DNA of 64,000 nucleotides. Origin: Gemmatimonadota bacterium. GTDB lineage: Bacteria; Gemmatimonadota; Gemmatimonadetes; Palauibacterales; Palauibacteraceae. The stretch covers positions 1 through 64,000 of the forward strand of contig JBHIAV010000004.1 in the NCBI GenBank assembly GCA_046758745.1, given 5' to 3'. Shown here piece after piece: positions 1-64,000 of this stretch. Below the pieces are notes generated by a model, which was given only the letters and a program-made list of their open reading frames with translations, was not told the DNA's origin and ran no database searches. Each line of letters begins with the position of its first letter. Position 1 is the first letter of the stretch. The translations under genes were made by a program, and so were the position numbers.

Positions 1-1
1 G

Positions 2-1780
2 CCGCCGCACGGCCGAACGGAGCGGCAGGACGAGGGAGGGCCGTCGGGACGGAGTGCCGGCTGGCGGGGGGGGATTCCGGCCTGGCCGGCCGGAGGGCGG
101 CTCCTCGCTTGCCTCCTGCTCGCCGGCTGCGACGGGGCTGACGGGCAGGGAGGGGCCCGCTCGGACTCGGCCTCCCCTGCCCCGTTCACCGATGTCACGG
201 CGGAGGTCGGGCTTGCCTTCGTGCACGACGCGGGGGTCGACTCCTCCTACTACATGCCGGAGAGCATCGGCTCCGGCGGCGCGTTCCTCGACTACGACGG
301 CGACGGGGATCTCGACATCTACCTGGTGAACGGAGCCCGGCGCGGGGTGGCCGGCCGGAGCCGGCCGCCGCTCCGAAACCGGCTCTTTCGACAGGAGGCG
401 GACGGGAGCTTCACGGACGTCACGGAGGCGAGCGGGCTCGGTGACCCCGGGTACGGAATGGGCGTGGCGGTCGGCGACATCGACAACGACGGCGATCCGG
501 ACGTGTACGTCACGAACGTCGGCCCCGACGCGCTGTACCGGAACGAGGGGGACGGGACGTTCGCCGAGATCTCCCGCGCCGCCGGAATCGGGAACCCGGC
601 GTGGGGCGCCTCCGCCGTCTTCTTCGACTACGACTCGGATGGTCTTCTCGATCTCTACGTGACGAACTACGTGGCGTTCGACTCGACGGTCGTGTGCACG
701 GACGAGGCCGGGCGGCCCGACTACTGCGGCCCGGCCGCCTTCCCCGGCGTGCCGGATGTCCTGTACCACAACGAGGGGAACGGCACCTTCGCCGACGTCT
801 CGGTCGCCTCGGGCATCGCGGCAGGACGCTCCAAGGGACTCGGGGTGGTCGCCGCGGACTTCGATCGGGATGGCCGGCAGGACCTTTACGTAGCGAACGA
901 CGGCGAGGCGAACCACCTGTGGCTGAACGAGGGAGACGGCACCTTCCGCGATGAGGCGGGCGCCCTGGGGGCGGCCGTGAACGCCCTCGGCCGGCCGGAG
1001 GCCGGGATGGGCATCGCCCTCGGGGACATCGATGAGGATGCGGACCTCGACCTCCTCATCACCCACCTGGGCGGGGAGACCAACACCCTGTACCGGCGCG
1101 CGGGGCCCTACGGCTACCAGGACGACACCTCCCTCGCCGGCCTGCACGGGCCGAGCCTCCCCTACACGGGCTTCGGAACGGGCTTCGTGGACTACGACCA
1201 GGACGGGGACCTGGACCTGGTCGTGGTGAACGGTCGGGTCATCCGCGGCCCCCCGCTCACCACCGGGCGCCCGCCCGACTGGTGGGACCCGTACGCCGAG
1301 CCCAATCAGCTGTTCGAGAACGACGGGGCCGGGCGCTTCCGGGAGGTGAGCGAGGGGGTCCCCGCCCTCTTCGAGGCGGTGGAGAACAGCCGTGGCCTCG
1401 CCTTCGGCGACGTGGACGAGGACGGCGACCTCGACCTGCTGATCACGAACGGTGGCGGGCCGGCTCGTCTGCTGCGGAGCGACGGGGCAAAGGGCCACTG
1501 GCTGATCGTGCGGGCGGTCGAGCCCGCCCTGCGGCGCGACGCGATCGGGGCCGAGGTCACCGTGGTGGCGGGCGGAAGGCGGCTGCACCGCATCGCAACC
1601 GCCGGAGAGAGCTTCCTGTCGAGCAGCGATCCGCGCGTCCATTTCGGTCTGGGGGACGCGGCGGAGGTGGAACGGATCCTCGTCCGCTGGCCGGACGGGA
1701 CGAGCGAGGCTTTTCCGGGCGTGGCCGCGGACCGAGCGGTCACGCTACGAAGGGGCGAGGGGGCGCCGGCGGATGGGTAG
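2..1780 (+). CDS. CRTAC1-family lipoprotein (FG-GAP/VCBS repeats + C-terminal ASPIC/UnbV domain), 5' end probably outside window
   Basis: Repeated DxDxDGDxDL motifs and C-terminal 'SFLSSSDPRVHFGLG...VRWPDG'. The frame is open upstream of the GTG at 221 to the window start and reads ...RLLACLLLAGCDG... (lipobox, Cys codon 128-130) then PFTDVTAEVGLAF. Confidence 0.88.
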   Translation, partial: PPHGRTERQDEGGPSGRSAGWRGGIPAWPAGGRLLACLLLAGCDGADGQGGARSDSASPAPFTDVTAEVGLAFVHDAGVDSSYYMPESIGSGGAFLDYDGDGDLDIYLVNGARRGVAGRSRPPLRNRLFRQEADGSFTDVTEASGLGDPGYGMGVAVGDIDNDGDPDVYVTNVGPDALYRNEGDGTFAEISRAAGIGNPAWGASAVFFDYDSDGLLDLYVTNYVAFDSTVVCTDEAGRPDYCGPAAFPGVPDVLYHNEGNGTFADVSVASGIAAGRSKGLGVVAADFDRDGRQDLYVANDGEANHLWLNEGDGTFRDEAGALGAAVNALGRPEAGMGIALGDIDEDADLDLLITHLGGETNTLYRRAGPYGYQDDTSLAGLHGPSLPYTGFGTGFVDYDQDGDLDLVVVNGRVIRGPPLTTGRPPDWWDPYAEPNQLFENDGAGRFREVSEGVPALFEAVENSRGLAFGDVDEDGDLDLLITNGGGPARLLRSDGAKGHWLIVRAVEPALRRDAIGAEVTVVAGGRRLHRIATAGESFLSSSDPRVHFGLGDAAEVERILVRWPDGTSEAFPGVAADRAVTLRRGEGAPADG

Positions 1781-1800
1781 GGCCCGGGCACCCTGTGGGC

Positions 1801-3393
1801 ATGGGTAGGAGCCGGCGCCGCCGCGGCCGCCGCACTGCAAGGGGGAAGCGGCGCTCCCGGAGGCCCTCCCCTGCCCCGCCGCGCCGGGCGGCGCGCCGCG
1901 CGACCCTCTACCTGGCCGGCTTCGCCCTCCTCCTCGCCGCCGGGATCGGCTCGTGGCGGCTCCTCGGACGGCACGATGCGTTGGAGCGGCTTCCGGACCC
2001 CGATCTCGCCGCCATGGAGCCGCAGGTGGCGGCGAGGATCCGGGCCCTCCGCGCCGCCGTCGAGCGCGACCCGAGCGACGGAGCCGGGTGGGGCCGTCTG
2101 GCCATGAGCCTCCACGTGCACGGCCTGGAGCGCGAAGCGCTCCCCGCCTATCGAGAGGCCGCCTCGCTCGAGCCAGGCGAGTTCCGGTGGCCCTACTACG
2201 CCGCGATCGCCCTGGCGAGCGGCGGCGGCTCGGAGGAAGCCCTCGCCTGGTTCGAGCGGGCCCGCTCCCTGCGGCCGGCCTACGCCCCGCTCGGCGTGCT
2301 GGAGGGAGAGGCACTCTTCGATGCGGGCCGCTACGAGGAGGCCGCGCGCGCCTTCGGCCGCGCCCTCCAGGCCGACTCGGCCCTCTCCCATGCCCACCTC
2401 GGCCTCGCCCGCCTCGCCCTGGCGAGGGGGAACGCGGAGGAGAGCCGCCGGCACCTCGAGCGGGCGGTGGCCACTGACCGCCGGCACGGCGAGGCCCGCG
2501 GGCTGCTGGCCGAGGCGTACCGGCGGCTCGGAGAGCCGGAGAGGGCCGACCTCGAGAGCCGCAAGGCGGAGATCCTGCCGAAAGTGACGCCGCTCGCCGA
2601 TCCCGTGTACCGAGAGCTGGCGAAGGAGGGGATCAGCTCCTTCTGGCGCCGGCGCCGCGGCCAGGCGTACCTGCAGGCCGGCCTCACCGAAGCGGCCATC
2701 GGGGAGCTCCGCGCGGCGCTCGAGGTGCGGCCGGATGCGGAGGCGCACGACAACCTCGGCTTCGCCCTCCACCAGGCCGGAGCGCGCGCCGAGGCGATCC
2801 GGCACTTCCGGGCCGCCCTCGAGCTCCGGCCCACCTACGCGCCGGCGCTCGTCCACCTGGGAACCGCACTGTTCGAGGCCGGCAGCGTCGAGGAGGCGAT
2901 CTCCTACGCCGAGGAGGCGACGCGGCGCGACCCCGCTCTCGCCGAGGCGTGGCACGAGCTCGGCCTCTTCCGGGCGAGCGCCGGCCGAGCCCGTGCGGCC
3001 GCGGAGGCGTTCCGCCAGGGCCTGGCGAGCGCCCGATACGACCTCCGCATCGCGGCGCGGCTGGCGTGGCTGCTGGCAGCCTCACCAGAAGCAGCCGTCC
3101 GGGATGGGACGGAGTCGGTGCGCGTAGCCGAAGAGGCCTGCGAGCTTACCGACTACCGGTTCCCCGAGCTGCTCGATGTCCTCGCGGCGGCATACGCCGA
3201 GACAGGGCGCTTCGATCGTGCGATCGAGACGGCTCGGGCCGCCGGGCGGCTGGCGACTGCCGCCGGGCAAGATGAGCTGGCGGCGCGAATCGGAGGCCGC
3301 CTCGCCCTGTACGAGGCCGGACGAGCGTACCGAGAGCCCGGGCCACGAGGGTCCGCAGCTGAACCTGCGACCCCCCGCTCCCAAAGCTCCTGA
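1801..3393 (+). CDS. Membrane-anchored tetratricopeptide repeat protein
   Basis: ATG at 1801, Arg-rich N-terminus, one hydrophobic helix (LYLAGFALLLAAGIG), many TPR-like units (AHDNLGFAL, ALVHLGTAL), C-terminal 'LAWLLAA...LDVLAAAYAETGRF'. Confidence 0.85.
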   Translation: MGRSRRRRGRRTARGKRRSRRPSPAPPRRAARRATLYLAGFALLLAAGIGSWRLLGRHDALERLPDPDLAAMEPQVAARIRALRAAVERDPSDGAGWGRLAMSLHVHGLEREALPAYREAASLEPGEFRWPYYAAIALASGGGSEEALAWFERARSLRPAYAPLGVLEGEALFDAGRYEEAARAFGRALQADSALSHAHLGLARLALARGNAEESRRHLERAVATDRRHGEARGLLAEAYRRLGEPERADLESRKAEILPKVTPLADPVYRELAKEGISSFWRRRRGQAYLQAGLTEAAIGELRAALEVRPDAEAHDNLGFALHQAGARAEAIRHFRAALELRPTYAPALVHLGTALFEAGSVEEAISYAEEATRRDPALAEAWHELGLFRASAGRARAAAEAFRQGLASARYDLRIAARLAWLLAASPEAAVRDGTESVRVAEEACELTDYRFPELLDVLAAAYAETGRFDRAIETARAAGRLATAAGQDELAARIGGRLALYEAGRAYREPGPRGSAAEPATPRSQSS

Positions 3394-3402
3394 CCCACCC
3401 GC

Positions 3403-4176
3403 CTACAGCCTCCGGAAGATCCCCTTGAGCCGGAGCGCCCACACCCGCCACACCGCCTCGCGCACGATCGTCCCCGACATCTTGCTCTCGCCGGTGGGGC
3501 GGTCCACGAATACGATCGAGATCTCCCCCAGACGGAAGCCGAGCTTCCACGCCCGGAACGCCATCTCGATCTGAAACGCGTAGCCGGTCGAGCCCACCTT
3601 CGAGAGGTCGATCGCCTCCAGCACCTCTCGCCGGAAGCACTTGAAGCCGCCGGTGGAGTCGGTGAGGGGGAGCCCCGTCACCCACCGGGCGTACTTGTTG
3701 GCGAACCAGCTGAGAAGGAGGCGCGTCATCGGCCAGTTCACCACGTTGACGCCCCGCACGTACCGGGATCCGATCACCAGGTCGTATTCCTCCTCGGCGG
3801 CGCGCAGCAGATCCGGGAGAAACTTCGGGTCGTGCGACCGGTCGGCGTCCATCTCGAGCAGGTAGTCGTATCCCTCCTCGAGCCCGTGCCGGAAGCCTGT
3901 GAGGTAGGCGGAGCCGAGGCCGAGCTTGCCCGGTCGGTGGAGCACACGCACGCGGGGCTCCGAGGCCGCCAGCTCGTCGGCGATGCGGCCCGTTCCGTCG
4001 GGCGATGCATCGTCGATGATGAGGACGTCGATGCGCGCGTCCTGGGCCAGGACCCGGGGCACCAGGAGCGCCAGGTTACCCGCCTCGTTGTAGGTCGGCA
4101 TCACGACGAGGGCACGGCCCTCTCCCCGCGGCGTCGCGCCCCCCTGCTCCGCGCCGTGCGGCGACTCGTCGCTCAC
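3403..4176 (-). CDS. Polyprenol-monophosphomannose synthase-like GT2 (Dpm1/Ppm1 family)
   Basis: 'VVMPTYNEA', 'DDASPDGT', 'GKLGLGSAY', 'EMDADRSHDP', 'GYAFQIEM', 'GESKMS'. Confidence 0.9.
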   Translation of the reverse strand: MSDESPHGAEQGGATPRGEGRALVVMPTYNEAGNLALLVPRVLAQDARIDVLIIDDASPDGTGRIADELAASEPRVRVLHRPGKLGLGSAYLTGFRHGLEEGYDYLLEMDADRSHDPKFLPDLLRAAEEEYDLVIGSRYVRGVNVVNWPMTRLLLSWFANKYARWVTGLPLTDSTGGFKCFRREVLEAIDLSKVGSTGYAFQIEMAFRAWKLGFRLGEISIVFVDRPTGESKMSGTIVREAVWRVWALRLKGIFRRL

Positions 4177-4212
4177 CGGCCGACCTCCTTCATGTCCACC
4201 GCTCCGCCGCGT

Positions 4213-5223
4213 TCATCCTCGGCCAAGGCCCGGTGAGGGCCCTTCCGTCGGCCGCCGTCGATCCACCGGCAGGGCCACCAGGGCGAGCGCCAGTAGCTCG
4301 GACGCTACCACCCAGATGCGCGCCAGGACAGCCACTGCGGCGGCGACGCCGAGGGAGAGCGGGGTGAGCGCAGCGAGGAGACCGGCGAGGGCACCCTCGC
4401 GCACGACCAGCCCGCCGGGCGCGACGAGCACCACGTATCCGGCGACGTATGCCGCGGCGAAGATTCCGGTGAGGGTCTGCGGCGCGGCCTGGGCATCGCC
4501 GGTGAGGCCGCGGAGCAGGCACCACAGGCCGAGCCCGTAGAGCGCCCACGCGGCAAGGAGGCTTGCCCCCGCCGCCGCGAGCTCCCGGCCGCCGAGCCGC
4601 TTCACCGCCACGTCCTCCCGCATCCAGCGGGCCGCGGCCCCCGTGGCGCGCTGCAGGACGGCCGGATGCAGCAGCGCCAGCAACGCGGCCGCGAGGATCG
4701 CCACGCCGGCACCCGAGCCAGCGGGCAGCAGCTCGAAGCGCAGGCCCAGGACCGAGAGCCCCACGGCGATCCCGGTGCCGACCACGAGGATCTGGAACGC
4801 GAGCGAGGAGAAGAGCGCGGCCGTCCCCGACCGCCCCGTTCGCCGCATGTACAGGGCGAGGCCTCCGAGCTGCCACAGCTTGCCGGGGATGTACCGGCCC
4901 ATGTTCGTGATCACCCACACCCGCACTCCTTCCCCCCCACGGATGACGCCCCCGGTGGCCCGAAACAGCCGCACCCAGATCTTTGCCATCCAGAAGAGGT
5001 TCGCGGTGGCGAGGAGGAGGGCGGCGGCGAGCCACCCGGCCCGCACATCCCAGTGGAACTCCCGGATCTCGGCCTCGAGTCGTCGGAACTCCGCCCAACG
5101 CTCGCCCAGGAGCAGGAGGATGAACAGACCGGCGAGGAGGAGGAAGAGCGCGATGGCGAGCCTCCACCGCACACTCCGTTTCGGCGAGGAGGTCCCCGCG
5201 GACACCGCCGGCCTCTCCGTCAC
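4213..5223 (-). CDS. Lysylphosphatidylglycerol synthase TM / AglD-like flippase-domain membrane protein
   Basis: GTG at 5223 overlaps the upstream stop (GTGA); about 8 TM segments; 'GRYIPGKLW' and 'APGGLVVREG' family motifs. Confidence 0.8.
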   Translation of the reverse strand: MTERPAVSAGTSSPKRSVRWRLAIALFLLLAGLFILLLLGERWAEFRRLEAEIREFHWDVRAGWLAAALLLATANLFWMAKIWVRLFRATGGVIRGGEGVRVWVITNMGRYIPGKLWQLGGLALYMRRTGRSGTAALFSSLAFQILVVGTGIAVGLSVLGLRFELLPAGSGAGVAILAAALLALLHPAVLQRATGAAARWMREDVAVKRLGGRELAAAGASLLAAWALYGLGLWCLLRGLTGDAQAAPQTLTGIFAAAYVAGYVVLVAPGGLVVREGALAGLLAALTPLSLGVAAAVAVLARIWVVASELLALALVALPVDRRRPTEGPSPGLGRG

Positions 5224-7661
5224 CCCAGCGCCATCATCGGTGGCGCGCCGTCTCCCCCGGCCCGCTTCCCGCGCCGCTCGGCCGCCATCAGCCATCCGAG
5301 GCCGAGAAGCACGGCCGCCAGGGAGAGCCCCGAGATGAGGAATCCGGTCCGGAACTCGGCCGCCGAGTAGGTGAAGCGCAGCTCGTGCTCGCCCTCCGGC
5401 ACCACCACGCCGCGGAAGGCGACGTTCGTGCGCAGCACCTCGGTCTGCGACCCATCCACGTAGGCGCGCCAGCTCGGGTGAAAGATCTCGCTCACAAAGA
5501 GGAGCCCGCCCTGTTCGGCGCTCACCCGCAGTACGATCTCGTTGGGGGCGTAGCTCTCGATCCTCGCCTCCCCGCGGCCGGCGGGCGGGGCCTCCGCCGC
5601 CTCCACCACGGCGAGCTCCCCGGGATCGCTGAGCTCGAGCACCCTGCGCAGCGCCTCCGCCGTGTCGCGCGCCGCCTCCACGCGGGCCGGGAAGAAGGCG
5701 TGCGGCGCGTCCGCCTCGAGACGGGCGAGGTGCTTGCCGACCGCATCCGCCACCGGCGCGATGATCCCGCTCGGCTGCACCCGCTGCGGGCTGACGAAGT
5801 AGCGAAGGTCGACGAGCCCCCACAGCGCCGGGCGATTCAGGTTTCGGTATTCGCGGGGCGTCAGGCCGCCGAAGAACCGCTCGCTCCACTCGAGGCGGAA
5901 GTTCTGGTTCCCGGTGAGGGTCGGGATGCGAAAGGTCATGAGCTGGTTCGGCCGGTAGCTGCCCGGGAGCGGATACACCCGCTCGCCGGGCTCGAGCTCG
6001 CTCTCGAGGTATCGTATGACGGGGTCGGTGGCGAACTCCTCCTCTGGGGTGGTGGTGAGGAGGTAGGACGCGTCCACCCGCCACTGGTCGACGACCAGGA
6101 GGAGCAGCAGGATGAGGACGCTCCGCGGCGGAATCCGCCGGCGCGCGACCGCCCGGGCCACCGCCAGCGTCGCCCCCCATCCGATGAGTACGAGCCAGCC
6201 GTCGGCGCGCAGCCGACCGGGGAGGGCGTCCGGCGGCGGCGGCCAGCCGTCCGGGTACCAGGCGTGGTAGACCCAGCGGAGGAGCCCGTCCGGACCGAGG
6301 GCGGCCGCCGCGGCAAGAAGGAGGATCGGGACGGAAGCGGCCCAGATCCAGGGCCAAGGCAAAGCGCCGGCGGGTCGCCGGCCCTCGCTCCTGGCCACGG
6401 AGTGTTTCTGCACGCTCCCGCGGTGCGAAGAGCCCGAGCGCCGGGAGGGCTTCGCGGCGGTCCCGCGCGCGTCCAGCACCCGCTGCCATCCGATTCCGGC
6501 CAGGAGCGCGATGAAGAGCGCGACGGGACCCAGCATCATCGAGGGGGCCCGGAACCTCCCGAGCATCGGCACGACGGCGTACGCGACGCGGTGCACCGGC
6601 GTGGCCGCCCCCAGAGCGAAGAGGAGCCCGAGCAGGGAGATCCCGCCGAGCCACCACACGCGACGATCCCGCCGGCCTCCCATCACCGCCACCAGGGCGA
6701 GGGCGAGGGGGACGGCTCCGAGGTACTCGGTGTGCAGCTTGAACGGGTTCGAGCCCCAGTAGAGGCCCGGGAGCGAACCGATCAGGTCCGGGAGGAGGAG
6801 CGCGCTCAGCTCCTGGGGCGGGAGCGCCCACGAGGAGGCGAAGGCGTAGCCCGACTCCCCTCCCCCGCCCCGTACGGCGATGTCCAGGATGCGGTACGTC
6901 GGGAGGAGCTGCGCCGTTCCCACGAGCGCGGCGACCACGAACGCGAGCGCGGTGAGCCCGGCGAGGCGAAGCGCCATCCCCTTGCCCTCCTCCGCCTCCC
7001 CCCACCACTCCACGATCCGAAGCAGCGCGTACAGCGAGAGGGCCAGGGAGGAGAAGTACATCACCTGCACGTGCGGCGTGAAGATCTGGAGCGCCACCAC
7101 CAGGCCGAGGGCGAGGAACCACTTCACGCGCCCGCTTGCGAGCCCGCGCTCGAGGAGCGCGAAGGCGAGGGGGATGAGGACCATGCCGAACATGCGGCCG
7201 TCGTGCCCGCCGTACAGGGTCGACACCACGAACCCGGTGAACATGAACGCGAGCCCCGACACCGCCGCGGCCCACTTGCCGACCCGCAGGGAGAGCGCCG
7301 CGTAGTAGGCGAACGCCCCGGCGAGCGCGGTGTGGAGCACGAAGGTCCAGCCGATCGCCCGGTACAGCGGCATCACGAGGTAGAGAAGGCTCGTAGGATA
7401 GAAGACGGGACCCGGCAGGATCGCCAGATACGGCAGCCCCCCGTACACGAACGGATTCCACAGCGGGAAGCCCCGTCCGGAGCGGATCTCCTCGACCCCG
7501 AACTGCCGCAGCTGGTAGGCCTGGTCCAGCATGTCGGTGCCGAACAGCATGCGGCCGGGCCAGAAGACGAACTCCCCGTAGAAGAGGAGGGCGAGGGCGG
7601 CCGCCGAGGCGAGAAAGAGGGCCGTGCCCCGACTACGGAACCGGCCCGGCGCTTCAGCCAT
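5220..7661 (-). CDS. YfhO-family GT-C membrane glycosyltransferase
   Basis: 'PLWNPFVYGGLP...FYP', many TM helices, C-terminal 'LFVSEIFHPSWRAYVDG...RTNVAFRGVVVPEGEHEL'. Confidence 0.88.
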   Translation of the reverse strand: MAEAPGRFRSRGTALFLASAAALALLFYGEFVFWPGRMLFGTDMLDQAYQLRQFGVEEIRSGRGFPLWNPFVYGGLPYLAILPGPVFYPTSLLYLVMPLYRAIGWTFVLHTALAGAFAYYAALSLRVGKWAAAVSGLAFMFTGFVVSTLYGGHDGRMFGMVLIPLAFALLERGLASGRVKWFLALGLVVALQIFTPHVQVMYFSSLALSLYALLRIVEWWGEAEEGKGMALRLAGLTALAFVVAALVGTAQLLPTYRILDIAVRGGGGESGYAFASSWALPPQELSALLLPDLIGSLPGLYWGSNPFKLHTEYLGAVPLALALVAVMGGRRDRRVWWLGGISLLGLLFALGAATPVHRVAYAVVPMLGRFRAPSMMLGPVALFIALLAGIGWQRVLDARGTAAKPSRRSGSSHRGSVQKHSVARSEGRRPAGALPWPWIWAASVPILLLAAAAALGPDGLLRWVYHAWYPDGWPPPPDALPGRLRADGWLVLIGWGATLAVARAVARRRIPPRSVLILLLLLVVDQWRVDASYLLTTTPEEEFATDPVIRYLESELEPGERVYPLPGSYRPNQLMTFRIPTLTGNQNFRLEWSERFFGGLTPREYRNLNRPALWGLVDLRYFVSPQRVQPSGIIAPVADAVGKHLARLEADAPHAFFPARVEAARDTAEALRRVLELSDPGELAVVEAAEAPPAGRGEARIESYAPNEIVLRVSAEQGGLLFVSEIFHPSWRAYVDGSQTEVLRTNVAFRGVVVPEGEHELRFTYSAAEFRTGFLISGLSLAAVLLGLGWLMAAERRGKRAGGDGAPPMMALG

Positions 7662-8505
7662 CGCGCTTCGCCCTGTGGGGAGCCGGCGTCGCCCGATCCC
7701 CTTCTCCTCCCTCCTCCGCTGCGCGCGCTACGGATCCATCGCTCCCGGCGTGCCCGGAGGCTCCGGCGGCGGCTCCCGGCCTTTCCAGCAGGAAAAACCA
7801 CTGGGGCGACAGGAGCCGGAGCAGGGCTTGCCGGAGCCCGCCCGGCAGGCGGCGAACGACACGCCAGCCCCGCGCCCACCCCCCTCCCCACACCTCCTCG
7901 ATCAGCTCGTCGATCGCCCGCTCCGTGTCGTCAGTGATCCGGAAGCCCGCCTCGGTCATGCGGCGCACAAGCGGACCATACGTGAGAAAGCGGATCCGTT
8001 CGTAGCCGGGCCCCCGCCCCGTGAGGCGCACGTAGGCGCCCGCCGCGCCCTTCGGCAGCCAGCTGAGGAAGGGGAGCCGGTAGTGAGGCTCCATGACGGC
8101 CAGCCGGCTCCCCGCCGTCACATACGCCCGGCCGCCGGGCCGAAGCACCCGGAAGATCTCCCGGAACAGGAGGGCCGGGTCCCCCACGTGCTCGTACAGG
8201 TGGTTCGCGATGACGAAATCGAAAGTGCCGTCCGCCACCGGGAGACACAGCGCGTCCGCCCCGGCTACCCGATCGCGCTCGACCAGCATTGGAACATCTA
8301 TTTCGAATCCTAGTACAGGCTTGTGGAACTCTAGCTCGAGCGTTTTCTTAAGAATGCCGGTCCCCGAGCCGAGGTCGGCGATCCGCTCCGCACTCTCCAG
8401 GTGCCGGCGGCACAGGTGGGCGATCACGCCGGCCTTTTCGCGACGCGCTTCCCGGTACGCCGCCGAGCCGACGAAACGCGCGTACCGGTCCGGCCTACCT
8501 CCCAC
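7654..8505 (-). CDS. Class I SAM-dependent methyltransferase
   Basis: 'IADLGSGTG', 'ADALCLPVADGTFDFV', 'HLYEHV', 'RVLRPGG'; start taken as GTG at 8505. Confidence 0.85.
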   Translation of the reverse strand: MGGRPDRYARFVGSAAYREARREKAGVIAHLCRRHLESAERIADLGSGTGILKKTLELEFHKPVLGFEIDVPMLVERDRVAGADALCLPVADGTFDFVIANHLYEHVGDPALLFREIFRVLRPGGRAYVTAGSRLAVMEPHYRLPFLSWLPKGAAGAYVRLTGRGPGYERIRFLTYGPLVRRMTEAGFRITDDTERAIDELIEEVWGGGWARGWRVVRRLPGGLRQALLRLLSPQWFFLLERPGAAAGASGHAGSDGSVARAAEEGGEGDRATPAPHRAKRDG

Positions 8506-9721
8506 GTCGCCTCCGGATCGCCTCCTCGTAGCAGCGGCGCGTCGCCTCAAGGATCCCCTCCCAGGAGAAGCGCTCCCTCCCCATGCGCCGGCCCTCCCGG
8601 GCCACGCGACGCGCGCCTTCCGGTTCGGCCGCGATCTCCTCGAGCGTGCTCGCGAGCGCCTTTGGATCTCCGGGCGGTACCAGCCACCCCGATCGGCCAG
8701 GCTCGACGATGTCCGGGATGCCGCCGACCGCCGAGGCCACCACGGGTCGCTCGAAACGGAGCGCCTCGAGGAGCACCACCCCCAGGCCCTCGGTGTCGCC
8801 CTTTGTATCCACCACCGCGGGGAGCACGAAGATATCGGCCTCCTCGTAGCGGCGCGCCAGCTCCTCGCCGGAGATGCGGCCCGTGAGCTCCACCCGCTTC
8901 TCGAGGCCGAGCGCCGACACGGCGGCGCGGATCCTCTCCTCCCACTCCCCTTCCCCGACGATCGTGAGCCGGGCGTCCCGATCTTCCGGCAGGAGGGGCA
9001 TGGCACGGACCAGCACCTCCACCCCCTTCCGCTCCACCAGGCGCCCGACGAAGAGGAGACGCAGCGGACCGCCCCCGGACAGGGCGGGGCGGGACGGCGC
9101 GATCCCGTCATCGGCCAGGGCGGCGGCGAAGGGGATCACCGAGGCCTCGCGGCTCCCGAGTCGGCGAACGAGGCGCGCCGTGGAGGTCGAGATCGCCGTC
9201 ACCGCGTCGGCGGTACGGATCGTCCACCGGGCGAAGGGCCGGAGCCACGGGAGCCGGCGGTTCACCCAGTTCAGCTCGACGCTGTAGTAGCTGCACACCA
9301 TGGCGGTGCGCCCACCCGACCCGCTTCGGAGCGCCGCCCCGAGGAGGGCGTGCGGGACGGGCCAGTGGACGTGCACGACATCCGGCGCGTGGCGGCCCCA
9401 CGACCGCGCGGCCCGCACGCCGGTGAGCAGGTACGCGGGGACGAGTGCCGCGAAGCGGGGCGCGCGGCGAAGCCTGTCGGGCACCGTCTCGTCGTGGGTG
9501 AGCGTCTCCCAGCGCGCCGGGGCGTAGCGGAAGCGGTGCACGGGCACCCCGTGCACCAGGCCGGTGGGCACCTGATCGGCCGGACCTCCCCGGTACGCCG
9601 GCGTCAGGACGCTCGCTTCCACTCCGGCCGCCCGCTGGCGGCGGAGGAGCTCCACCAGCCACGGCGTGATGGGGTCTGCGGGACTCCGCGGGTAGGCGGT
9701 GACGATGTGGACGACCCTCAC
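8495..9721 (-). CDS. GT4 (GT-B) glycosyltransferase
   Basis: 'LFVGRLVERKG', 'EGLGVVLLEA', 'VGGIPDIV'; GTG at 9721 overlaps the upstream stop. Confidence 0.9.
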   Translation of the reverse strand: MRVVHIVTAYPRSPADPITPWLVELLRRQRAAGVEASVLTPAYRGGPADQVPTGLVHGVPVHRFRYAPARWETLTHDETVPDRLRRAPRFAALVPAYLLTGVRAARSWGRHAPDVVHVHWPVPHALLGAALRSGSGGRTAMVCSYYSVELNWVNRRLPWLRPFARWTIRTADAVTAISTSTARLVRRLGSREASVIPFAAALADDGIAPSRPALSGGGPLRLLFVGRLVERKGVEVLVRAMPLLPEDRDARLTIVGEGEWEERIRAAVSALGLEKRVELTGRISGEELARRYEEADIFVLPAVVDTKGDTEGLGVVLLEALRFERPVVASAVGGIPDIVEPGRSGWLVPPGDPKALASTLEEIAAEPEGARRVAREGRRMGRERFSWEGILEATRRCYEEAIRRRRGR

Positions 9722-11376
9722 GGCGCTCCCGTGCCTGCCCGTGCCGCGGCCGTGAGCGGGTTCCCCTCGAAGCGCAGGATGAGGGTGGGCGGATCTCCCC
9801 CCGAGTACACGGGCTCGAAGCGGTCCCGGTACATCCGGATCGTGGGAATCAGGTACCGGTCCGTGGTCAGGCTGATCTGATCCACCACCACGTAGCTGGC
9901 GCCGAGCTCCTCCAGACCGCGAAGCACCACCGCCGGCTCGGCCGAGAAGCGGTAGAGCCCCCCCTGGCGACGGGCGAAGAGGAAGAAGAGGTCGGGCTTG
10001 CGGTTCGCGATCACGGCCCCCGGCGGCGTGTTCTGCGAGGCCCAGCGAGCGGCGGCATAGAAGCTCGCCATGCCCGGGGGGTCGCACGGCGCTCCGGCCC
10101 GGTAGCTCCTCACGCATTCGACCCGACCGGGGATGAGACGCCCAGCCGAGAGGATCGCGGGCACCGCCAGACCCACGAAGGCACCGGCGGGCCACCAGAA
10201 GCTCCATCGGCGCAGCGCCCACGAGCCCAGCGCCCCCACCCCGTCCAGCAGATAGAGGAGGAGGATCGGGAGGACCGGAAGAAGGAAGCGACGGTCCGTC
10301 CATACGGAAGGCCACAGGGTGATGAGCCCCAGGTAGAAGAGGGTGAAGAGTCCCGTCAGGGTGATCCCGCGTGTCGCTTCTCGCAGCCAGCCGGAAAGGG
10401 CGAGGCCGGCCGCCACGGCACCGAAGAGAACCACGAGGGGGTTCGCGGCGAAGGGGCCGGGTCCTCCCCCGATGCCCAGCGACTGTGGGAGGACGGCGCT
10501 CACGTACAGCCACAGGTTGGACGCCGCCCGCGCCAGGAGACCGGCCGGTCCGACCTGACCCAGCTGGGGCTCGTACGGGTTCACCAGCAGGAGCTGCTCC
10601 ACATACCCCGGTTGGCCCGGAGGACCAAGGCGCTGGAAAAGCCCCCACCCGACGAGGATGAGGAGCGCCGCGAGGAGAGACGCCGCGGCTTCCCTCCGCC
10701 GGCGAAGAAGAAGCGGGTGGATGGCCAGCGCCGCGAGGAGGGAGAGGCCGGCCGACCGCGTCAGGAAAGCGGCCGCCCCGGCCGCGACCGCCGCCCGCCG
10801 GCCCGCCGGGTTCTCCGAGCCGCGGGCGAGCAATGCCGCCAAGACGAGCAAGGTGAAGAGCGCTTCCGAGAGCACGTAGTGCGAGTACTCCAGCAGCAGG
10901 GGGCTCACGGCGAGGAGACCCGCCGCCAGGAAGGCCGTTCGCTCACCGACGATCTGGCGTCCGAGCGCGAAGACGAGCCACACGCTGCCCGCCGTCAGAG
11001 CGAGCGAGACGAGCTTGAACAGCTGCACGCCGCCCAGCCAGCCGAGGGCCGCCAGGAGAAGGGGAAAGACGGGCGGGTACTTCGTGTGGAGCGGGCTCCC
11101 CACCAGGTGGATGTCCCGGTACCCGCTCCCCGTGCGCAGCGACTCTCCGAGGATCATGTATTCGGCGTTGTCGCCGCCCGGGAAGAGCGTGGGATCGTAC
11201 AGGAGCAGGCCGAGGACCAGGTGGAGGGCGACGGCGACGAGCGCCCACCGCGCAGCCGGGAGTCCGAGCGCTCCCTCTACGTCGCGCGCCTCTGCTCCTT
11301 TCGCGTCGCCTCTCGCGGCGGCGGGGCCGGTCTCCGCGACCGAAGCGGCGGCCCGCCGTCCACACCGGGCCGACAT
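9718..11376 (-). CDS. ArnT/PMT-like GT-C glycosyltransferase
   Basis: First-loop 'GDNAEY', 'KYPPVFP', 'VLSEALF', 'RFLLP'; about 11 TM segments. Confidence 0.82.
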   Translation of the reverse strand: MSARCGRRAAASVAETGPAAARGDAKGAEARDVEGALGLPAARWALVAVALHLVLGLLLYDPTLFPGGDNAEYMILGESLRTGSGYRDIHLVGSPLHTKYPPVFPLLLAALGWLGGVQLFKLVSLALTAGSVWLVFALGRQIVGERTAFLAAGLLAVSPLLLEYSHYVLSEALFTLLVLAALLARGSENPAGRRAAVAAGAAAFLTRSAGLSLLAALAIHPLLLRRRREAAASLLAALLILVGWGLFQRLGPPGQPGYVEQLLLVNPYEPQLGQVGPAGLLARAASNLWLYVSAVLPQSLGIGGGPGPFAANPLVVLFGAVAAGLALSGWLREATRGITLTGLFTLFYLGLITLWPSVWTDRRFLLPVLPILLLYLLDGVGALGSWALRRWSFWWPAGAFVGLAVPAILSAGRLIPGRVECVRSYRAGAPCDPPGMASFYAAARWASQNTPPGAVIANRKPDLFFLFARRQGGLYRFSAEPAVVLRGLEELGASYVVVDQISLTTDRYLIPTIRMYRDRFEPVYSGGDPPTLILRFEGNPLTAAARAGTGAP

Positions 11377-12375
11377 CTACGTCCTGTCTCTCAGCTCCCG
11401 GCGCAGCTCCTCGACCTCGCTGCGCAGGCCGGCGATGAGCTCCGCGAGGAAGCCGACCACGAAGAGGAGAAGGCCCACAACGACCAGGAGGACCACCAGG
11501 CTGAGCAGCGGGCGGAAGCCACGCTCCAGCACGAACCGAAGGTACAGGGCGACGAGGCCCGTGACGCCGCCCAGGAGGAGGACGAACAGCCCGGTGAAGC
11601 CGAAGAAGATCATCGGCTTGCGGCTGAACACGAGCTGGAACCACACCGCCAACAGGTCCAACGTTCCGACCAGGATGCGGCGCCGGCCGGAGTACTTCGA
11701 CTCCCCGTGTCTGCGCGGGCGCAGCTCAATGTCGATCTCCGCCACCCGGTACCCCCTCGCGTGCGCCAGCACCACGAGGAAGCGGTGCCAGTCCTCCCGC
11801 AGGTGCAGATCGTCCAGAACGCGGCGGCGGAACGCCTTCATCGCGTTGAGGTCGCGGACGGGGACGCGGAAGATGGCACGCGACAGCCAGTTGTAGATGC
11901 CGGAGACGAACCGCTTCTCGTACCGGCCGACCTTCCGGCCCGTGACCACGTCAACCCCGCCGCTCAGCGCCTCCATGAAGCGCGGGATCTCGTCCGTGGC
12001 GTGCTGCAGGTCCGCGTCGAACAGAACGAGAATGTCGCCGCGCGCCTCACGCGTGGCGCTGAGCAGAGCCTCGGTCTTCCCGCGGTTCCTCCGGTGTCGG
12101 ATGAAGCGGACCCGATCGAAGCCGGCTGTCTCCGCGGCGCGTCGCGCGGCCTCCAGCGTGCCATCGGTGGACCCATCGTCCACCAACACCACCTCCCCGG
12201 AGAGGCGGTGCTCGCGGAAAGTGGATGCCAACTCCCCGAACAGCTCCGGCATGTTCGCGGCCTCGTTGTAGGCCGGGATGATGACCGAAAACTCCGGAGC
12301 GGAGGGAGCGGCGGGGTCGGGGGTCGGGGCTTCTTCCAGAGGAGAGAGGAGGTACTGCCGTTTGCTCTCGGTCAT
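11377..12375 (-). CDS. GT2 polyprenyl-phosphate glycosyltransferase (GtrB/ArnC-like) with two C-terminal TM helices
   Basis: 'IIPAYNE', 'DDGSTDGT', 'FDADLQH', 'HRF', 'GESKY'. Confidence 0.88.
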   Translation of the reverse strand: MTESKRQYLLSPLEEAPTPDPAAPSAPEFSVIIPAYNEAANMPELFGELASTFREHRLSGEVVLVDDGSTDGTLEAARRAAETAGFDRVRFIRHRRNRGKTEALLSATREARGDILVLFDADLQHATDEIPRFMEALSGGVDVVTGRKVGRYEKRFVSGIYNWLSRAIFRVPVRDLNAMKAFRRRVLDDLHLREDWHRFLVVLAHARGYRVAEIDIELRPRRHGESKYSGRRRILVGTLDLLAVWFQLVFSRKPMIFFGFTGLFVLLLGGVTGLVALYLRFVLERGFRPLLSLVVLLVVVGLLLFVVGFLAELIAGLRSEVEELRRELRDRT

Positions 12376-13814
12376 ACTCTCTTGCGCATGCGCGCGGAGA
12401 GGATGCCGAGCTGGTCTCTGTACTTGGCCACGGTGCGCCGCGCGATCTGTACGCCTTCCTTCTTGAGGAGATCCACGATCGCCTGGTCGGTGAGCGGCGA
12501 GTGGGAATCCTCCTCGGACACCAGCTTCCGGATGCGGGCGCGGATCCCACGCGCCGACACGTCCTCTCCGTAGTCGGTGGAGAGGCCGCTCGAAAAGAAG
12601 AACTTCAGCGGAAGGACGCCGCGTGGCGTCTGGGCGTACTTCTCATTCGTGACGCGGGAGACCGTCGACTCGTGCATGTCGATGTGCTCGGCCACCTCCC
12701 GGAGCGTGAGGGGGCGTAGATGCTCGACTCCCTTCTCGAAGAAGTCCCGCTGCCGGTCGACGATGAAGTTCATCACCTTGAGCATGGTCTGTCGGCGTTG
12801 CTCGATCGCCTGGATCATCCACTGGGCGCTGTTGAGCTTCTTCGAGATGAACGCCTTGTTTTCCCCCTGAAACTGCCCACGATCCTTCGCCACCTCGCGG
12901 TACGCGCGCGACAGCTTGAGCCTCGGGAGCGTGCTGTCGTTGTGGAAGACGTAGTACTCCCCGTCCACCTTCTCGACGATGAGGTCCGGGGTTACGTAGT
13001 TGTCGCGCATGTCCGCGTACTTGAGCCCAGGCTTGGGATCGAGCTTGGCGATCTCATCCGCCGCCGCTTGTACCTCTTTCGGCGAGATGCCGTGCTCCTT
13101 CGACAGCTCGCTCCAGCGATGATTCACCAGTTCGTCGAAGTGGTCCCGCACGATGCGATACGCGAGCCTCTCCGTCTCCCCCCGGTCACGCAGCTGGATG
13201 AGAAGGCACTCGCGGAGGTCTCGGGCGCCGACCCCGCTCGGGTCGAACCCCTGGATGACCGCGAGCATGCGTTCGATCTCCTCCACCTCGAAAGGGCCCT
13301 CTGACTCGGCGAGCTCGAGCTCGCCGGACTCGACGAGCGAGTTGAGGGAAGCGGTCACCTCCTCGACCGAGCAGGTGAGGAAGCCCTCGCGGTCTATGTT
13401 GCCGATGATCTCGGAGCCGATGAGCATCTCGCGCGGTCCGAGCTTCTGGAGAGTGAGCTGGTCCGCGAGGCGTGAGGCCAGGTCGGGCACGTCCACCGGC
13501 GTGGGCTCGTAGAACTCCCGGCGTTCGTACTCGGCCCGGCGTCCGCCCGCATCGAACCCGTTGAGGAGGATCTCTTCCCAGTCGATCTCGTCCTCTTCCT
13601 CCTCCGTCTCCTCCTTCTGCTCCTCCTCCAGCTCCTCTTCCACCGGCTCGACGAGGTCGAGGAAGGGGTTCGTGAGGAGTTCCTGCTTCAGGTGCTGTTG
13701 GAGATCGAGGAGGGGCATGTACAGGAGATCCATCGCCTGGTACAGGCGCGGATTCACCTTCATCTCCTGCCTCATCCGCAGGCCGTGCGAAAGCCCCTTC
13801 CCGAGGTTCGCCAT
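12372..13814 (-). CDS. rpoN: RNA polymerase sigma-54 factor
   Basis: RpoN box 'ARRTVAKYR', 'HESTVSRV', 'GVGARDLRECLLIQL'; start taken as ATG at 13814. Confidence 0.97.
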   Translation of the reverse strand: MANLGKGLSHGLRMRQEMKVNPRLYQAMDLLYMPLLDLQQHLKQELLTNPFLDLVEPVEEELEEEQKEETEEEEDEIDWEEILLNGFDAGGRRAEYERREFYEPTPVDVPDLASRLADQLTLQKLGPREMLIGSEIIGNIDREGFLTCSVEEVTASLNSLVESGELELAESEGPFEVEEIERMLAVIQGFDPSGVGARDLRECLLIQLRDRGETERLAYRIVRDHFDELVNHRWSELSKEHGISPKEVQAAADEIAKLDPKPGLKYADMRDNYVTPDLIVEKVDGEYYVFHNDSTLPRLKLSRAYREVAKDRGQFQGENKAFISKKLNSAQWMIQAIEQRRQTMLKVMNFIVDRQRDFFEKGVEHLRPLTLREVAEHIDMHESTVSRVTNEKYAQTPRGVLPLKFFFSSGLSTDYGEDVSARGIRARIRKLVSEEDSHSPLTDQAIVDLLKKEGVQIARRTVAKYRDQLGILSARMRKRV

Positions 13815-14060
13815 CCGAGCTAACCGGCTCCCGCTCGACGCCGTTCGCTGACGCATCCTCTCATGCACCCTCCGCTCGAGAGGTCGAACCCTCTCTCCGG
13901 TCCCCGCAGGGCTGCGGCCCATCTCCCGCCCCGCCGCGGCCAACGGACCCTCTCCCACCCTCCACGGTCTTGCAAGATACAGCAACGTGAGGCGAGTGGC
14001 ACGCCTCGAAGAGGGCCCGAAACCGCCATCGGCGCCGTCTGGACCCGTATTTCCGCGCAC

Positions 14061-15314
14061 CTACAACCTGAAGTCCACTCCCAAGTACATCTTTCGTGCC
14101 TCCGGGTCGTTCACCAGCGCTTCCGCCGGACCCTCGATGTGGATTCGACCGTTGAACATGAGGTAGGCCCGGTCGGTGATCGACAGGGTCTCCCGCACGT
14201 TGTGATCGGTGATGAGCACGCCGAGTCCCCGAGCACGGAGGTCCGCCACGATGCGCTGAATGTCGTCCACCGCGATCGGGTCGACTCCCGCGAAGGGCTC
14301 GTCGAGGAGCATGAACTTGGGTCTGGTCACCAGGGCCCTCGTGATCTCGAGCCGCCGCCGCTCACCGCCCGACAGGGAGTATGCGGCGCTCTTCCGCAGG
14401 TGCTTGATCGACAACTCATCGAGCAGCTCCTCGAGACGCCGCTTCCGCTCTTCGCGCGTCATGTCGAGTGTCTCGAGGATCGCCAACACGTTCTGCTCCA
14501 CGGTGAGCTTTCTGAAGATCGACGGCTCCTGGGAGAGGTATCCGATGCCCGCGCGGGCCCGCCGGTACATCGGGACCCGGGTGAGCTCCCGGTCGTCCAG
14601 GAAGACCCGACCCTGTTCGGCCTTGATGAGCCCGACGATCATGTAGAACGTCGTGGTCTTGCCGGCCCCGTTCGGTCCGAGGAGGCCGACGATCTCCCCT
14701 TGTCGGAGAGTCAGGTTGACCCCGTCCACCACGCGGCGTCCGCCGAACGATTTCACCAGCCCCTCGGCCTTCAGCACGCTCGGCGCGGTGAGGGAGACGG
14801 GAGCCCGGCCCTCGATCTCGCCCAATTCCGAGACGGCAGGACGGACCGCGGCGGAGGGGACGCCCCCGACCGCCGTGGGCGGGGAGCCGGCGGAGAGGTC
14901 GCTCCTCGAGACACCATCGGCCAGACCGCCCCGGGCTCGAAACTCCTCGAGAAGCTGTTCCCGCTCGCCCGACACGCCGCGCCACAGCTCGGGCGCGAGG
15001 ACCACCCGCTCCTCCGGACCCCAACCCTCGAGCTTGGCCAGTCCGTCCGCCACGAGCCGGTGAACGAGGTTCTCCCGTAGGTAGCGGGCCACGGCTGCCG
15101 TGTCCATTCGCTCCACCCCGCGGCCGCGCCCTCCCGTCTCGTCCCCCGCCTCCCGGCGCCGGGCCAGCACGCCCTCGCGGAACTCGGCCGCCATGCGCCC
15201 CAGGAGCGTGCCTCCGGCGCGGTCGGCGTGACGGAGAAGAGCGTAAAGACCGAGCCACAGGAGCGGCTCGCTCTCGGGAACGATCGCCGCCAACCTCCGG
15301 CTGGTCTCTGTCAC
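14061..15314 (-). CDS. lptB: LPS export ABC ATPase with ~175-aa N-terminal extension
   Basis: '[16 protein letters not shown]', '[11 protein letters not shown]', 'DEPFAGVDP', '[10 protein letters not shown]'; GTG overlaps the upstream stop; lies between lptA-like and rpoN. Confidence 0.93.
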
Positions 15315-16864
15315 GGTGCGCTTCCGGGGCGGCGGGGACCCTCCGGAGGGGACGTCGTATCGGGCACGGCGCCGCCCGGCGCGCCCGGCCTGCCGGCTGC
15401 CGGAGAGGCATCGGGCGCCGGCTCGCTCTCCTGCGGCGCTTCGGCGGTCGGCGCCCTCTGCTCCGGTGCGGCCCGTGTGGGCGCTCTCTGCTCCGGTGCG
15501 GCCCGTCTCGGCGCCGCCTGCCCCGGCGGGATGGAGAACGCCTCATCCGGTTCGAGATAGACGCCCACCGCGTCCTGGCCGACCACCTCCGACGCCTCGC
15601 CGTCCACGAAGCGCACCTCGATCTCTCTGCCCACCAGATAGTTCCGCGACGGGCGATCGGCACGGGCGGAATCTCTCACCGCCGCGTAAAAGGACCGGGC
15701 ATTCCCCACCGCACGGAGGCGGTCGAGCGGGCGTCGCCGGTCCCCCGCATCCGGCGCGGAGTCCACCCCCTCGGGCTGGCCGTCCGATCCGGGGACGAAG
15801 CGGGCGAAGATCGTGTCGCCCACAATCCAGTTCGACCCCTCGGCGAGGTCGAGGCGGGGTCCCGCGGCGAGCGGGACCTCTTCGCCTCGCTCCCCTTCCA
15901 CCGCCGCGGCCCGCCCCACGGCAACCATCGAGTCCACCGCTCCACCAACGAACACGAAGTGCAGAGAATCACCCCACAGACGGTACCCCTCCGAGAGACC
16001 GAGCGCATGGGGACCGCCGAACGCCCACAGCTCCTCCACCTGGCCCTCGAAGACCCGGACCTTCACCTGGTCCGACCGAAGCTCGAACGCCTCTCCGACG
16101 GCTCGCGCATCGCCGAGCGCGTGGACCTCCCGAAGCTCCTGGGCAACGAACAGAACCCGCACGCTGTCTCCGAGGAGCTCGAAACCCTTTCCTTTCACCA
16201 CAGGCGAACCGTACAGCATGCCGGTCCCCCCGATCAGGTCGAAGGCCGCGCTGTCCGCCGTCGCATCGAGATCGGAGCGCCGAATCCGCACGTCCCCCCT
16301 GGCACGTGCCCGTTCCTCCCCGATGAACTCCGCGAAGTCGGCGTCCACCTCGAACGGCTCCCCACCCTCTCCGCCTCCCAATGTCCTGAGCGTGATGTGG
16401 GGTCTTCCGCTCGCGACGGTGCGGTCCACGCCCCTCACCGGCGCGCGAAAGAACTCCACGCGCGGCCCGCGAAGGATGGAGCCGGACCGGAGACGGGTGA
16501 GGACGACGTCCACCTCGGCGAGGACCCGGTCCTCACGCTCGAAGTAGGTGAGGAGCCGCGACCGCAGGGTCCGCGTGGTGTCGCGGTAGTGAACCCGTCC
16601 AAACAGCTCGAGTCGTCCCTGGCGGTCGTGGTCGATCGCGCTGTCGGCCGTCATCGTCGCGTCGCCGCACCGGCCGATCATCCCCCGGCTCATGTGCGTG
16701 ATGTACGCCTCGGCAGCGAGCGGATCCGAGAAGCTCACGCTGCGCGACGCAGGCGTCGTGCCCTCCAGAAAGAGCGTGCAGCGGCTTCGCCCCTGCGCCG
16801 GGCCCGACCGGGGCGTGAGAGCCAAGAGGGCGAGACCGAGGCAGAGAGCCCTGCCCGCGGACAT
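15311..16864 (-). CDS. Large LptA/OstA-like beta-jellyroll periplasmic protein
   Basis: Signal peptide from ATG 16864; OstA-like beta repeats ('ADSA', 'ARGDVRI', 'GDSVRV', 'GDTIFARF'); between lptC and lptB. Confidence 0.75.
15451..15510. repeat. 30-bp tandem duplication encoding RAAPEQRAP twice in the LptA-like protein tail
   Basis: gcgccctctgctccggtgcggcccgtgtgg / gcgctctctgctccggtgcggcccgtctcg. Confidence 0.9.
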
Positions 16865-17409
16865 CACTCGGGGACCTCCACCCGAGGTGCAACCACGGAC
16901 GGACGTTCGATCTCGACCCGGTCCAGGCTGGGATCGGTGACGAAGCTCGCGCCCCTCGTCGTGGTGCCTCCCTGTGTGAACACGAACGTGGTGTCCCCGT
17001 GCAGCCGGTCGGTCCGCGCCGCGTACTCCAGTCTCTCCGTCTCGAGCCGCCGGCCCCGCAATGGCTGCACCACGACGACGTTCCCCGCCGCCTCCATGTC
17101 CTCGGTGCGCGTGTCGTACACTCCACGGCGCGCGGTGAGGACCGAGAGCTCCTCGCCCTGGGCGCCGAGGAAGCGAATCGTCAAGTTTCGCAGGTGGATG
17201 CGTGAGTCGTCCGGGAGCACGAGCACGGTGTCCGCGCTGACGCGCGCCCGCCGGACCCCGTCGCTCGTGAGGAACTGCTCCACCCCGATCATCACCTGTT
17301 CCGCCTCGAGCTCCTGGAGCTCGGGGCCCGCCACCACCACCGGTTCCTCCTCCCCGCATCCAGCCAAGAGGAAGGTGAGCGAGATCGCCCCGAGGATCAT
17401 CTCCCTCAT
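16864..17409 (-). CDS. lptC: LPS export periplasmic protein LptC, lipoprotein-type
   Basis: 'LLAGC' lipobox; 'LTARRGVYD', 'GNVVV', 'LETERLEY', 'GASFVTDPSL'; gene position. Confidence 0.85.
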   Translation of the reverse strand: MREMILGAISLTFLLAGCGEEEPVVVAGPELQELEAEQVMIGVEQFLTSDGVRRARVSADTVLVLPDDSRIHLRNLTIRFLGAQGEELSVLTARRGVYDTRTEDMEAAGNVVVVQPLRGRRLETERLEYAARTDRLHGDTTFVFTQGGTTTRGASFVTDPSLDRVEIERPSVVAPRVEVPE

Positions 17410-17790
17410 GCCACCCCGGCGCGTCGGAGGCCGAGCAGAGGCACGATCCCCGGTAGCCGCGCCTCGACGTCCACCACCGGCAGCGCCATGATCCGATGCG
17501 CCTCGAGCAGGACGACTGCTTCGGCCGCAAGATCGTCCGAACCGCACGTCTCTGAATCCCGGTTCATCGCCTTCTCCACCGGCCGGTCCGGGAAGCCGGG
17601 ATCTCCCGGGGCGAACGGCCGGGCTCGCCCGCCGTCGGCACCCCGATCATCCGCCGTCGCCCGTCCACGATGGCCCCGCGTCCCGGCGGGACGGGACCCC
17701 GCGCACGGTACGGGCCAGGATCACGTCCGGCGGCAGGCTGGGCAGCTCACCTTCGTCGCTCGCCATCACACGCGTACCCCCCAGTGCAGC
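17406..17790 (-). pseudogene. kdsD: Frameshifted relic of KdsD/KpsF/GutQ arabinose-5-phosphate isomerase (CBS pair only)
   Basis: Three successive frames give VMASDEGELPSLPPDV / AIVDGRRRMIGVPTAGE / DRPVEKAMNRDSETCGSDDLAAEAVVLLEAHRIMALPVVDVEARLPGIVPLLGLRRAGVA*; the stop overlaps the lptC ATG; no room for the SIS domain. Confidence 0.72.
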
Positions 17791-17797
17791 CGCCGGC

Positions 17798-18429
17798 CTA
17801 GCCTCCCTCCCGAGTGGCACCGGCCGACCCGGCATCCGCCTCCTCTTCGACTATTCCGGCCGCGGCTTCGCATTCGGCCAGGTACCGCTCTACCAGCCCC
17901 TCCCACTCCCCCCGGGCCCGCAGCAGGGCTTCGACGAACTCCCGCAGCGCCCCTTTCCCACCGGGCACGCGCCCCTGCCAGCGAGCGACGGCCCGCACCT
18001 CGGGCACCGCGTTCGCCACCGCCGCGGGGAGGCCCACCCGCTTCAGTACGGGGATATCCGGAAGATCATCTGCCAGGAACGCGGCCTCCGTCCAGTCGGC
18101 TCCCATCCGCTCCAGGATGCCGTGCACGGCGGTGAGCTTGCCGCGGGGATCGACCTGGTGCACCTCCTCGATCCCGAGCGACCGGGCCCGCTCCCGCACG
18201 GCCGGAGACTCCTTGGCCGAGACGATCGCCACCCGGATCGAGGCGTGATGGAGCATGTGGATGGCGATTCCATCCTGTACGGCGAAGCGACGGAGCTCCC
18301 AGGAGGCTCCTTCGGCGTCTCCGTCCGCGACGTAGATCCCGCCGTCCGTGAGGACCCCGTCCGCGTCGAGGAGCACGACCTTCACGCGGAGCGCTGCCTC
18401 GGCCCGGAGGGAGCTCGGGGCGTCCGGTC

Positions 18430-18433
<4 letters not shown>
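17798..18433 (-). CDS. kdsC: KDO 8-phosphate phosphatase (HAD)
   Basis: 'LDADGVLTDG', 'FAVQDG', 'DDLPDIP', 'GGKGALRE'. Confidence 0.92.
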
Positions 18434-21762
<3,329 letters not shown>

Positions 21763-21804
21763 GGCTCGATGGTGTGGCGTGACGCAGCAAAATTCACGCC
21801 CGTA

Positions 21805-21834
21805 AACCTAGTACGGGGGCGGCTTTCCTGTCAA
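21805..21834 (-). promoter_or_regulatory. Putative sigma-70 promoter of the kdsB...rpoN/glycosylation run
   Basis: Minus strand TTGACA (21834-21829), 18 nt spacer, TAGGTT (21810-21805), upstream of kdsB. Confidence 0.6.
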
Positions 21835-21880
21835 AGTCGCCGCGGCCGCACTACCGGGCGCGCCGCACGGCCTTCGCGGA

Positions 21881-21904
21881 CCGGACCCCAGAGCGGGGGT
21901 CCGG
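21881..21904. terminator. GC hairpin after the outer-membrane protein gene
   Basis: ccggacccc-agagcg-ggggtccgg, 9-bp stem; no U tract. Confidence 0.4.
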
Positions 21905-21914
21905 GACCCCCGGC

Positions 21915-23426
21915 CTACAGCGTGCCGGGCACCTTGATCCGGGCGAACACCAGCGCATCCCCCTCCCCCGGATCCACCGCCACGGCGACCTCGGTGCCGA
22001 GCAGGCGCGCGCCGAAGCTCACGTTCTGCTCGAAGCGTGGGGTCCTCCCCTCCTCCCACGCGGTCCCGATCGAGCCCCGCGCGAAGAGCCGGGGAGTGCC
22101 GAGCGGTCCGAGCCGGAGGGCTCGAACCGGGATCAGGTAGGTGACCTGTCCGAAGAGAAGCCTCGGGCCGCGCAGCCCGAGGACCGGAAAGGTCGGCAAC
22201 GTCATGCGCCCGCCCAGCCCGGACCAGCGCTGCCGGGGAAGCGTGCCGGCCAGATCGCCCCTTCCGATGCCGAACAGCTCGAGCGAGTGATCGAGGAACG
22301 CCCCACCCTCCCATAGGACCTGCCCCTCTATGAGCAGGAAGGAGAAATCCCCGGCCACGGTCGAGTCGGCGGCCTCGAGGGCCAGCCGCGCCGAGAGGCG
22401 GGCGTTCGGAGTCCGGCGCCGTATCTTCAAGGCGGCCGTGGCGCTCCACGTGTCCCCCTCGTCGATCACGGGGTTCAGGCGCGCGGCGTCCTCTCCGAAG
22501 AAGACGGTCTGCGAGCGCGCCTCCAGCGACCGTGCGTCCTCCCACTGAACGGTCAGCGACGGCGTCCACTCCTGCACCCGCGCCACCACGAACGCCGCGC
22601 GATCGGCCCGGTAGTAATCGCGAAAGTCGTCCCCGACGAACAGGTAGGAGAAAGAATTGAGGGCATCGCCGCGCATCCACTCGTCGTGGGAGCGGGTGGC
22701 CCGTTCCACCTCGAAGCCGAACTGCCATTCTGCCGTCGGATGCCAGAACTGGCGAAGCGTGCCCTCGAGCTCCCCCTGCTCGGTATGGAAGCGGCCGATC
22801 AGCTCAAGGCTCGGCTGCCACGCGAGCCCCGTCGCCCGCGCGATCCCTCCCCACGCGAAGGTCCACTCGTTGACCCGCTGATAAGTCGGCAGCCGGAGGC
22901 CGTACAGGCCGTGCAGATCCAGCGCCGGTGGAACCTCCTCCACCGGGTAGATCAGGTACCCCCCGGCCTTCGGCATCACGCGGTACGCGTCGGTCGGACG
23001 ATAGGTCACCTTCCCTTTCGTCGTAGCGAGCTGCGATCCGTAGTAGCCACCCCCCAACACGACCACCTCCCCGGCGATGCGAGCGCCCGGCCGAAGGAAG
23101 AGGTCGCCATCCACCACGTACACGCTCCCCTCGATCCGGCCTGCGATGCGCACGGCCGCCTCGAGGACGAGCAGGCTTCCCGCCACCGTGTCGGTGGCCA
23201 GGAGCACGGTGTCCCGCGTCCATACGGAGTAGGGCTCCCGGTCGAGGAACGCCTCGAGCCGACGCTCCACGGGATGGTCGGTTCGCGGGGTGAACTCGAT
23301 CTCCTGCGCGCAGGCCGTATGCGCGACGACCGACAGCCCGAGCAACGCCGCGACGCAACCGACGACCGACAGCCCGAGCAGCCCCACCGCACTCGCGACG
23401 ACGGGACGGGCTCTCACGGCCGCCAC
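21915..23426 (-). CDS. Putative outer-membrane protein: bactofilin-like beta-helix followed by a beta-barrel-like region
   Basis: Signal peptide ending AHTACA-Q; 'GRIEGSVYVVDGDLFLRPGARIAGEVVVLGG'; amphipathic beta strands downstream; GGAGG upstream of GTG 23426. Confidence 0.6.
   Translation of the reverse strand: MAAVRARPVVASAVGLLGLSVVGCVAALLGLSVVAHTACAQEIEFTPRTDHPVERRLEAFLDREPYSVWTRDTVLLATDTVAGSLLVLEAAVRIAGRIEGSVYVVDGDLFLRPGARIAGEVVVLGGGYYGSQLATTKGKVTYRPTDAYRVMPKAGGYLIYPVEEVPPALDLHGLYGLRLPTYQRVNEWTFAWGGIARATGLAWQPSLELIGRFHTEQGELEGTLRQFWHPTAEWQFGFEVERATRSHDEWMRGDALNSFSYLFVGDDFRDYYRADRAAFVVARVQEWTPSLTVQWEDARSLEARSQTVFFGEDAARLNPVIDEGDTWSATAALKIRRRTPNARLSARLALEAADSTVAGDFSFLLIEGQVLWEGGAFLDHSLELFGIGRGDLAGTLPRQRWSGLGGRMTLPTFPVLGLRGPRLLFGQVTYLIPVRALRLGPLGTPRLFARGSIGTAWEEGRTPRFEQNVSFGARLLGTEVAVAVDPGEGDALVFARIKVPGTL
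23324..23380. repeat. 36-bp period duplication (21 identical bp) in the signal peptide
   Basis: cgacgaccgacagcccgagca at 23324-23344 and 23360-23380; encodes LLGLSVV twice. Confidence 0.85.
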
Positions 23427-23965
23427 GCGCTCCCTCCCCGCTCGTCCCAGCGCTCCCACGCGATCACCTCCTCACGCTTCCGCCGCGCCGTGAGTTGCTC
23501 GAACCCCTCCGGATATCCGAGCGCGAGGATGGAGACGATCGGAACGTCGTTCGGGATCCCCAGAAGAGCGCGCACGGCCGGCTCCCGGTAGCCCGTGATC
23601 CAGCTCGCCGTGATGCCCATGTCCGCTGCGGCCAGCACCATGCTCTGGGTGGCGGCCGCCACGTCGACCGGATGGCTGGGACGGCCGTTTCCGCTCACAT
23701 GCGAGTGGATTCGGGCGCACGCGAGGACGAGGACCGGCGCCGTCTGCACGTGCGGGTGGTTGAACGCCGCGGCGGCGATCTGATGGCGGGTCAGCGCATC
23801 CTGTACGACCACGAAGCGCCACGGCTGCGCCTCCTTCGCGGAGGGCGCGTGACAGCCACATTCGAGGATGCGTGTGAGCGAGTCTGGCGGGATCCGACGA
23901 TCGGCGAAACGGCGAACCGCCTGTCTGTTGCGTGCCAGACTGAGGACCCGGGAGGAGTAGCTCAT
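23414..23965 (-). CDS. Nitroreductase family protein
   Basis: 'RQAVRRF', 'APSAKEAQPWRFVVV', 'LALGYP'. Confidence 0.9.
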   Translation of the reverse strand: MSYSSRVLSLARNRQAVRRFADRRIPPDSLTRILECGCHAPSAKEAQPWRFVVVQDALTRHQIAAAAFNHPHVQTAPVLVLACARIHSHVSGNGRPSHPVDVAAATQSMVLAAADMGITASWITGYREPAVRALLGIPNDVPIVSILALGYPEGFEQLTARRKREEVIAWERWDERGGSAWRP

Positions 23966-23969
23966 CGAC

Positions 23970-24896
23970 TCACCCCCTGGGATGGAACTGCCGGTGCACG
24001 TCCCGGAGGTAACCGCGGTCCACGTGCGTATAGATCTGCGTCGTAGAGATATCGGCGTGTCCGAGCATCTCCTGCACCGCGGCTAGATCGGCGCCACCCT
24101 CCAGCAAATGCGTGGCAAAGCTGTGGCGAAACGTGTGAGGGGTGACCCGCCTCCCGACGCCGGCTCGTTCCACGATCCGCCGCACGATCTTCCAGGCTCC
24201 CATGCGGCTGAGCCGTCGACCGTGGCGATTGAGGAAGACGATGCCCTCGGAGCGTCCCCGATCCAGTCGCGGCCTCAACTCCTCAAGGTAGCGGCCGAGT
24301 GCATCCGTCGCACGTCCGCCGATCGGGATCAGACGCTGCTTCGATCCCTTTCCCATCACGCTCAAGAGTCCCTCCTCGAGGATGATGTCGCGCACCCGGA
24401 GGCCGACCAGCTCGGAGACACGCAGCCCGGCCCCGTACAGGACCTCGAGTATCGCGCGGTCGCGAAAAGCCAGCGGATCTTCCGGGCGCACCGCCGCCAG
24501 GATGCGCTCGACCTCAGCCACCGAGAGCACGTCGGGAAGGGGACGCCCGAGCCGCGGAGACTCGAGCAGCTCGGTCGGATCCGCTCCGACCAGACCTTCC
24601 TCGACGAGGAAGGCGAAATAGGCGCGCAACGAGGAGAGCGTGCGTGCCAGGCTTCGGGTCGCCAATCCGCGCTCGAACAGGTGGACGACGAACTCGCGCA
24701 GAAGATCGTGGTTCACCACCGCCGGGTCGCGCCGACCACGCGCCGCGGCGAAGCGGGCGAGCTTCAGGCAGTCGTGTAGGTAGGCCGCCTGGGTGCGATC
24801 CGAGAGCCCTCGCTCGAAGCGCAGGTAGTCGGCAAACGGTTCGAGGTGGAAGCGCCGCTCCAGCTCTCCGTCGCCGGAGGCACCCCTCTCGCTCAT
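23970..24896 (-). CDS. xerD: Chromosome-dimer tyrosine recombinase
   Basis: 'LYGAGLRVSEL', 'GKGSKQR', 'HTFRHSFATHLLEGGADL', 'LGHADISTTQIYTH'; ATG at 24896 overlaps the dedA stop. Confidence 0.92.
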   Translation of the reverse strand: MSERGASGDGELERRFHLEPFADYLRFERGLSDRTQAAYLHDCLKLARFAAARGRRDPAVVNHDLLREFVVHLFERGLATRSLARTLSSLRAYFAFLVEEGLVGADPTELLESPRLGRPLPDVLSVAEVERILAAVRPEDPLAFRDRAILEVLYGAGLRVSELVGLRVRDIILEEGLLSVMGKGSKQRLIPIGGRATDALGRYLEELRPRLDRGRSEGIVFLNRHGRRLSRMGAWKIVRRIVERAGVGRRVTPHTFRHSFATHLLEGGADLAAVQEMLGHADISTTQIYTHVDRGYLRDVHRQFHPRG

Positions 24897-25507
24897 CGCC
24901 TCCGGGTTCGCCACCACCAGTAGAAGACCGCCGCCGCCACGAGAAGGGCTACGAACAGGAACGTGCTGTTCACTGCCTGGACCATTCTCATGATGCGCGG
25001 GATGTTTCGCGATGCGAGGATCCCGACGCCCACCAGCAGGCCGTACCATGCGGCCGAGGCGAGCCCGAGCGGGATGGCGGTGCGCCAGAAGCCGAGCCCG
25101 CTGATCCCGGCGAAGGCGGGTACCAGGACTCGGAAGACCGGGAAGAAGCGGCTGACCAGGACCGTGATCGTCCCGTATTCGGCGTAGAAAGCATCCATCC
25201 GCCGTAGCTGCTCGGGGCGAAGAAGCCAGCGCCCCCACCGGGTGGTGAAGATCCCGCGCCCGTAGCGGCGAGACGCGAGAAAGACGGCGAGGGCAAGAAC
25301 AAGATTGCTCAGCCAGGCCACCCCGAACACCGTCCCTCCGCTCAGCACGCCACGGTCCGCGAGCAGCCCGCCGAGGATGACGAAGGTGTCCGAAGGGATG
25401 GGCGGGAAAAGATTCTCGACCGCCGCGCCGACGCCGACGAGAAGGTACACCGTCTCCACCGGTATGCGGCCTAGCAGGCCGAGGAGGAAATCGATCTGGT
25501 CGTGCAC
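24893..25507 (-). CDS. DedA-family membrane protein
   Basis: 'ENLFPPIPSD', 'SRFFPVFR', 'AGISGL'. Confidence 0.9.
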   Translation of the reverse strand: MHDQIDFLLGLLGRIPVETVYLLVGVGAAVENLFPPIPSDTFVILGGLLADRGVLSGGTVFGVAWLSNLVLALAVFLASRRYGRGIFTTRWGRWLLRPEQLRRMDAFYAEYGTITVLVSRFFPVFRVLVPAFAGISGLGFWRTAIPLGLASAAWYGLLVGVGILASRNIPRIMRMVQAVNSTFLFVALLVAAAVFYWWWRTRRR

Positions 25508-25526
25508 GGATGTCTCGCGGAGCTCC

Positions 25527-26036
25527 TCAGGAACGCGCGCCGCCGTGGTGTGACGTCGAGCCCCCTGCGTCGTCGATGAGGACGACCGCGATGGCGGCCA
25601 GCCCTTCGCGCCTGCCGACCCAACCCATGCCCTCGTTTCTCTTTCCCTTCACCGATACGCAGCGAGCGTCGATCCGGAGCCGTTCGGAGAGCGCTAGTTT
25701 CATCCTCGCGGTGTGCGGCAGGATCTTCGGGCTCTCCGCGATCACCGTCACGTCCACGTTGACCACGCAATACCCCTGTTCGGTCACGAGCCGGACCGCG
25801 GTGGAGAGCAGTTCCAGGGAGTCGGCCCCGCTGTAGGCCGGGTCGGTATCCGGAAAGCGCTCGCCGATGCTGCCCAGCCCCGCGGCGCCCAGGAGAGCGT
25901 CGATCACCGCGTGCGCCACGGCGTCCCCATCGGAATGACCCGACAGGCCCGGGTGATCCGGGATATGCACCCCGCCGAGGATGAGGCGGACAGCCGGATC
26001 GAACCGGTGGGAGTCGTACCCGATGCCGACGCGCAC
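25527..26036 (-). CDS. ispF: 2-C-methyl-D-erythritol 2,4-cyclodiphosphate synthase
   Basis: 'RVGIGYDSHRF', 'GHSDGDAVAHA', 'FPDTDP'. Confidence 0.96.
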   Translation of the reverse strand: MRVGIGYDSHRFDPAVRLILGGVHIPDHPGLSGHSDGDAVAHAVIDALLGAAGLGSIGERFPDTDPAYSGADSLELLSTAVRLVTEQGYCVVNVDVTVIAESPKILPHTARMKLALSERLRIDARCVSVKGKRNEGMGWVGRREGLAAIAVVLIDDAGGSTSHHGGARS

Positions 26037-26065
26037 CTGGGGGAGGCCGGCCGAGCGGGTGACGA

Positions 26066-26482
26066 TCAGGCCGGCACGCGGGCCAGCCGTAGAATGCGGA
26101 CGGCCAGGTGGGCGGCGTTCTTCGAGTTGTTGATGCCCACCGTCGCGACGGGCACACCGGGCGGCATCTGAACCGTGGAGAGGAGGGCATCCATCCCGCC
26201 GAGTGTCCCCGCGGCGATCGGTACACCGATGACAGGGAGGTCCGTGTGAGCAGCCACCATGCCCGGCAGCGCGGCGGAGAGCCCGGCCCCGCAGATGATG
26301 ACCGAGAAGCCCCGGCTCGCCGCGCCCGAAGCGAGATCGATGGTGCCGCGTGGGTCGCGGTGCGCGCTACTCACCTCGAACCGGACATCGATCCCACTGC
26401 GCATCAGGACTTCCAGTCCCCCCTCCATGACCGGGCGGTCCGAGTCGGATCCGACGAGCACGAGCACCTTCCCGGCCGGCAT
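26066..26482 (-). CDS. purE: PurE-family N5-CAIR mutase / AIR carboxylase (short form)
   Basis: 'GSDSD', 'SAHRDP', 'AGLSAALPG', 'VQMPPGVPVATV'. Confidence 0.93.
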   Translation of the reverse strand: MPAGKVLVLVGSDSDRPVMEGGLEVLMRSGIDVRFEVSSAHRDPRGTIDLASGAASRGFSVIICGAGLSAALPGMVAAHTDLPVIGVPIAAGTLGGMDALLSTVQMPPGVPVATVGINNSKNAAHLAVRILRLARVPA

Positions 26483-26483
26483 G

Positions 26484-27602
26484 TCAGGCGGCCCGCCGAC
26501 CGAGACACACCCGACAGCCGCAGTACCAGTCGAGGTTCGGGTCCACCGGCGAGTAGTCCTGGTACCGGGAAAGCGGCTCGAATCCCGCTTCCTCGATGAG
26601 TCGTACGATGTCCGCCTGCGGCATGATGAAGTCGGTTCCGGCCGCCGATACCACGTTCTCCTCCATCATCAGCGATCCGAAGTCGTTGCACCCGAAGTGC
26701 AGGGCGATCTGCGCCACCTTCGGACCCTGGGTGACATAGCTCACCTGGAAGTTCCGGATGTTGTGGATGACGATGCGAGAGATCGCCACCGTCTTCAGGT
26801 ATTCCGTCGCGGTGGCCTCGGGCATGCCCTCCAGCTCGGTGCCGCTCGCTTGGAGCGTCCATGGGATGAACGCGGTGAAGCCGCCGGTCTCGGCCTGGAG
26901 GTCCCGGATGCGCAGCATGTGCTCGACCCGGTCCTCTCGGGTCTCGCCGGCCCCGAACATCATCGTCGCCGAGCTCAGCAGTCCCTTCTCATGCACGGTG
27001 CGGTGGATGTCGACCCACCTCGCCGTGTCGATCTTCTTCTTCGCGATCTCGTGCCGCACCCGGTCGACCAGGATCTCGGCTCCCGCTCCCGGGACGGAGT
27101 CGAGCCCCGCATCACGGAGCTCCTCGATGACCTCTCCCACGCCGATCCGATGTACCCGCGCAATGATGTCCAGCTCGGAAGCCGAGAAGCCGTGCACGTG
27201 GATGGGGTGGAACGCCTTTATGAACTCGAGGAGCCCCGTGTAGTAGTCGAGCTTGAGGTACGGGTTGTGTCCCCCCTGCATGAGGATCTGAACTGCGCCG
27301 ATCTTCTTCGCCTCCTCGATCTTGACGCCGATCTCCTCTTTCGACAGCACGTAACCCTCGGGGTGGCCGGGCCGCCGGTAGAACGCGCAGAACGTGCAGT
27401 CGGTGACGCACACGTTCGTGTAGTTGATGTTCCGGTCGAGGATGTACGTGACCTGGACCGGCGGACTCGCTCGGAGACGCACCTCGTGCGCACGCGCCGC
27501 GAGCTCGAGGAGCGGGAGCTCGTACAAGGCTGCGTACTCCGACAGCTCCGCCGGGTCGATCCGGCGCAGCGCACGGCGGGGAGGGGCCATGCTCACTGCC
27601 AC
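26484..27602 (-). CDS. mqnC: Cyclic dehypoxanthine futalosine synthase (radical SAM)
   Basis: 'DRNINYTNVCVTDCTFCAF', 'LMQGG', 'FTAFIPW', 'NDFGSLMMEENVVSAAG'. Confidence 0.92.
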   Translation of the reverse strand: MAVSMAPPRRALRRIDPAELSEYAALYELPLLELAARAHEVRLRASPPVQVTYILDRNINYTNVCVTDCTFCAFYRRPGHPEGYVLSKEEIGVKIEEAKKIGAVQILMQGGHNPYLKLDYYTGLLEFIKAFHPIHVHGFSASELDIIARVHRIGVGEVIEELRDAGLDSVPGAGAEILVDRVRHEIAKKKIDTARWVDIHRTVHEKGLLSSATMMFGAGETREDRVEHMLRIRDLQAETGGFTAFIPWTLQASGTELEGMPEATATEYLKTVAISRIVIHNIRNFQVSYVTQGPKVAQIALHFGCNDFGSLMMEENVVSAAGTDFIMPQADIVRLIEEAGFEPLSRYQDYSPVDPNLDWYCGCRVCLGRRAA

Positions 27603-28789
27603 ACGGCCACCTCGTTGTACAGGGAATCTCGTTCCACCGGCCGCTTTCCCGCTTCTCGGATGAGCCGCGCGATCTCACCCAGGTCCATGCGGAGTGGGGT
27701 CTCGGCGCCCGCCGCGTGCGTGATCTTCTCGAGGACGACCGTCCCCTCCAGGTCGTCGACCCCGAAATCGAGCGCGATCTGCGACACCCGGGTGGTGACC
27801 ATGATCCAGTGGGTCTTGATGTGATCCAGGTTGTCGAGCACCAGTCGTCCCACCGCGAGCGCTTTGAGGTCGTCCACCCCTCCCGTACGCGTCCCTTCCC
27901 GTCCGAGGCTCCTTCCGAGCTCGTTCCCATCCGGGTGCCAGGCGAGCGGAATGAAGGTGCTGAATCCTTCCGTCTCGTCCTGCAGCTCCCGCAGGAGGAG
28001 AAGGTGATCCACCCGATCGGCGAAGCTCTCGATGTGCCCGTAGAGGAGAGTGCAGTTGGTCGGGATGCCGAGCTGGTGAGCTTCGCGATGGACGCGGAGC
28101 CACTCATCGGCTACGAGCTTGCGATCCGCGATGGTCGCCCGAACCGCGGAGCCGAACACCTCCGCCCCACCGCCCGGCATCGTGTCCAGACCGGCCGCCT
28201 TGAGCTCTTCGAGCACCTGGAGCGTGGTGATCCCCTCGATCCGGGCCAAGTGTGCGATCTCCACGGCGGTGAGAGCCTTCACCTGCACGCTCGGGTGACG
28301 CTCCTTCAGACCGCGCACCATGTCCGTGTAGTAGGAGAGGCGTAGCTTGGGGTGCAATCCCCCGACGATGTGAAACTCTCGCGTTGGGGCCAGACGCGCC
28401 GCCTCCGCCTCCTCGAACACCTCATCGAGGGACATCGTGTACGCCTCCGCCGCCGTGGGCCGCACGCCGTATGAGCAGAACACGCACACCTTGTTCAGGA
28501 TGCAGACGTTTGTGGGGTTGATGTGCTGGTTCGCGACGAAGAAGACGCGGTCTCCGTTCTTCCGGCGGTTGGTCAGATCGGCGAGCGCCCCGATCGCAAG
28601 GAGGTCGTGCGATTCGAAGAGGGTGATCCCATCAGCCCGGCTCAGTCGCTCGCCGGCCAGTACCTTTTCGGCGATCGGCACGAGGCGTGGATCGCGCGGC
28701 AGGGGGCGAAGGCCCGCCTCCCGCAGGGCCTCGGCTACGGCGATCACGGGTGCGGTCCTCTTCGGCCGGCGCGTGCTTCCCCTCCCCAC
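27593..28789 (-). CDS. mqnE: Aminofutalosine synthase (radical SAM)
   Basis: 'HINPTNVC...CVFC', 'HIVGGLHP', 'KALTAVEI', 'MPGGGAE', 'EKITHAAG'; start uncertain. Confidence 0.92.
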   Translation of the reverse strand: MGRGSTRRPKRTAPVIAVAEALREAGLRPLPRDPRLVPIAEKVLAGERLSRADGITLFESHDLLAIGALADLTNRRKNGDRVFFVANQHINPTNVCILNKVCVFCSYGVRPTAAEAYTMSLDEVFEEAEAARLAPTREFHIVGGLHPKLRLSYYTDMVRGLKERHPSVQVKALTAVEIAHLARIEGITTLQVLEELKAAGLDTMPGGGAEVFGSAVRATIADRKLVADEWLRVHREAHQLGIPTNCTLLYGHIESFADRVDHLLLLRELQDETEGFSTFIPLAWHPDGNELGRSLGREGTRTGGVDDLKALAVGRLVLDNLDHIKTHWIMVTTRVSQIALDFGVDDLEGTVVLEKITHAAGAETPLRMDLGEIARLIREAGKRPVERDSLYNEVAVWQ

Positions 28790-28817
28790 ACCGAGCGCCT
28801 CCCCATCCTCCTTCGGT

Positions 28818-30104
28818 TCATCGATTCTCCGCCCACTCGCGCAGGACGAGGGTCACGTTGTGCCCACCGAAGCCGAACGAGTTGGAGAGGGCAACCCGAA
28901 CGGGGCGCTCGACCGGGCCTCCGTGAGCGTAGTCGAGATCACACTCCGGGTCCTGCTCTTCGAAATTGATGGTAGGTGGGATCACGTCGCACCGGCACAC
29001 GAGGGCGGCGATCGCTGCCTCGATCGCTCCCGACGCTCCGAGGGTGTGACCTATCATGGACTTGGTCGAGCCGACGACCATGTCGTACGCATGGTCGCCG
29101 AACACGGTCTTGATGGCGGCCGTCTCGGTCGCATCGTTGGCTGGGGTCGAAGTGCCGTGCGCGTTGATGTAATCCACCTGCGTAGGCTGGATGGCGGCGT
29201 CGTTCAGGGCTTCGCGCATGGCGAGCTGCGCCCCTGCCCCCTCGGGGGCCGGTGCGGTCATGTGGTAGGCGTCGGCGCTTTGCCCGAAACCGATCAGCTC
29301 AGCCAGGATGGTCGCCCCACGGGCACGCGCGTGCTCCAGGCTCTCCAGCACCAGCATGCCCGAACCTTCCCCGAGGACGAAGCCGTCCCGATGCTTGTCG
29401 AACGGACGCGACGCCCTCTCCGGGGCGTCATTGCGGGTCGAGAGCGCCTTCATCGACGCGAACCCGGCCATGCACAGAGGCGTGATCGTAGCCTCGGTGC
29501 CTCCGGCAATCATCACATCGGCCTCGCCCGTACGGATGGAACGAAACGCCAACCCAACCGCGTGGGCGCTCGACGAGCAGGCGGAGACGGTCGCGTAGTT
29601 GGGCCCTCTGGCACCGTACTTCATCGAGATCATACCGGCGGCCATGTCCGCGATGAACATGGGGATGAAGAAGGGAGAGACGCGCGCCGGCCCCTTGTCG
29701 AGCATCTTGATGTGCTGCTCCTCAAGGGTCGTCAGCCCCCCGATGCCGCTCCCCACGATCACTCCGACCCGGCCGGGGTCCATCCCGGTAAGGGCGTCCG
29801 CGATCCCCGACTCCTCGACCGCCTGGTGCGTCGTCGCCATGGCGAACTGCAGGAAGCGATCCGCGCGTCGTGCTTCCTTGCGATCCATGTACTCCTCGGC
29901 ATCGAAGCCCTTCACTTCACAGGCGAAGCGGACGGTCTGACCGAACGGATCGAAGAGCGTGACCGGCGCGGCGCCGCTCGTCCCGGCGAGCAGCGCCGAC
30001 CAGGTCGTCTCGGTGTCGTTCCCGATCGGTGTGACGAGGCCGAGCCCCGTCAGTACCACGCGGCGTTGCCCATCCCACCGCGCGTTCCCCCGAGATCCCG
30101 TCAA
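28818..30104 (-). CDS. fabF: Beta-ketoacyl-ACP synthase II
   Basis: 'RVVLTGLG', 'SACSS', 'NAHGTST', '[10 protein letters not shown]'. Confidence 0.97.
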
Positions 30105-30343
30105 GCCGACTCCTGCTTGCTCTCAAGGTACTTGATCGCCTCGCCGACGTGCTGCATCTGCTCGGCGTCTTCGTCCGGGATCTCGATGCCGAACTCCTCC
30201 TCGAACGCCATCACCAGCTCCACGGTGTCGAGAGAATCCGCCCCGAGATCGTCCACGAAGGCCGCGTCATCCGTCACTCTCTCCAGCTCGACGCCGAGCT
30301 CGTTGGCGATGATCTCCCTCACCCTGGCTGCCGTGTCGGACAT
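30101..30343 (-). CDS. acpP: Acyl carrier protein
   Basis: '[20 protein letters not shown]'. Confidence 0.98.
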
Positions 30344-30400
30344 GTGCCGCTCCCTTTCTCGAAGGAGGATGCTACAACCCGCACACTGTCGGAATCGAAC

Positions 30401-31138
30401 CTACATCACCATACCGCCATCGACGACGAACACCTGGCCGGTGATGTAGGACGCAGACGGCCCGACGAGGAAGCGCACCGTCCCGGCTACATCTCCGGGG
30501 GTCCCGAACCGGCCGAGCGGAATGCGGTCCAACAGTGCGGCCCGCGCCTCGTCGGAGAGCGCGGCGGTCATCTCGGTATCTATGAATCCGGGGGCTACCG
30601 CATTGGCCAGTATCTGGCGGCTCGCCAACTCCTGCGCCACCGACTTGGTCAGGCCGATGAGGCCCGCCTTGGAAGCCGCATAGTTGGCCTGCCCGCGGTT
30701 TCCCGTCAAGCCCACCACGCTGGCGATGTTCACGATGCGTCCATAGCGCCGCTTCATCATCCCTCGCGCCGCGGCTCGGATCATCGTGAAGGCGCCCCGG
30801 AGGTTCGTGTCCAGCACAGCGTCCCAGTCCTCGTCGCTCAGCCGCACCAGAACGTTGTCGCGGTTGATGCCGGCGTTGTTGACCAGGATGGCGACCGGGC
30901 CGAGCTCGGACTCCACCTGCTCGACGAGCCCGGCGCACGCCGTCGCGCCGGAGACATCGCATGCGAAGCCACGTCCGCCCGCCCCGCCGAGCGCAGCCGC
31001 TGCGTCGGCGGCCCTTCCTCCATCGCGCGCCACCACCGCCACCTCTGCACCGGCCACCGCCAGCTCCTCGGCGACCGCAAACCCGATCCCGCGCGAGGCG
31101 CCGGTCACGATGGCGACCTGTCCGTCGAGCTCAGGCAT
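30401..31138 (-). CDS. fabG: 3-oxoacyl-ACP reductase
   Basis: 'TGASRGIG', 'NNAGI', 'YAASKAG', 'NAVAPGFI'. Confidence 0.97.
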   Translation of the reverse strand: MPELDGQVAIVTGASRGIGFAVAEELAVAGAEVAVVARDGGRAADAAAALGGAGGRGFACDVSGATACAGLVEQVESELGPVAILVNNAGINRDNVLVRLSDEDWDAVLDTNLRGAFTMIRAAARGMMKRRYGRIVNIASVVGLTGNRGQANYAASKAGLIGLTKSVAQELASRQILANAVAPGFIDTEMTAALSDEARAALLDRIPLGRFGTPGDVAGTVRFLVGPSASYITGQVFVVDGGMVM

Positions 31139-32075
31139 CTCCGACGTCTCCAGCGAGAGTCTCGATCGACGTCGGATCTCCGACGGCCGTCACGGCGAGC
31201 GAGCGGTCGATCCGGCGCACCAGCCCGCTCAGCACGGTGCCGGGCCCGATCTCCAGCCACCGATCCGCGTCGAAGCTCCGCATCGTTTCGACGCATTCTA
31301 CCCACCGCACCGGGGACGTCAACTGCTCGATCAGCAGGCGAGCCGCGCCGCCCGCGTCGCGCACGGGAGTCGCCGAGGCATTGGCCACCACCGGGAAGCC
31401 AGGGTCTGCCAGAGGAACCTCGTGGAGCGCGCGGCGCAGGCCCTCGCGTGCCGCCTGCATGAGCGGCGAGTGGAAGGCGCCGCTCACGTTGAGGGGGATG
31501 ACCCGCCGCGCGCCGCGCGCCAACGCCTGCTCTTCGGCCCGGGCGACGGCATCCACCTCCCCGCTGACCACCACCTGCCCCGGCGCGTTGAGGTTGGCAG
31601 GAACGACGGTCCCGCGCGACGCCTCGCAAGCCGCTCGAACGGCGTCCGGATCCAGCCCGATCACGGCCGCCATCGTTCCCGGCCGCGCCTTCCCGGCCGC
31701 GGCCATCAGCTCCCCGCGTCGCCGAACGAGGCGAAGGGCATCTGCGAACGAGAGCGTCCCCGCCGCCACATAGGCCGAGAACTCGCCGACGGAGTGGCCA
31801 GCCGCCACGACCACTCGATCGCGGATGGTCGGCGGGAGCGCCCGCCACACCGCGTAGCTGTGCAGGAGGATCGCCGGCTGCGCGTTGTCGGTGCGGGTGA
31901 GGATCTGCTCGGGCCCCTCCCAGCAGATGCGGCTCAGCGGATAAGCGAGGATGTCGTCCGCCTCGGCGTACAGGTCGCGAATCTCGGCCGACGCCTCGGC
32001 CAGCTCACGCCCCATGCCGACGAACTGCGATCCCTGACCCGGGAGAAGGAGCGCGACCCGCGACGCCCCGCTCAT
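31131..32075 (-). CDS. fabD: Malonyl-CoA-ACP transacylase
   Basis: 'PGQGSQ', 'GHSVGE', 'VSGAFHSPLM'; ATG at 32075. Confidence 0.96.
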   Translation of the reverse strand: MSGASRVALLLPGQGSQFVGMGRELAEASAEIRDLYAEADDILAYPLSRICWEGPEQILTRTDNAQPAILLHSYAVWRALPPTIRDRVVVAAGHSVGEFSAYVAAGTLSFADALRLVRRRGELMAAAGKARPGTMAAVIGLDPDAVRAACEASRGTVVPANLNAPGQVVVSGEVDAVARAEEQALARGARRVIPLNVSGAFHSPLMQAAREGLRRALHEVPLADPGFPVVANASATPVRDAGGAARLLIEQLTSPVRWVECVETMRSFDADRWLEIGPGTVLSGLVRRIDRSLAVTAVGDPTSIETLAGDVGDA

Positions 32076-32079
32076 CTGC

Positions 32080-32245
32080 CTTGCCCGCTCCCCGGAGCCG
32101 CCGTGGACTTCACGCACGCCGAGATATGCCCTCGGCCGCCACCCGGCCGGTTGGTGCCGGCGTCGAGCACGAGCGTAGTGCGATCCGCCTCGCGGCGCGG
32201 TCCTTCCGCCCCGAAGACCCGAAGGTGGGACGCTCCGAGGGCAGC
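32080..32245 (-). pseudogene. Possible heavily deleted plsX relic
   Basis: Out-of-frame peptides ADRTTLVLDAGTN and AYLGVREVHGGSGERA resemble two PlsX motifs, at the usual plsX position between rpmF and fabD. Confidence 0.4.
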
Positions 32246-32248
32246 CGG

Positions 32249-32431
32249 TTAGAACTCCTCCGTGTGAACCACCTCGCGCTCGCCGTAGTAGCCGCAACTC
32301 GGGCACACCCGGTGCGGGCGCCGCGGATCGCCGCAGCGCGGACAGGCCTGATGGGCGGGAATCGCCGAACGTTGATGGGTGCGGCGCTTCCGCTTTCTCT
32401 GCTTCGACGTCTTCCTCTTTGGTACCGCCAT
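32249..32431 (-). CDS. rpmF: 50S ribosomal protein L32 (Zn-ribbon form)
   Basis: 'MAVPKRKTSK', CPRC...HRVCPSCGYY. Confidence 0.97.
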   Translation of the reverse strand: MAVPKRKTSKQRKRKRRTHQRSAIPAHQACPRCGDPRRPHRVCPSCGYYGEREVVHTEEF

Positions 32432-32491
32432 GCCTCGTCTATCCTCCCGCAGCCCGGGTTCACGCCGGCGGCTGTGCGGCCGGCGCCTCGT

Positions 32492-33043
32492 TCAATCTTG
32501 CCGCATCAGCTCCTTCAGCCGCATCCAGCGGGGATCGCCCCTCTCCTCCCGGCAGCCGCACGGGCTGTCGTTGAGATTCGCTCCACATCGGGGGCACAGC
32601 CCCCGGCAGTCGTCGCGACACAGCGGGAACTCGGGAACCGCCAGCAGAAGCTCCTCTCGCAGCGCATCGCGCAGGTCGAGCTCGTTCGACACGGGCTCCA
32701 GCCCGAACACGCCCTCCTCTTCCTTGCCCGCCTCGACCCGCGGCTCGAACCAGAGGTCCAGGGGGAGAGGAAGAGTCGTCTCGATGGAGCGCAGGCAGCG
32801 GCGGCACTCCAGCTCGACGGTCGCCCGCAGACTCCCGGTCACGTGGACACCCCCGTCTCCGGATGCCGTCGCCGTCGCGTCGAGCACCGGATCGCCGCGC
32901 AGCCGAAGTCCCGGCACGGACCAGAACTCCGCGTCCGACGGAAGCGGCCCCGACAGAGCGACCGGCCGTTCCGCAAGGCGGTCGAGCCGGATCGTGCAAT
33001 CCACGGAGCGGTGATACATAGGCGGCAGCCCCGAGTCTGTCAA
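32492..33043 (-). CDS. YceD/DUF177 family protein
   Basis: 'ECRRCL', 'LCRDDCRGLCPRCG', 'DPRW'; upstream of rpmF; start uncertain. Confidence 0.92.
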   Translation of the reverse strand: MTDSGLPPMYHRSVDCTIRLDRLAERPVALSGPLPSDAEFWSVPGLRLRGDPVLDATATASGDGGVHVTGSLRATVELECRRCLRSIETTLPLPLDLWFEPRVEAGKEEEGVFGLEPVSNELDLRDALREELLLAVPEFPLCRDDCRGLCPRCGANLNDSPCGCREERGDPRWMRLKELMRQD

Positions 33044-33046
33044 ACG

Positions 33047-33466
33047 CTAGGGAAGATCCGCGGCCGGGAAGAAGAAGGCCAGCTCGAATGCCGCGTTCTC
33101 GTCCGAGTCGGAGGCATGGATCGCGTTCCGCTCCACGCTCTCCGCATACAGGGCACGGATGGTCCCGGGCTCCGCTTCCGCCGGGTCCGTCGCGCCGATC
33201 ACCCGACGAAGCTTCGTCACCGCATCCTCGCACTCGAGGGCGAGGGGCATGCATGGCCCCGAGGTCATGAAGCGGATGAGCGGTGCGAAGAACGGTCGCT
33301 CGCGATGGACGGCGTAGAAGCGGCCGGCCTGCGTCTCGTTCAGGTGAAGAACTCGGGCCGCCAGCACCCGGAACCCTTCCCCCTCGAGGCGGGCGAGGAT
33401 CTTTCCCGCCAGCCCCGCTCCGAAGGCGTCCGGCTTGATGATGGCCAGGGTGCGCGAGGCGCTCAT
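33047..33466 (-). CDS. ndk: Nucleoside diphosphate kinase
   Basis: 'RTLAIIKPDA', 'GTIR', 'NAIHASDS'. Confidence 0.97.
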   Translation of the reverse strand: MSASRTLAIIKPDAFGAGLAGKILARLEGEGFRVLAARVLHLNETQAGRFYAVHRERPFFAPLIRFMTSGPCMPLALECEDAVTKLRRVIGATDPAEAEPGTIRALYAESVERNAIHASDSDENAAFELAFFFPAADLP

Positions 33467-33548
33467 CGCTGCGATTCTATCCTTTCGCGGAGCCTAGCAG
33501 CGCCCCCATCGAGAGACGACCCTCGAGGACGGGGCGGTCCGTTTCGGC

Positions 33549-34418
33549 TCACAGCCACGTCCGGATGTAACCTACGATGTCCGCGGGCCGCTGCGCGACG
33601 GCGATCCCGCACTCCCGGAAGACCCGCATCTTCTCCTCGGCCGTCCCGTCCGAGCCCGAGATGATGGCTCCGGCATGCCCCATGCGTCGTCCGGGGGGGG
33701 CGGTCTGACCGGCGATGAACCCGACCACGGGCTTCTTCATCTCCTCCTTCACGAAGCGCGCCGCGTCCTGTTCATCAGACCCCCCGATCTCGCCGATCAT
33801 GGCCACCGCGACGGTCTCTTCGTCTCTCTCGAAACACTCGAGACAGTCACGGAAGCTCGTCCCTATGAGCGGGTCGCCCCCGATCCCCACACAGGTGGAT
33901 TGCCCGATGCCCGCTCCGGTGAGCTGGTGGATCACCTCGTACGTCAGGGTGCCGGACCGGCTGACGATCCCGATCGGTCCCGGCCGCACGATCTGGCCGG
34001 GAAGGATCCCGACCTTGCACACGCCAGGGGCGATGAGGCCGGGACAGTTCGGCCCGATGAGGCGTGCTCCTTTCTCGCGCACGTACGGGAGAGCCCGCAT
34101 CATGTCGCGTACCGGGATCCCCTCCGTGATGCACACGATGAGGGCGATTCCTGCGTCGGCCGCTTCCATGATCGCGTCCGCGGCGAAGCGAGCCGGCACG
34201 TAGATGACGCTCGTGTTCGCCGCGCGTTCCTCGACCGCCTGCGCGACCGTGTTGAAGATAGGCACGGAACCGTCGAAGGTCTGCCCGCCTTTACCCGGCG
34301 TCACCCCAGCCACCACCCGCGTGCCGTACCTGATCATCTGCCGCCCGTGGAAGGAGCCGTCTCGACCCGTGATCCCCTGGACCACCAGCCGCGTATCTTC
34401 TCCTATGAAGATGCTCAT
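33549..34418 (-). CDS. sucD: Succinyl-CoA ligase alpha subunit
   Basis: 'QGITG', 'GPNCPG', 'RMGHAGA'. Confidence 0.97.
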
Positions 34419-34463
34419 CCTCGCTCTGCGTCTCTTCGATTCCTCGTCCAAGCGGACACGCGG

Positions 34464-35594
34464 TCAGGCAGCGGCCTCCACCGCTCGCTTCACCGCCTCA
34501 TCCATGTCCGTCATCGCCTGGAGACCGCGCTCACTCAGGATGCGAACGGCCTCTTCCTCGTTCGTGCCGGTGAGCCGGATGACGATCGGGAGTGGAATGT
34601 CGATGCGGCGCATCGCCTCGACGATCCCATTCGCCACGTCGTCGCACCGGGTGATCCCGCCGAAGATGTTGAAGAGGATAGCCCGCACGTTCCGATCGGA
34701 TGTGATGATCTCGAGCGCGCTGACGACCTTGTCCGGGTTCGAGGAACCTCCGATGTCGAGAAAGTTGGCGGGGCTGCCACCGTAGTGCTTGACCAGGTCC
34801 ATGGTGGCCATCGCGAGGCCGGCTCCGTTCACGCAGCATGCCACGCTGCCGTCGAGCTTGATGTAGCTGAGCCCCGAGGTGCGGGCCTTCCGCTCCGAAG
34901 CGGCTTCGGCCGCCTCGTCCCGCATCTCCGCGATCTCCGGAAGCCGGAAGAGGGCGTTGTCATCGATGTTCATCTTGGCGTCGATGGCGAGGACCTCTCC
35001 TTCGCACGTCACGATCAGCGGGTTGATCTCGACCAGCGTGGCGTCGGAGGCCTCATACGCCCTCCACAGCCTCCCGATGATCTCCCCGGCCTGCTTCGCC
35101 TGCCCGGGATCGTCATACAGGCGATAGCCCATGGCAGCCGCCTGATGCGGGAGGAGACCGTAGCGAGGGTCTATCGACAGCCGGTGGATCGCCTCCGGCT
35201 TGGTCGCCGCGACCTCCTCGATGTCGATCCCCCCTTCGCCGGACACCATGAGCACGGGCGTCTGGGTCCGGCGGTCGAGTACGATCCCGACGTACGCCTC
35301 GGAGGCGATGTCGGCGGCCGGCGTGACGAGCACCGCCCGCACCTCGAGGTCCTTGATCCTCATCCCGAGGATGCTGGCCGCGGCTCCGCCGGCCGCTTCC
35401 GGGGTCTTCACGACCTTGACGCCTCCCGCCTTTCCGCGGCCGCTGGCGTGCACCTGGGCCTTCACCACCACGTCTCCGCTGTACCCTCGGGCTACCGCCT
35501 CCGCCTCCTCCGGCGACCGGGCGACCCCGCCGGGAGGCACCGGTATGCCGTGCGACCGCAGGATCTCCTTGGCCTGATACTCGTGGATGTTCAC
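34464..35594 (-). CDS. sucC: Succinyl-CoA ligase beta subunit
   Basis: 'NIHEYQAK', 'GRGKAGG', 'NGAGLAMATMD', 'NIFGGI'; GTG at 35594. Confidence 0.97.
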   Translation of the reverse strand: MNIHEYQAKEILRSHGIPVPPGGVARSPEEAEAVARGYSGDVVVKAQVHASGRGKAGGVKVVKTPEAAGGAAASILGMRIKDLEVRAVLVTPAADIASEAYVGIVLDRRTQTPVLMVSGEGGIDIEEVAATKPEAIHRLSIDPRYGLLPHQAAAMGYRLYDDPGQAKQAGEIIGRLWRAYEASDATLVEINPLIVTCEGEVLAIDAKMNIDDNALFRLPEIAEMRDEAAEAASERKARTSGLSYIKLDGSVACCVNGAGLAMATMDLVKHYGGSPANFLDIGGSSNPDKVVSALEIITSDRNVRAILFNIFGGITRCDDVANGIVEAMRRIDIPLPIVIRLTGTNEEEAVRILSERGLQAMTDMDEAVKRAVEAAA

Positions 35595-36589
35595 GGCCCA
35601 CCCCTCGTTCGCTCTTTCCTCGTTCTGCTGCCATCGCTCGCGTCTGCCACGATCGTCGTGCCCGTTCGACCACCGAGCGCCGCCGGGCCATCCGCCAGCT
35701 CGCCGATCACCGCCCGCTCGCCCCCACGCTCCACGAAGCTCACTGCGGCCTCGAGCTTCGGCCCCAGGCTCCCCCCCCCCCCTCCGCCCGCCGAGAGGCG
35801 GGCGCGCGCCGCCGAGATCGTCAGTCTCGGTATGCGGCGCGCTTCCGGGCGCCCGAAGCGCTCGTACACTCCATCGACATCCGTCAGGATGAGGAGTACC
35901 CGCGCTCCGATCGCCTCCGCCAGGATCGCCGCGGCCCGGTCCTTGTCCACCACCGCGTCGACGCCTTCCAGGCCGAGCCGCGGGTCGCGGTAGGCCGGGA
36001 TCCCACCACCCCCCGCCGCGATCACGATATCGCCCCGGTTCACCAGCTCCTCGACGACGCCCGCCTCCACGATCTCGATGGGCTCCGGACTCGCCACCAC
36101 CCGGCGGAGTCCGCCTTTGGCGTCGGCGTGCACCAGGACCCCTTCGGCCTGTAGCCGCTCCGCCGCGGCGGCCGAAAGAGTCCGACCGATGAACTTGGAC
36201 GGGGACCGGAGGGAGGGGTCCTCGGGATCGACCAGAACCTGCGTGACCACGGTGACGACGCGGCGGGAGACTCCGGCCCGCTCGAGCGCGTTCTGCAGCG
36301 ACTGCTGGATCATGTATCCGATCGACCCCGCCGTCGCCGCCACCAGCACGCCGAGAGGGAGCGGGCTCACCACGTCGCTCGCCCGCTCGTTGCGCAGGAG
36401 CGCGTCCCCGACCTGCGGGCCGTTCCCGTGCACCACCGCGATCCTCCACCCCTCCCGGGCGAACTCGACGATCGAGGTGAGGCTTTCCCGCGTGTGGCGA
36501 AACTGGTTCGACACCGCCGCCGACTCCCCGGCCGGGGAGAGGGCGTTCCCCCCGATCGCCACCACTACGGTCCGCTCACCCCGCGTCAC
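35591..36589 (-). CDS. arcC: Carbamate kinase
   Basis: 'VAIGGNAL', 'HGNGPQVG', 'RRVVASPEP', 'GGGGIP', 'AVVDKD'; GTG at 36589. Confidence 0.93.
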   Translation of the reverse strand: MTRGERTVVVAIGGNALSPAGESAAVSNQFRHTRESLTSIVEFAREGWRIAVVHGNGPQVGDALLRNERASDVVSPLPLGVLVAATAGSIGYMIQQSLQNALERAGVSRRVVTVVTQVLVDPEDPSLRSPSKFIGRTLSAAAAERLQAEGVLVHADAKGGLRRVVASPEPIEIVEAGVVEELVNRGDIVIAAGGGGIPAYRDPRLGLEGVDAVVDKDRAAAILAEAIGARVLLILTDVDGVYERFGRPEARRIPRLTISAARARLSAGGGGGGSLGPKLEAAVSFVERGGERAVIGELADGPAALGGRTGTTIVADASDGSRTRKERTRGGP

Positions 36590-39366
36590 GGCAGCCCTTC
36601 GAGCGAGTCCGCCGGGAGTTCGGGCCTCTTCTCCGGCCGGACGCGAGCCTGGGACTCCGTCCGCCCTCCCGCCGCCCGCTCCGTGGGTCCGGCTCCGCCC
36701 GTCTCGATCCACGCTCGGATCTCCTCCCAGATCTCGGCGAACGTCCCGAGGTCGCCCCTGCGCAGGGCTTCGTCCGCGGCACGCAGCCGTTCGACCAGCC
36801 CGGAGATGGCCGGGCGGCCCGGTGCTGTGTCCTCTGGCCGTTCCGCCACGGCCGGAGAGGGCGCCTCGGAGAGCGGAACGGGTCCGAAAAGGCTGCGCAA
36901 CGCCCCCTCCAGCGTCTCGCTCATGGCGACGCGATCCCCGGCGGAAGCGATCACCCGCTTGAGGCCGGGCGCAGCCCCCTCCTGGTCCTCGGCCTCCAGG
37001 AAGAGCGGCTCCACGTAGAGAAGGAAGCCCTCGACCGGCACGAGGAGCAGGTGGCCGCGCGTCGCCCGAGAGCCGAGCTGTCGCCACAGAGAGAGCTGCT
37101 GCGAGATGATCGGGTCCTGATCGATCTGCACCTCGACCTGGCGCGGCCCGAAGAGCTGGCGGAGTGCGGCGGCTCGAAAGAGCGCGAGCTCGCCGTAATG
37201 CTCCCCGTCGTTCCTGACGATGAGAAACGCGGCCAGGTTGTCACGGTTCCGGGGGGTGAACGGCACGGTGAGGAGGAACTCCGGCACCGATCCCTCGGCG
37301 CCGGGAAAGGGCATCAGCAGGTAGTAGGGCTCCACCGGGGCCGGCCGTCCCTGGTACACCTCCTTGGCAAGGCTCCACAGGTCCTGCGCCCGGTAGAACT
37401 CCTCCGGCTCCACCAGATGGTACGCCTCGAGGATCTGCGCCTGCACGCGCAGCAGCGCCCTAGGATAGCGCAGGTGCCGCCGGAGGGACTCGGGCATCCT
37501 CTCCCGGTCCAGGAACAGCCCGGGGAACGCCGACGCGAAGGTCCTCAGCAGCGGGTCGGACGGGCTGAGGGCGTAGAAGCGCACCTCGCCCGTGACCCCG
37601 TCGACCACCGCCTTCACGGCGTCGCGGACGTAGTTCACGCGCTCGCCGCGCAGCTCCGCCGATTGGGCCAGGGAGAAGCGTGAGGTGACGGCGTAGATGT
37701 CGAGCAGCCACTTGATGCGTCCCTCGTCGATCACCGGCACCGGATCCGGATCGACGAGCAGGAACGGCACCAACCTCTGGACGCGCTCGACCACCTGCCT
37801 GCGCCACATGAGCACGGCGGACCCCTCGGTCGGACGTCGAAGGAAGACGTTCTTGGAGCCCAGGGCCCACGCGAAGGCCAGCCGCCTGAGCGGGCTGTCG
37901 ATGGGCACTCCGACGGCTGCGAGACCCTCCGGCATCGAATCGACCGGCACGATCACGTACTGCGTGCTTCGCTCCCCGAAGTAGACCCGCGGCTCGTGGA
38001 TCTCGATCCCCTCGGGAGCGTCCGGAGAGACGAGTGGCGGGAGGTCGCGCAGGAAGTACTCTGGCTCGCCGCCGCTCGTCACCCGATCGGCCGGACTCGC
38101 CACCGCCCCCTGCCCGTGGGTGTAGCGCAGGTGCAGGTTGAGCCACGTGCGCGCTGAAGCCGCCAGGCGGCCCGGGGAGAATTCCCGCACCGCGATGGCC
38201 ACCTGCTCCTGTCGCCCCGGCGGGCCGTACCGGTCGTTGTCCACGTCGGGAAACTCGTGGTACGCCAGGAGCCCCTGGAGCTGGTTGTAGGTCGCCTGGA
38301 GGGGACGCTCATCCCACAGCGGGAGTCCTGCCGTCCAGCGCCGAACCACCTCGAGCTCCGGGGGACGGTCGTCCACGCGATATGGCCGCTCCACCAGGTC
38401 GTGGACCGCGAACGCCGTACGTGTGGCGGCCACGTTCGCCGCGATGAAGGGACGCTCCAGCTCGAGCTCGTTCGGATCGACCCTGAAGCGCTGTATGAGG
38501 TCGGGATAGATCCCCACTCCGACAGGCCACACGACCGCGAGGACGCCGAGGGCCGAGAGCGCGAGGTTCCACTTCCCGGTCCGCTCGCTGTACAGAAGCA
38601 CGACGGCCGCCAGAAGCGCCAGCACGGCGACGAGGCGACGCGCGGGGATGGCACCGTAGACGGTCGCGTACGTGATCGGCCCCGAGCTCACCGCCTCGAA
38701 CGCCGAGAGACCGAAGTGCGCGGCCATGAGGAAGAGCGCCGCAGCGCCGAGCGCTGCCAGCCGGCGACGTGCAAACGGCTCTACCCGGAGGGTCTTGGGC
38801 CCGGTCTGGATCCGACCCGTCACCGAGAAGATCGCGGTCACCGCAAGCGCCATCCACACGAAGAGGGAGAGGGCGAGGGACCACAGCGTCCTCAAAGTGG
38901 GAAGCAGAAAGACGTAGAAGCGGGGGTCTCTCCCCAGCACGGGATCCGGAGCACCCCACGCGGGGGCGTGCGCCAGGAAAAGGACGCGCTCTGCAAGCGT
39001 CCCCGCGACGGGGGCGGCCACCAGCAGCGCCGCCACCACGGCCACGGCCATCGTGGCGACGCGGACCTGTCTCTTCGGCAACGCCTCTGCGATCACCAGA
39101 TCTCCCAGCCGTCGCCGCACCTGAATCGGGCCCACCCGGCGGGCGATCCCCCACAGCACCGCGAAAAGCGTGGCGGCCGCCGCGCCTACCACCGCCAGCC
39201 AGGAGGCGAGGCGCGCGAGCTCCAGTCTCCAGAATCGGGACGAGTAGCCGAGAGAGCGGAACCACCCCAGCTCCGCGTAGAACTCGACCGCCAGCTGCCC
39301 GGCGACCAGGAGGCCTACCAGGATCAGGCCGCCGTACAGCAGGAGCCGCCCCCGCGTCCCGATCAT
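36586..39366 (-). CDS. UPF0182 family membrane protein
   Basis: 'WFRSLGYS', 'PNELELERPFI', 'HLRYTHG', 'PRVYFGE', 'NYVRDAVKAVVD', 'LYVEPLFL'. Confidence 0.92.
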   Translation of the reverse strand: MIGTRGRLLLYGGLILVGLLVAGQLAVEFYAELGWFRSLGYSSRFWRLELARLASWLAVVGAAAATLFAVLWGIARRVGPIQVRRRLGDLVIAEALPKRQVRVATMAVAVVAALLVAAPVAGTLAERVLFLAHAPAWGAPDPVLGRDPRFYVFLLPTLRTLWSLALSLFVWMALAVTAIFSVTGRIQTGPKTLRVEPFARRRLAALGAAALFLMAAHFGLSAFEAVSSGPITYATVYGAIPARRLVAVLALLAAVVLLYSERTGKWNLALSALGVLAVVWPVGVGIYPDLIQRFRVDPNELELERPFIAANVAATRTAFAVHDLVERPYRVDDRPPELEVVRRWTAGLPLWDERPLQATYNQLQGLLAYHEFPDVDNDRYGPPGRQEQVAIAVREFSPGRLAASARTWLNLHLRYTHGQGAVASPADRVTSGGEPEYFLRDLPPLVSPDAPEGIEIHEPRVYFGERSTQYVIVPVDSMPEGLAAVGVPIDSPLRRLAFAWALGSKNVFLRRPTEGSAVLMWRRQVVERVQRLVPFLLVDPDPVPVIDEGRIKWLLDIYAVTSRFSLAQSAELRGERVNYVRDAVKAVVDGVTGEVRFYALSPSDPLLRTFASAFPGLFLDRERMPESLRRHLRYPRALLRVQAQILEAYHLVEPEEFYRAQDLWSLAKEVYQGRPAPVEPYYLLMPFPGAEGSVPEFLLTVPFTPRNRDNLAAFLIVRNDGEHYGELALFRAAALRQLFGPRQVEVQIDQDPIISQQLSLWRQLGSRATRGHLLLVPVEGFLLYVEPLFLEAEDQEGAAPGLKRVIASAGDRVAMSETLEGALRSLFGPVPLSEAPSPAVAERPEDTAPGRPAISGLVERLRAADEALRRGDLGTFAEIWEEIRAWIETGGAGPTERAAGGRTESQARVRPEKRPELPADSLEGLP

Positions 39367-39451
39367 CCTCCCTACCCCCCGCGGCACGGGCCGACCCCGC
39401 GCGCAGCGCGAAAGACGGAACGGTGCCCTCCGAGCGCCGGCCTCGGCTGCC

Positions 39452-40837
39452 TCACCGGCCCCCGACTCCCTCGAGCTCGGGCACGGCCACCCCGTCCGAG
39501 GCCATGTGCTCGGCGATCTCGTCCCGAATCTCCCGCAGCGCCGCCACCGTGTCCGCCTCGAAGCGCAGGACGATGACCGGCTGTGTATTGCTCGCCCGGA
39601 TCAGCGCCCAACCACCCTCGAACTGGATCCGCGCCCCATCGATCTGATTGACGTCGTGCGTCTTCCGGTATCTCTCGACCGCGCGGGAGACGATCTCGAA
39701 CTTGCGCTCCTCGGGGACCTCGACGCGGAGCTCGGGCGTGGACGGGTACTCGGGGATGCGAGCGGCGAGCTCGGAGAGCGGCCGCCCGCTCCGCTGGACC
39801 ATCTGCGCTAGACGAGCCGCGGCGTAGATTGCGTCGTCGAATCCGAAGTAATTGTCTGCAAAGCAGATATGTCCGCTCATCTCACCTGCTACAGGAGAGC
39901 CGGACCGCCGCATCCGCTCCTTGATGAGAGAGTGGCCGGTCTTCCACATGACGGGGACACCGCCAGCCGCCGCGATCATCTCCGGAAGGGCCTTCGAGCA
40001 CTTGACGTCGAAGATGATCTCGGCGCCGGGAGCGCGCGGGAGCACGTCGAGGGCGAACAGCAGCAGGAGTCTGTCGCCTCGCACGATCTCCCCCTTCTCG
40101 GTGACGGCTCCGATTCTGTCGGCGTCGCCGTCCAGCCCGACGCCGAGCGCCGCTCCCGATCGGCGCACCATGGCGATGAGGTCCATCAGGTTCGCATCCA
40201 CCGTCGGGTCGGGGTGATGGTTGGGAAAGGTACCGTCCGACTCGCAGTACAGGCAGTCCACGCGCGCTCCAGCCGCCATCAGCGCCTGCGGGGCGGCCAC
40301 GCTTCCGGCGCCATTGCCGCAGTCGAGGACGACATGCAGGGGCTCGTCGAGGTGGGCCCGGGCACCGATCTCCTCGATGTACCGGCTCAGGATCTCCTCG
40401 CTCCGGTGGGTCCCCGATCCGTCGGCGAAACGGTCGGACTCCACCGCCGACCGGAGCTCCTGGATGGCGGCACCGTACAGGGTCCGTTCGCCGACCATCA
40501 TCTTGATCCCGTTGTACTCGGGAGGATTGTGGGAGCCGGTGATCTGGATGCCGCCGTCGGTCTTCAGCTCGAGGGCGGCGAAGTAGAGGGCGGGGGTCGG
40601 TACCGTTCCCACGAGGATCGTATCGACTCCCGACCGATTGAGGCCCTCGCACAGAGCCGCCGCCAGCTCCGAAGAGGTCGGCCGGTTGTCGTGCCCGACC
40701 GCGACGCGCATGCGCGGCCCGACATCCACGCGCGAGGCGTAGGCGCGTCCCACGGCGTATGCCACCGCCGGCGTGAGGTCCTCCCCGACGACGCCGCGGA
40801 TGTCATACTCCCGGAAGATGGTCTTCGATACCTCCAT
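39452..40837 (-). CDS. Phosphomannomutase/phosphoglucomutase (AlgC-like)
   Basis: 'FREYDIRG', 'TGSHNP', 'DGDADR', 'GEMSGH', 'RASNTQP'. Confidence 0.95.
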   Translation of the reverse strand: MEVSKTIFREYDIRGVVGEDLTPAVAYAVGRAYASRVDVGPRMRVAVGHDNRPTSSELAAALCEGLNRSGVDTILVGTVPTPALYFAALELKTDGGIQITGSHNPPEYNGIKMMVGERTLYGAAIQELRSAVESDRFADGSGTHRSEEILSRYIEEIGARAHLDEPLHVVLDCGNGAGSVAAPQALMAAGARVDCLYCESDGTFPNHHPDPTVDANLMDLIAMVRRSGAALGVGLDGDADRIGAVTEKGEIVRGDRLLLLFALDVLPRAPGAEIIFDVKCSKALPEMIAAAGGVPVMWKTGHSLIKERMRRSGSPVAGEMSGHICFADNYFGFDDAIYAAARLAQMVQRSGRPLSELAARIPEYPSTPELRVEVPEERKFEIVSRAVERYRKTHDVNQIDGARIQFEGGWALIRASNTQPVIVLRFEADTVAALREIRDEIAEHMASDGVAVPELEGVGGR

Positions 40838-40896
40838 GTGCACCTCGTAGGGTCGAAGGCATGTGGTGTGGACCAGCAGGAGGGAGGGAGCCCGTG

Positions 40897-42444
40897 TCAG
40901 TCCGCTCGGGTGGGCTCCGCCTCCACCTCCACCGGAGCAGCGGGCCCCTCCAGCGGCACGACGAGGCGCGGCTGGAGATCGGCGCCCACCCGCTCCGCTC
41001 CCCGGAGGGCGAGGCCCGGGAAAACTCCGGACCCGAGGATCGCCAGGACAGAAACGCCGGCCGCAACACGGAACGCGAGTCCGGCCGGGGCGGGCAGAGG
41101 CAGATCCTCCGGCGCGTCCTCGAAGTACATCTTCCACACCACGCGCAGGTAGTAGTAATAGGAGATGAAGCTCGTCAGCACGAGCGTGATGGCCAGCGTC
41201 ACCTCTCCGGCGTCGAGCGCCGCGCGCAGCAGGTACAGCTTGCCGACGAATCCTCCGGTCGGTGGGAAGCCGGCGAGCGACAACAGGAAAACCACCAGGC
41301 TCGCGGCGAGGAGCGGGCGCCGCCATCCGAGGCCTCGGTAGTCGGCCAGCTTCCCGCGCCGGTCTCCCTCTCCGGCCACCACGTACACGATCGCGAACGC
41401 GCCGAGAGTCATCGCGGCATAGACGGCGAGGTAGAAGATCGAGGCGGCCCGGCCGAGCGCGCCGGCCGACACGACGCCGACGAGCAGGTAGCCGGCGTGC
41501 GCGATCGAGGAGTAGGCCAGCATGCGCTTCACGTTGTCTTCCACAAGTGCGACGAGGTTCGGCACGATCATCGACAGGACGGCCAGCCACCAGAGCACCG
41601 TCTGCCACACGGCCGCTGCGGGGGCGAGCTCCACCGTCACGATCCGCACCAGCGCCAGGAACGCGGCCGCCTTCACCCCGGCCGCCATGTAGCCGGTGAC
41701 CGGCGTGGGTGCCCCCTCGTAGGCGTCGGGCGTCCACATGTGGAAGGGGACGGCCGAGATCTTGAAGGCGAAGCCGACGAGGAGGAGGCCCAGACCGGCC
41801 ACGAGGAGCGGGTTGCCGGAGCCGGCTCCGCGTACGACTTCGGCGGTCACCAGCGCCAGGTTGGTGCTGCCTGTCGCCCCGAACAGCAGGGCGATGCCGT
41901 ACAGCAGAAAGCCGCTCGCAAACGCCCCGATCAGGAAGTACTTGAGGCCGGCTTCCGCGGAGCGCGGATCCCGCCGGTTCATGCTGGCAAGGACGTAGAT
42001 CGAGATCGACATGAGCTCGAGTCCCATGAAGACCATGATGAGGTCGCGCGCTCCGGCGAGCAGCATCATGCCGACGGTGGCCAGGAGGACGAGAGCGTAG
42101 AACTCGCCGAGATCGAGTCCCTCCCGGCGCAAGTAGTCGAACGCAAAGAGGATGCCGAGGAGCGTGGCGCCGAGGAAGAGGAAGTTCGCCGCCACGCGGA
42201 ACGTATCCACGGCGATCATACCGCTCCGTCCCGGCACCTCGACTGTGAGCAGCCAGGCGTTCGCCGCCGCTGACGCCACCACCCCGAGAAGCGCCAGGCC
42301 GGCGGCCGTGCGTCCCGGCGACCGCCCCTCCCGGACGCGCCCGAACACGCCGGCCAGAAGTGCCGCGATGGCCGCCACCGCGAGAATGCTCTCCGGAAGG
42401 AGGGCGATCAGATAGTGTAGCTGCGACCCAAAGTCGAGGATCAC
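40897..42444 (-). CDS. nuoN: NADH-quinone oxidoreductase subunit N
   Basis: 'EAGLKYF', 'FKISAVPFHMWTPDAYEGAP', 'KRMLAYSSI'. Confidence 0.96.
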   Translation of the reverse strand: MILDFGSQLHYLIALLPESILAVAAIAALLAGVFGRVREGRSPGRTAAGLALLGVVASAAANAWLLTVEVPGRSGMIAVDTFRVAANFLFLGATLLGILFAFDYLRREGLDLGEFYALVLLATVGMMLLAGARDLIMVFMGLELMSISIYVLASMNRRDPRSAEAGLKYFLIGAFASGFLLYGIALLFGATGSTNLALVTAEVVRGAGSGNPLLVAGLGLLLVGFAFKISAVPFHMWTPDAYEGAPTPVTGYMAAGVKAAAFLALVRIVTVELAPAAAVWQTVLWWLAVLSMIVPNLVALVEDNVKRMLAYSSIAHAGYLLVGVVSAGALGRAASIFYLAVYAAMTLGAFAIVYVVAGEGDRRGKLADYRGLGWRRPLLAASLVVFLLSLAGFPPTGGFVGKLYLLRAALDAGEVTLAITLVLTSFISYYYYLRVVWKMYFEDAPEDLPLPAPAGLAFRVAAGVSVLAILGSGVFPGLALRGAERVGADLQPRLVVPLEGPAAPVEVEAEPTRAD

Positions 42445-42454
42445 CCGTGGCCTC

Positions 42455-44029
42455 TCAGTCCGTCCCGTCCCCGCCGAGCACTGGGAGCCGGTCGAACCGG
42501 ATCTCGAGCTCCCCCATCGTCACCGGCGCCTGCCGGGCCCGGCGTTCGGTCTGCTCCAGGAGCGCATCCACCGATGGCGCCAGCCGATCCAGGAACGGCT
42601 GCGGGTAGACGCCGATCAGCAGGATCATCGCCAGGACCGGGACGAGAATCAGCCGCTCCCGGGGCACGAGATCCGCGAGGCGCCGATTCTCCTCCCGCTC
42701 CGCCGGACCGAGGAGCACCCGCTGCACCATGGGAAGCATGTAGCAGGCGGCGAAGATCACCCCCGTGGCGGCGAGGAAGGCCGCGATCGGATGGGTGCGG
42801 AATGTCCCGAGAAGGATCAGGAATTCCCCGACGAAGCCGTTCGTTCCCGGGAGGCCGATCGAGCTCAGCGCGACCACCACGAACGCCCCGGCGAACATCG
42901 GCATCGCCTTCGCGATCCCGCCGAAATCCTCGATGAGACGGGTGTGGCGTCGCTCGTACAGCATACCGACGAGCAGGAAGAGGGCGCCCGTCGAGACGCC
43001 GTGGTTCACCATCTGCAGGATGCCCCCCTGCATCCCCTGCGCAGTGAAAGCGAACAGCCCCAGCATCACGAAGCCGAGGTGTGCCACCGAGGTGTACGCC
43101 ACGAGCTTCTTGGCATCCGGCTGAACGGCCGCCACCCAGGCTCCGTACAGGATGCCGATGAGGGAGAGGAGGATGATCGTGTTCACCACCGCCTGGCTGG
43201 TCGCGGCGTGCGAGAAGAACGGAAGGGCGAAGCGCAAAAAGCCGTAGCCTCCAAGCTTCAGCAGGACCCCCGCCAGGATCACCGACCCGGCCGTGGGGGC
43301 GTCGACGTGCGCGTCCGGAAGCCACGTGTGCAGCGGAAAGAGCGGCACCTTGATGGCGAAGGCGAGCGCGAAGGCGCCAAACAGCCAGAACTGCAGCCCA
43401 CGCGCGATCGGGAGCTGCACCAGGTCGTTGTACGCGAAGGTCAGGATCCCGTACTCCCTGTGGTACAGGTAGACCAGCGCCACGATCGCCACGAGCATGA
43501 GCAGCGAGCCCACCGCGGTGAACAGGAAGAACTTGATCGCAGAGTAGATTCGGCGGCCCCCTCCCCACACCCCGATGATGAAGTACATCGGGATGAGAGT
43601 GACCTCCCAGAACAGATAGAAGAGGAAGAGGTCGAACGACACGAACACGCCCAGCATACCGGTGAGAAGCAGCAGGAGCATGGCGTAGAACGCGCGCACG
43701 TGGCGGTCGATGTAGGTGAACGAACCGAGAACCGCGAGTGGCATCACGAACGTCGTGAGCAGGACCATGAGGAGTGAGATCCCGTCCAGCCCGATCGTGT
43801 AGCCGATCCCCCACGTCTCGATCCAGGGAACCGAGACGTAGTTCTGGAGAGCGGCCGTTCCCGAACGGAAGCTGAAGAAGAGCGGTAGGGAGACGGCGAG
43901 CTCGGCTACGCTCACTCCGAAGGCGAGGTGTCGGACGCGTCCCTCCGGAACGATGAAGCACAGCGCCGCCCCGGCCACCGGAAGGGTGATCAGCAGCGTC
44001 AGGACCCAGTGGCTCTCGAAGACGCTCAC
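42455..44029 (-). CDS. nuoM: NADH-quinone oxidoreductase subunit M
   Basis: 'FWEVTLIPMY', 'HTWLPDAH', 'GLPGTNGFVGE'. Confidence 0.96.
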   Translation of the reverse strand: MSVFESHWVLTLLITLPVAGAALCFIVPEGRVRHLAFGVSVAELAVSLPLFFSFRSGTAALQNYVSVPWIETWGIGYTIGLDGISLLMVLLTTFVMPLAVLGSFTYIDRHVRAFYAMLLLLLTGMLGVFVSFDLFLFYLFWEVTLIPMYFIIGVWGGGRRIYSAIKFFLFTAVGSLLMLVAIVALVYLYHREYGILTFAYNDLVQLPIARGLQFWLFGAFALAFAIKVPLFPLHTWLPDAHVDAPTAGSVILAGVLLKLGGYGFLRFALPFFSHAATSQAVVNTIILLSLIGILYGAWVAAVQPDAKKLVAYTSVAHLGFVMLGLFAFTAQGMQGGILQMVNHGVSTGALFLLVGMLYERRHTRLIEDFGGIAKAMPMFAGAFVVVALSSIGLPGTNGFVGEFLILLGTFRTHPIAAFLAATGVIFAACYMLPMVQRVLLGPAEREENRRLADLVPRERLILVPVLAMILLIGVYPQPFLDRLAPSVDALLEQTERRARQAPVTMGELEIRFDRLPVLGGDGTD

Positions 44030-44042
44030 CCCGCCACCCCGT

Positions 44043-46100
44043 TCACAGCAGAAGCGCCGCGAGCATCACGATCACCCCGGTCAGGAAGAAGAAGACGTAG
44101 GCGCCCACCCGACCCGTCTGAAGGAGGCTCCCGACCCACCCGACCAGCCGGCCACCCGAGGCGAACCCGTTCACCGTCCCGTCGATCAGCCTTTCGTCCA
44201 CCAGCTGCCAGCACGCCCGCCACAGTGCGAGGAGCGGCCGCACGATCAGGCGGTCATAGAGCTCGTCCACAAACCACTTGCGGTACGCCAGCCCCGCCAG
44301 TCCTCCGGGCTCGGGGGCTCGGTCGGCCGGGAGATACCGGCGCCGCGCCACCGCCCGGAACGTGAGGAGCACCACCACCACGGCGCCGGCGAACGAGATG
44401 GCCGCCCACGCCGCTTCCCCGCCTCCGACCGGCGAGGCGTGCACGGCCCGGAAGCCGTGATCTTCCATAACCCGTGCCGCTGCCGCGAAGCTCGGCTCGA
44501 GCCACGCGTGCAGCGCCTCGACGTGAGGGAGCGGAAGGGCCTCTCCGATGTTCACCCACCCCCCGACGACCGACAGGATGGCGAGGATGACGAGCGGGAC
44601 CCACATCACCGGCGGTGCCTCACGCAGCTGTGGAGCGGCGTCCGCGCCGGTGCGGTTCTGCCCATGGAAGGTCATCACCATCAGGCGCGTCATGTACGCC
44701 GCCGTGAGCAGGGCGGTGGCCACACCGACTGCCCACAGGATCGAATACCCGCGGGCTCCCGCACTCCAGATGATCTCGTCCTTTGAGAAGAAGCCCGCGA
44801 AGGGGAAGATGCCCGCGATGGCCAGCGTGGCCACCCACATGGTGGCCCAGGTGATCCGCATCGACCTCCTCAGCCCCCCGTGGTTTCGCATGTCGTTCGG
44901 GTCGTCGTGCCGCCCGACGGCGTGCACCGCCCGGTGCACGGCATGGATGACGGCGCCGGCGCCGAGGAAGAGGAGGGCCTTGAAGAAGGCATGCGTCATG
45001 AGGTGGAAGATCCCCGCCGTGAACGCCCCGATACCTACGGCCAGGAACATGTAGCCGAGCTGGGAGATGGTGCTGTACGCCAGGACCTTCTTGATGTCGA
45101 ACTGCTGGGTAGCGATCGTCGCCGCGAACAGCGCGGTCCCGGCCCCGAGGGCGGCGACCACCGCCTGCGAGACCGGTGCCATGGCGAACAACACGCCGGC
45201 GCGGGCCACCAGGTAGACACCGGCCGTTACCATGGTGGCGGCGTGGATGAGGGCCGAGACCGGAGTCGGACCCGCCATGGCATCGGGAAGCCACACGTGC
45301 AACGGGATCTGGGCCGACTTCCCGGTGCAGCCCAGGAAGAGGAGCAGCGTGATGAAGGTCACCACTGCCCCGCCGTAGGTCAGCACCTCCGGGGCCGCGT
45401 CGAAGATCGGGCCGAAATCGAGCGTTCCGAAATGCTGAAACAGGAGGAACATCGCCACCAGGAAGCCGAAGTCCCCGATCCTGTTGACGATGAACGCCTT
45501 CTTGCCCGCGCTCGAGTACTCCCGGTTCTCGTACCAGAACCCGATGAGGAGGTACGAGCAGAGGCCGACGCCTTCCCACCCCACAAACATGAGCGGGAAA
45601 TTTCCGGCCATCACCAGCACGAGCATGAAGAAGACGAAGAGGTTCAGGTACGCGAAGTACCTCGAGTAGCCCGGGTCCTCGCGCATGTAGCCGACGCTAT
45701 ACACGTGGATGATCGCGCTGACGCCCGTCACGATCAGCATCATGAGAACGGAGAGCCGGTCGAACTGCAGGTCGACCGCCACGTTCAGTCCGCCCGAAGC
45801 CATCCACGTCCACAGGGAGACGACGATCGGCCCGTGCGAGCCCGCGGCCCGCATGGCTATGAAGTTGGCTGCGACGACGACGAACGCCCCAACCACGGCG
45901 AGCGGCCCCACGAGGCCCGGGACGCGCTTCTCCTCCCGCCACGCGTAGGCGCCGACCGCGTTGATGGCGAAGCCGAGCAGGGGCAGCAAAAGGATCAAGG
46001 CCGGGAGGATGGGCGCGAACTCCCCGCCCCGGATGCCTGCCGCCACGGCCTCCTGGAAGGCTCCCGCCCACAGAGCGAGGACGCCCGGAGCGGCTACCAT
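44043..46100 (-). CDS. nuoL: NADH-quinone oxidoreductase subunit L
   Basis: '[10 protein letters not shown]', '[21 protein letters not shown]', 'HAFFKALLF'. Confidence 0.96.
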
Positions 46101-46393
46101 TTAAGCAGATTGAAGCGATCGACGTCCACGACCTCGTAATGGCGGAATATGGCGATGATGATCGCCAGCCCGACCGTAGCCTCGGCCGCCGCCACCGCCA
46201 TGACGAAGAACACGAACACCTGTGCCTCGAGCCCGAGCGTTCGCGAGAACGCCACCAGAGTCAAGTTCGCGGCATTCAGCATCAGCTCGATGCACATGAA
46301 GATGATGATCGCGTTTCGCCGCAGCAGGACACCGGCGACGCCGATCGAAAAGAGCAGCGCGCTGAGAATCAGCGAGTAGCTCTCGATCGCCAT
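46094..46393 (-). CDS. nuoK: NADH-quinone oxidoreductase subunit K
   Basis: 'IELMLNA', '[10 protein letters not shown]'; ATG at 46393. Confidence 0.96.
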
Positions 46394-46400
46394 TGTTGGA

Positions 46401-46928
46401 TCACGGTGCCTTCTTTCTCGCCAGCACGATCGCACCGACCATGGCCACCAAGAGGAGAAGCCCGGTGACCTGGAACGGGACCATGTAGCTTACGAAGAGC
46501 GGTTCGGCTACGGCTCCGACGGCGCCGCGCGCCTGCAGCATGGCCATCACGGTCTCCTCCCCCATTCCGCCGGCCAGTCGCGGACGCTCGCCGCTCTGGA
46601 TGAGCGTGGCGAGGAGGACGAAGAGCGCCGTCCCGACCGCGCCGGCGCCCGCGGCTGCCAACGACCCCCTGCGGTCACTCATCCGCCCGTGTCCGAGGTT
46701 GAGAAGCATGATGACGAAAAGGAAGAGCACCATGATGGCGCCGGCGTACACGATGATCTGAAGCGCTGCGATGAAATGGGCGTCGAGGAGCACGAAGATC
46801 CCGGAGATGGCGAAGAACACCATCACAAGAAACATGAGACTGGCGACAGGGTTGCGACTGACGATCATGGCCAGCGCAGCGGCCACGGCCATCACGGCGA
46901 AGACGAAGAAGAGGAAATCCGTGATCAT
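46401..46928 (-). CDS. nuoJ: NADH-quinone oxidoreductase subunit J
   Basis: '[20 protein letters not shown]'. Confidence 0.96.
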
Positions 46929-47422
46929 TCGGAGGCAGGGTCAGCGGGATCCCACAGGGTCGTGAAGGGGTGGTCCTGCTCGCACAGCCGCTCGAGGTCG
47001 TACACCCATCGCTCGCGGCTGTACTCGGCGTTCTCGTAGTGCACCCCCAGGTGGATCGCCTCCACCGGACACACCTCCTGGCAATACCCGCAGAAGATGC
47101 AGCGAAACTCGTCGATCTCGTACACAGCGGCGTAACGCTCCCCGTTCTCGTCCTCCGCCGGGATCAGCTTGATGCAGTTCACCGGACACACGGTGGGACA
47201 CAGCCCGCACGCCACGCACTTCGCCCGTCCATCCTCGTGCGTCGCCATGCGGTGCGTCCCTCGCAGCCGCGGGGAAAGCTCCCACTTCTCATCGGGGTAC
47301 TGCTGGGTCACCTTGTGCGGATTCATAAGGTGCTTCAGGGTCACCCCCATCCCTCCCATGGCTCCCCTCAGGTAGGAGGCCTTCTTCTCCGGCCTCCGCA
47401 CCACCTTCACTTCTCCGGACAT
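46925..47422 (-). CDS. nuoI: NADH-quinone oxidoreductase subunit I
   Basis: Two CxxCxxCxxxCP motifs. Confidence 0.96.
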   Translation of the reverse strand: MSGEVKVVRRPEKKASYLRGAMGGMGVTLKHLMNPHKVTQQYPDEKWELSPRLRGTHRMATHEDGRAKCVACGLCPTVCPVNCIKLIPAEDENGERYAAVYEIDEFRCIFCGYCQEVCPVEAIHLGVHYENAEYSRERWVYDLERLCEQDHPFTTLWDPADPASE

Positions 47423-47441
47423 CGCCGCATCTCCTCCAGCT

Positions 47442-48683
47442 TCAGGTGGCGCTGGGCGGGCGCCGCTGGCGCGAGCCGCTTCCCCGCACCAGAGCCCCCC
47501 GATCGATGGCGAAGAGCAGAATCCCGCCGAGGATCACGTTCAACCCGAAGAGCACGCCGGCGTACAGGGGACCGAACGGCCAGCCCCGTGCTTCGAGTGC
47601 CAGGATGGCGAGGGCGATTACGAGGATGTACACCGTCACCGCCTCGATCACGAACTTCCAGCCGAGGTCCATGAGCTGATCGTACCTGAATCGCGGGAGC
47701 GTCCACCGGATCCACATGAACAGGAAGACGACGAGCGTCGTCTTGACCGAAAACGAACCGAACGTGAGCAGCGTCTTCCACCAGGTCGGAACCCCGAGCA
47801 CCGTTCCGTCCCCCAGCACGCGTACGTTGTCCCCACGCCAGAACGGGATGTCCCACCCGCCGAGGAAGAACACCGTCACCAATGCCGCTGTCGTGATGAC
47901 GTGGGCGAACTCACCCAGCATGAACATGCTGAACTTCATCGACGAGTACTCGGTGTGGTAGCCCGTAACGAGCTCCGCTTCCGCCTCCGGAAGGTCGAAG
48001 GGAAGCCGGTTGGTCTCGGCCAGCCCCGACAGGAAGAAGAAGAAGGCCGAGAGGGCGAGCGGGAAGACGAGCCATGTGCCGAGGGTGGGCGGTCCCCCGG
48101 TGAAGCCTTGCTGGATCGCCACCAGCTCCGGGAGCCGCACGTCCGCCGCAATGAGGAGGACCGGCACGAGGCTGAACGCGAGCCCCACCTCGTAGCTGAT
48201 CATCTGGGCCGAGCCTCGGAGCCCTCCGAGGAACGCGTATTTGCTGTTGGACGCCCACCCGGCCATCACGACGCCATACACCCCGATCGATGAGACGGCG
48301 AGGACGTACAGGAAGCCGACCGGCACATCCGCCACGATGACCTCCACCAGCCCCCAGCGGGTGGGAAGCGGCGAGGCAAAGGGGATTACCGCGAAGAGAA
48401 TGGTCGCGGGGACGATCGCGAGGACCGGCGCGAGGTAGAAGAAAAGCCGGTTCGCCTCCGCCGGCTCCGTCTCCTCCTTCAGGAGGTTCTTCAGCCCGTC
48501 AGCCAGCGCTTGGAGGATCCCGAGGGGCCCGACCCGATTCGGACCGCTCCGGTCTTGGATGAACCCGGCTACCTTCCTCTCCACATAGGTCGCAAGGGCG
48601 ACGAGCACAAGGAGCAACGTGAAGAAGACGATCACCTTGCCGCCCGTGAAGATCAGGAACGCCGTCCCGCTGACCGACTGCAT
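47442..48683 (-). CDS. nuoH: NADH-quinone oxidoreductase subunit H
   Basis: 'ERKV...RSGPNRVG', 'AQMISYE', 'PFDLPEAE', 'PRFRYDQLM'; ATG at 48683. Confidence 0.96.
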   Translation of the reverse strand: MQSVSGTAFLIFTGGKVIVFFTLLLVLVALATYVERKVAGFIQDRSGPNRVGPLGILQALADGLKNLLKEETEPAEANRLFFYLAPVLAIVPATILFAVIPFASPLPTRWGLVEVIVADVPVGFLYVLAVSSIGVYGVVMAGWASNSKYAFLGGLRGSAQMISYEVGLAFSLVPVLLIAADVRLPELVAIQQGFTGGPPTLGTWLVFPLALSAFFFFLSGLAETNRLPFDLPEAEAELVTGYHTEYSSMKFSMFMLGEFAHVITTAALVTVFFLGGWDIPFWRGDNVRVLGDGTVLGVPTWWKTLLTFGSFSVKTTLVVFLFMWIRWTLPRFRYDQLMDLGWKFVIEAVTVYILVIALAILALEARGWPFGPLYAGVLFGLNVILGGILLFAIDRGALVRGSGSRQRRPPSAT

Positions 48684-48691
48684 CCGCCCTC

Positions 48692-50272
48692 CTACCGCAC
48701 CTTCGCCGGCGCGGACGGGACTGAGCGGATCGCCGACCCCCTGAGTCCGAGCGATTCCCACGTGAGCCCTTCGAACGCGGGCACGTTGGCCGCCATGGTC
48801 ACGAACGCGGCGCGGATGTGGAGCGCCACATCGCCCTCCCCGAGGAGCGTGAGGAGGCGGGAAAGAACCATCCAGGCGGGCCGCGCGATCCCCGGCGGCT
48901 GGAGGGCCTGGTGGAAGCGCTGTACGCGGCCCGTGAAATTCGTGAAGGTTCCCTCCATCTCGGCGAAGGTGGCCGTCGGGAGGAGCGCGTCGGCGCTCGC
49001 CGCGGCCGTCGGCAGACGAGGGCCGATGTACAGGAAGAAGGTAGCCTTCCTTCTGAAATCGGCCGGTACATCGGTCAGCGGATCGGCGAGCACGATGAGG
49101 CTCCCGGGGCTCGGGGCCGGCTGGCCGGTCGCGTGCTCGAAGCCGAACAGCTCGGCTCCCGTGGCGTTGGGGGCCCGCTCCGCCCTGAGCTTGAGCCGGG
49201 GAAAGCCATGCAGGGTCGCCTCCCCTCCCTGCTCGACGCGGAAGCTCCCGCCCTCGATGCCGAGCCACTCGAGCAACAGACGGAGGTAGAAGAGGGACTC
49301 GTTCGACTCCTCCGCCGAGACCATGGCCGTTCCGCCCGACTCCGCCTCCAGCTCGCGTGCGACGAAGTCGAGCGCCGACTCCCAATCGGTCGGAACCAGC
49401 CGGTCGTTCTCGCGGACGAGTGGTGTCTCGGCACGGGGGCCTCGGTTGCCCATGACCAGGTGCTTCCGACCGTAGTCGCACATCCAGTAGGAGTTGACGG
49501 CCGCGTTGTACCTCGGCTTCAGCCGGACGATCTGGTTCTCCTTCGCGTCGATCGTGACGTTGCACCCGGTAGAGCAGCCCGGGCAGATGCTCGGCGCGGA
49601 GTCCAGGTCCCACGCGCGAGCTTTGAACAGGAAATCCTCGTGCACGAGGGCACCGACCGGACACACATCCACGATGTTCCCGCGAAACGCGTTCTCCAGA
49701 TCACGCCCGGGGAATGTGTCGATGTACGCCTTGTGCCCGCGCTGCGCCACGACGAGCGTGTCATCCCCCGCCACGTCCCGCATGAAGCGCACGCACCTCG
49801 TGCAGAGGATGCAGCGGTCGGCGAAATACAGGATGTCATCCGCGATGCGGTCCCGACCCAGCACGAGCTTCGCTTCCTCGAACCGGCTGCGCAGCTGCCC
49901 CGTCTCGAAGGCGTAGTCCTGCAGCATGCACTGTCCCGCCGCGTCACAGATCGGGCAGTCGAGAGGGTGGTTGAGCAGCAGGAACTCGATCACCGACTTG
50001 CGAGCGAGCTTCGCATGCTCCGTGTCGGTCCGCACGACCATCCCCTCCTGCACCGCCAACACGCACGAAGGCTGGAGCTTCTGCTGTCCCTCCACCTCGA
50101 CGAGGCACATCCGACACTGAGCCGGACGCGATGGGATGCCCGGATGGTAGCAGTAATGCGGCACGACCACGCCGGCGCGCTCGGCCGCTTCGATCACGAG
50201 GGTCCCGCCGGGCACTCGGATGGGAACCCCGTCGACGCTCAGGCTGATGAGCTCCGCCTCGCCGCTACCCAT
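48692..50272 (-). CDS. nuoG: NADH-quinone oxidoreductase subunit G (short, 526 aa)
   Basis: 'CRMCLVE', 'HPLDCPICD', 'CILCTRC', 'CPVGAL', 'CPGCSTGC'. Confidence 0.93.
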   Translation of the reverse strand: MGSGEAELISLSVDGVPIRVPGGTLVIEAAERAGVVVPHYCYHPGIPSRPAQCRMCLVEVEGQQKLQPSCVLAVQEGMVVRTDTEHAKLARKSVIEFLLLNHPLDCPICDAAGQCMLQDYAFETGQLRSRFEEAKLVLGRDRIADDILYFADRCILCTRCVRFMRDVAGDDTLVVAQRGHKAYIDTFPGRDLENAFRGNIVDVCPVGALVHEDFLFKARAWDLDSAPSICPGCSTGCNVTIDAKENQIVRLKPRYNAAVNSYWMCDYGRKHLVMGNRGPRAETPLVRENDRLVPTDWESALDFVARELEAESGGTAMVSAEESNESLFYLRLLLEWLGIEGGSFRVEQGGEATLHGFPRLKLRAERAPNATGAELFGFEHATGQPAPSPGSLIVLADPLTDVPADFRRKATFFLYIGPRLPTAAASADALLPTATFAEMEGTFTNFTGRVQRFHQALQPPGIARPAWMVLSRLLTLLGEGDVALHIRAAFVTMAANVPAFEGLTWESLGLRGSAIRSVPSAPAKVR

Positions 50273-50334
50273 GCTCTATCGGCCCGACGCCGCCGTGGAT
50301 TCGAACGGGCCTCCCGGAAAGCCGTCTCCCGACA

Positions 50335-51627
50335 TCAGGCGGTAGCGGTACACTGGTGGCGAAGGATGTGCGCTTCGTACTCCTCGCGGAACTTGTCCAG
50401 CGAGGAGCGAAGCGGGAACACCACGCTGTCGGCGAGCACACAGATCGTGCGGCCGGTCAGCTGCTCGCACAGGTCGTACAGGAGGTCTATGTCCGCCAGC
50501 CGACCTTCACCTCCCTCGATGCGACGGAGGATCTCGGTTACCCACGCGGTGCCCTCGCGGCACTGTACGCACTGGCCGCAGGACTCATGGGCATAGAACT
50601 GCGCGATCCGGCGCATCGCTCGCAGGAGGCAGGTCGACTCGTCCATGACGATCGGCGATGCCGTGCCGAGCGAGCTTCCCGCCGCCTGTAACCCCTCGTA
50701 CGTGGTCGGGCAATCGAGCTCGTCGGCGGCCAAGAGCGCGGTGGAGGAGCCTCCCGGAATGACTGCCCGCACCTTCCGTCCGCCCGGGATCCCGCCGCAC
50801 ACCTCGAAGATGATGTCCTTGAGGGGGACGCCGAGCTCAAGCTCGTAGTTGCCGGGACGGTCGAGGTGGCCCGAGCAGCACCACAGCTTGGTGCCGGGAC
50901 TCTGCTCGCTCCCCCACTGCCGGTACCACGTCGGCCCGTTGGAGAGGATCATCGGAACGGTAGCGAGCGTCTCGACGTTGTTCACCGTCGTCGGCTTGCC
51001 GAAAACCCCGGCTTGGGCCGGGAAAGGCGGCTTCGCTCGCGGCTCGGCCCGGCCGCCCTGCAGGGAGCTCATCAGGCCCGTCTCCTCCCCCGCGATGTAG
51101 GCGCCCGCCCCGATGTGCACGGTGACGTCGCAGTCCCACCCGCTGCCCAGGATGTTGCGGCCGATCAGCCCAGCTTCGTAGGCCTCCGTGACCGCGGCAT
51201 TCAGGACCCGCACCACGGGAAAGAACTCGCCACGCACGTAGATGTAGACGTGCTCTGCGCGGATGGCGCGGGCGGCGATCAGGCACCCCTCTATGAGCAG
51301 GTGCGGGGTCCAGCGAAGGATCTCCCGGTCCTTGAAGGCGCCGGGCTCGCTCTCATCGGCGTTGCAGCAAAGGTAATGCGGCTGCCCGTCGTCCCTCGGC
51401 ATGAAGCTCCACTTCATGCCCGTCGGGAAGCCGGCTCCTCCCCTGCCTCGCAGCCCGGAGTCCTTCACCACCTTCGTGATCTCCTCGGGTGACATCCGGA
51501 GCGCCTGCCCGAGCGCCTCGTATCCCTCCATGCGCCGCCATGCCTCGAGCGTGCGGGCGGATGGGTCCCCCATGTGACGTGAGAGGAGCGTCCCCACCTC
51601 GAGCGGATGCGAGTGCGGATAGCCCAT
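50335..51627 (-). CDS. nuoF: NADH-quinone oxidoreductase subunit F
   Basis: 'GRGGAGFPTG', 'NADESEPG', 'ESCGQCVQCREG'. Confidence 0.97.
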   Translation of the reverse strand: MGYPHSHPLEVGTLLSRHMGDPSARTLEAWRRMEGYEALGQALRMSPEEITKVVKDSGLRGRGGAGFPTGMKWSFMPRDDGQPHYLCCNADESEPGAFKDREILRWTPHLLIEGCLIAARAIRAEHVYIYVRGEFFPVVRVLNAAVTEAYEAGLIGRNILGSGWDCDVTVHIGAGAYIAGEETGLMSSLQGGRAEPRAKPPFPAQAGVFGKPTTVNNVETLATVPMILSNGPTWYRQWGSEQSPGTKLWCCSGHLDRPGNYELELGVPLKDIIFEVCGGIPGGRKVRAVIPGGSSTALLAADELDCPTTYEGLQAAGSSLGTASPIVMDESTCLLRAMRRIAQFYAHESCGQCVQCREGTAWVTEILRRIEGGEGRLADIDLLYDLCEQLTGRTICVLADSVVFPLRSSLDKFREEYEAHILRHQCTATA

Positions 51628-51635
51628 GGCAGAGT

Positions 51636-52184
51636 TCAGCCGAGCCCGTCCAGGATCTCCCGGACAGACTCGGGAGTCACGTTCTCGTAGTACTCATCGT
51701 TGATCTGAACGACCGTGGCGAACCCGCACGCCCCGAGGCATTCGACCTCCAGCACCGTGAACCGCCCGTCCTCGGAGACCTCTCCCGGCCGCGTGCCCGT
51801 CTCCTCGAGGAAGCTGCGAAGGACATCGTCCGCCCGGTTCAGGTGACATGAGATGTTGGTGCACACCTGGATCACGTGCTTCCCGAGCGGATGGCGGTTG
51901 TACATGGTGTAGAAGGTGGCGACCGAATGGACGTGCGCCGGTGTGAGATCCAGCGCATCGGCGATCTCCACCATGGCCTCCGGCGACACCCAACCGTTAC
52001 GCTCCTGGGCGTAGTTGAGCAGGGGGAGCAGCGCGGCTCGCTTCTCCGGATACCGGCTCAGCGCCTTCGCCAGCCGATCGCGACCCTCATCGTCGGCGAA
52101 CAGCGCCTCGACGGGACGCCTCTCCGCCAGCATGAACGGCTGTGCCCCGACCACGGCCGGGTGGATTCCCTCGGTCAACGCCAC
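51636..52184 (-). CDS. nuoE: NADH-quinone oxidoreductase subunit E
   Basis: 'VATFYTMY', 'CTNISC', 'CLGACG'; start uncertain. Confidence 0.95.
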   Translation of the reverse strand: MALTEGIHPAVVGAQPFMLAERRPVEALFADDEGRDRLAKALSRYPEKRAALLPLLNYAQERNGWVSPEAMVEIADALDLTPAHVHSVATFYTMYNRHPLGKHVIQVCTNISCHLNRADDVLRSFLEETGTRPGEVSEDGRFTVLEVECLGACGFATVVQINDEYYENVTPESVREILDGLG

Positions 52185-52411
52185 CTACCCGTCGTTTCCG
52201 CCAAAGGCAATGTCCAACGAAGCCTGCTCCGCCTGCGGCGGAGACGCGGCCGGCCACCGTGACCGACTCCCAAGTCGTTCGGCGATCCATCGCGCCCAAG
52301 ACAATGCCGAGCCACGCATGCTCTGCCTGCGGCAAGGATGCTCGTGCTCGAGGGCTAGCTCGCTCATCCGCTTACCGATCGATCTCGCCAAGAACAATGT
52401 CCAACGAAGCA
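52185..52411. repeat. 93-94 bp period array: degenerate nuoD 3'-end copies + palindromic hairpin + unique spacers
   Basis: 40-nt units start at 52185, 52279 and 52372 (the last is the real nuoD end); 23-nt hairpin motifs at 52225 and 52319. Confidence 0.85.
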
Positions 52412-54240
52412 TTGACGGCGATCACATCGGCCACCAGCCCGCCTTCCACCAGATACGGCAGGACGGCCAAGTTCACGAACGAAGGCCCGCGGAAGCGGCA
52501 CCGCACCGGTTTCGATCCCCCATCGGAGACGATCCCGAACCCGAGCTCGCCCTTCGACGCCTCGACCGAGTACCACACTTCGCCCGGCGGAACGTGCAGC
52601 CCTTCCATCACGAGCTTGAAGTGCGAGATCATGGCGTCGATGGACGACATCGCCGCGCTCTTCGGGGGCAGGATCACCGAAGGATCGTCGATGTTGATCG
52701 GACCGTCCGGAAGCCGGTCGAGCGCCTGTTGGATGATGCGCACGCTCTGTCGCATCTCCTCCAAGCGCACGAGATACCGGTCGTAGCTATCGCCGTGCTC
52801 ACCCACCGGAACGTCAAAGTCGTACTCCTCGTAACCGAGATACGGGCGCGCCTTTCGTACGTCGTATGCCACCCCGCTCGCCCGCAGGTTCGGGCCGGTG
52901 AGCCCGAAGCTTACCGCGGTGGGTCCGTCGATCACCCCGACGTCCACCGTGCGAGAGATCCAGATCGAGTTGTTGGTGAGCAGGCGCTCGACCTCGTCCA
53001 GGGTGGCAGGAAGGTTGTCCGCGAACTCCCGGGCTCCGTCGACCCACCCGGGCGGGAGGTCGGCGATCATCCCCCCGATTCGGGTTACGGAAGTGGTGAG
53101 GCGCGCCCCACAGTAGGCCTCGTGCAGGTTGTAGATGCGTTCGCGCTCCTGGAAGGTGTACAGGAACACGGTGAACGCCCCCAGGTCGATGCCGGTGGTC
53201 CCCAGCCAGAGCAGATGGCCATGGATCCGGTTCAGCTCGTTGAGGATCACCCGCAGCACGCGGCAGCGGGGCGTGATCTCGACGCCGAGCAGGCTCTCGA
53301 CCGCGAGTGCGTAGCCGATGTTGTATATCATCGGCGCGAGGTAGTCCATCCGATCCGTGTACGGCACGACCTGGTTCCACTCCCGGTACTCGCACGTCTT
53401 CTCGAACCCGGTGTGCAGGTATCCGATGTGAGGAATGCAGCGAACGACGGTCTCCCCATCCAGCTCGAGCACGAGACGCAGAACCCCGTGAGTGGCCGGG
53501 TGCTGCGGACCGAGGTTGATCAGCATCGTCTCGCCGCTCACGCCACCCTCATCCGCGAGAACGTCCTGTGGCATCCGGTCCGGGACGTCGCGCGGCCCCG
53601 ACTCGCCCGCAAGCCGGCCCGTCATTGCCAGCTCCTCGCGCGTGTAGATGTCCCCAACTTCCCCACTCATCGCCCGGCGCGTCTGCTCGGAGCGGCTGAA
53701 CCGGCCGCGCAGGGGAAAGTCCTTTCGGAGCGGGAAGCCTTCCTCGTAGTTCTCCGGCATGAGGATGCGGCGCAGGTCGGGATGTCCCCGGAAGGTGACG
53801 CCGAACAGGTCGTACACCTCCCTCTCGAGCCAGTCGGCCGTCCGCCACAGCGGGACCGCCGTGTCGATGGAGAGCGAGGTGAGCGGAAGCTCGCACACGA
53901 CGCGGAGCTGTCGGCCGTGTTCCATCGACCACAGCTGATACCACAGCTGAATCGGCCGGCCCCCTCCCGGATCGAATCCCATCACGTCCACGAGGAGATC
54001 GTACGCCTGCGAAGGCTCTTCCTTGAGGAAGCGCAGAATGTCGATGTTGTAGACAGGATCGACGCGGACGACGGTGACTCCGATCGCATCCGCCATCGCG
54101 GGACCGGTCGCGGCGCCGAACCGTTGGCGGAGCGCACGAACGGAAGGATGTTCCTCGGGTGGCGGACGGCCCTCCCTCCCGCGTACGGATTCGCCGAGAA
54201 CGAGGCCGGGGGGAGCTTCCGGCGTCGAGGTCACGGGCAT
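52372..54240 (-). CDS. nuoCD: Fused NADH-quinone oxidoreductase subunit C/D
   Basis: NuoC 'EREVYDLFG...HPDLRRIL...PLRKDFP' then NuoD 'GPQHPATHGVLR', ending 'DIVLGEIDR'. Confidence 0.96.
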   Translation of the reverse strand: MPVTSTPEAPPGLVLGESVRGREGRPPPEEHPSVRALRQRFGAATGPAMADAIGVTVVRVDPVYNIDILRFLKEEPSQAYDLLVDVMGFDPGGGRPIQLWYQLWSMEHGRQLRVVCELPLTSLSIDTAVPLWRTADWLEREVYDLFGVTFRGHPDLRRILMPENYEEGFPLRKDFPLRGRFSRSEQTRRAMSGEVGDIYTREELAMTGRLAGESGPRDVPDRMPQDVLADEGGVSGETMLINLGPQHPATHGVLRLVLELDGETVVRCIPHIGYLHTGFEKTCEYREWNQVVPYTDRMDYLAPMIYNIGYALAVESLLGVEITPRCRVLRVILNELNRIHGHLLWLGTTGIDLGAFTVFLYTFQERERIYNLHEAYCGARLTTSVTRIGGMIADLPPGWVDGAREFADNLPATLDEVERLLTNNSIWISRTVDVGVIDGPTAVSFGLTGPNLRASGVAYDVRKARPYLGYEEYDFDVPVGEHGDSYDRYLVRLEEMRQSVRIIQQALDRLPDGPINIDDPSVILPPKSAAMSSIDAMISHFKLVMEGLHVPPGEVWYSVEASKGELGFGIVSDGGSKPVRCRFRGPSFVNLAVLPYLVEGGLVADVIAVNASLDIVLGEIDR

Positions 54241-54247
54241 CCGGGAG

Positions 54248-54952
54248 TCAGTTTTGATGCTCGAGCAGGCGTTCGCGCCGGTCTCGCGGTCGGCGGACGG
54301 CCGCCGTCGGCTCGATGCCGCTCACGCGGTTCTGTCCCGTCGAGTTCCCGAATGGCTGGGCGACCAGCTCGATCGCCTCCGGTGGAAGGTTGGGGCGGCC
54401 GGTGGCTTCGGGGCTCTCCTCGCGCAGCGAGCTGTTCCGGAGCGACTCGCCCTTGATCTTCTCCTGGATCATGAGGAGCCCGTAGATCAAGCCCTCCGGG
54501 CGGGGCGGGCAGCCCGGAACATACACATCGACGGGGATGATCGTGTCGATCCCCTGCACGATGGTGTAGTTGTCGAACATCCCGCCCGAGCTGGCGCACG
54601 CCCCCATCGATACGCACCACTTGGGCTGCGGCATCTGGTCCCAGATCTTCCGCAGTACGGGAGCGAGCTTGTAGCTCACTCTGCCCGCCACAATCATGAC
54701 ATCCGCCTGCCGCGGGCTGAACGACATCCGCTCCATGCCGAAGCGCGCCAGATCATACTTCGACGCGGCGGACGCCATCATCTCAATCGCGCAGCAGGCC
54801 GTGCCGAAGGGCATGGGCCATAGCGAGTTCCGGCGCGCCCAGTTGATCACGTAGTCGAGCCGGGTGGTCAGCCATCCGGCCGGAACGCCGGTGTCCAGCT
54901 CGCGCATTCCGTCGCCGTTCACGGCAGGGAGCTTCTTTCTTGCGGAGGTCAT
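54248..54952 (-). CDS. nuoB: NADH-quinone oxidoreductase subunit B
   Basis: 'TACCAIEM', 'SPRQAD', 'PGCPPRPE'. Confidence 0.97.
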
Positions 54953-54953
54953 T

Positions 54954-55310
54954 TCAATCCCACTCCAGAGCGCCCTTCTTCCACGCGTAGGCCAGCCCGG
55001 CTCCCAGCACGATCACGAAGACCGTCATCTCGACGAAACCGAACAGCCCCAGCTCCCGATAGATGGCCGCCCACGGAATGAAGAAGATCGTCTCGATATC
55101 GAAGACGATGAACAGCATCGCCACGATGTAGAACTTGACGGAGAACCGTTCCCGCGTGTCGCCGAGCGGCGGGATGCCGGACTCGTACGCGCTTCGCTTG
55201 GCCGGCGTGGGGCGATACACGCTTGCCAAGCGCGAAAGAACGATGAGAAGCGCTGCGTTGAGAACCGCCGCTATGGTGAGGAAGAGGATCCCCAGATACC
55301 CCTGCTTCAT
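54954..55310 (-). CDS. nuoA: NADH-quinone oxidoreductase subunit A
   Basis: 'YESG', 'FIVFDIE', 'KKGALEW'; start ATG at 55310 or 55322. Confidence 0.96.
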
Positions 55311-55325
55311 CCGTATCCGCATAAC

Positions 55326-55343
55326 TTGTGAAAAACTTCACTT
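55326..55343. promoter_or_regulatory. Rex-type operator
   Basis: TTGTGAA-AAAC-TTCACTT versus Rex consensus TTGTGAA-N4-TTCACAA (12/14), just upstream of nuoA. Confidence 0.7.
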
Positions 55344-55352
55344 GGCGCGCCG

Positions 55353-55382
55353 AACATAGCGGAGGCTTCGTGACCCCGTCAA
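55353..55382 (-). promoter_or_regulatory. Putative sigma-70 promoter of the nuo operon
   Basis: Minus strand TTGACG, 18 nt spacer, TATGTT. Confidence 0.55.
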
Positions 55383-55642
55383 GAAAATTCCGCCAGAACG
55401 GGGGCGTGCGCATGGCCGCACCCGGTCCCTCCCGCAGAACGGCCGCGCCCGCCGATCCCGGAGTCACGAGCCGAGCCGGTTGATCCTCCGGAACGGACCG
55501 GGCATATTCGGGCGGCCTCGTCCCGGCAGTACGAACCCGCGCCTGCGGCACCCGGAACGCTGTCGCGGCGCACGAGACGCTCCACCGCCCGGCCGCCTGC
55601 CCGCGCCGGAGGAACCGAATCGATTCGGGGGTAACCCGCTGC

Positions 55643-56197
55643 ATGGCCATCAAGAACGACACGTGGATCCGGCGCATGGCTCTGGAGCACCGGATGATCG
55701 AACCTTTCCAGGAGAATCAGGTCGGTGAGGGAGTCATCTCCTACGGCCTCAGCAGCTACGGCTACGACATGCGCGTCGCGGACGAGTTCCGCATCTTTCA
55801 TAATGCGCTCTCTCCCGTAGTGGATCCGAAGGCGTTCGACCAGCGCTCTTTCGTGGAGTACAGGGGGGACGTGTGCATCATCCCGCCGAATTCGTTCGGC
55901 CTCGCACGTTCGGTCGAGTACTTCCGGATCCCGCGCAACGTTCTCACCATCTGCGTCGGAAAGTCGACCTATGCCCGCTGCGGAATCATCACCAACGTCA
56001 CTCCCTTCGAGCCGGAGTGGGAAGGGTATGTGACCCTGGAGATCAGCAACACGACTCCCCTTCCCGCCCGGATCTACGCCAACGAGGGAATCGCCCAGGT
56101 GATCTTCTTCGAATCGGACGCGCCGTGCGAGATTAGCTACCGTGACCGGAAGGGAAAGTACCAGGGTCAGACGGGGGTGACGCCCCCGCGCCTCTGA
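55643..56197 (+). CDS. dcd: dCTP deaminase
   Basis: '[11 protein letters not shown]', 'GKSTYARCG', 'TPFEPEWEG', 'YQGQTGVT'. Confidence 0.96.
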
Positions 56198-56269
56198 TTG
56201 TCCGCCGGAGAGCGATCATTCCGAGACGGGAGTTGGAAGAGGCCGGGCGGCAAAGCGGGCAAGCCGGTC

Positions 56270-56644
56270 CTATCCGGCTTTCCGGAGCGCGCCGGCCGCG
56301 ACAAGAAGCCACCCGGCCAGGAACGCGGCGCCGCCCACGGGCGTGATCGCCCCGGGCCAGCGGGACCCGCCGATCGCCAATGTGTAGAGACTGCCCGAGA
56401 AGAGTAGCGTTCCGGAAAGGAAGGACCAGCCGGCCGCCCTCCACGGCCAAGCGGGGCGTCGTCCGGCGGCGAGCGCCACGAACAGCAACGCGAGCGCGTG
56501 CACGAGCTGATAGCGCACTCCGGTCTCGAACGTGACCAGGCGATCCACAGGCAGCCGCGCGCGCAGCAGGTGGGCCCCGAACGCTCCGCCGGCGACGCCG
56601 GTGAAGGCGAGCGCGGCGCCGAAGGCGGCGAAGAGCCTGTGCAT
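56270..56644 (-). CDS. DUF423 (YgdD/TMEM256) membrane protein
   Basis: 'GAFGAH', 'TGVRYQLVHA', 'FSGSLY', 'GAITPVGG'; ATG at 56644. Confidence 0.92.
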   Translation of the reverse strand: MHRLFAAFGAALAFTGVAGGAFGAHLLRARLPVDRLVTFETGVRYQLVHALALLFVALAAGRRPAWPWRAAGWSFLSGTLLFSGSLYTLAIGGSRWPGAITPVGGAAFLAGWLLVAAGALRKAG

Positions 56645-56787
56645 GGGCGGCAACCTAGCGGCGCCGCCCGCGCACCGCGAGTGTAGTGAGGCGACCGGGG
56701 GGCACCACCAGAATCGGAGGGATGATGGGGCGGCGCGCGAGCGGGTTTGAGAACCGACGCAGTCGAGAAAGGGGGCGGAGAGGCGCG

Positions 56788-58134
56788 ATGGCTGAAGGAG
56801 GGACCGGGGACCGCGGGTCCGGGGGTCGAGTTGTGGTAGCGATCCTCGCGGGCGAGGAGGAGCTGGACGCTGCCGCGCGAGGAGGGTTGGAGGAACTGGA
56901 TCAGGAGATTCGAGTGTACGAGGATCCGGGGGAGGCGCTGGAGGCAATCCGGGAGGCTGGACCCGATCTCGTGATCGTCGACGCGGCCGTACCGGGAGCC
57001 GACCCCGCGGCGTTCCGTGAGGCGCTGAGCGAGCGGGCCGTCAGCCCGGAGGACCAGCTCCTGGTTGTCCTCGCGCCCGGCCGGACGGGGCCGCCCCCCG
57101 TCCCGACCGGCATCCGGCACTACCTTTCGCGTCCCTTCCCGCCGGATGCCCTGCGCGCGTACGCCGCTTCCCTCCTCGGTGCATCGACCGCAGGGGTGGA
57201 ACGGGCCGCAAGGGGCTCCGGTGTGAGGCCCCGTCTGCCCTCTAATGCAGCGGTGCAGCGTCTGTACGGCGAGGCCGGACGTTGGGTCGGGGCGATGCTC
57301 GACCGAGCGCGGGCCGGGGAGGAGCTCGAGATCTCCCGCTGCCGGCCTATCGCCGAGGAGATCCTGACCGACCTGCTGCGCAGCAATGCGCTCGTGCTCA
57401 AGTCGCTCGAGCCCCATGGGTCATACGACCTTCCAAGCCACTGTGTGAACGTGGCGATCATGGCGGGAAAGATCGCCAACGGCCTCGCGTACGATCTAGA
57501 GCGCACCCTGGAGGTCGTGCAGGCCGGACTGCTCCACGACATCGGGATGGCCAAGATCCCGGGGCAGCTCCTCGTCAAGAAGGGTCCCCTTACCGAGGTC
57601 GAGCTGGCAAAGATACGGCGTCACCCCGAATACGGGGCCGAGATGATCGCCGCGCTCGGGCCACGCTATGAGTGGATGGCGCGAGCGGTGAGACAGGAGC
57701 ACGAGCGGCTGAACGGCCAGGGCTACCCGCAGGGTCTCTCGGGGGACGAGATCGACCCGATCGCGCGGATCCTCGCCGTGGCGGATGTGTTCGAGGCGCT
57801 CTCGCACCCCCGGGCCTATCGCTCACCGTTCACTGCGTTCGACGCCCTCCAGAAGGTGGTGGGGATGCAGCGGGAATACTTCGCGCGGGACGTGGTCTCG
57901 GCGTTGGTGAACGAGATCTCCTCCTTCCCGCTGGACAGCTTCGTGCAGCTGAACACAGGCGAGATCGGCCGGGTCGTAGCCACGAATCCAGACAACCTGC
58001 TGCGGCCGAAGGTTCTTATCCTGTGGGATGCGGCCTGGAAGCCTTTGCCCGAGCCGCGCGGGCTCGACCTGGCGCTCGACCCGGGGATCTCGATCACCCG
58101 CACGCTGCACGAGGCCGAGCTGCCGATCACCTGA
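56788..58134 (+). CDS. Receiver-like + HD-GYP domain protein (putative cyclic dinucleotide phosphodiesterase)
   Basis: 'PDLVIVD' receiver-like N-terminus; 'HCVNV', 'LLHDIG', 'EHERLNGQGYP', 'ADVFEAL', 'RAYR'. Confidence 0.88.
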   Translation: MAEGGTGDRGSGGRVVVAILAGEEELDAAARGGLEELDQEIRVYEDPGEALEAIREAGPDLVIVDAAVPGADPAAFREALSERAVSPEDQLLVVLAPGRTGPPPVPTGIRHYLSRPFPPDALRAYAASLLGASTAGVERAARGSGVRPRLPSNAAVQRLYGEAGRWVGAMLDRARAGEELEISRCRPIAEEILTDLLRSNALVLKSLEPHGSYDLPSHCVNVAIMAGKIANGLAYDLERTLEVVQAGLLHDIGMAKIPGQLLVKKGPLTEVELAKIRRHPEYGAEMIAALGPRYEWMARAVRQEHERLNGQGYPQGLSGDEIDPIARILAVADVFEALSHPRAYRSPFTAFDALQKVVGMQREYFARDVVSALVNEISSFPLDSFVQLNTGEIGRVVATNPDNLLRPKVLILWDAAWKPLPEPRGLDLALDPGISITRTLHEAELPIT

Positions 58135-58244
58135 AGGGAGCGCAACGGGAGGCCGGTTTTCCGCTCGCGCCGCTCACGAACCGCGGGAGCGACAGGCGCC
58201 GCTCCCACCGGTCATGCCCCTCAGGTTCTCGACTGGATCGTGGT

Positions 58245-59276
58245 CTATCCGCTCACGAGCACGGCGGCGGTCACGGCCGACTGCCACAGAAGCCCCACTC
58301 CACGCCACTGTCCGCTCTCGAGCTTGGCTATGCCGGCCTCCCGCAGTCGGATCGCCAGAGCGAGGATCGCCTCCTGCGCCGGGGTCGGATCCTCACCGAT
58401 CGCCGCCCGTGCCTCCTCGATCAGCCGGGTGGCCACCTCGAGCAGGAGGCGGGCATCCTCCTGCGTCGGACGCTCGGCGCCGAGGACGGCGATGAGCGCA
58501 TACTCCTGCCCCCGCCAGCTCAGCAGCGCAGCCCGGCGAAGAGCGCCGAACTCGAGAACCGCCTGCGCGCGTCGCACCAGCTCGACGGCGTGGGCCTGGA
58601 TCCGCTCCTGGACCGGCGTCGGATCATCTCCGATGAGGCGTGCCGAGAGCTCGACTGCCCGGATCCCGCGCGCGATCTGCAGCCTCGCGTACGCGAGGGT
58701 GATGTGGCGCAGCGTGTCGTGCCTCAACCGGAAGTGGTCGGTCACCTGCAGGGCCAGGATCAGACGCTCCACGGCGTGGACCGGCTGGCCCTCGGCCTCG
58801 AAGGCCCGCGCCTGCTCGAGAAGCTCGGTCAGCACCTGCTCGAGCTGGTCGATCCGATCGAACTCGGCGGAGGCCTCGGCCAGACGGTCGCGGATCGTCT
58901 CCACGCGCGCGAACAGCTCATCGACCACCTCCTCCCCTCGCGTCTCCAGCAGATGCCGCGCGAGCTCGAGACGGGCCTCCCTCGCGCGCCGGCGCGCCGT
59001 TTCGGGATCGCCGTCCAGCGACGCGAGGCGGGCTTCATCGAACAGCCCCTCGGCCTCCGCCAGCGGTCCGGTGATGGCGTCGGGCGACGCGCCGAGCGAC
59101 AGGGCTATGTCCTCGAGCGCCACCGCCGCGAGCAGGGAGTCGCCGGCCACTTGTGCCTCGACATCGCCGCCGATGCCTGGCGCGGATGGGTCCGGTTCGG
59201 TCGGTGAGTCCCCACATGCAGCGAGACCGCCGGCCAGCAGCAAAGCGAGCACTGCGCTCTTCCTCGGAGTACCCAT
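58245..59276 (-). CDS. Hypothetical alpha-helical lipoprotein
   Basis: 'LLLAGGLAACGDSPTEP' lipobox; Ala/Leu/Glu/Arg-rich helical body; GGAG upstream of ATG 59276. Confidence 0.75.
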   Translation of the reverse strand: MGTPRKSAVLALLLAGGLAACGDSPTEPDPSAPGIGGDVEAQVAGDSLLAAVALEDIALSLGASPDAITGPLAEAEGLFDEARLASLDGDPETARRRAREARLELARHLLETRGEEVVDELFARVETIRDRLAEASAEFDRIDQLEQVLTELLEQARAFEAEGQPVHAVERLILALQVTDHFRLRHDTLRHITLAYARLQIARGIRAVELSARLIGDDPTPVQERIQAHAVELVRRAQAVLEFGALRRAALLSWRGQEYALIAVLGAERPTQEDARLLLEVATRLIEEARAAIGEDPTPAQEAILALAIRLREAGIAKLESGQWRGVGLLWQSAVTAAVLVSG

Positions 59277-59385
59277 GCTCCCTCCCATACTCATGGCCGG
59301 AGCCTCGGCCCGGCCGGATGGTCTCTCTCGCTCTGATCGTAAGACGATGCGAGCGGGCGTTTCGTTAACCGGCCGCGCCAGCCGC

Positions 59386-59916
59386 TCAGCGCGCTCGCAG
59401 GCCCGTGACGAGGTAGGAGCGATCGCGCGCATCGAACTCGACCAACCGCACCGTCCGGCCGAACGGAAGCACCTCACCGGAAGAGTGGCAGCGGACGACG
59501 TGCATCACGCCGTCATCGTCCTGCCACTGGACGCGACCCGAGCCAGGCTCGGATGCGACCTGGCGGCTGACCACGATCGCCTCAAGTCCTTCGTGCCCCG
59601 GCTCCGTGAGCCGTACATCCCGGATCGGCGGAAAATGACGGTCGCGGAAGCGCACGGCCGCTCGCCCTGTGAGGAGGCCGACGGCGATCGACACCGCCAG
59701 AACCAGGGGAAAGCGCGGCGCGGGGGACCCGAGCGCCAGGTCATGGATCGCACCATTCCACGTGAGACCCGTAATGGCCGCGGCGATCAGGCCGGCCGTC
59801 GCGCCGAGCGAATCCCCTCCGAGCCGCCGCGCCACCGGCACCGAAGCGGCCGCGACGACGGCGGCCAGCACGAAGGGGAGGTTGTACGGCTCGGCGAGGA
59901 ACGCCAGGTAGCTCAA
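59386..59916 (-). CDS. YqiJ/NfeD-like membrane protein (3 TM + OB-fold-like C-terminus)
   Basis: 'NLPF' start, three hydrophobic helices, 'GRVQWQDDDGVMHVVRC...VRLVEFD'. Confidence 0.55.
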   Translation of the reverse strand: MSYLAFLAEPYNLPFVLAAVVAAASVPVARRLGGDSLGATAGLIAAAITGLTWNGAIHDLALGSPAPRFPLVLAVSIAVGLLTGRAAVRFRDRHFPPIRDVRLTEPGHEGLEAIVVSRQVASEPGSGRVQWQDDDGVMHVVRCHSSGEVLPFGRTVRLVEFDARDRSYLVTGLRAR

Positions 59917-60021
59917 GGCACCGGACCCTCGGTCAGGGGAGCGGGGTGTCGGTGCCGGCTGTGCCTGCTCGCTCCGGGTCGCTCGCCGAGGCGCCGCCCG
60001 GGTCCGGACGTATCGGGCGAC

Positions 60022-60951
60022 TCAGGCGAACTGCACGATCTCCATCGTCTCATGCACCGCGGCTGCCGACGCGCGAAGGGCCCGCCGCTCCTCGTCGTCG
60101 AGCTCTACCTGGTAAATCTCCTCGATGCCCGAGCTGCCGAGCTTGCACGGGACGCCCAGGAAGAGCCCCTCGAGCCCGTACTCTCCCTCGAGCCAGCAGG
60201 CACACGGGAGGACCCGCCGCTTGTCACGCACGATCGACTCGCACATCTGCGTCACGGCGGCCGAGGGGGCGTAGTACGCGCTCCCCTCCTTGAGAAGGCC
60301 GACGATCTCGCCGCCGCCCTTGCGCGTACGCTCGACAAGCGCCCGGATGCGATCCTCCGGGAGGAGCTGCCGAAGCGGGATGCCTCCGACGGAGACCGTG
60401 CTCACCAGGGGCACCATGCTGTCGCCGTGCCCTCCGAGCACCAGGGCCTGGACGTCCTCGACGCTCACGTCGAGCTCCATGGCAATGAAGCTCCGGAAGC
60501 GGGCCGTGTCGAGAACGCCGGCCATGCCGACGACCCGCTCTCTGGGAAAGCCGGTCACTTCCTTGGCCACATACGCCATCACGTCGAGCGGGTTGGTGAC
60601 CATGACGATGATCGAGTCGGGGCTCTGCTCGCGGATCTGCTCGGCGATACCGCTGACGATGCCGGCGTTCTTCTGCACCAGATCGTCGCGGCTCATGCCC
60701 GGCTTTCGGGCCAGCCCGGCGGTCACGACGTAGATCTCCGAGCCGGCCGTCTCCTCGTACCTCTGAGCGCCGCGGATCATCGTATCGAATCCCTCCACCG
60801 GGGCCGATTCCCACTGATCGAGCGCCTTCCCCTGAGGCATTCCCTCGACGATGTCGATCAGGACGACCTCGCGCGCCAGCTCGCGCTCGGCGATCCGCTG
60901 CGCCGTAGTGGCCCCTACGTGCCCGGCACCGACGACCGTGATCTTGTCCAC
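60022..60951 (-). CDS. mdh: Malate dehydrogenase (LDH-like)
   Basis: 'VGAGHVG', 'RKPGMSRDDL', 'LDTARF', 'GGHGD', 'GSAYYAP'. Confidence 0.96.
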   Translation of the reverse strand: MDKITVVGAGHVGATTAQRIAERELAREVVLIDIVEGMPQGKALDQWESAPVEGFDTMIRGAQRYEETAGSEIYVVTAGLARKPGMSRDDLVQKNAGIVSGIAEQIREQSPDSIIVMVTNPLDVMAYVAKEVTGFPRERVVGMAGVLDTARFRSFIAMELDVSVEDVQALVLGGHGDSMVPLVSTVSVGGIPLRQLLPEDRIRALVERTRKGGGEIVGLLKEGSAYYAPSAAVTQMCESIVRDKRRVLPCACWLEGEYGLEGLFLGVPCKLGSSGIEEIYQVELDDEERRALRASAAAVHETMEIVQFA

Positions 60952-61122
60952 GTCTCTTACCGCCCCCTCAAGCTGATTGTCCGGCCGGCCTCCGGCCGCC
61001 ACCGACCCCTAGCGCCTCTTCCGCGCGGCGTGCATCCCCGAGGGTGAGGGCCGACCGAGCGAAGGACTCGCGCCGCGGGAGCGGCGCGAGAGCCGGCAGG
61101 CCAGAGGTGTCCTCCCGGGTCG

Positions 61123-61362
61123 TCAGCCCCGACGTGCGGCGAGGGCGTCGGCGCGCCGTGCCGCCTCGCCCGCGATCGCCTCCAGCGCGCGGTCCCACCG
61201 CTCGGGGCTCATGCGCTCGACCGCCGCCTCCACGATGTCCAGGAGATCGAGAAGCTCGGCTCGGGTGACGGGGCCGTCCGAATCCTCTTCCTGCAGGGCG
61301 CTTCGAAGGGCGGCGATCCGTTCCCGGAGCTCCTGATATCGCTGTCGCTCTTCGTAGGTCAT
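61123..61362 (-). CDS. Small hypothetical helical protein
   Basis: 79-codon ORF with an AAGGT RBS-like site and host-like codon use, between moaA and mdh. Confidence 0.55.
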   Translation of the reverse strand: MTYEERQRYQELRERIAALRSALQEEDSDGPVTRAELLDLLDIVEAAVERMSPERWDRALEAIAGEAARRADALAARRG

Positions 61363-61407
61363 ATGCTTACCTTCGCAACCCACCTGCTATCCGCCGCTCC
61401 GCACCCA

Positions 61408-62388
61408 CTAGCCGCCGACCTGACTGAGGGCGGCGAGCCCCCCGCTCCCCTTGGCCGAACCGAGCCGCAGCCAGTGGCGTTCCGGCTTTCCGGCCAGCGC
61501 CGTCCGCACCGCATCCAGCACGTTGCCGGTGCGCCGAAGCGGCGTCTTGAGGTCTACCTGGTGCGACCCGAAGAGACAGGTCCGAAGCTGTCCGTCCGCT
61601 GTGAGGCGCATCCGATTGCACCGATCGCAATAGTTGTGGGAGAGCGGCGTGATCACACCGACCGTCCCCTGGGCTCCATCGAACCGGTAGTAGCGTGCCG
61701 GGCCGTTGCCGATCGGCCCGCTCGCCGGCCGCAGATGACCGATCGCCGCCACGCGCCGGAGCATCTCGTCGGCCGAGACGAAGCTGTCCGTCAAGTGCAG
61801 GTTCTCACCGACGGGCATGAGCTCGATGAAGCGAACGTGCCACGCGCGGCCAATCGTCATCTCCGCGAAATCGGCGAGCTCGTCGTCGTTGATGCCGCGC
61901 ATCACGACCGTATTGATCTTGATCGGCGCGAAGCGGACGCGTTCGGCGGCCGCGATCCCTTCCAGCGTAGCATCGAAGAACCTCGCCGGCCGGCGCGCGA
62001 TCTCCTCGAACCGCCCGCGACGCAGCGTGTCGAGGCTGATGTTGACCCGCTGCACGCCGGCCCGCTTGAGATCGTCCGCGAATTGCGGGAGGAGGACGGC
62101 GTTCGTCGAGAGGGCGAGATCCTGGATTCCGGATATGGCGGCCAGGCGCGCGACCAGCTTGGGAAGGTCCCGCCGCACCAGCGGCTCACCGCCCGTGAGC
62201 CGGATCCGCTCGAGGCCGAACCCGGCCATCTGCTCGACGATGGCCACGATCTCCTCATACGTGAGGAGCTCCGACTTCGGGATCCACTCCAGCCCCTCCT
62301 CGGGCATGCAATACGTGCAGCGAAGATTGCACTTGTCGGTGACCGAGATCCGCAGATAGTTGATCCGTCGGCCGAACTGGTCCCTCAT
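61408..62388 (-). CDS. moaA: GTP 3',8-cyclase
   Basis: 'YLRISVTDKCNLRCTYC', 'CDRCNR...C', C-terminal GG; ATG at 62388. Confidence 0.97.
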   Translation of the reverse strand: MRDQFGRRINYLRISVTDKCNLRCTYCMPEEGLEWIPKSELLTYEEIVAIVEQMAGFGLERIRLTGGEPLVRRDLPKLVARLAAISGIQDLALSTNAVLLPQFADDLKRAGVQRVNISLDTLRRGRFEEIARRPARFFDATLEGIAAAERVRFAPIKINTVVMRGINDDELADFAEMTIGRAWHVRFIELMPVGENLHLTDSFVSADEMLRRVAAIGHLRPASGPIGNGPARYYRFDGAQGTVGVITPLSHNYCDRCNRMRLTADGQLRTCLFGSHQVDLKTPLRRTGNVLDAVRTALAGKPERHWLRLGSAKGSGGLAALSQVGG

Positions 62389-62870
62389 CCCGAGCTCGCT
62401 TCCGGGTACGTCCGCGGGGGGCCGGCCTTCCCCCCCTCGAGCCATCGATCGCTGCCGTTCGCGTAGGTTTCCTTCTTCCACACGGGCAGACGGCGCTTGA
62501 TCTCCTCGATGATGTACCGTGAGGCCGTGTAGCATTCCCCCCGATGAGGCGCGGCGACGGCCACGGCAACGCTCACGTCGCCGAGGCCCAGCGTGCCGAC
62601 CCGGTGGGCCGCCGCCACCCGGCCGATCGGGAAGCGAGCGATCGCTTCGGATCCGATCTCCCGCAGCACGGCCTCCGCCATCTCCCGGTAGGCCTCGTAG
62701 TGCAGCCGAGTCACCGGCCGACCGTCGTTGACCTCACGCACTCGCCCTTCGAAGAGGAGCGCCGCCCCGTCGGCCGTCGAGCCCACCGCGGCGAGCAGCT
62801 CCGCGCCGTCAATCGCCTCCTCGCAGACGCGAGCGACCGCCACTCCCTCGGTCTCGCCGCTGGCGTCCAA
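62385..62870 (-). CDS. moaE: Molybdopterin synthase large subunit
   Basis: 'FEGRVRE', 'YEAYREMA', 'HRVG', 'PVWKKE'. Confidence 0.95.
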   Translation of the reverse strand: MDASGETEGVAVARVCEEAIDGAELLAAVGSTADGAALLFEGRVREVNDGRPVTRLHYEAYREMAEAVLREIGSEAIARFPIGRVAAAHRVGTLGLGDVSVAVAVAAPHRGECYTASRYIIEEIKRRLPVWKKETYANGSDRWLEGGKAGPPRTYPEASSG

Positions 62871-62872
62871 CC

Positions 62873-63118
62873 TCAGCCACCCGCGACGGGGGGGATGATC
62901 GCCACTTCGTCGCCCTCTTGCAGGGGGTGGTCCAGCTCCACGTAGCGCAGGTTGACCGCTACGAGCGGCCGGGTCGGGAGCATGCGGAAGCAGGGCTGGC
63001 TCCGTAAATGGGTCATCAGGTCCTCGGCCGTGCTGCCGGGAGGAAGCTCCGCGCTCGCTTCCGACTCACCGCTCAGCTCTCGATACACGCCGAACAGCCG
63101 GATCCGAATCGCCGCCAT
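62873..63118 (-). CDS. moaD: Molybdopterin synthase sulfur carrier
   Basis: 'VAVN', 'GDEVAIIPPVAGG' C-terminus. Confidence 0.95.
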   Translation of the reverse strand: MAAIRIRLFGVYRELSGESEASAELPPGSTAEDLMTHLRSQPCFRMLPTRPLVAVNLRYVELDHPLQEGDEVAIIPPVAGG

Positions 63119-63125
63119 ACCTCCC

Positions 63126-63407
63126 TCAACCCGTCTCGGGTGCCGGCGCGGTACGGATGTACGAAAGAAACTTTCCGATCGCGTCGTCGGGCCGCAGCGT
63201 CGATATCCTGACCCGCGTTCGTCCTTGATCGGCGGGGTCCGGGAAGGCCGACACCGCGATGCGGCTGCGGAACGTGGCGAGCGTCAGGTGAGCTTCGCTC
63301 TCCTCCTCAATCGAGGCGGCGTAGACCGAATCCTCTCCCGTGAAGAATCGCCGCGCCTCTTCGAGCACCGCGGCCGGAGACAGCTCTGTGCTCACCTCGC
63401 TCGTCAT
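63126..63407 (-). CDS. Hypothetical protein leading the moa run
   Basis: 93-codon ORF ending just before the GGAGG of moaD. Confidence 0.6.
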   Translation of the reverse strand: MTSEVSTELSPAAVLEEARRFFTGEDSVYAASIEEESEAHLTLATFRSRIAVSAFPDPADQGRTRVRISTLRPDDAIGKFLSYIRTAPAPETG

Positions 63408-63430
63408 ATCGTTCTCAGCCCTCGCGTTGC

Positions 63431-63459
63431 TTGACGCTTCCCGATACCTCGGGTATGAT
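63431..63459 (+). promoter_or_regulatory. Sigma-70 promoter of the aminotransferase
   Basis: TTGACG, 17 nt spacer, TATGAT. Confidence 0.75.
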
Positions 63460-63579
63460 CCCGCCGGCCCCGCGGGACTCCGAAAGCCTACACGCACCGG
63501 GAGCCGACTCCCGGTGTGAGCTGCAAGGTATCGCGCCGGCCGGTGCCCTTCAAATCACTTCACCCAGCGGGAGTCGGGC

Positions 63580-64000
63580 TTGCGCTTCTCTCGAAACGTG
63601 GCCGCCCTAGAGCCGTCCGCGACGCTCGCGCTCACGGCTCGGGCCAGACGGTTAAAGGCGCAAGGGCTCTCGATCATCGACCTGTCGGCGGGCGAGCCTT
63701 CCTTCCACACGCCGGAGTTCGCCTCGGCCGCCGCTTCCGAATCCATCCGCGCGGGTCGGACCGGCTATCCGCCTACGCAGGGGATCCCCGAGCTGCGCGA
63801 GGCCGTCACCCGCTATCTCTCCGACACCACGGCCGCCTCACGGACAGGGACCGAAGAGGTGTTGATCAGTGCCGGCGTGAAGCAGGCCCTCTTCAACTGC
63901 GCCTACTGCCTCTTCCAGACCGGCGACGCGGTCCTGGTCCCCACGCCGTCGTGGCCGACCTACCTCCCCCTCGTGCGCCTCACGGGCGCGGACCCGATCG
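63580..64000 (+). CDS. Class I/II PLP aminotransferase (aspartate aminotransferase-like), runs off the window
   Basis: TTG start after GGGAG; translates to RFSRNVAALEPSATL...IIDLSAGEPSFHTP...GIPELREAV...GVKQALFN...PTPSWPTY. Absent from the ORF track because there is no stop in the window. Confidence 0.92.
   Translation, partial: MRFSRNVAALEPSATLALTARARRLKAQGLSIIDLSAGEPSFHTPEFASAAASESIRAGRTGYPPTQGIPELREAVTRYLSDTTAASRTGTEEVLISAGVKQALFNCAYCLFQTGDAVLVPTPSWPTYLPLVRLTGADPI

Follow-up and report, generated by a model that had tools for sequence, protein, structure and literature searches.

The stretch of DNA analyzed here (the window; 64,000 nucleotides) carries a nuo operon on its minus strand, in which nuoCD, a fusion gene for the complex I subunits C and D, precedes nuoE and nuoF (Table 1). 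The nuoCD product matches Complex1_30kDa (PF00329) and Complex1_49kDa (PF00346). The latter match reaches the final profile position (271/271) at residue 622 in Pfam, and the functional C-terminus reads ...NASLDIVLGEIDR*. The interval from the nuoCD stop to the nuoE GTG start measures 187 nt and contains two additional copies of the nuoD 3′ end. In the order of transcription, the real end is followed by 30 nt, a 23-nt motif, copy B, 31 nt, a second 23-nt motif, copy A, and nuoE. An earlier note, made from the letters of this DNA, had described the same arrangement, and its coordinates and layout of real end, motifs, spacers, and copies all hold, as do its translations of the three ends. The genome of the window (G000) is an assembly of 130 contigs and 3,075,321 bases that is 87.4% complete. 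A genome search found nuoD to be single-copy in G000, and a second nuoD paralogue as the source of the spare ends was rejected, as none is present there.

Table 1. Features at the nuoD–nuoE junction and neighboring genes, with positions in the window.
Feature	Position	Strand	Remarks
nuoCD	52372..54240	-	complex I subunits C+D; 622 aa; ORF list, Pfam PF00329 + PF00346
Real 41-nt segment	52372..52412	-	second base of Asn codon through stop TAA; reads ASLDIVLGEIDR*; boundary A-Y/GCN co-varies with the copy in 11 genomes
Insert X1 (spacer 1 + hairpin 1)	52320..52371	-	41.5 bits against covariance model R1, which was built from X1 and 12 other units
60-codon open frame bridging nuoD and nuoE	52185..52367	-	from an ATG 5 nt past the nuoD stop to the copy A stop
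Hairpin 1	52321..52337	-	CCTTGCC-GCA-GGCAGAG; imperfect stem (one G-U pair, one mismatch)
Copy B of nuoD end	52279..52319	-	reads AWLGIVLGAMDR, without a stop of its own; CGA replaces the stop
Insert X2 (spacer 2 + hairpin 2)	52226..52278	-	46.2 bits (R1); spacer part homologous to G020 unit 2
Hairpin 2	52227..52243	-	CTCCGCC-GCA-GGCGGAG; perfect 7-bp stem
Copy A of nuoD end	52185..52225	-	reads ASLDIAFGGNDG*; its TAG abuts the nuoE GTG
nuoE	51636..52184	-	182 aa; GTG start at 52184; PF01257, E 8.3e-54
nuoF	50335-51627	-	ORF list/Pfam

Ungapped comparison gave 30/40 identities between the real end and copy A, 27/40 between the real end and copy B, and 22/40 between the two copies. The count for copy B is the one given before, and the 30 identities of copy A are likewise reproduced, here counted over 40 nt. 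The contiguous 16-nt match between the real end and copy A was recovered as an exact repeat. When the real-end 40-mer was scanned against both strands of the 130 contigs, identities of ≥26/40 occurred only at the real end itself and at copies A and B, and because these are the only such windows in 3,075,321 bases, the match is far beyond chance. A repeat search returned three copies of 41 nt at spacings of 94 and 93 nt, i.e., an array period of ~93 nt. Tandem Repeats Finder yielded nothing scoring ≥30 on the array, since the units are too diverged. Within G000, the two 23-nt motifs are alike at 18/23 positions and the two spacers at 10/30. Neither strand of positions 51500-53000 gave an Rfam covariance-model match at E ≤10, and the fold of the whole 261-nt region was no better than that of shuffles (z +0.64).

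To place the array among relatives, 41 genomes and then all 114 genomes of the family were covered by DNA search; the junction was found in 107 of them, and 49 junctions were read. Each unit combines a 53–57 nt non-coding insert, termed X, with a downstream copy of the final 41 nt of nuoD. Units were present in 11 of the 114 genomes and in 4 of the 20 genera of one Gemmatimonadales family. Two units occur in G000 (genus g1; 1/1 genomes unit-bearing) and in G020 (g2; 2/3), and a single unit in G001 (g2), in G092 (g12; 1/2), and in each of seven g13 genomes (7/16; G042, G044, G047, G050, G051, G052, and G055), leaving the other 16 genera at 0/92. In the remaining junctions that were read, stop and start overlap or are separated by a short spacer. 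Relatives thus carry zero, one, or two units, as the earlier note had envisaged, and the junction is not invariant. A looser pattern applied to the 114 genomes returned the identical set minus G055, which was missed because its copy breaks the pattern.

In all unit-bearing genomes, the copy begins within the Asn codon that lies 13 codons ahead of the stop, at that codon's second base and straight after hairpin-C-A-Y, and the A-Y preceding the copy co-varies with each genome's own Asn codon. The common start point after the motif, already described for the window, therefore holds at the level of the single base and is site specific, with the refinement that the duplicated segment begins at Asn codon base 2 and hence measures 41 nt. 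The nuoD end is complete in the unit-bearing junctions, in line with the view that the gene end stays intact, and copy A occupies the context that is held by the real nuoD end in unit-free genomes. Comparison of g13 genomes with and without a unit revealed one clean block of 92–93 nt, the ends of which repeat the target.

Beyond the family, a degenerate pattern (gene end, 40–70 nt, in-frame copy) was applied to 185,579 GTDB species, one genome each, and to JGI metagenome contigs. Among the former, 53 stretches matched, eight of which were true (28–39 of 39 identical), each titled Gemmatimonadota or Gemmatimonadales, and 45 of which were chance matches of ≤16/39. The JGI contigs gave 93 stretches, comprising three true ones, all of the g13 type, and 90 of ≤17/39. 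Outside the family, the layout was not found in the GTDB species genomes or JGI contigs, save for these three g13-type contigs. A further candidate is G017 (genus g18), where nuoD and nuoE lie on separate contigs; the former contig stops and the latter opens precisely where the duplicated segment starts. As a collapsed repeat would give such contig breaks, G017 may carry units too.

The insert X is composed of a fast-evolving 5′ part and a GC hairpin, whose stem of 6–7 bp is closed by a GCA loop. The 13 inserts align nearly gap-free and, judged by these alignments, all belong to a single homologous family. For the spacer parts only, alignment scores were compared with shuffles. This gave z-scores of 4.5–5.0 for the second units of G000 and G020, about 4 for the two units of G020, 6.3–7.2 for G020 unit 1 and G001, 3.1–3.4 for G020 unit 1 and G055 of g13, and −0.7 for the two units of G000. 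The spacers had been called unrelated to each other, which holds inside G000 alone, since its two spacers diverged; across genera they form one diverging family, in which the unit-2 spacers of G000 and G020 are homologous and the spacers of G020 are paralogous. Unit order in the two-unit array is the same in g1 and g2, and the unit-2 spacer is ~75% identical between these two genera, above what we expected for neutral sequence. These relationships point to amplification of one unit in place, not to two captures. Among ten g13-type sequences, differences per site amounted to 0.25 in the 5′ part of X, 0.117 in the copy, 0.083 in the hairpin, and 0.07 in the real end.

The hairpin stem is CTTTGCC/GGCAAAG in g13, GCGCCC/GGGCGC in g2, and CTCCGCC/GGCGGAG in the second unit of G000; variants occur in the other units. 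A CGTC lies directly 5′ of the stem in g2, g12, and G000 unit 2, and is absent from g13 and G000 unit 1. In an alignment of 12 distinct hairpin sequences, 89.3% of cells were paired, and four of the seven pairs had changed on both sides. The covariation score was reached by 0/500 shuffles, and slid controls paired at 27–60%; this covariation draws on about five independent lineages, and quasi-palindrome correction could mimic selection. The hairpin is probably the selected part of the unit and a candidate intercistronic RNA stem-loop. Other, unrelated small hairpins are found at the nuoD/nuoE junction of G041 and of g7 genomes, which fits selection for a stem-loop at this position. The hairpin-bearing spacer of G041 was also considered as a relative of X and rejected (z ≤2.6).

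Several searches addressed mobility. The motif scan of G000 placed the motifs at the nuoD locus only, and the pairing with other duplicated gene ends that the earlier note had proposed to scan for was not seen in this genome. A pattern scan of five g13 genomes gave no second locus. BLAST of the G020 array against G020, G001, G093, G055, and G092 found no second match beyond GC-rich shorts (E ≥5.5e-4). A covariance model of X, run on the 114 genomes, recovered the 13 known units at 36.9–62.5 bits, with the next best hit at 33.8. Five of the hits that followed were inspected, and these lay in coding sequence or had no flanking duplication (best match between upstream and downstream 20-mers, 11–13 of 20). 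X had no match elsewhere in the genomes searched or in phages or plasmids, against which BLAST of the array, suggested as a way to the source of the spacers, returned short GC-rich matches alone (E ≥0.2). Cas1 (PF01867) had 0 matches in G000 at its 87.4% completeness. One weak Y1_Tnp match (PF01797, 34 bits) lies on another contig, and beside it no X-like hairpins were seen; the statement that no transposase or cas gene is linked to the array stands. Hairpins with a GCA loop number 45 in G000, like those with other loops, and are not enriched. The same applies to tagged hairpins in G000, with 28 observed vs 29.3 expected for CGTC and 4 vs 7.4 for GTAG.

The array can be compared with several known systems. 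The elements e14 or phage 21 in icd, and islands in tRNA genes, are kb-sized, carry an integrase, and replace the end of the gene that they enter. The nuoD array is similar in that the gene is intact, a displaced end lies downstream, and the differences are mainly synonymous; here, however, only 53–57 nt separate the ends, and the unit contains no integrase gene. The RtT repeats, tRNA-linked repeats distal to tyrT in E. coli, are tandem units of ~178 nt that repeat a gene 3′ end. By description, they share the tandem 3′-end copies downstream, but RtT follows a tRNA gene and is not known to have a covarying hairpin directly before the copy. The malE-malF REP and the puf operon provide examples of intercistronic stem-loops that set segmental mRNA stability. 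They resemble the present case in having a stable hairpin between cistrons of a long operon, with a function that would here be a proposed one, and differ in that they are not known to involve a gene-end duplication.

Insertion with long target duplication is said to have been described by Nobusato et al. in 2000. In the sections of a later paper that describe such cases, the insert is flanked by direct repeats of >30 bp that are single-copy where the insert is missing, Haemophilus cases have 46-bp target duplications overlapping gene 3′ ends, and the inserts are kb-sized restriction-modification gene units for which these sections give no transposase or integrase (PMC2853133). As far as those descriptions go, the nuoD array is alike to the cases of Furuta, Abe and Kobayashi (2010) in its repeats of at least 41 nt, which are single-copy in unit-free g13 genomes, and in the lack of a mobility gene; it differs in that the insert is 53–57 nt long, non-coding, hairpin-bearing, common to four genera, and present in up to two units. 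From what is described for CGTC-tagged REPs (Di Nocera et al. 2013, PMC3733652), REP/BIME elements share with the unit a small GC hairpin downstream of a coding region, co-directional genes, and plausible activity as RNA; a CGTC stands next to the stem in some units and not in others. In contrast, REPs as described there are high-copy and have no 41-nt gene-end duplications, whereas the nuoD hairpin is confined to a single locus. In its architecture, the array behaves like an insertion with long target duplication, and its hairpin is similar to one REP-like stem-loop. A literature search for intergenic repeats or hairpins in Gemmatimonadetes gave nothing relevant among the records listed.

Known classes were rejected on the following grounds. 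For a CRISPR array, the repeats are too unlike (27/40, 30/40, and 22/40), no Cas1 was found in G000, and the spacers are homologous and have no foreign match at E <0.2. REP/BIME elements are at odds with the restriction to the nuoD locus and with a Y1 match that has no flanking X-like hairpins. A MITE or IS does not fit the single-copy state and a target duplication of at least 41 nt, and the aligned inserts show no terminal inverted repeats. An integrative element was discarded because merely 53–57 nt lie between the real and the spare end. Finally, in the case of a DGR, the differences are not adenine-specific: copy A departs from the real end at 10 positions, of which only 2 are an A in the real end and 2 an A in the copy.

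The history of the units was followed in a FastTree tree of nuoCD, nuoE, and nuoF (47 loci, 3,759 columns), the deep nodes of which are weakly supported. In this three-gene tree, g12 adjoins g13 (support 0.993). Unit-bearing and unit-free genomes are interleaved within g13: G055 and G047, both with a unit, are sister to G048 without one, G052 (with) is sister to G043 (without), G051 and the pair G044 and G050 form a clade with units, and G042, also with a unit, branches near the base. Inserts that look alike in g13 belong to host sister groups, pointing, within g12 and g13, to inheritance with at least ~6 losses or else to ~4–5 gains. The genera g1 and g2 stand elsewhere, behind weak deep nodes. 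With such scattered genera, a single origin requires many losses or transfer by recombination, and its age would be close to that of the family itself, barring movement of the operon segment from one lineage to another. Precise loss would be easy, as the 41-nt direct repeats can recombine with each other. The intergenic sequence of G043 is of the type common to unit-free genomes and no simple deletion product of the allele of its sister G052, and alleles were therefore probably also exchanged between lineages by homologous recombination.

Signs of exchange or concerted evolution were also seen in the ends themselves. G001 and G020 are ~93% identical around the locus, yet 9/39 sites differ in the nuoD end, and the two genomes hold two end variants in swapped positions, one as real end and the other as copy. 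In g13, over 35 nt, the real end shows 1.4 differences from its own copy and 2.5 from the copies of other genomes. In G000, copy B differs from the real end by 5 synonymous and 4 non-synonymous codons and copy A by 1 synonymous and 5 non-synonymous codons. With 6 synonymous and 9 non-synonymous differences in sum, the spare ends of G000 read as decaying pseudo-ends. The eleven copies of the other ten genomes present 31 synonymous vs 6 non-synonymous differences (21 vs 2 in g2 alone), and since only ~26% of random changes are synonymous, neutral decay fails outside G000. We infer that conversion and allele exchange link the spare ends to the working one, each variant having recently been a real end.

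With moderate confidence, we favor an old, locus-bound array with a founding insertion or duplication, inheritance together with the operon, amplification, loss, conversion, and selection on the hairpin. The founding event could have been an insertion with long target duplication, in which a foreign, hairpin-bearing segment of ~40–50 nt would have entered the tight nuoD/nuoE junction once, and the junction (at least 41 nt) would have been duplicated around it. Only a junction-duplicating product would spare the nuoD end as well as the nuoE leader, and because no other product leaves both genes working, the insert would be bracketed by gene-end copies. Thereafter, the array would have been inherited together with the operon, amplified in place to two units, and contracted or lost via recombination between the 41-nt repeats. 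Transfer between lineages by homologous recombination and partial homogenization by gene conversion would have accompanied this. The hairpin would be under selection, most likely as an RNA stem-loop affecting the processing or stability of the long nuo transcript.

If this holds, an insertion can take place between tightly packed essential genes without harm to either, by duplication of the junction around the insert, and such a scar can persist and act as a small recombining array across genera. Moreover, the covarying hairpin offers a testable candidate for a regulatory RNA element within the complex I operon, in a phylum that has received little study. Should conversion with the working copy explain the synonymous bias, which concerns two genera, it would represent a general route by which non-functional duplicates are kept intact.

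The first unit may instead have arisen by a plain tandem duplication of ~93–107 nt, comprising the last 41 nt of nuoD, the spacer, and the first ~12–15 codons of nuoE. X would then be a decayed spacer plus a copy of the nuoE 5′ end, and the hairpin would have arisen later. Such an event requires no foreign DNA or enzyme, the unit length corresponds to ~31 codons, and in g12 the duplication takes in the GTG start of nuoE (GTGAGCG). In g2, comparison of the initial 16 nt of X with the native sequence that follows the distal copy gave identities at 9–11 of 16 positions, with empirical p-values of 0.0055 (G001), 0.02 (G020 unit 2), and 0.09 (G020 unit 1), the three being related and not independent. 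However, the remainder of X does not resemble the nuoE 5′ region to a significant degree (semi-global z −0.8 to 2.4; local p 0.06–0.98), g13 shares just 2–5 nt past the stop, and the likenesses that can be picked out by eye (CAC-CC, GCG-TCG) fall within GC-rich noise. The earlier note had held that an invariant junction in relatives, together with no pairing of motif and gene end elsewhere, would speak for a one-off tandem duplication; the pairing is indeed confined to the nuoD locus, while the junction varies. We regard tandem duplication as a possible, though unlikely, origin. As the last nuoD codons are also the leader of nuoE, the same selective logic would apply to either route.

Repeated entry of a mobile element was the interpretation first put forward for the window: a site-specific, non-autonomous mini-element of ~54 nt plus a replacement gene end, mobilized in trans and inserted again and again 13 codons before the stop, each event displacing the previous end downstream. 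The patchy occurrence in g13 (7/16), interleaved with unit-free genomes, would agree with this, as would the mostly synonymous differences of the g2 spare ends (21 vs 2), which look as if each had once been functional. Mobility is nevertheless made less likely by the single locus per genome, with no other target in 114 genomes, and by inserts that are homologous across genera and paralogous within the array. In g13, insert similarity tracks the host tree, and the copy bears the nuoD-end variants of its own genome. Furthermore, no Cas1 was found, the lone weak Y1_Tnp match has no related hairpins, and neither GTAG- nor CGTC-tagged hairpins are enriched. Repeated insertion of such an element is therefore doubtful, although a single entry may have founded the array.

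As a tentative extension to which we attach little confidence, the units might be relics of very small hairpin elements, of a class not yet described, that enter gene ends with a long target copy and were here domesticated as an RNA stem-loop. Such elements would have become fixed at one essential operon junction, with spare ends kept codon-perfect via conversion with the working end.

The spare ends might also be used in translation, either through a short ORF that begins at or beside the nuoD stop, crosses X, and terminates with the distal copy next to the nuoE start, relaying ribosomes from nuoD to nuoE, or through a NuoD-tail peptide. In g13, a 31-codon frame from the ATG of an ATGA is open in 10/10 g13-type unit sequences, and the length of X is invariant despite the divergence of 0.25 per site. 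The g12 frame spans one GTGA to the next, the inserts of g12 and g13 (56 vs 53 nt) are 3 nt apart, and G000 has its 60-codon frame, which opens at the ATG 5 nt past the TAA and closes with the TAG directly before the nuoE GTG. This explanation ranks low because g2 has no start codon for such a frame and because nuoE of g13 has its own Shine-Dalgarno sequence (GGAG) and GTG start. The ATGA is not the nuoE start in G046 and G053, where a stop interrupts the ATG frame, and the X part of the peptide lacks conservation. Open frames this long are also common at 68% GC; by our own estimate, the chance of a 60-codon frame staying open is ~0.27, and Pfam returned no family for the 75-aa ORF that contains it. 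The bridging frame in G000 is probably incidental, and we consider a role of translation very unlikely.

A CRISPR-like origin by ectopic Cas1-Cas2 integration, giving a nascent repeat-spacer array, was suggested by the layout with its ~30-nt "spacers" and by the fact that Cas1-Cas2 integration duplicates its target; it is extremely improbable, given spacers that are homologous between genera, paralogous within the array, and devoid of phage or plasmid matches, a block of 53–57 nt that includes a conserved hairpin, repeats just 27–30/40 alike, and no Cas1 in G000. An assembly artefact can practically be dismissed: contigs of one run break within the array (at 52159-52351), but separately assembled contigs from three runs span it, and the same layout recurs in other records, namely 10 further MAGs and 3 metagenome contigs.

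The spanning contigs are Logan contigs of three runs of one study, possibly the source of the assembly. They contain the whole array unbroken with one difference (52334 A>G), a variant that adds one extra mismatch to hairpin 1 in the contigs of runs X1-X3. Spanning of the array, which the earlier note had wanted confirmed from reads, is accordingly seen in the contigs of these three runs and not in those of the fourth. Apart from the old, locus-bound array that we favor at nuoD, a G000-wide search for further gene-end duplications returned mostly coding tandem repeats. One similar locus was observed on contig C14 of G000, and its two genes are not neighbors in relatives.

In the genome carrying the window, nuoC and nuoD form one fused gene that precedes the array, in transcription order, upstream of nuoE. 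At window position 52334, the window has A, and the array-spanning contigs of three sequencing runs of one study (X1–X3) have G, which on the gene strand replaces T by C. This variant introduces one more mismatch into hairpin 1 (CCTTGCC-GCA-GGCAGAG), already the weaker of the two insert hairpins.

Among the relatives, genome G017 (genus g18) has separate nuoD and nuoE contigs, with the former ending and the latter beginning exactly where the duplicated last 41 nt of nuoD start (..ATCAA | ACGCGTCG..). As these breaks suggest a collapsed repeat, units may be present in g18 too. The nuoD–nuoE junction is also a recurrent place of small hairpins. In G041 (genus g13), the spacer holds its own hairpin, CGGATC-GGC-GATCCG, and lacks a gene-end copy; its similarity to insert X was not significant (z ≤ 2.6). 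Spacers of 43–44 nt were found in genus g7 (loci L005 and L010), and that of L005 contains the palindrome GATCCG-TC-CGGATC.

Features at the nuoD–nuoE junction and elsewhere in the genome carrying the window (G000)
Feature	Location	Strand	Size or match
Fused nuoCD gene (G000)	window 52372-54240	-	622 aa
Contig break (G017)	L231 end (G017:C153:4187)
Contig break (G017)	L230 end (G017:C2:79113)
nuoD–nuoE spacer (G041)	L232 (G041:C219) ~60-115	-	56 nt
Lone Y1_Tnp-like ORF (G000)	L214 (G000:C29) 1384-1929	+	181 aa; PF01797, 34 bits
Second gene-end array (G000, outside window)	C14:58088-58260 (L215, ~789-961)		period 77 nt
Exact duplication (G000, outside window)	C30:14407-14505 (L216)		33 nt
Tandem repeat (G000, outside window)	C11:19880-19990		32 nt
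Tandem repeat (G000, outside window)	C13:17800-17990		59 nt

Outside the window, G000 encodes a lone ORF with a weak Y1_Tnp match; X-type, REP-like hairpins were not observed in its flanks. The same genome contains a second gene-end array, located on contig C14 before a universal-stress-protein-like gene. Here, the last 13 nt plus the stop of a DUF411-like gene (...VYASR*) recur three times, each unit comprising ~48 nt of GC-rich, hairpin-prone sequence; units 1 and 2 are near-identical, sharing a 41-nt exact repeat. A further short duplication across a gene end is found on contig C30, where the two copies lie 66 nt apart and, on the other strand, span a stop codon and a CCGCGCGCCGCGCGCGG hairpin. 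The tandem repeats on C11 and C13 start within the last codons of a gene and continue beyond its stop. Short tandem duplications over stop codons seem to be common in G000.
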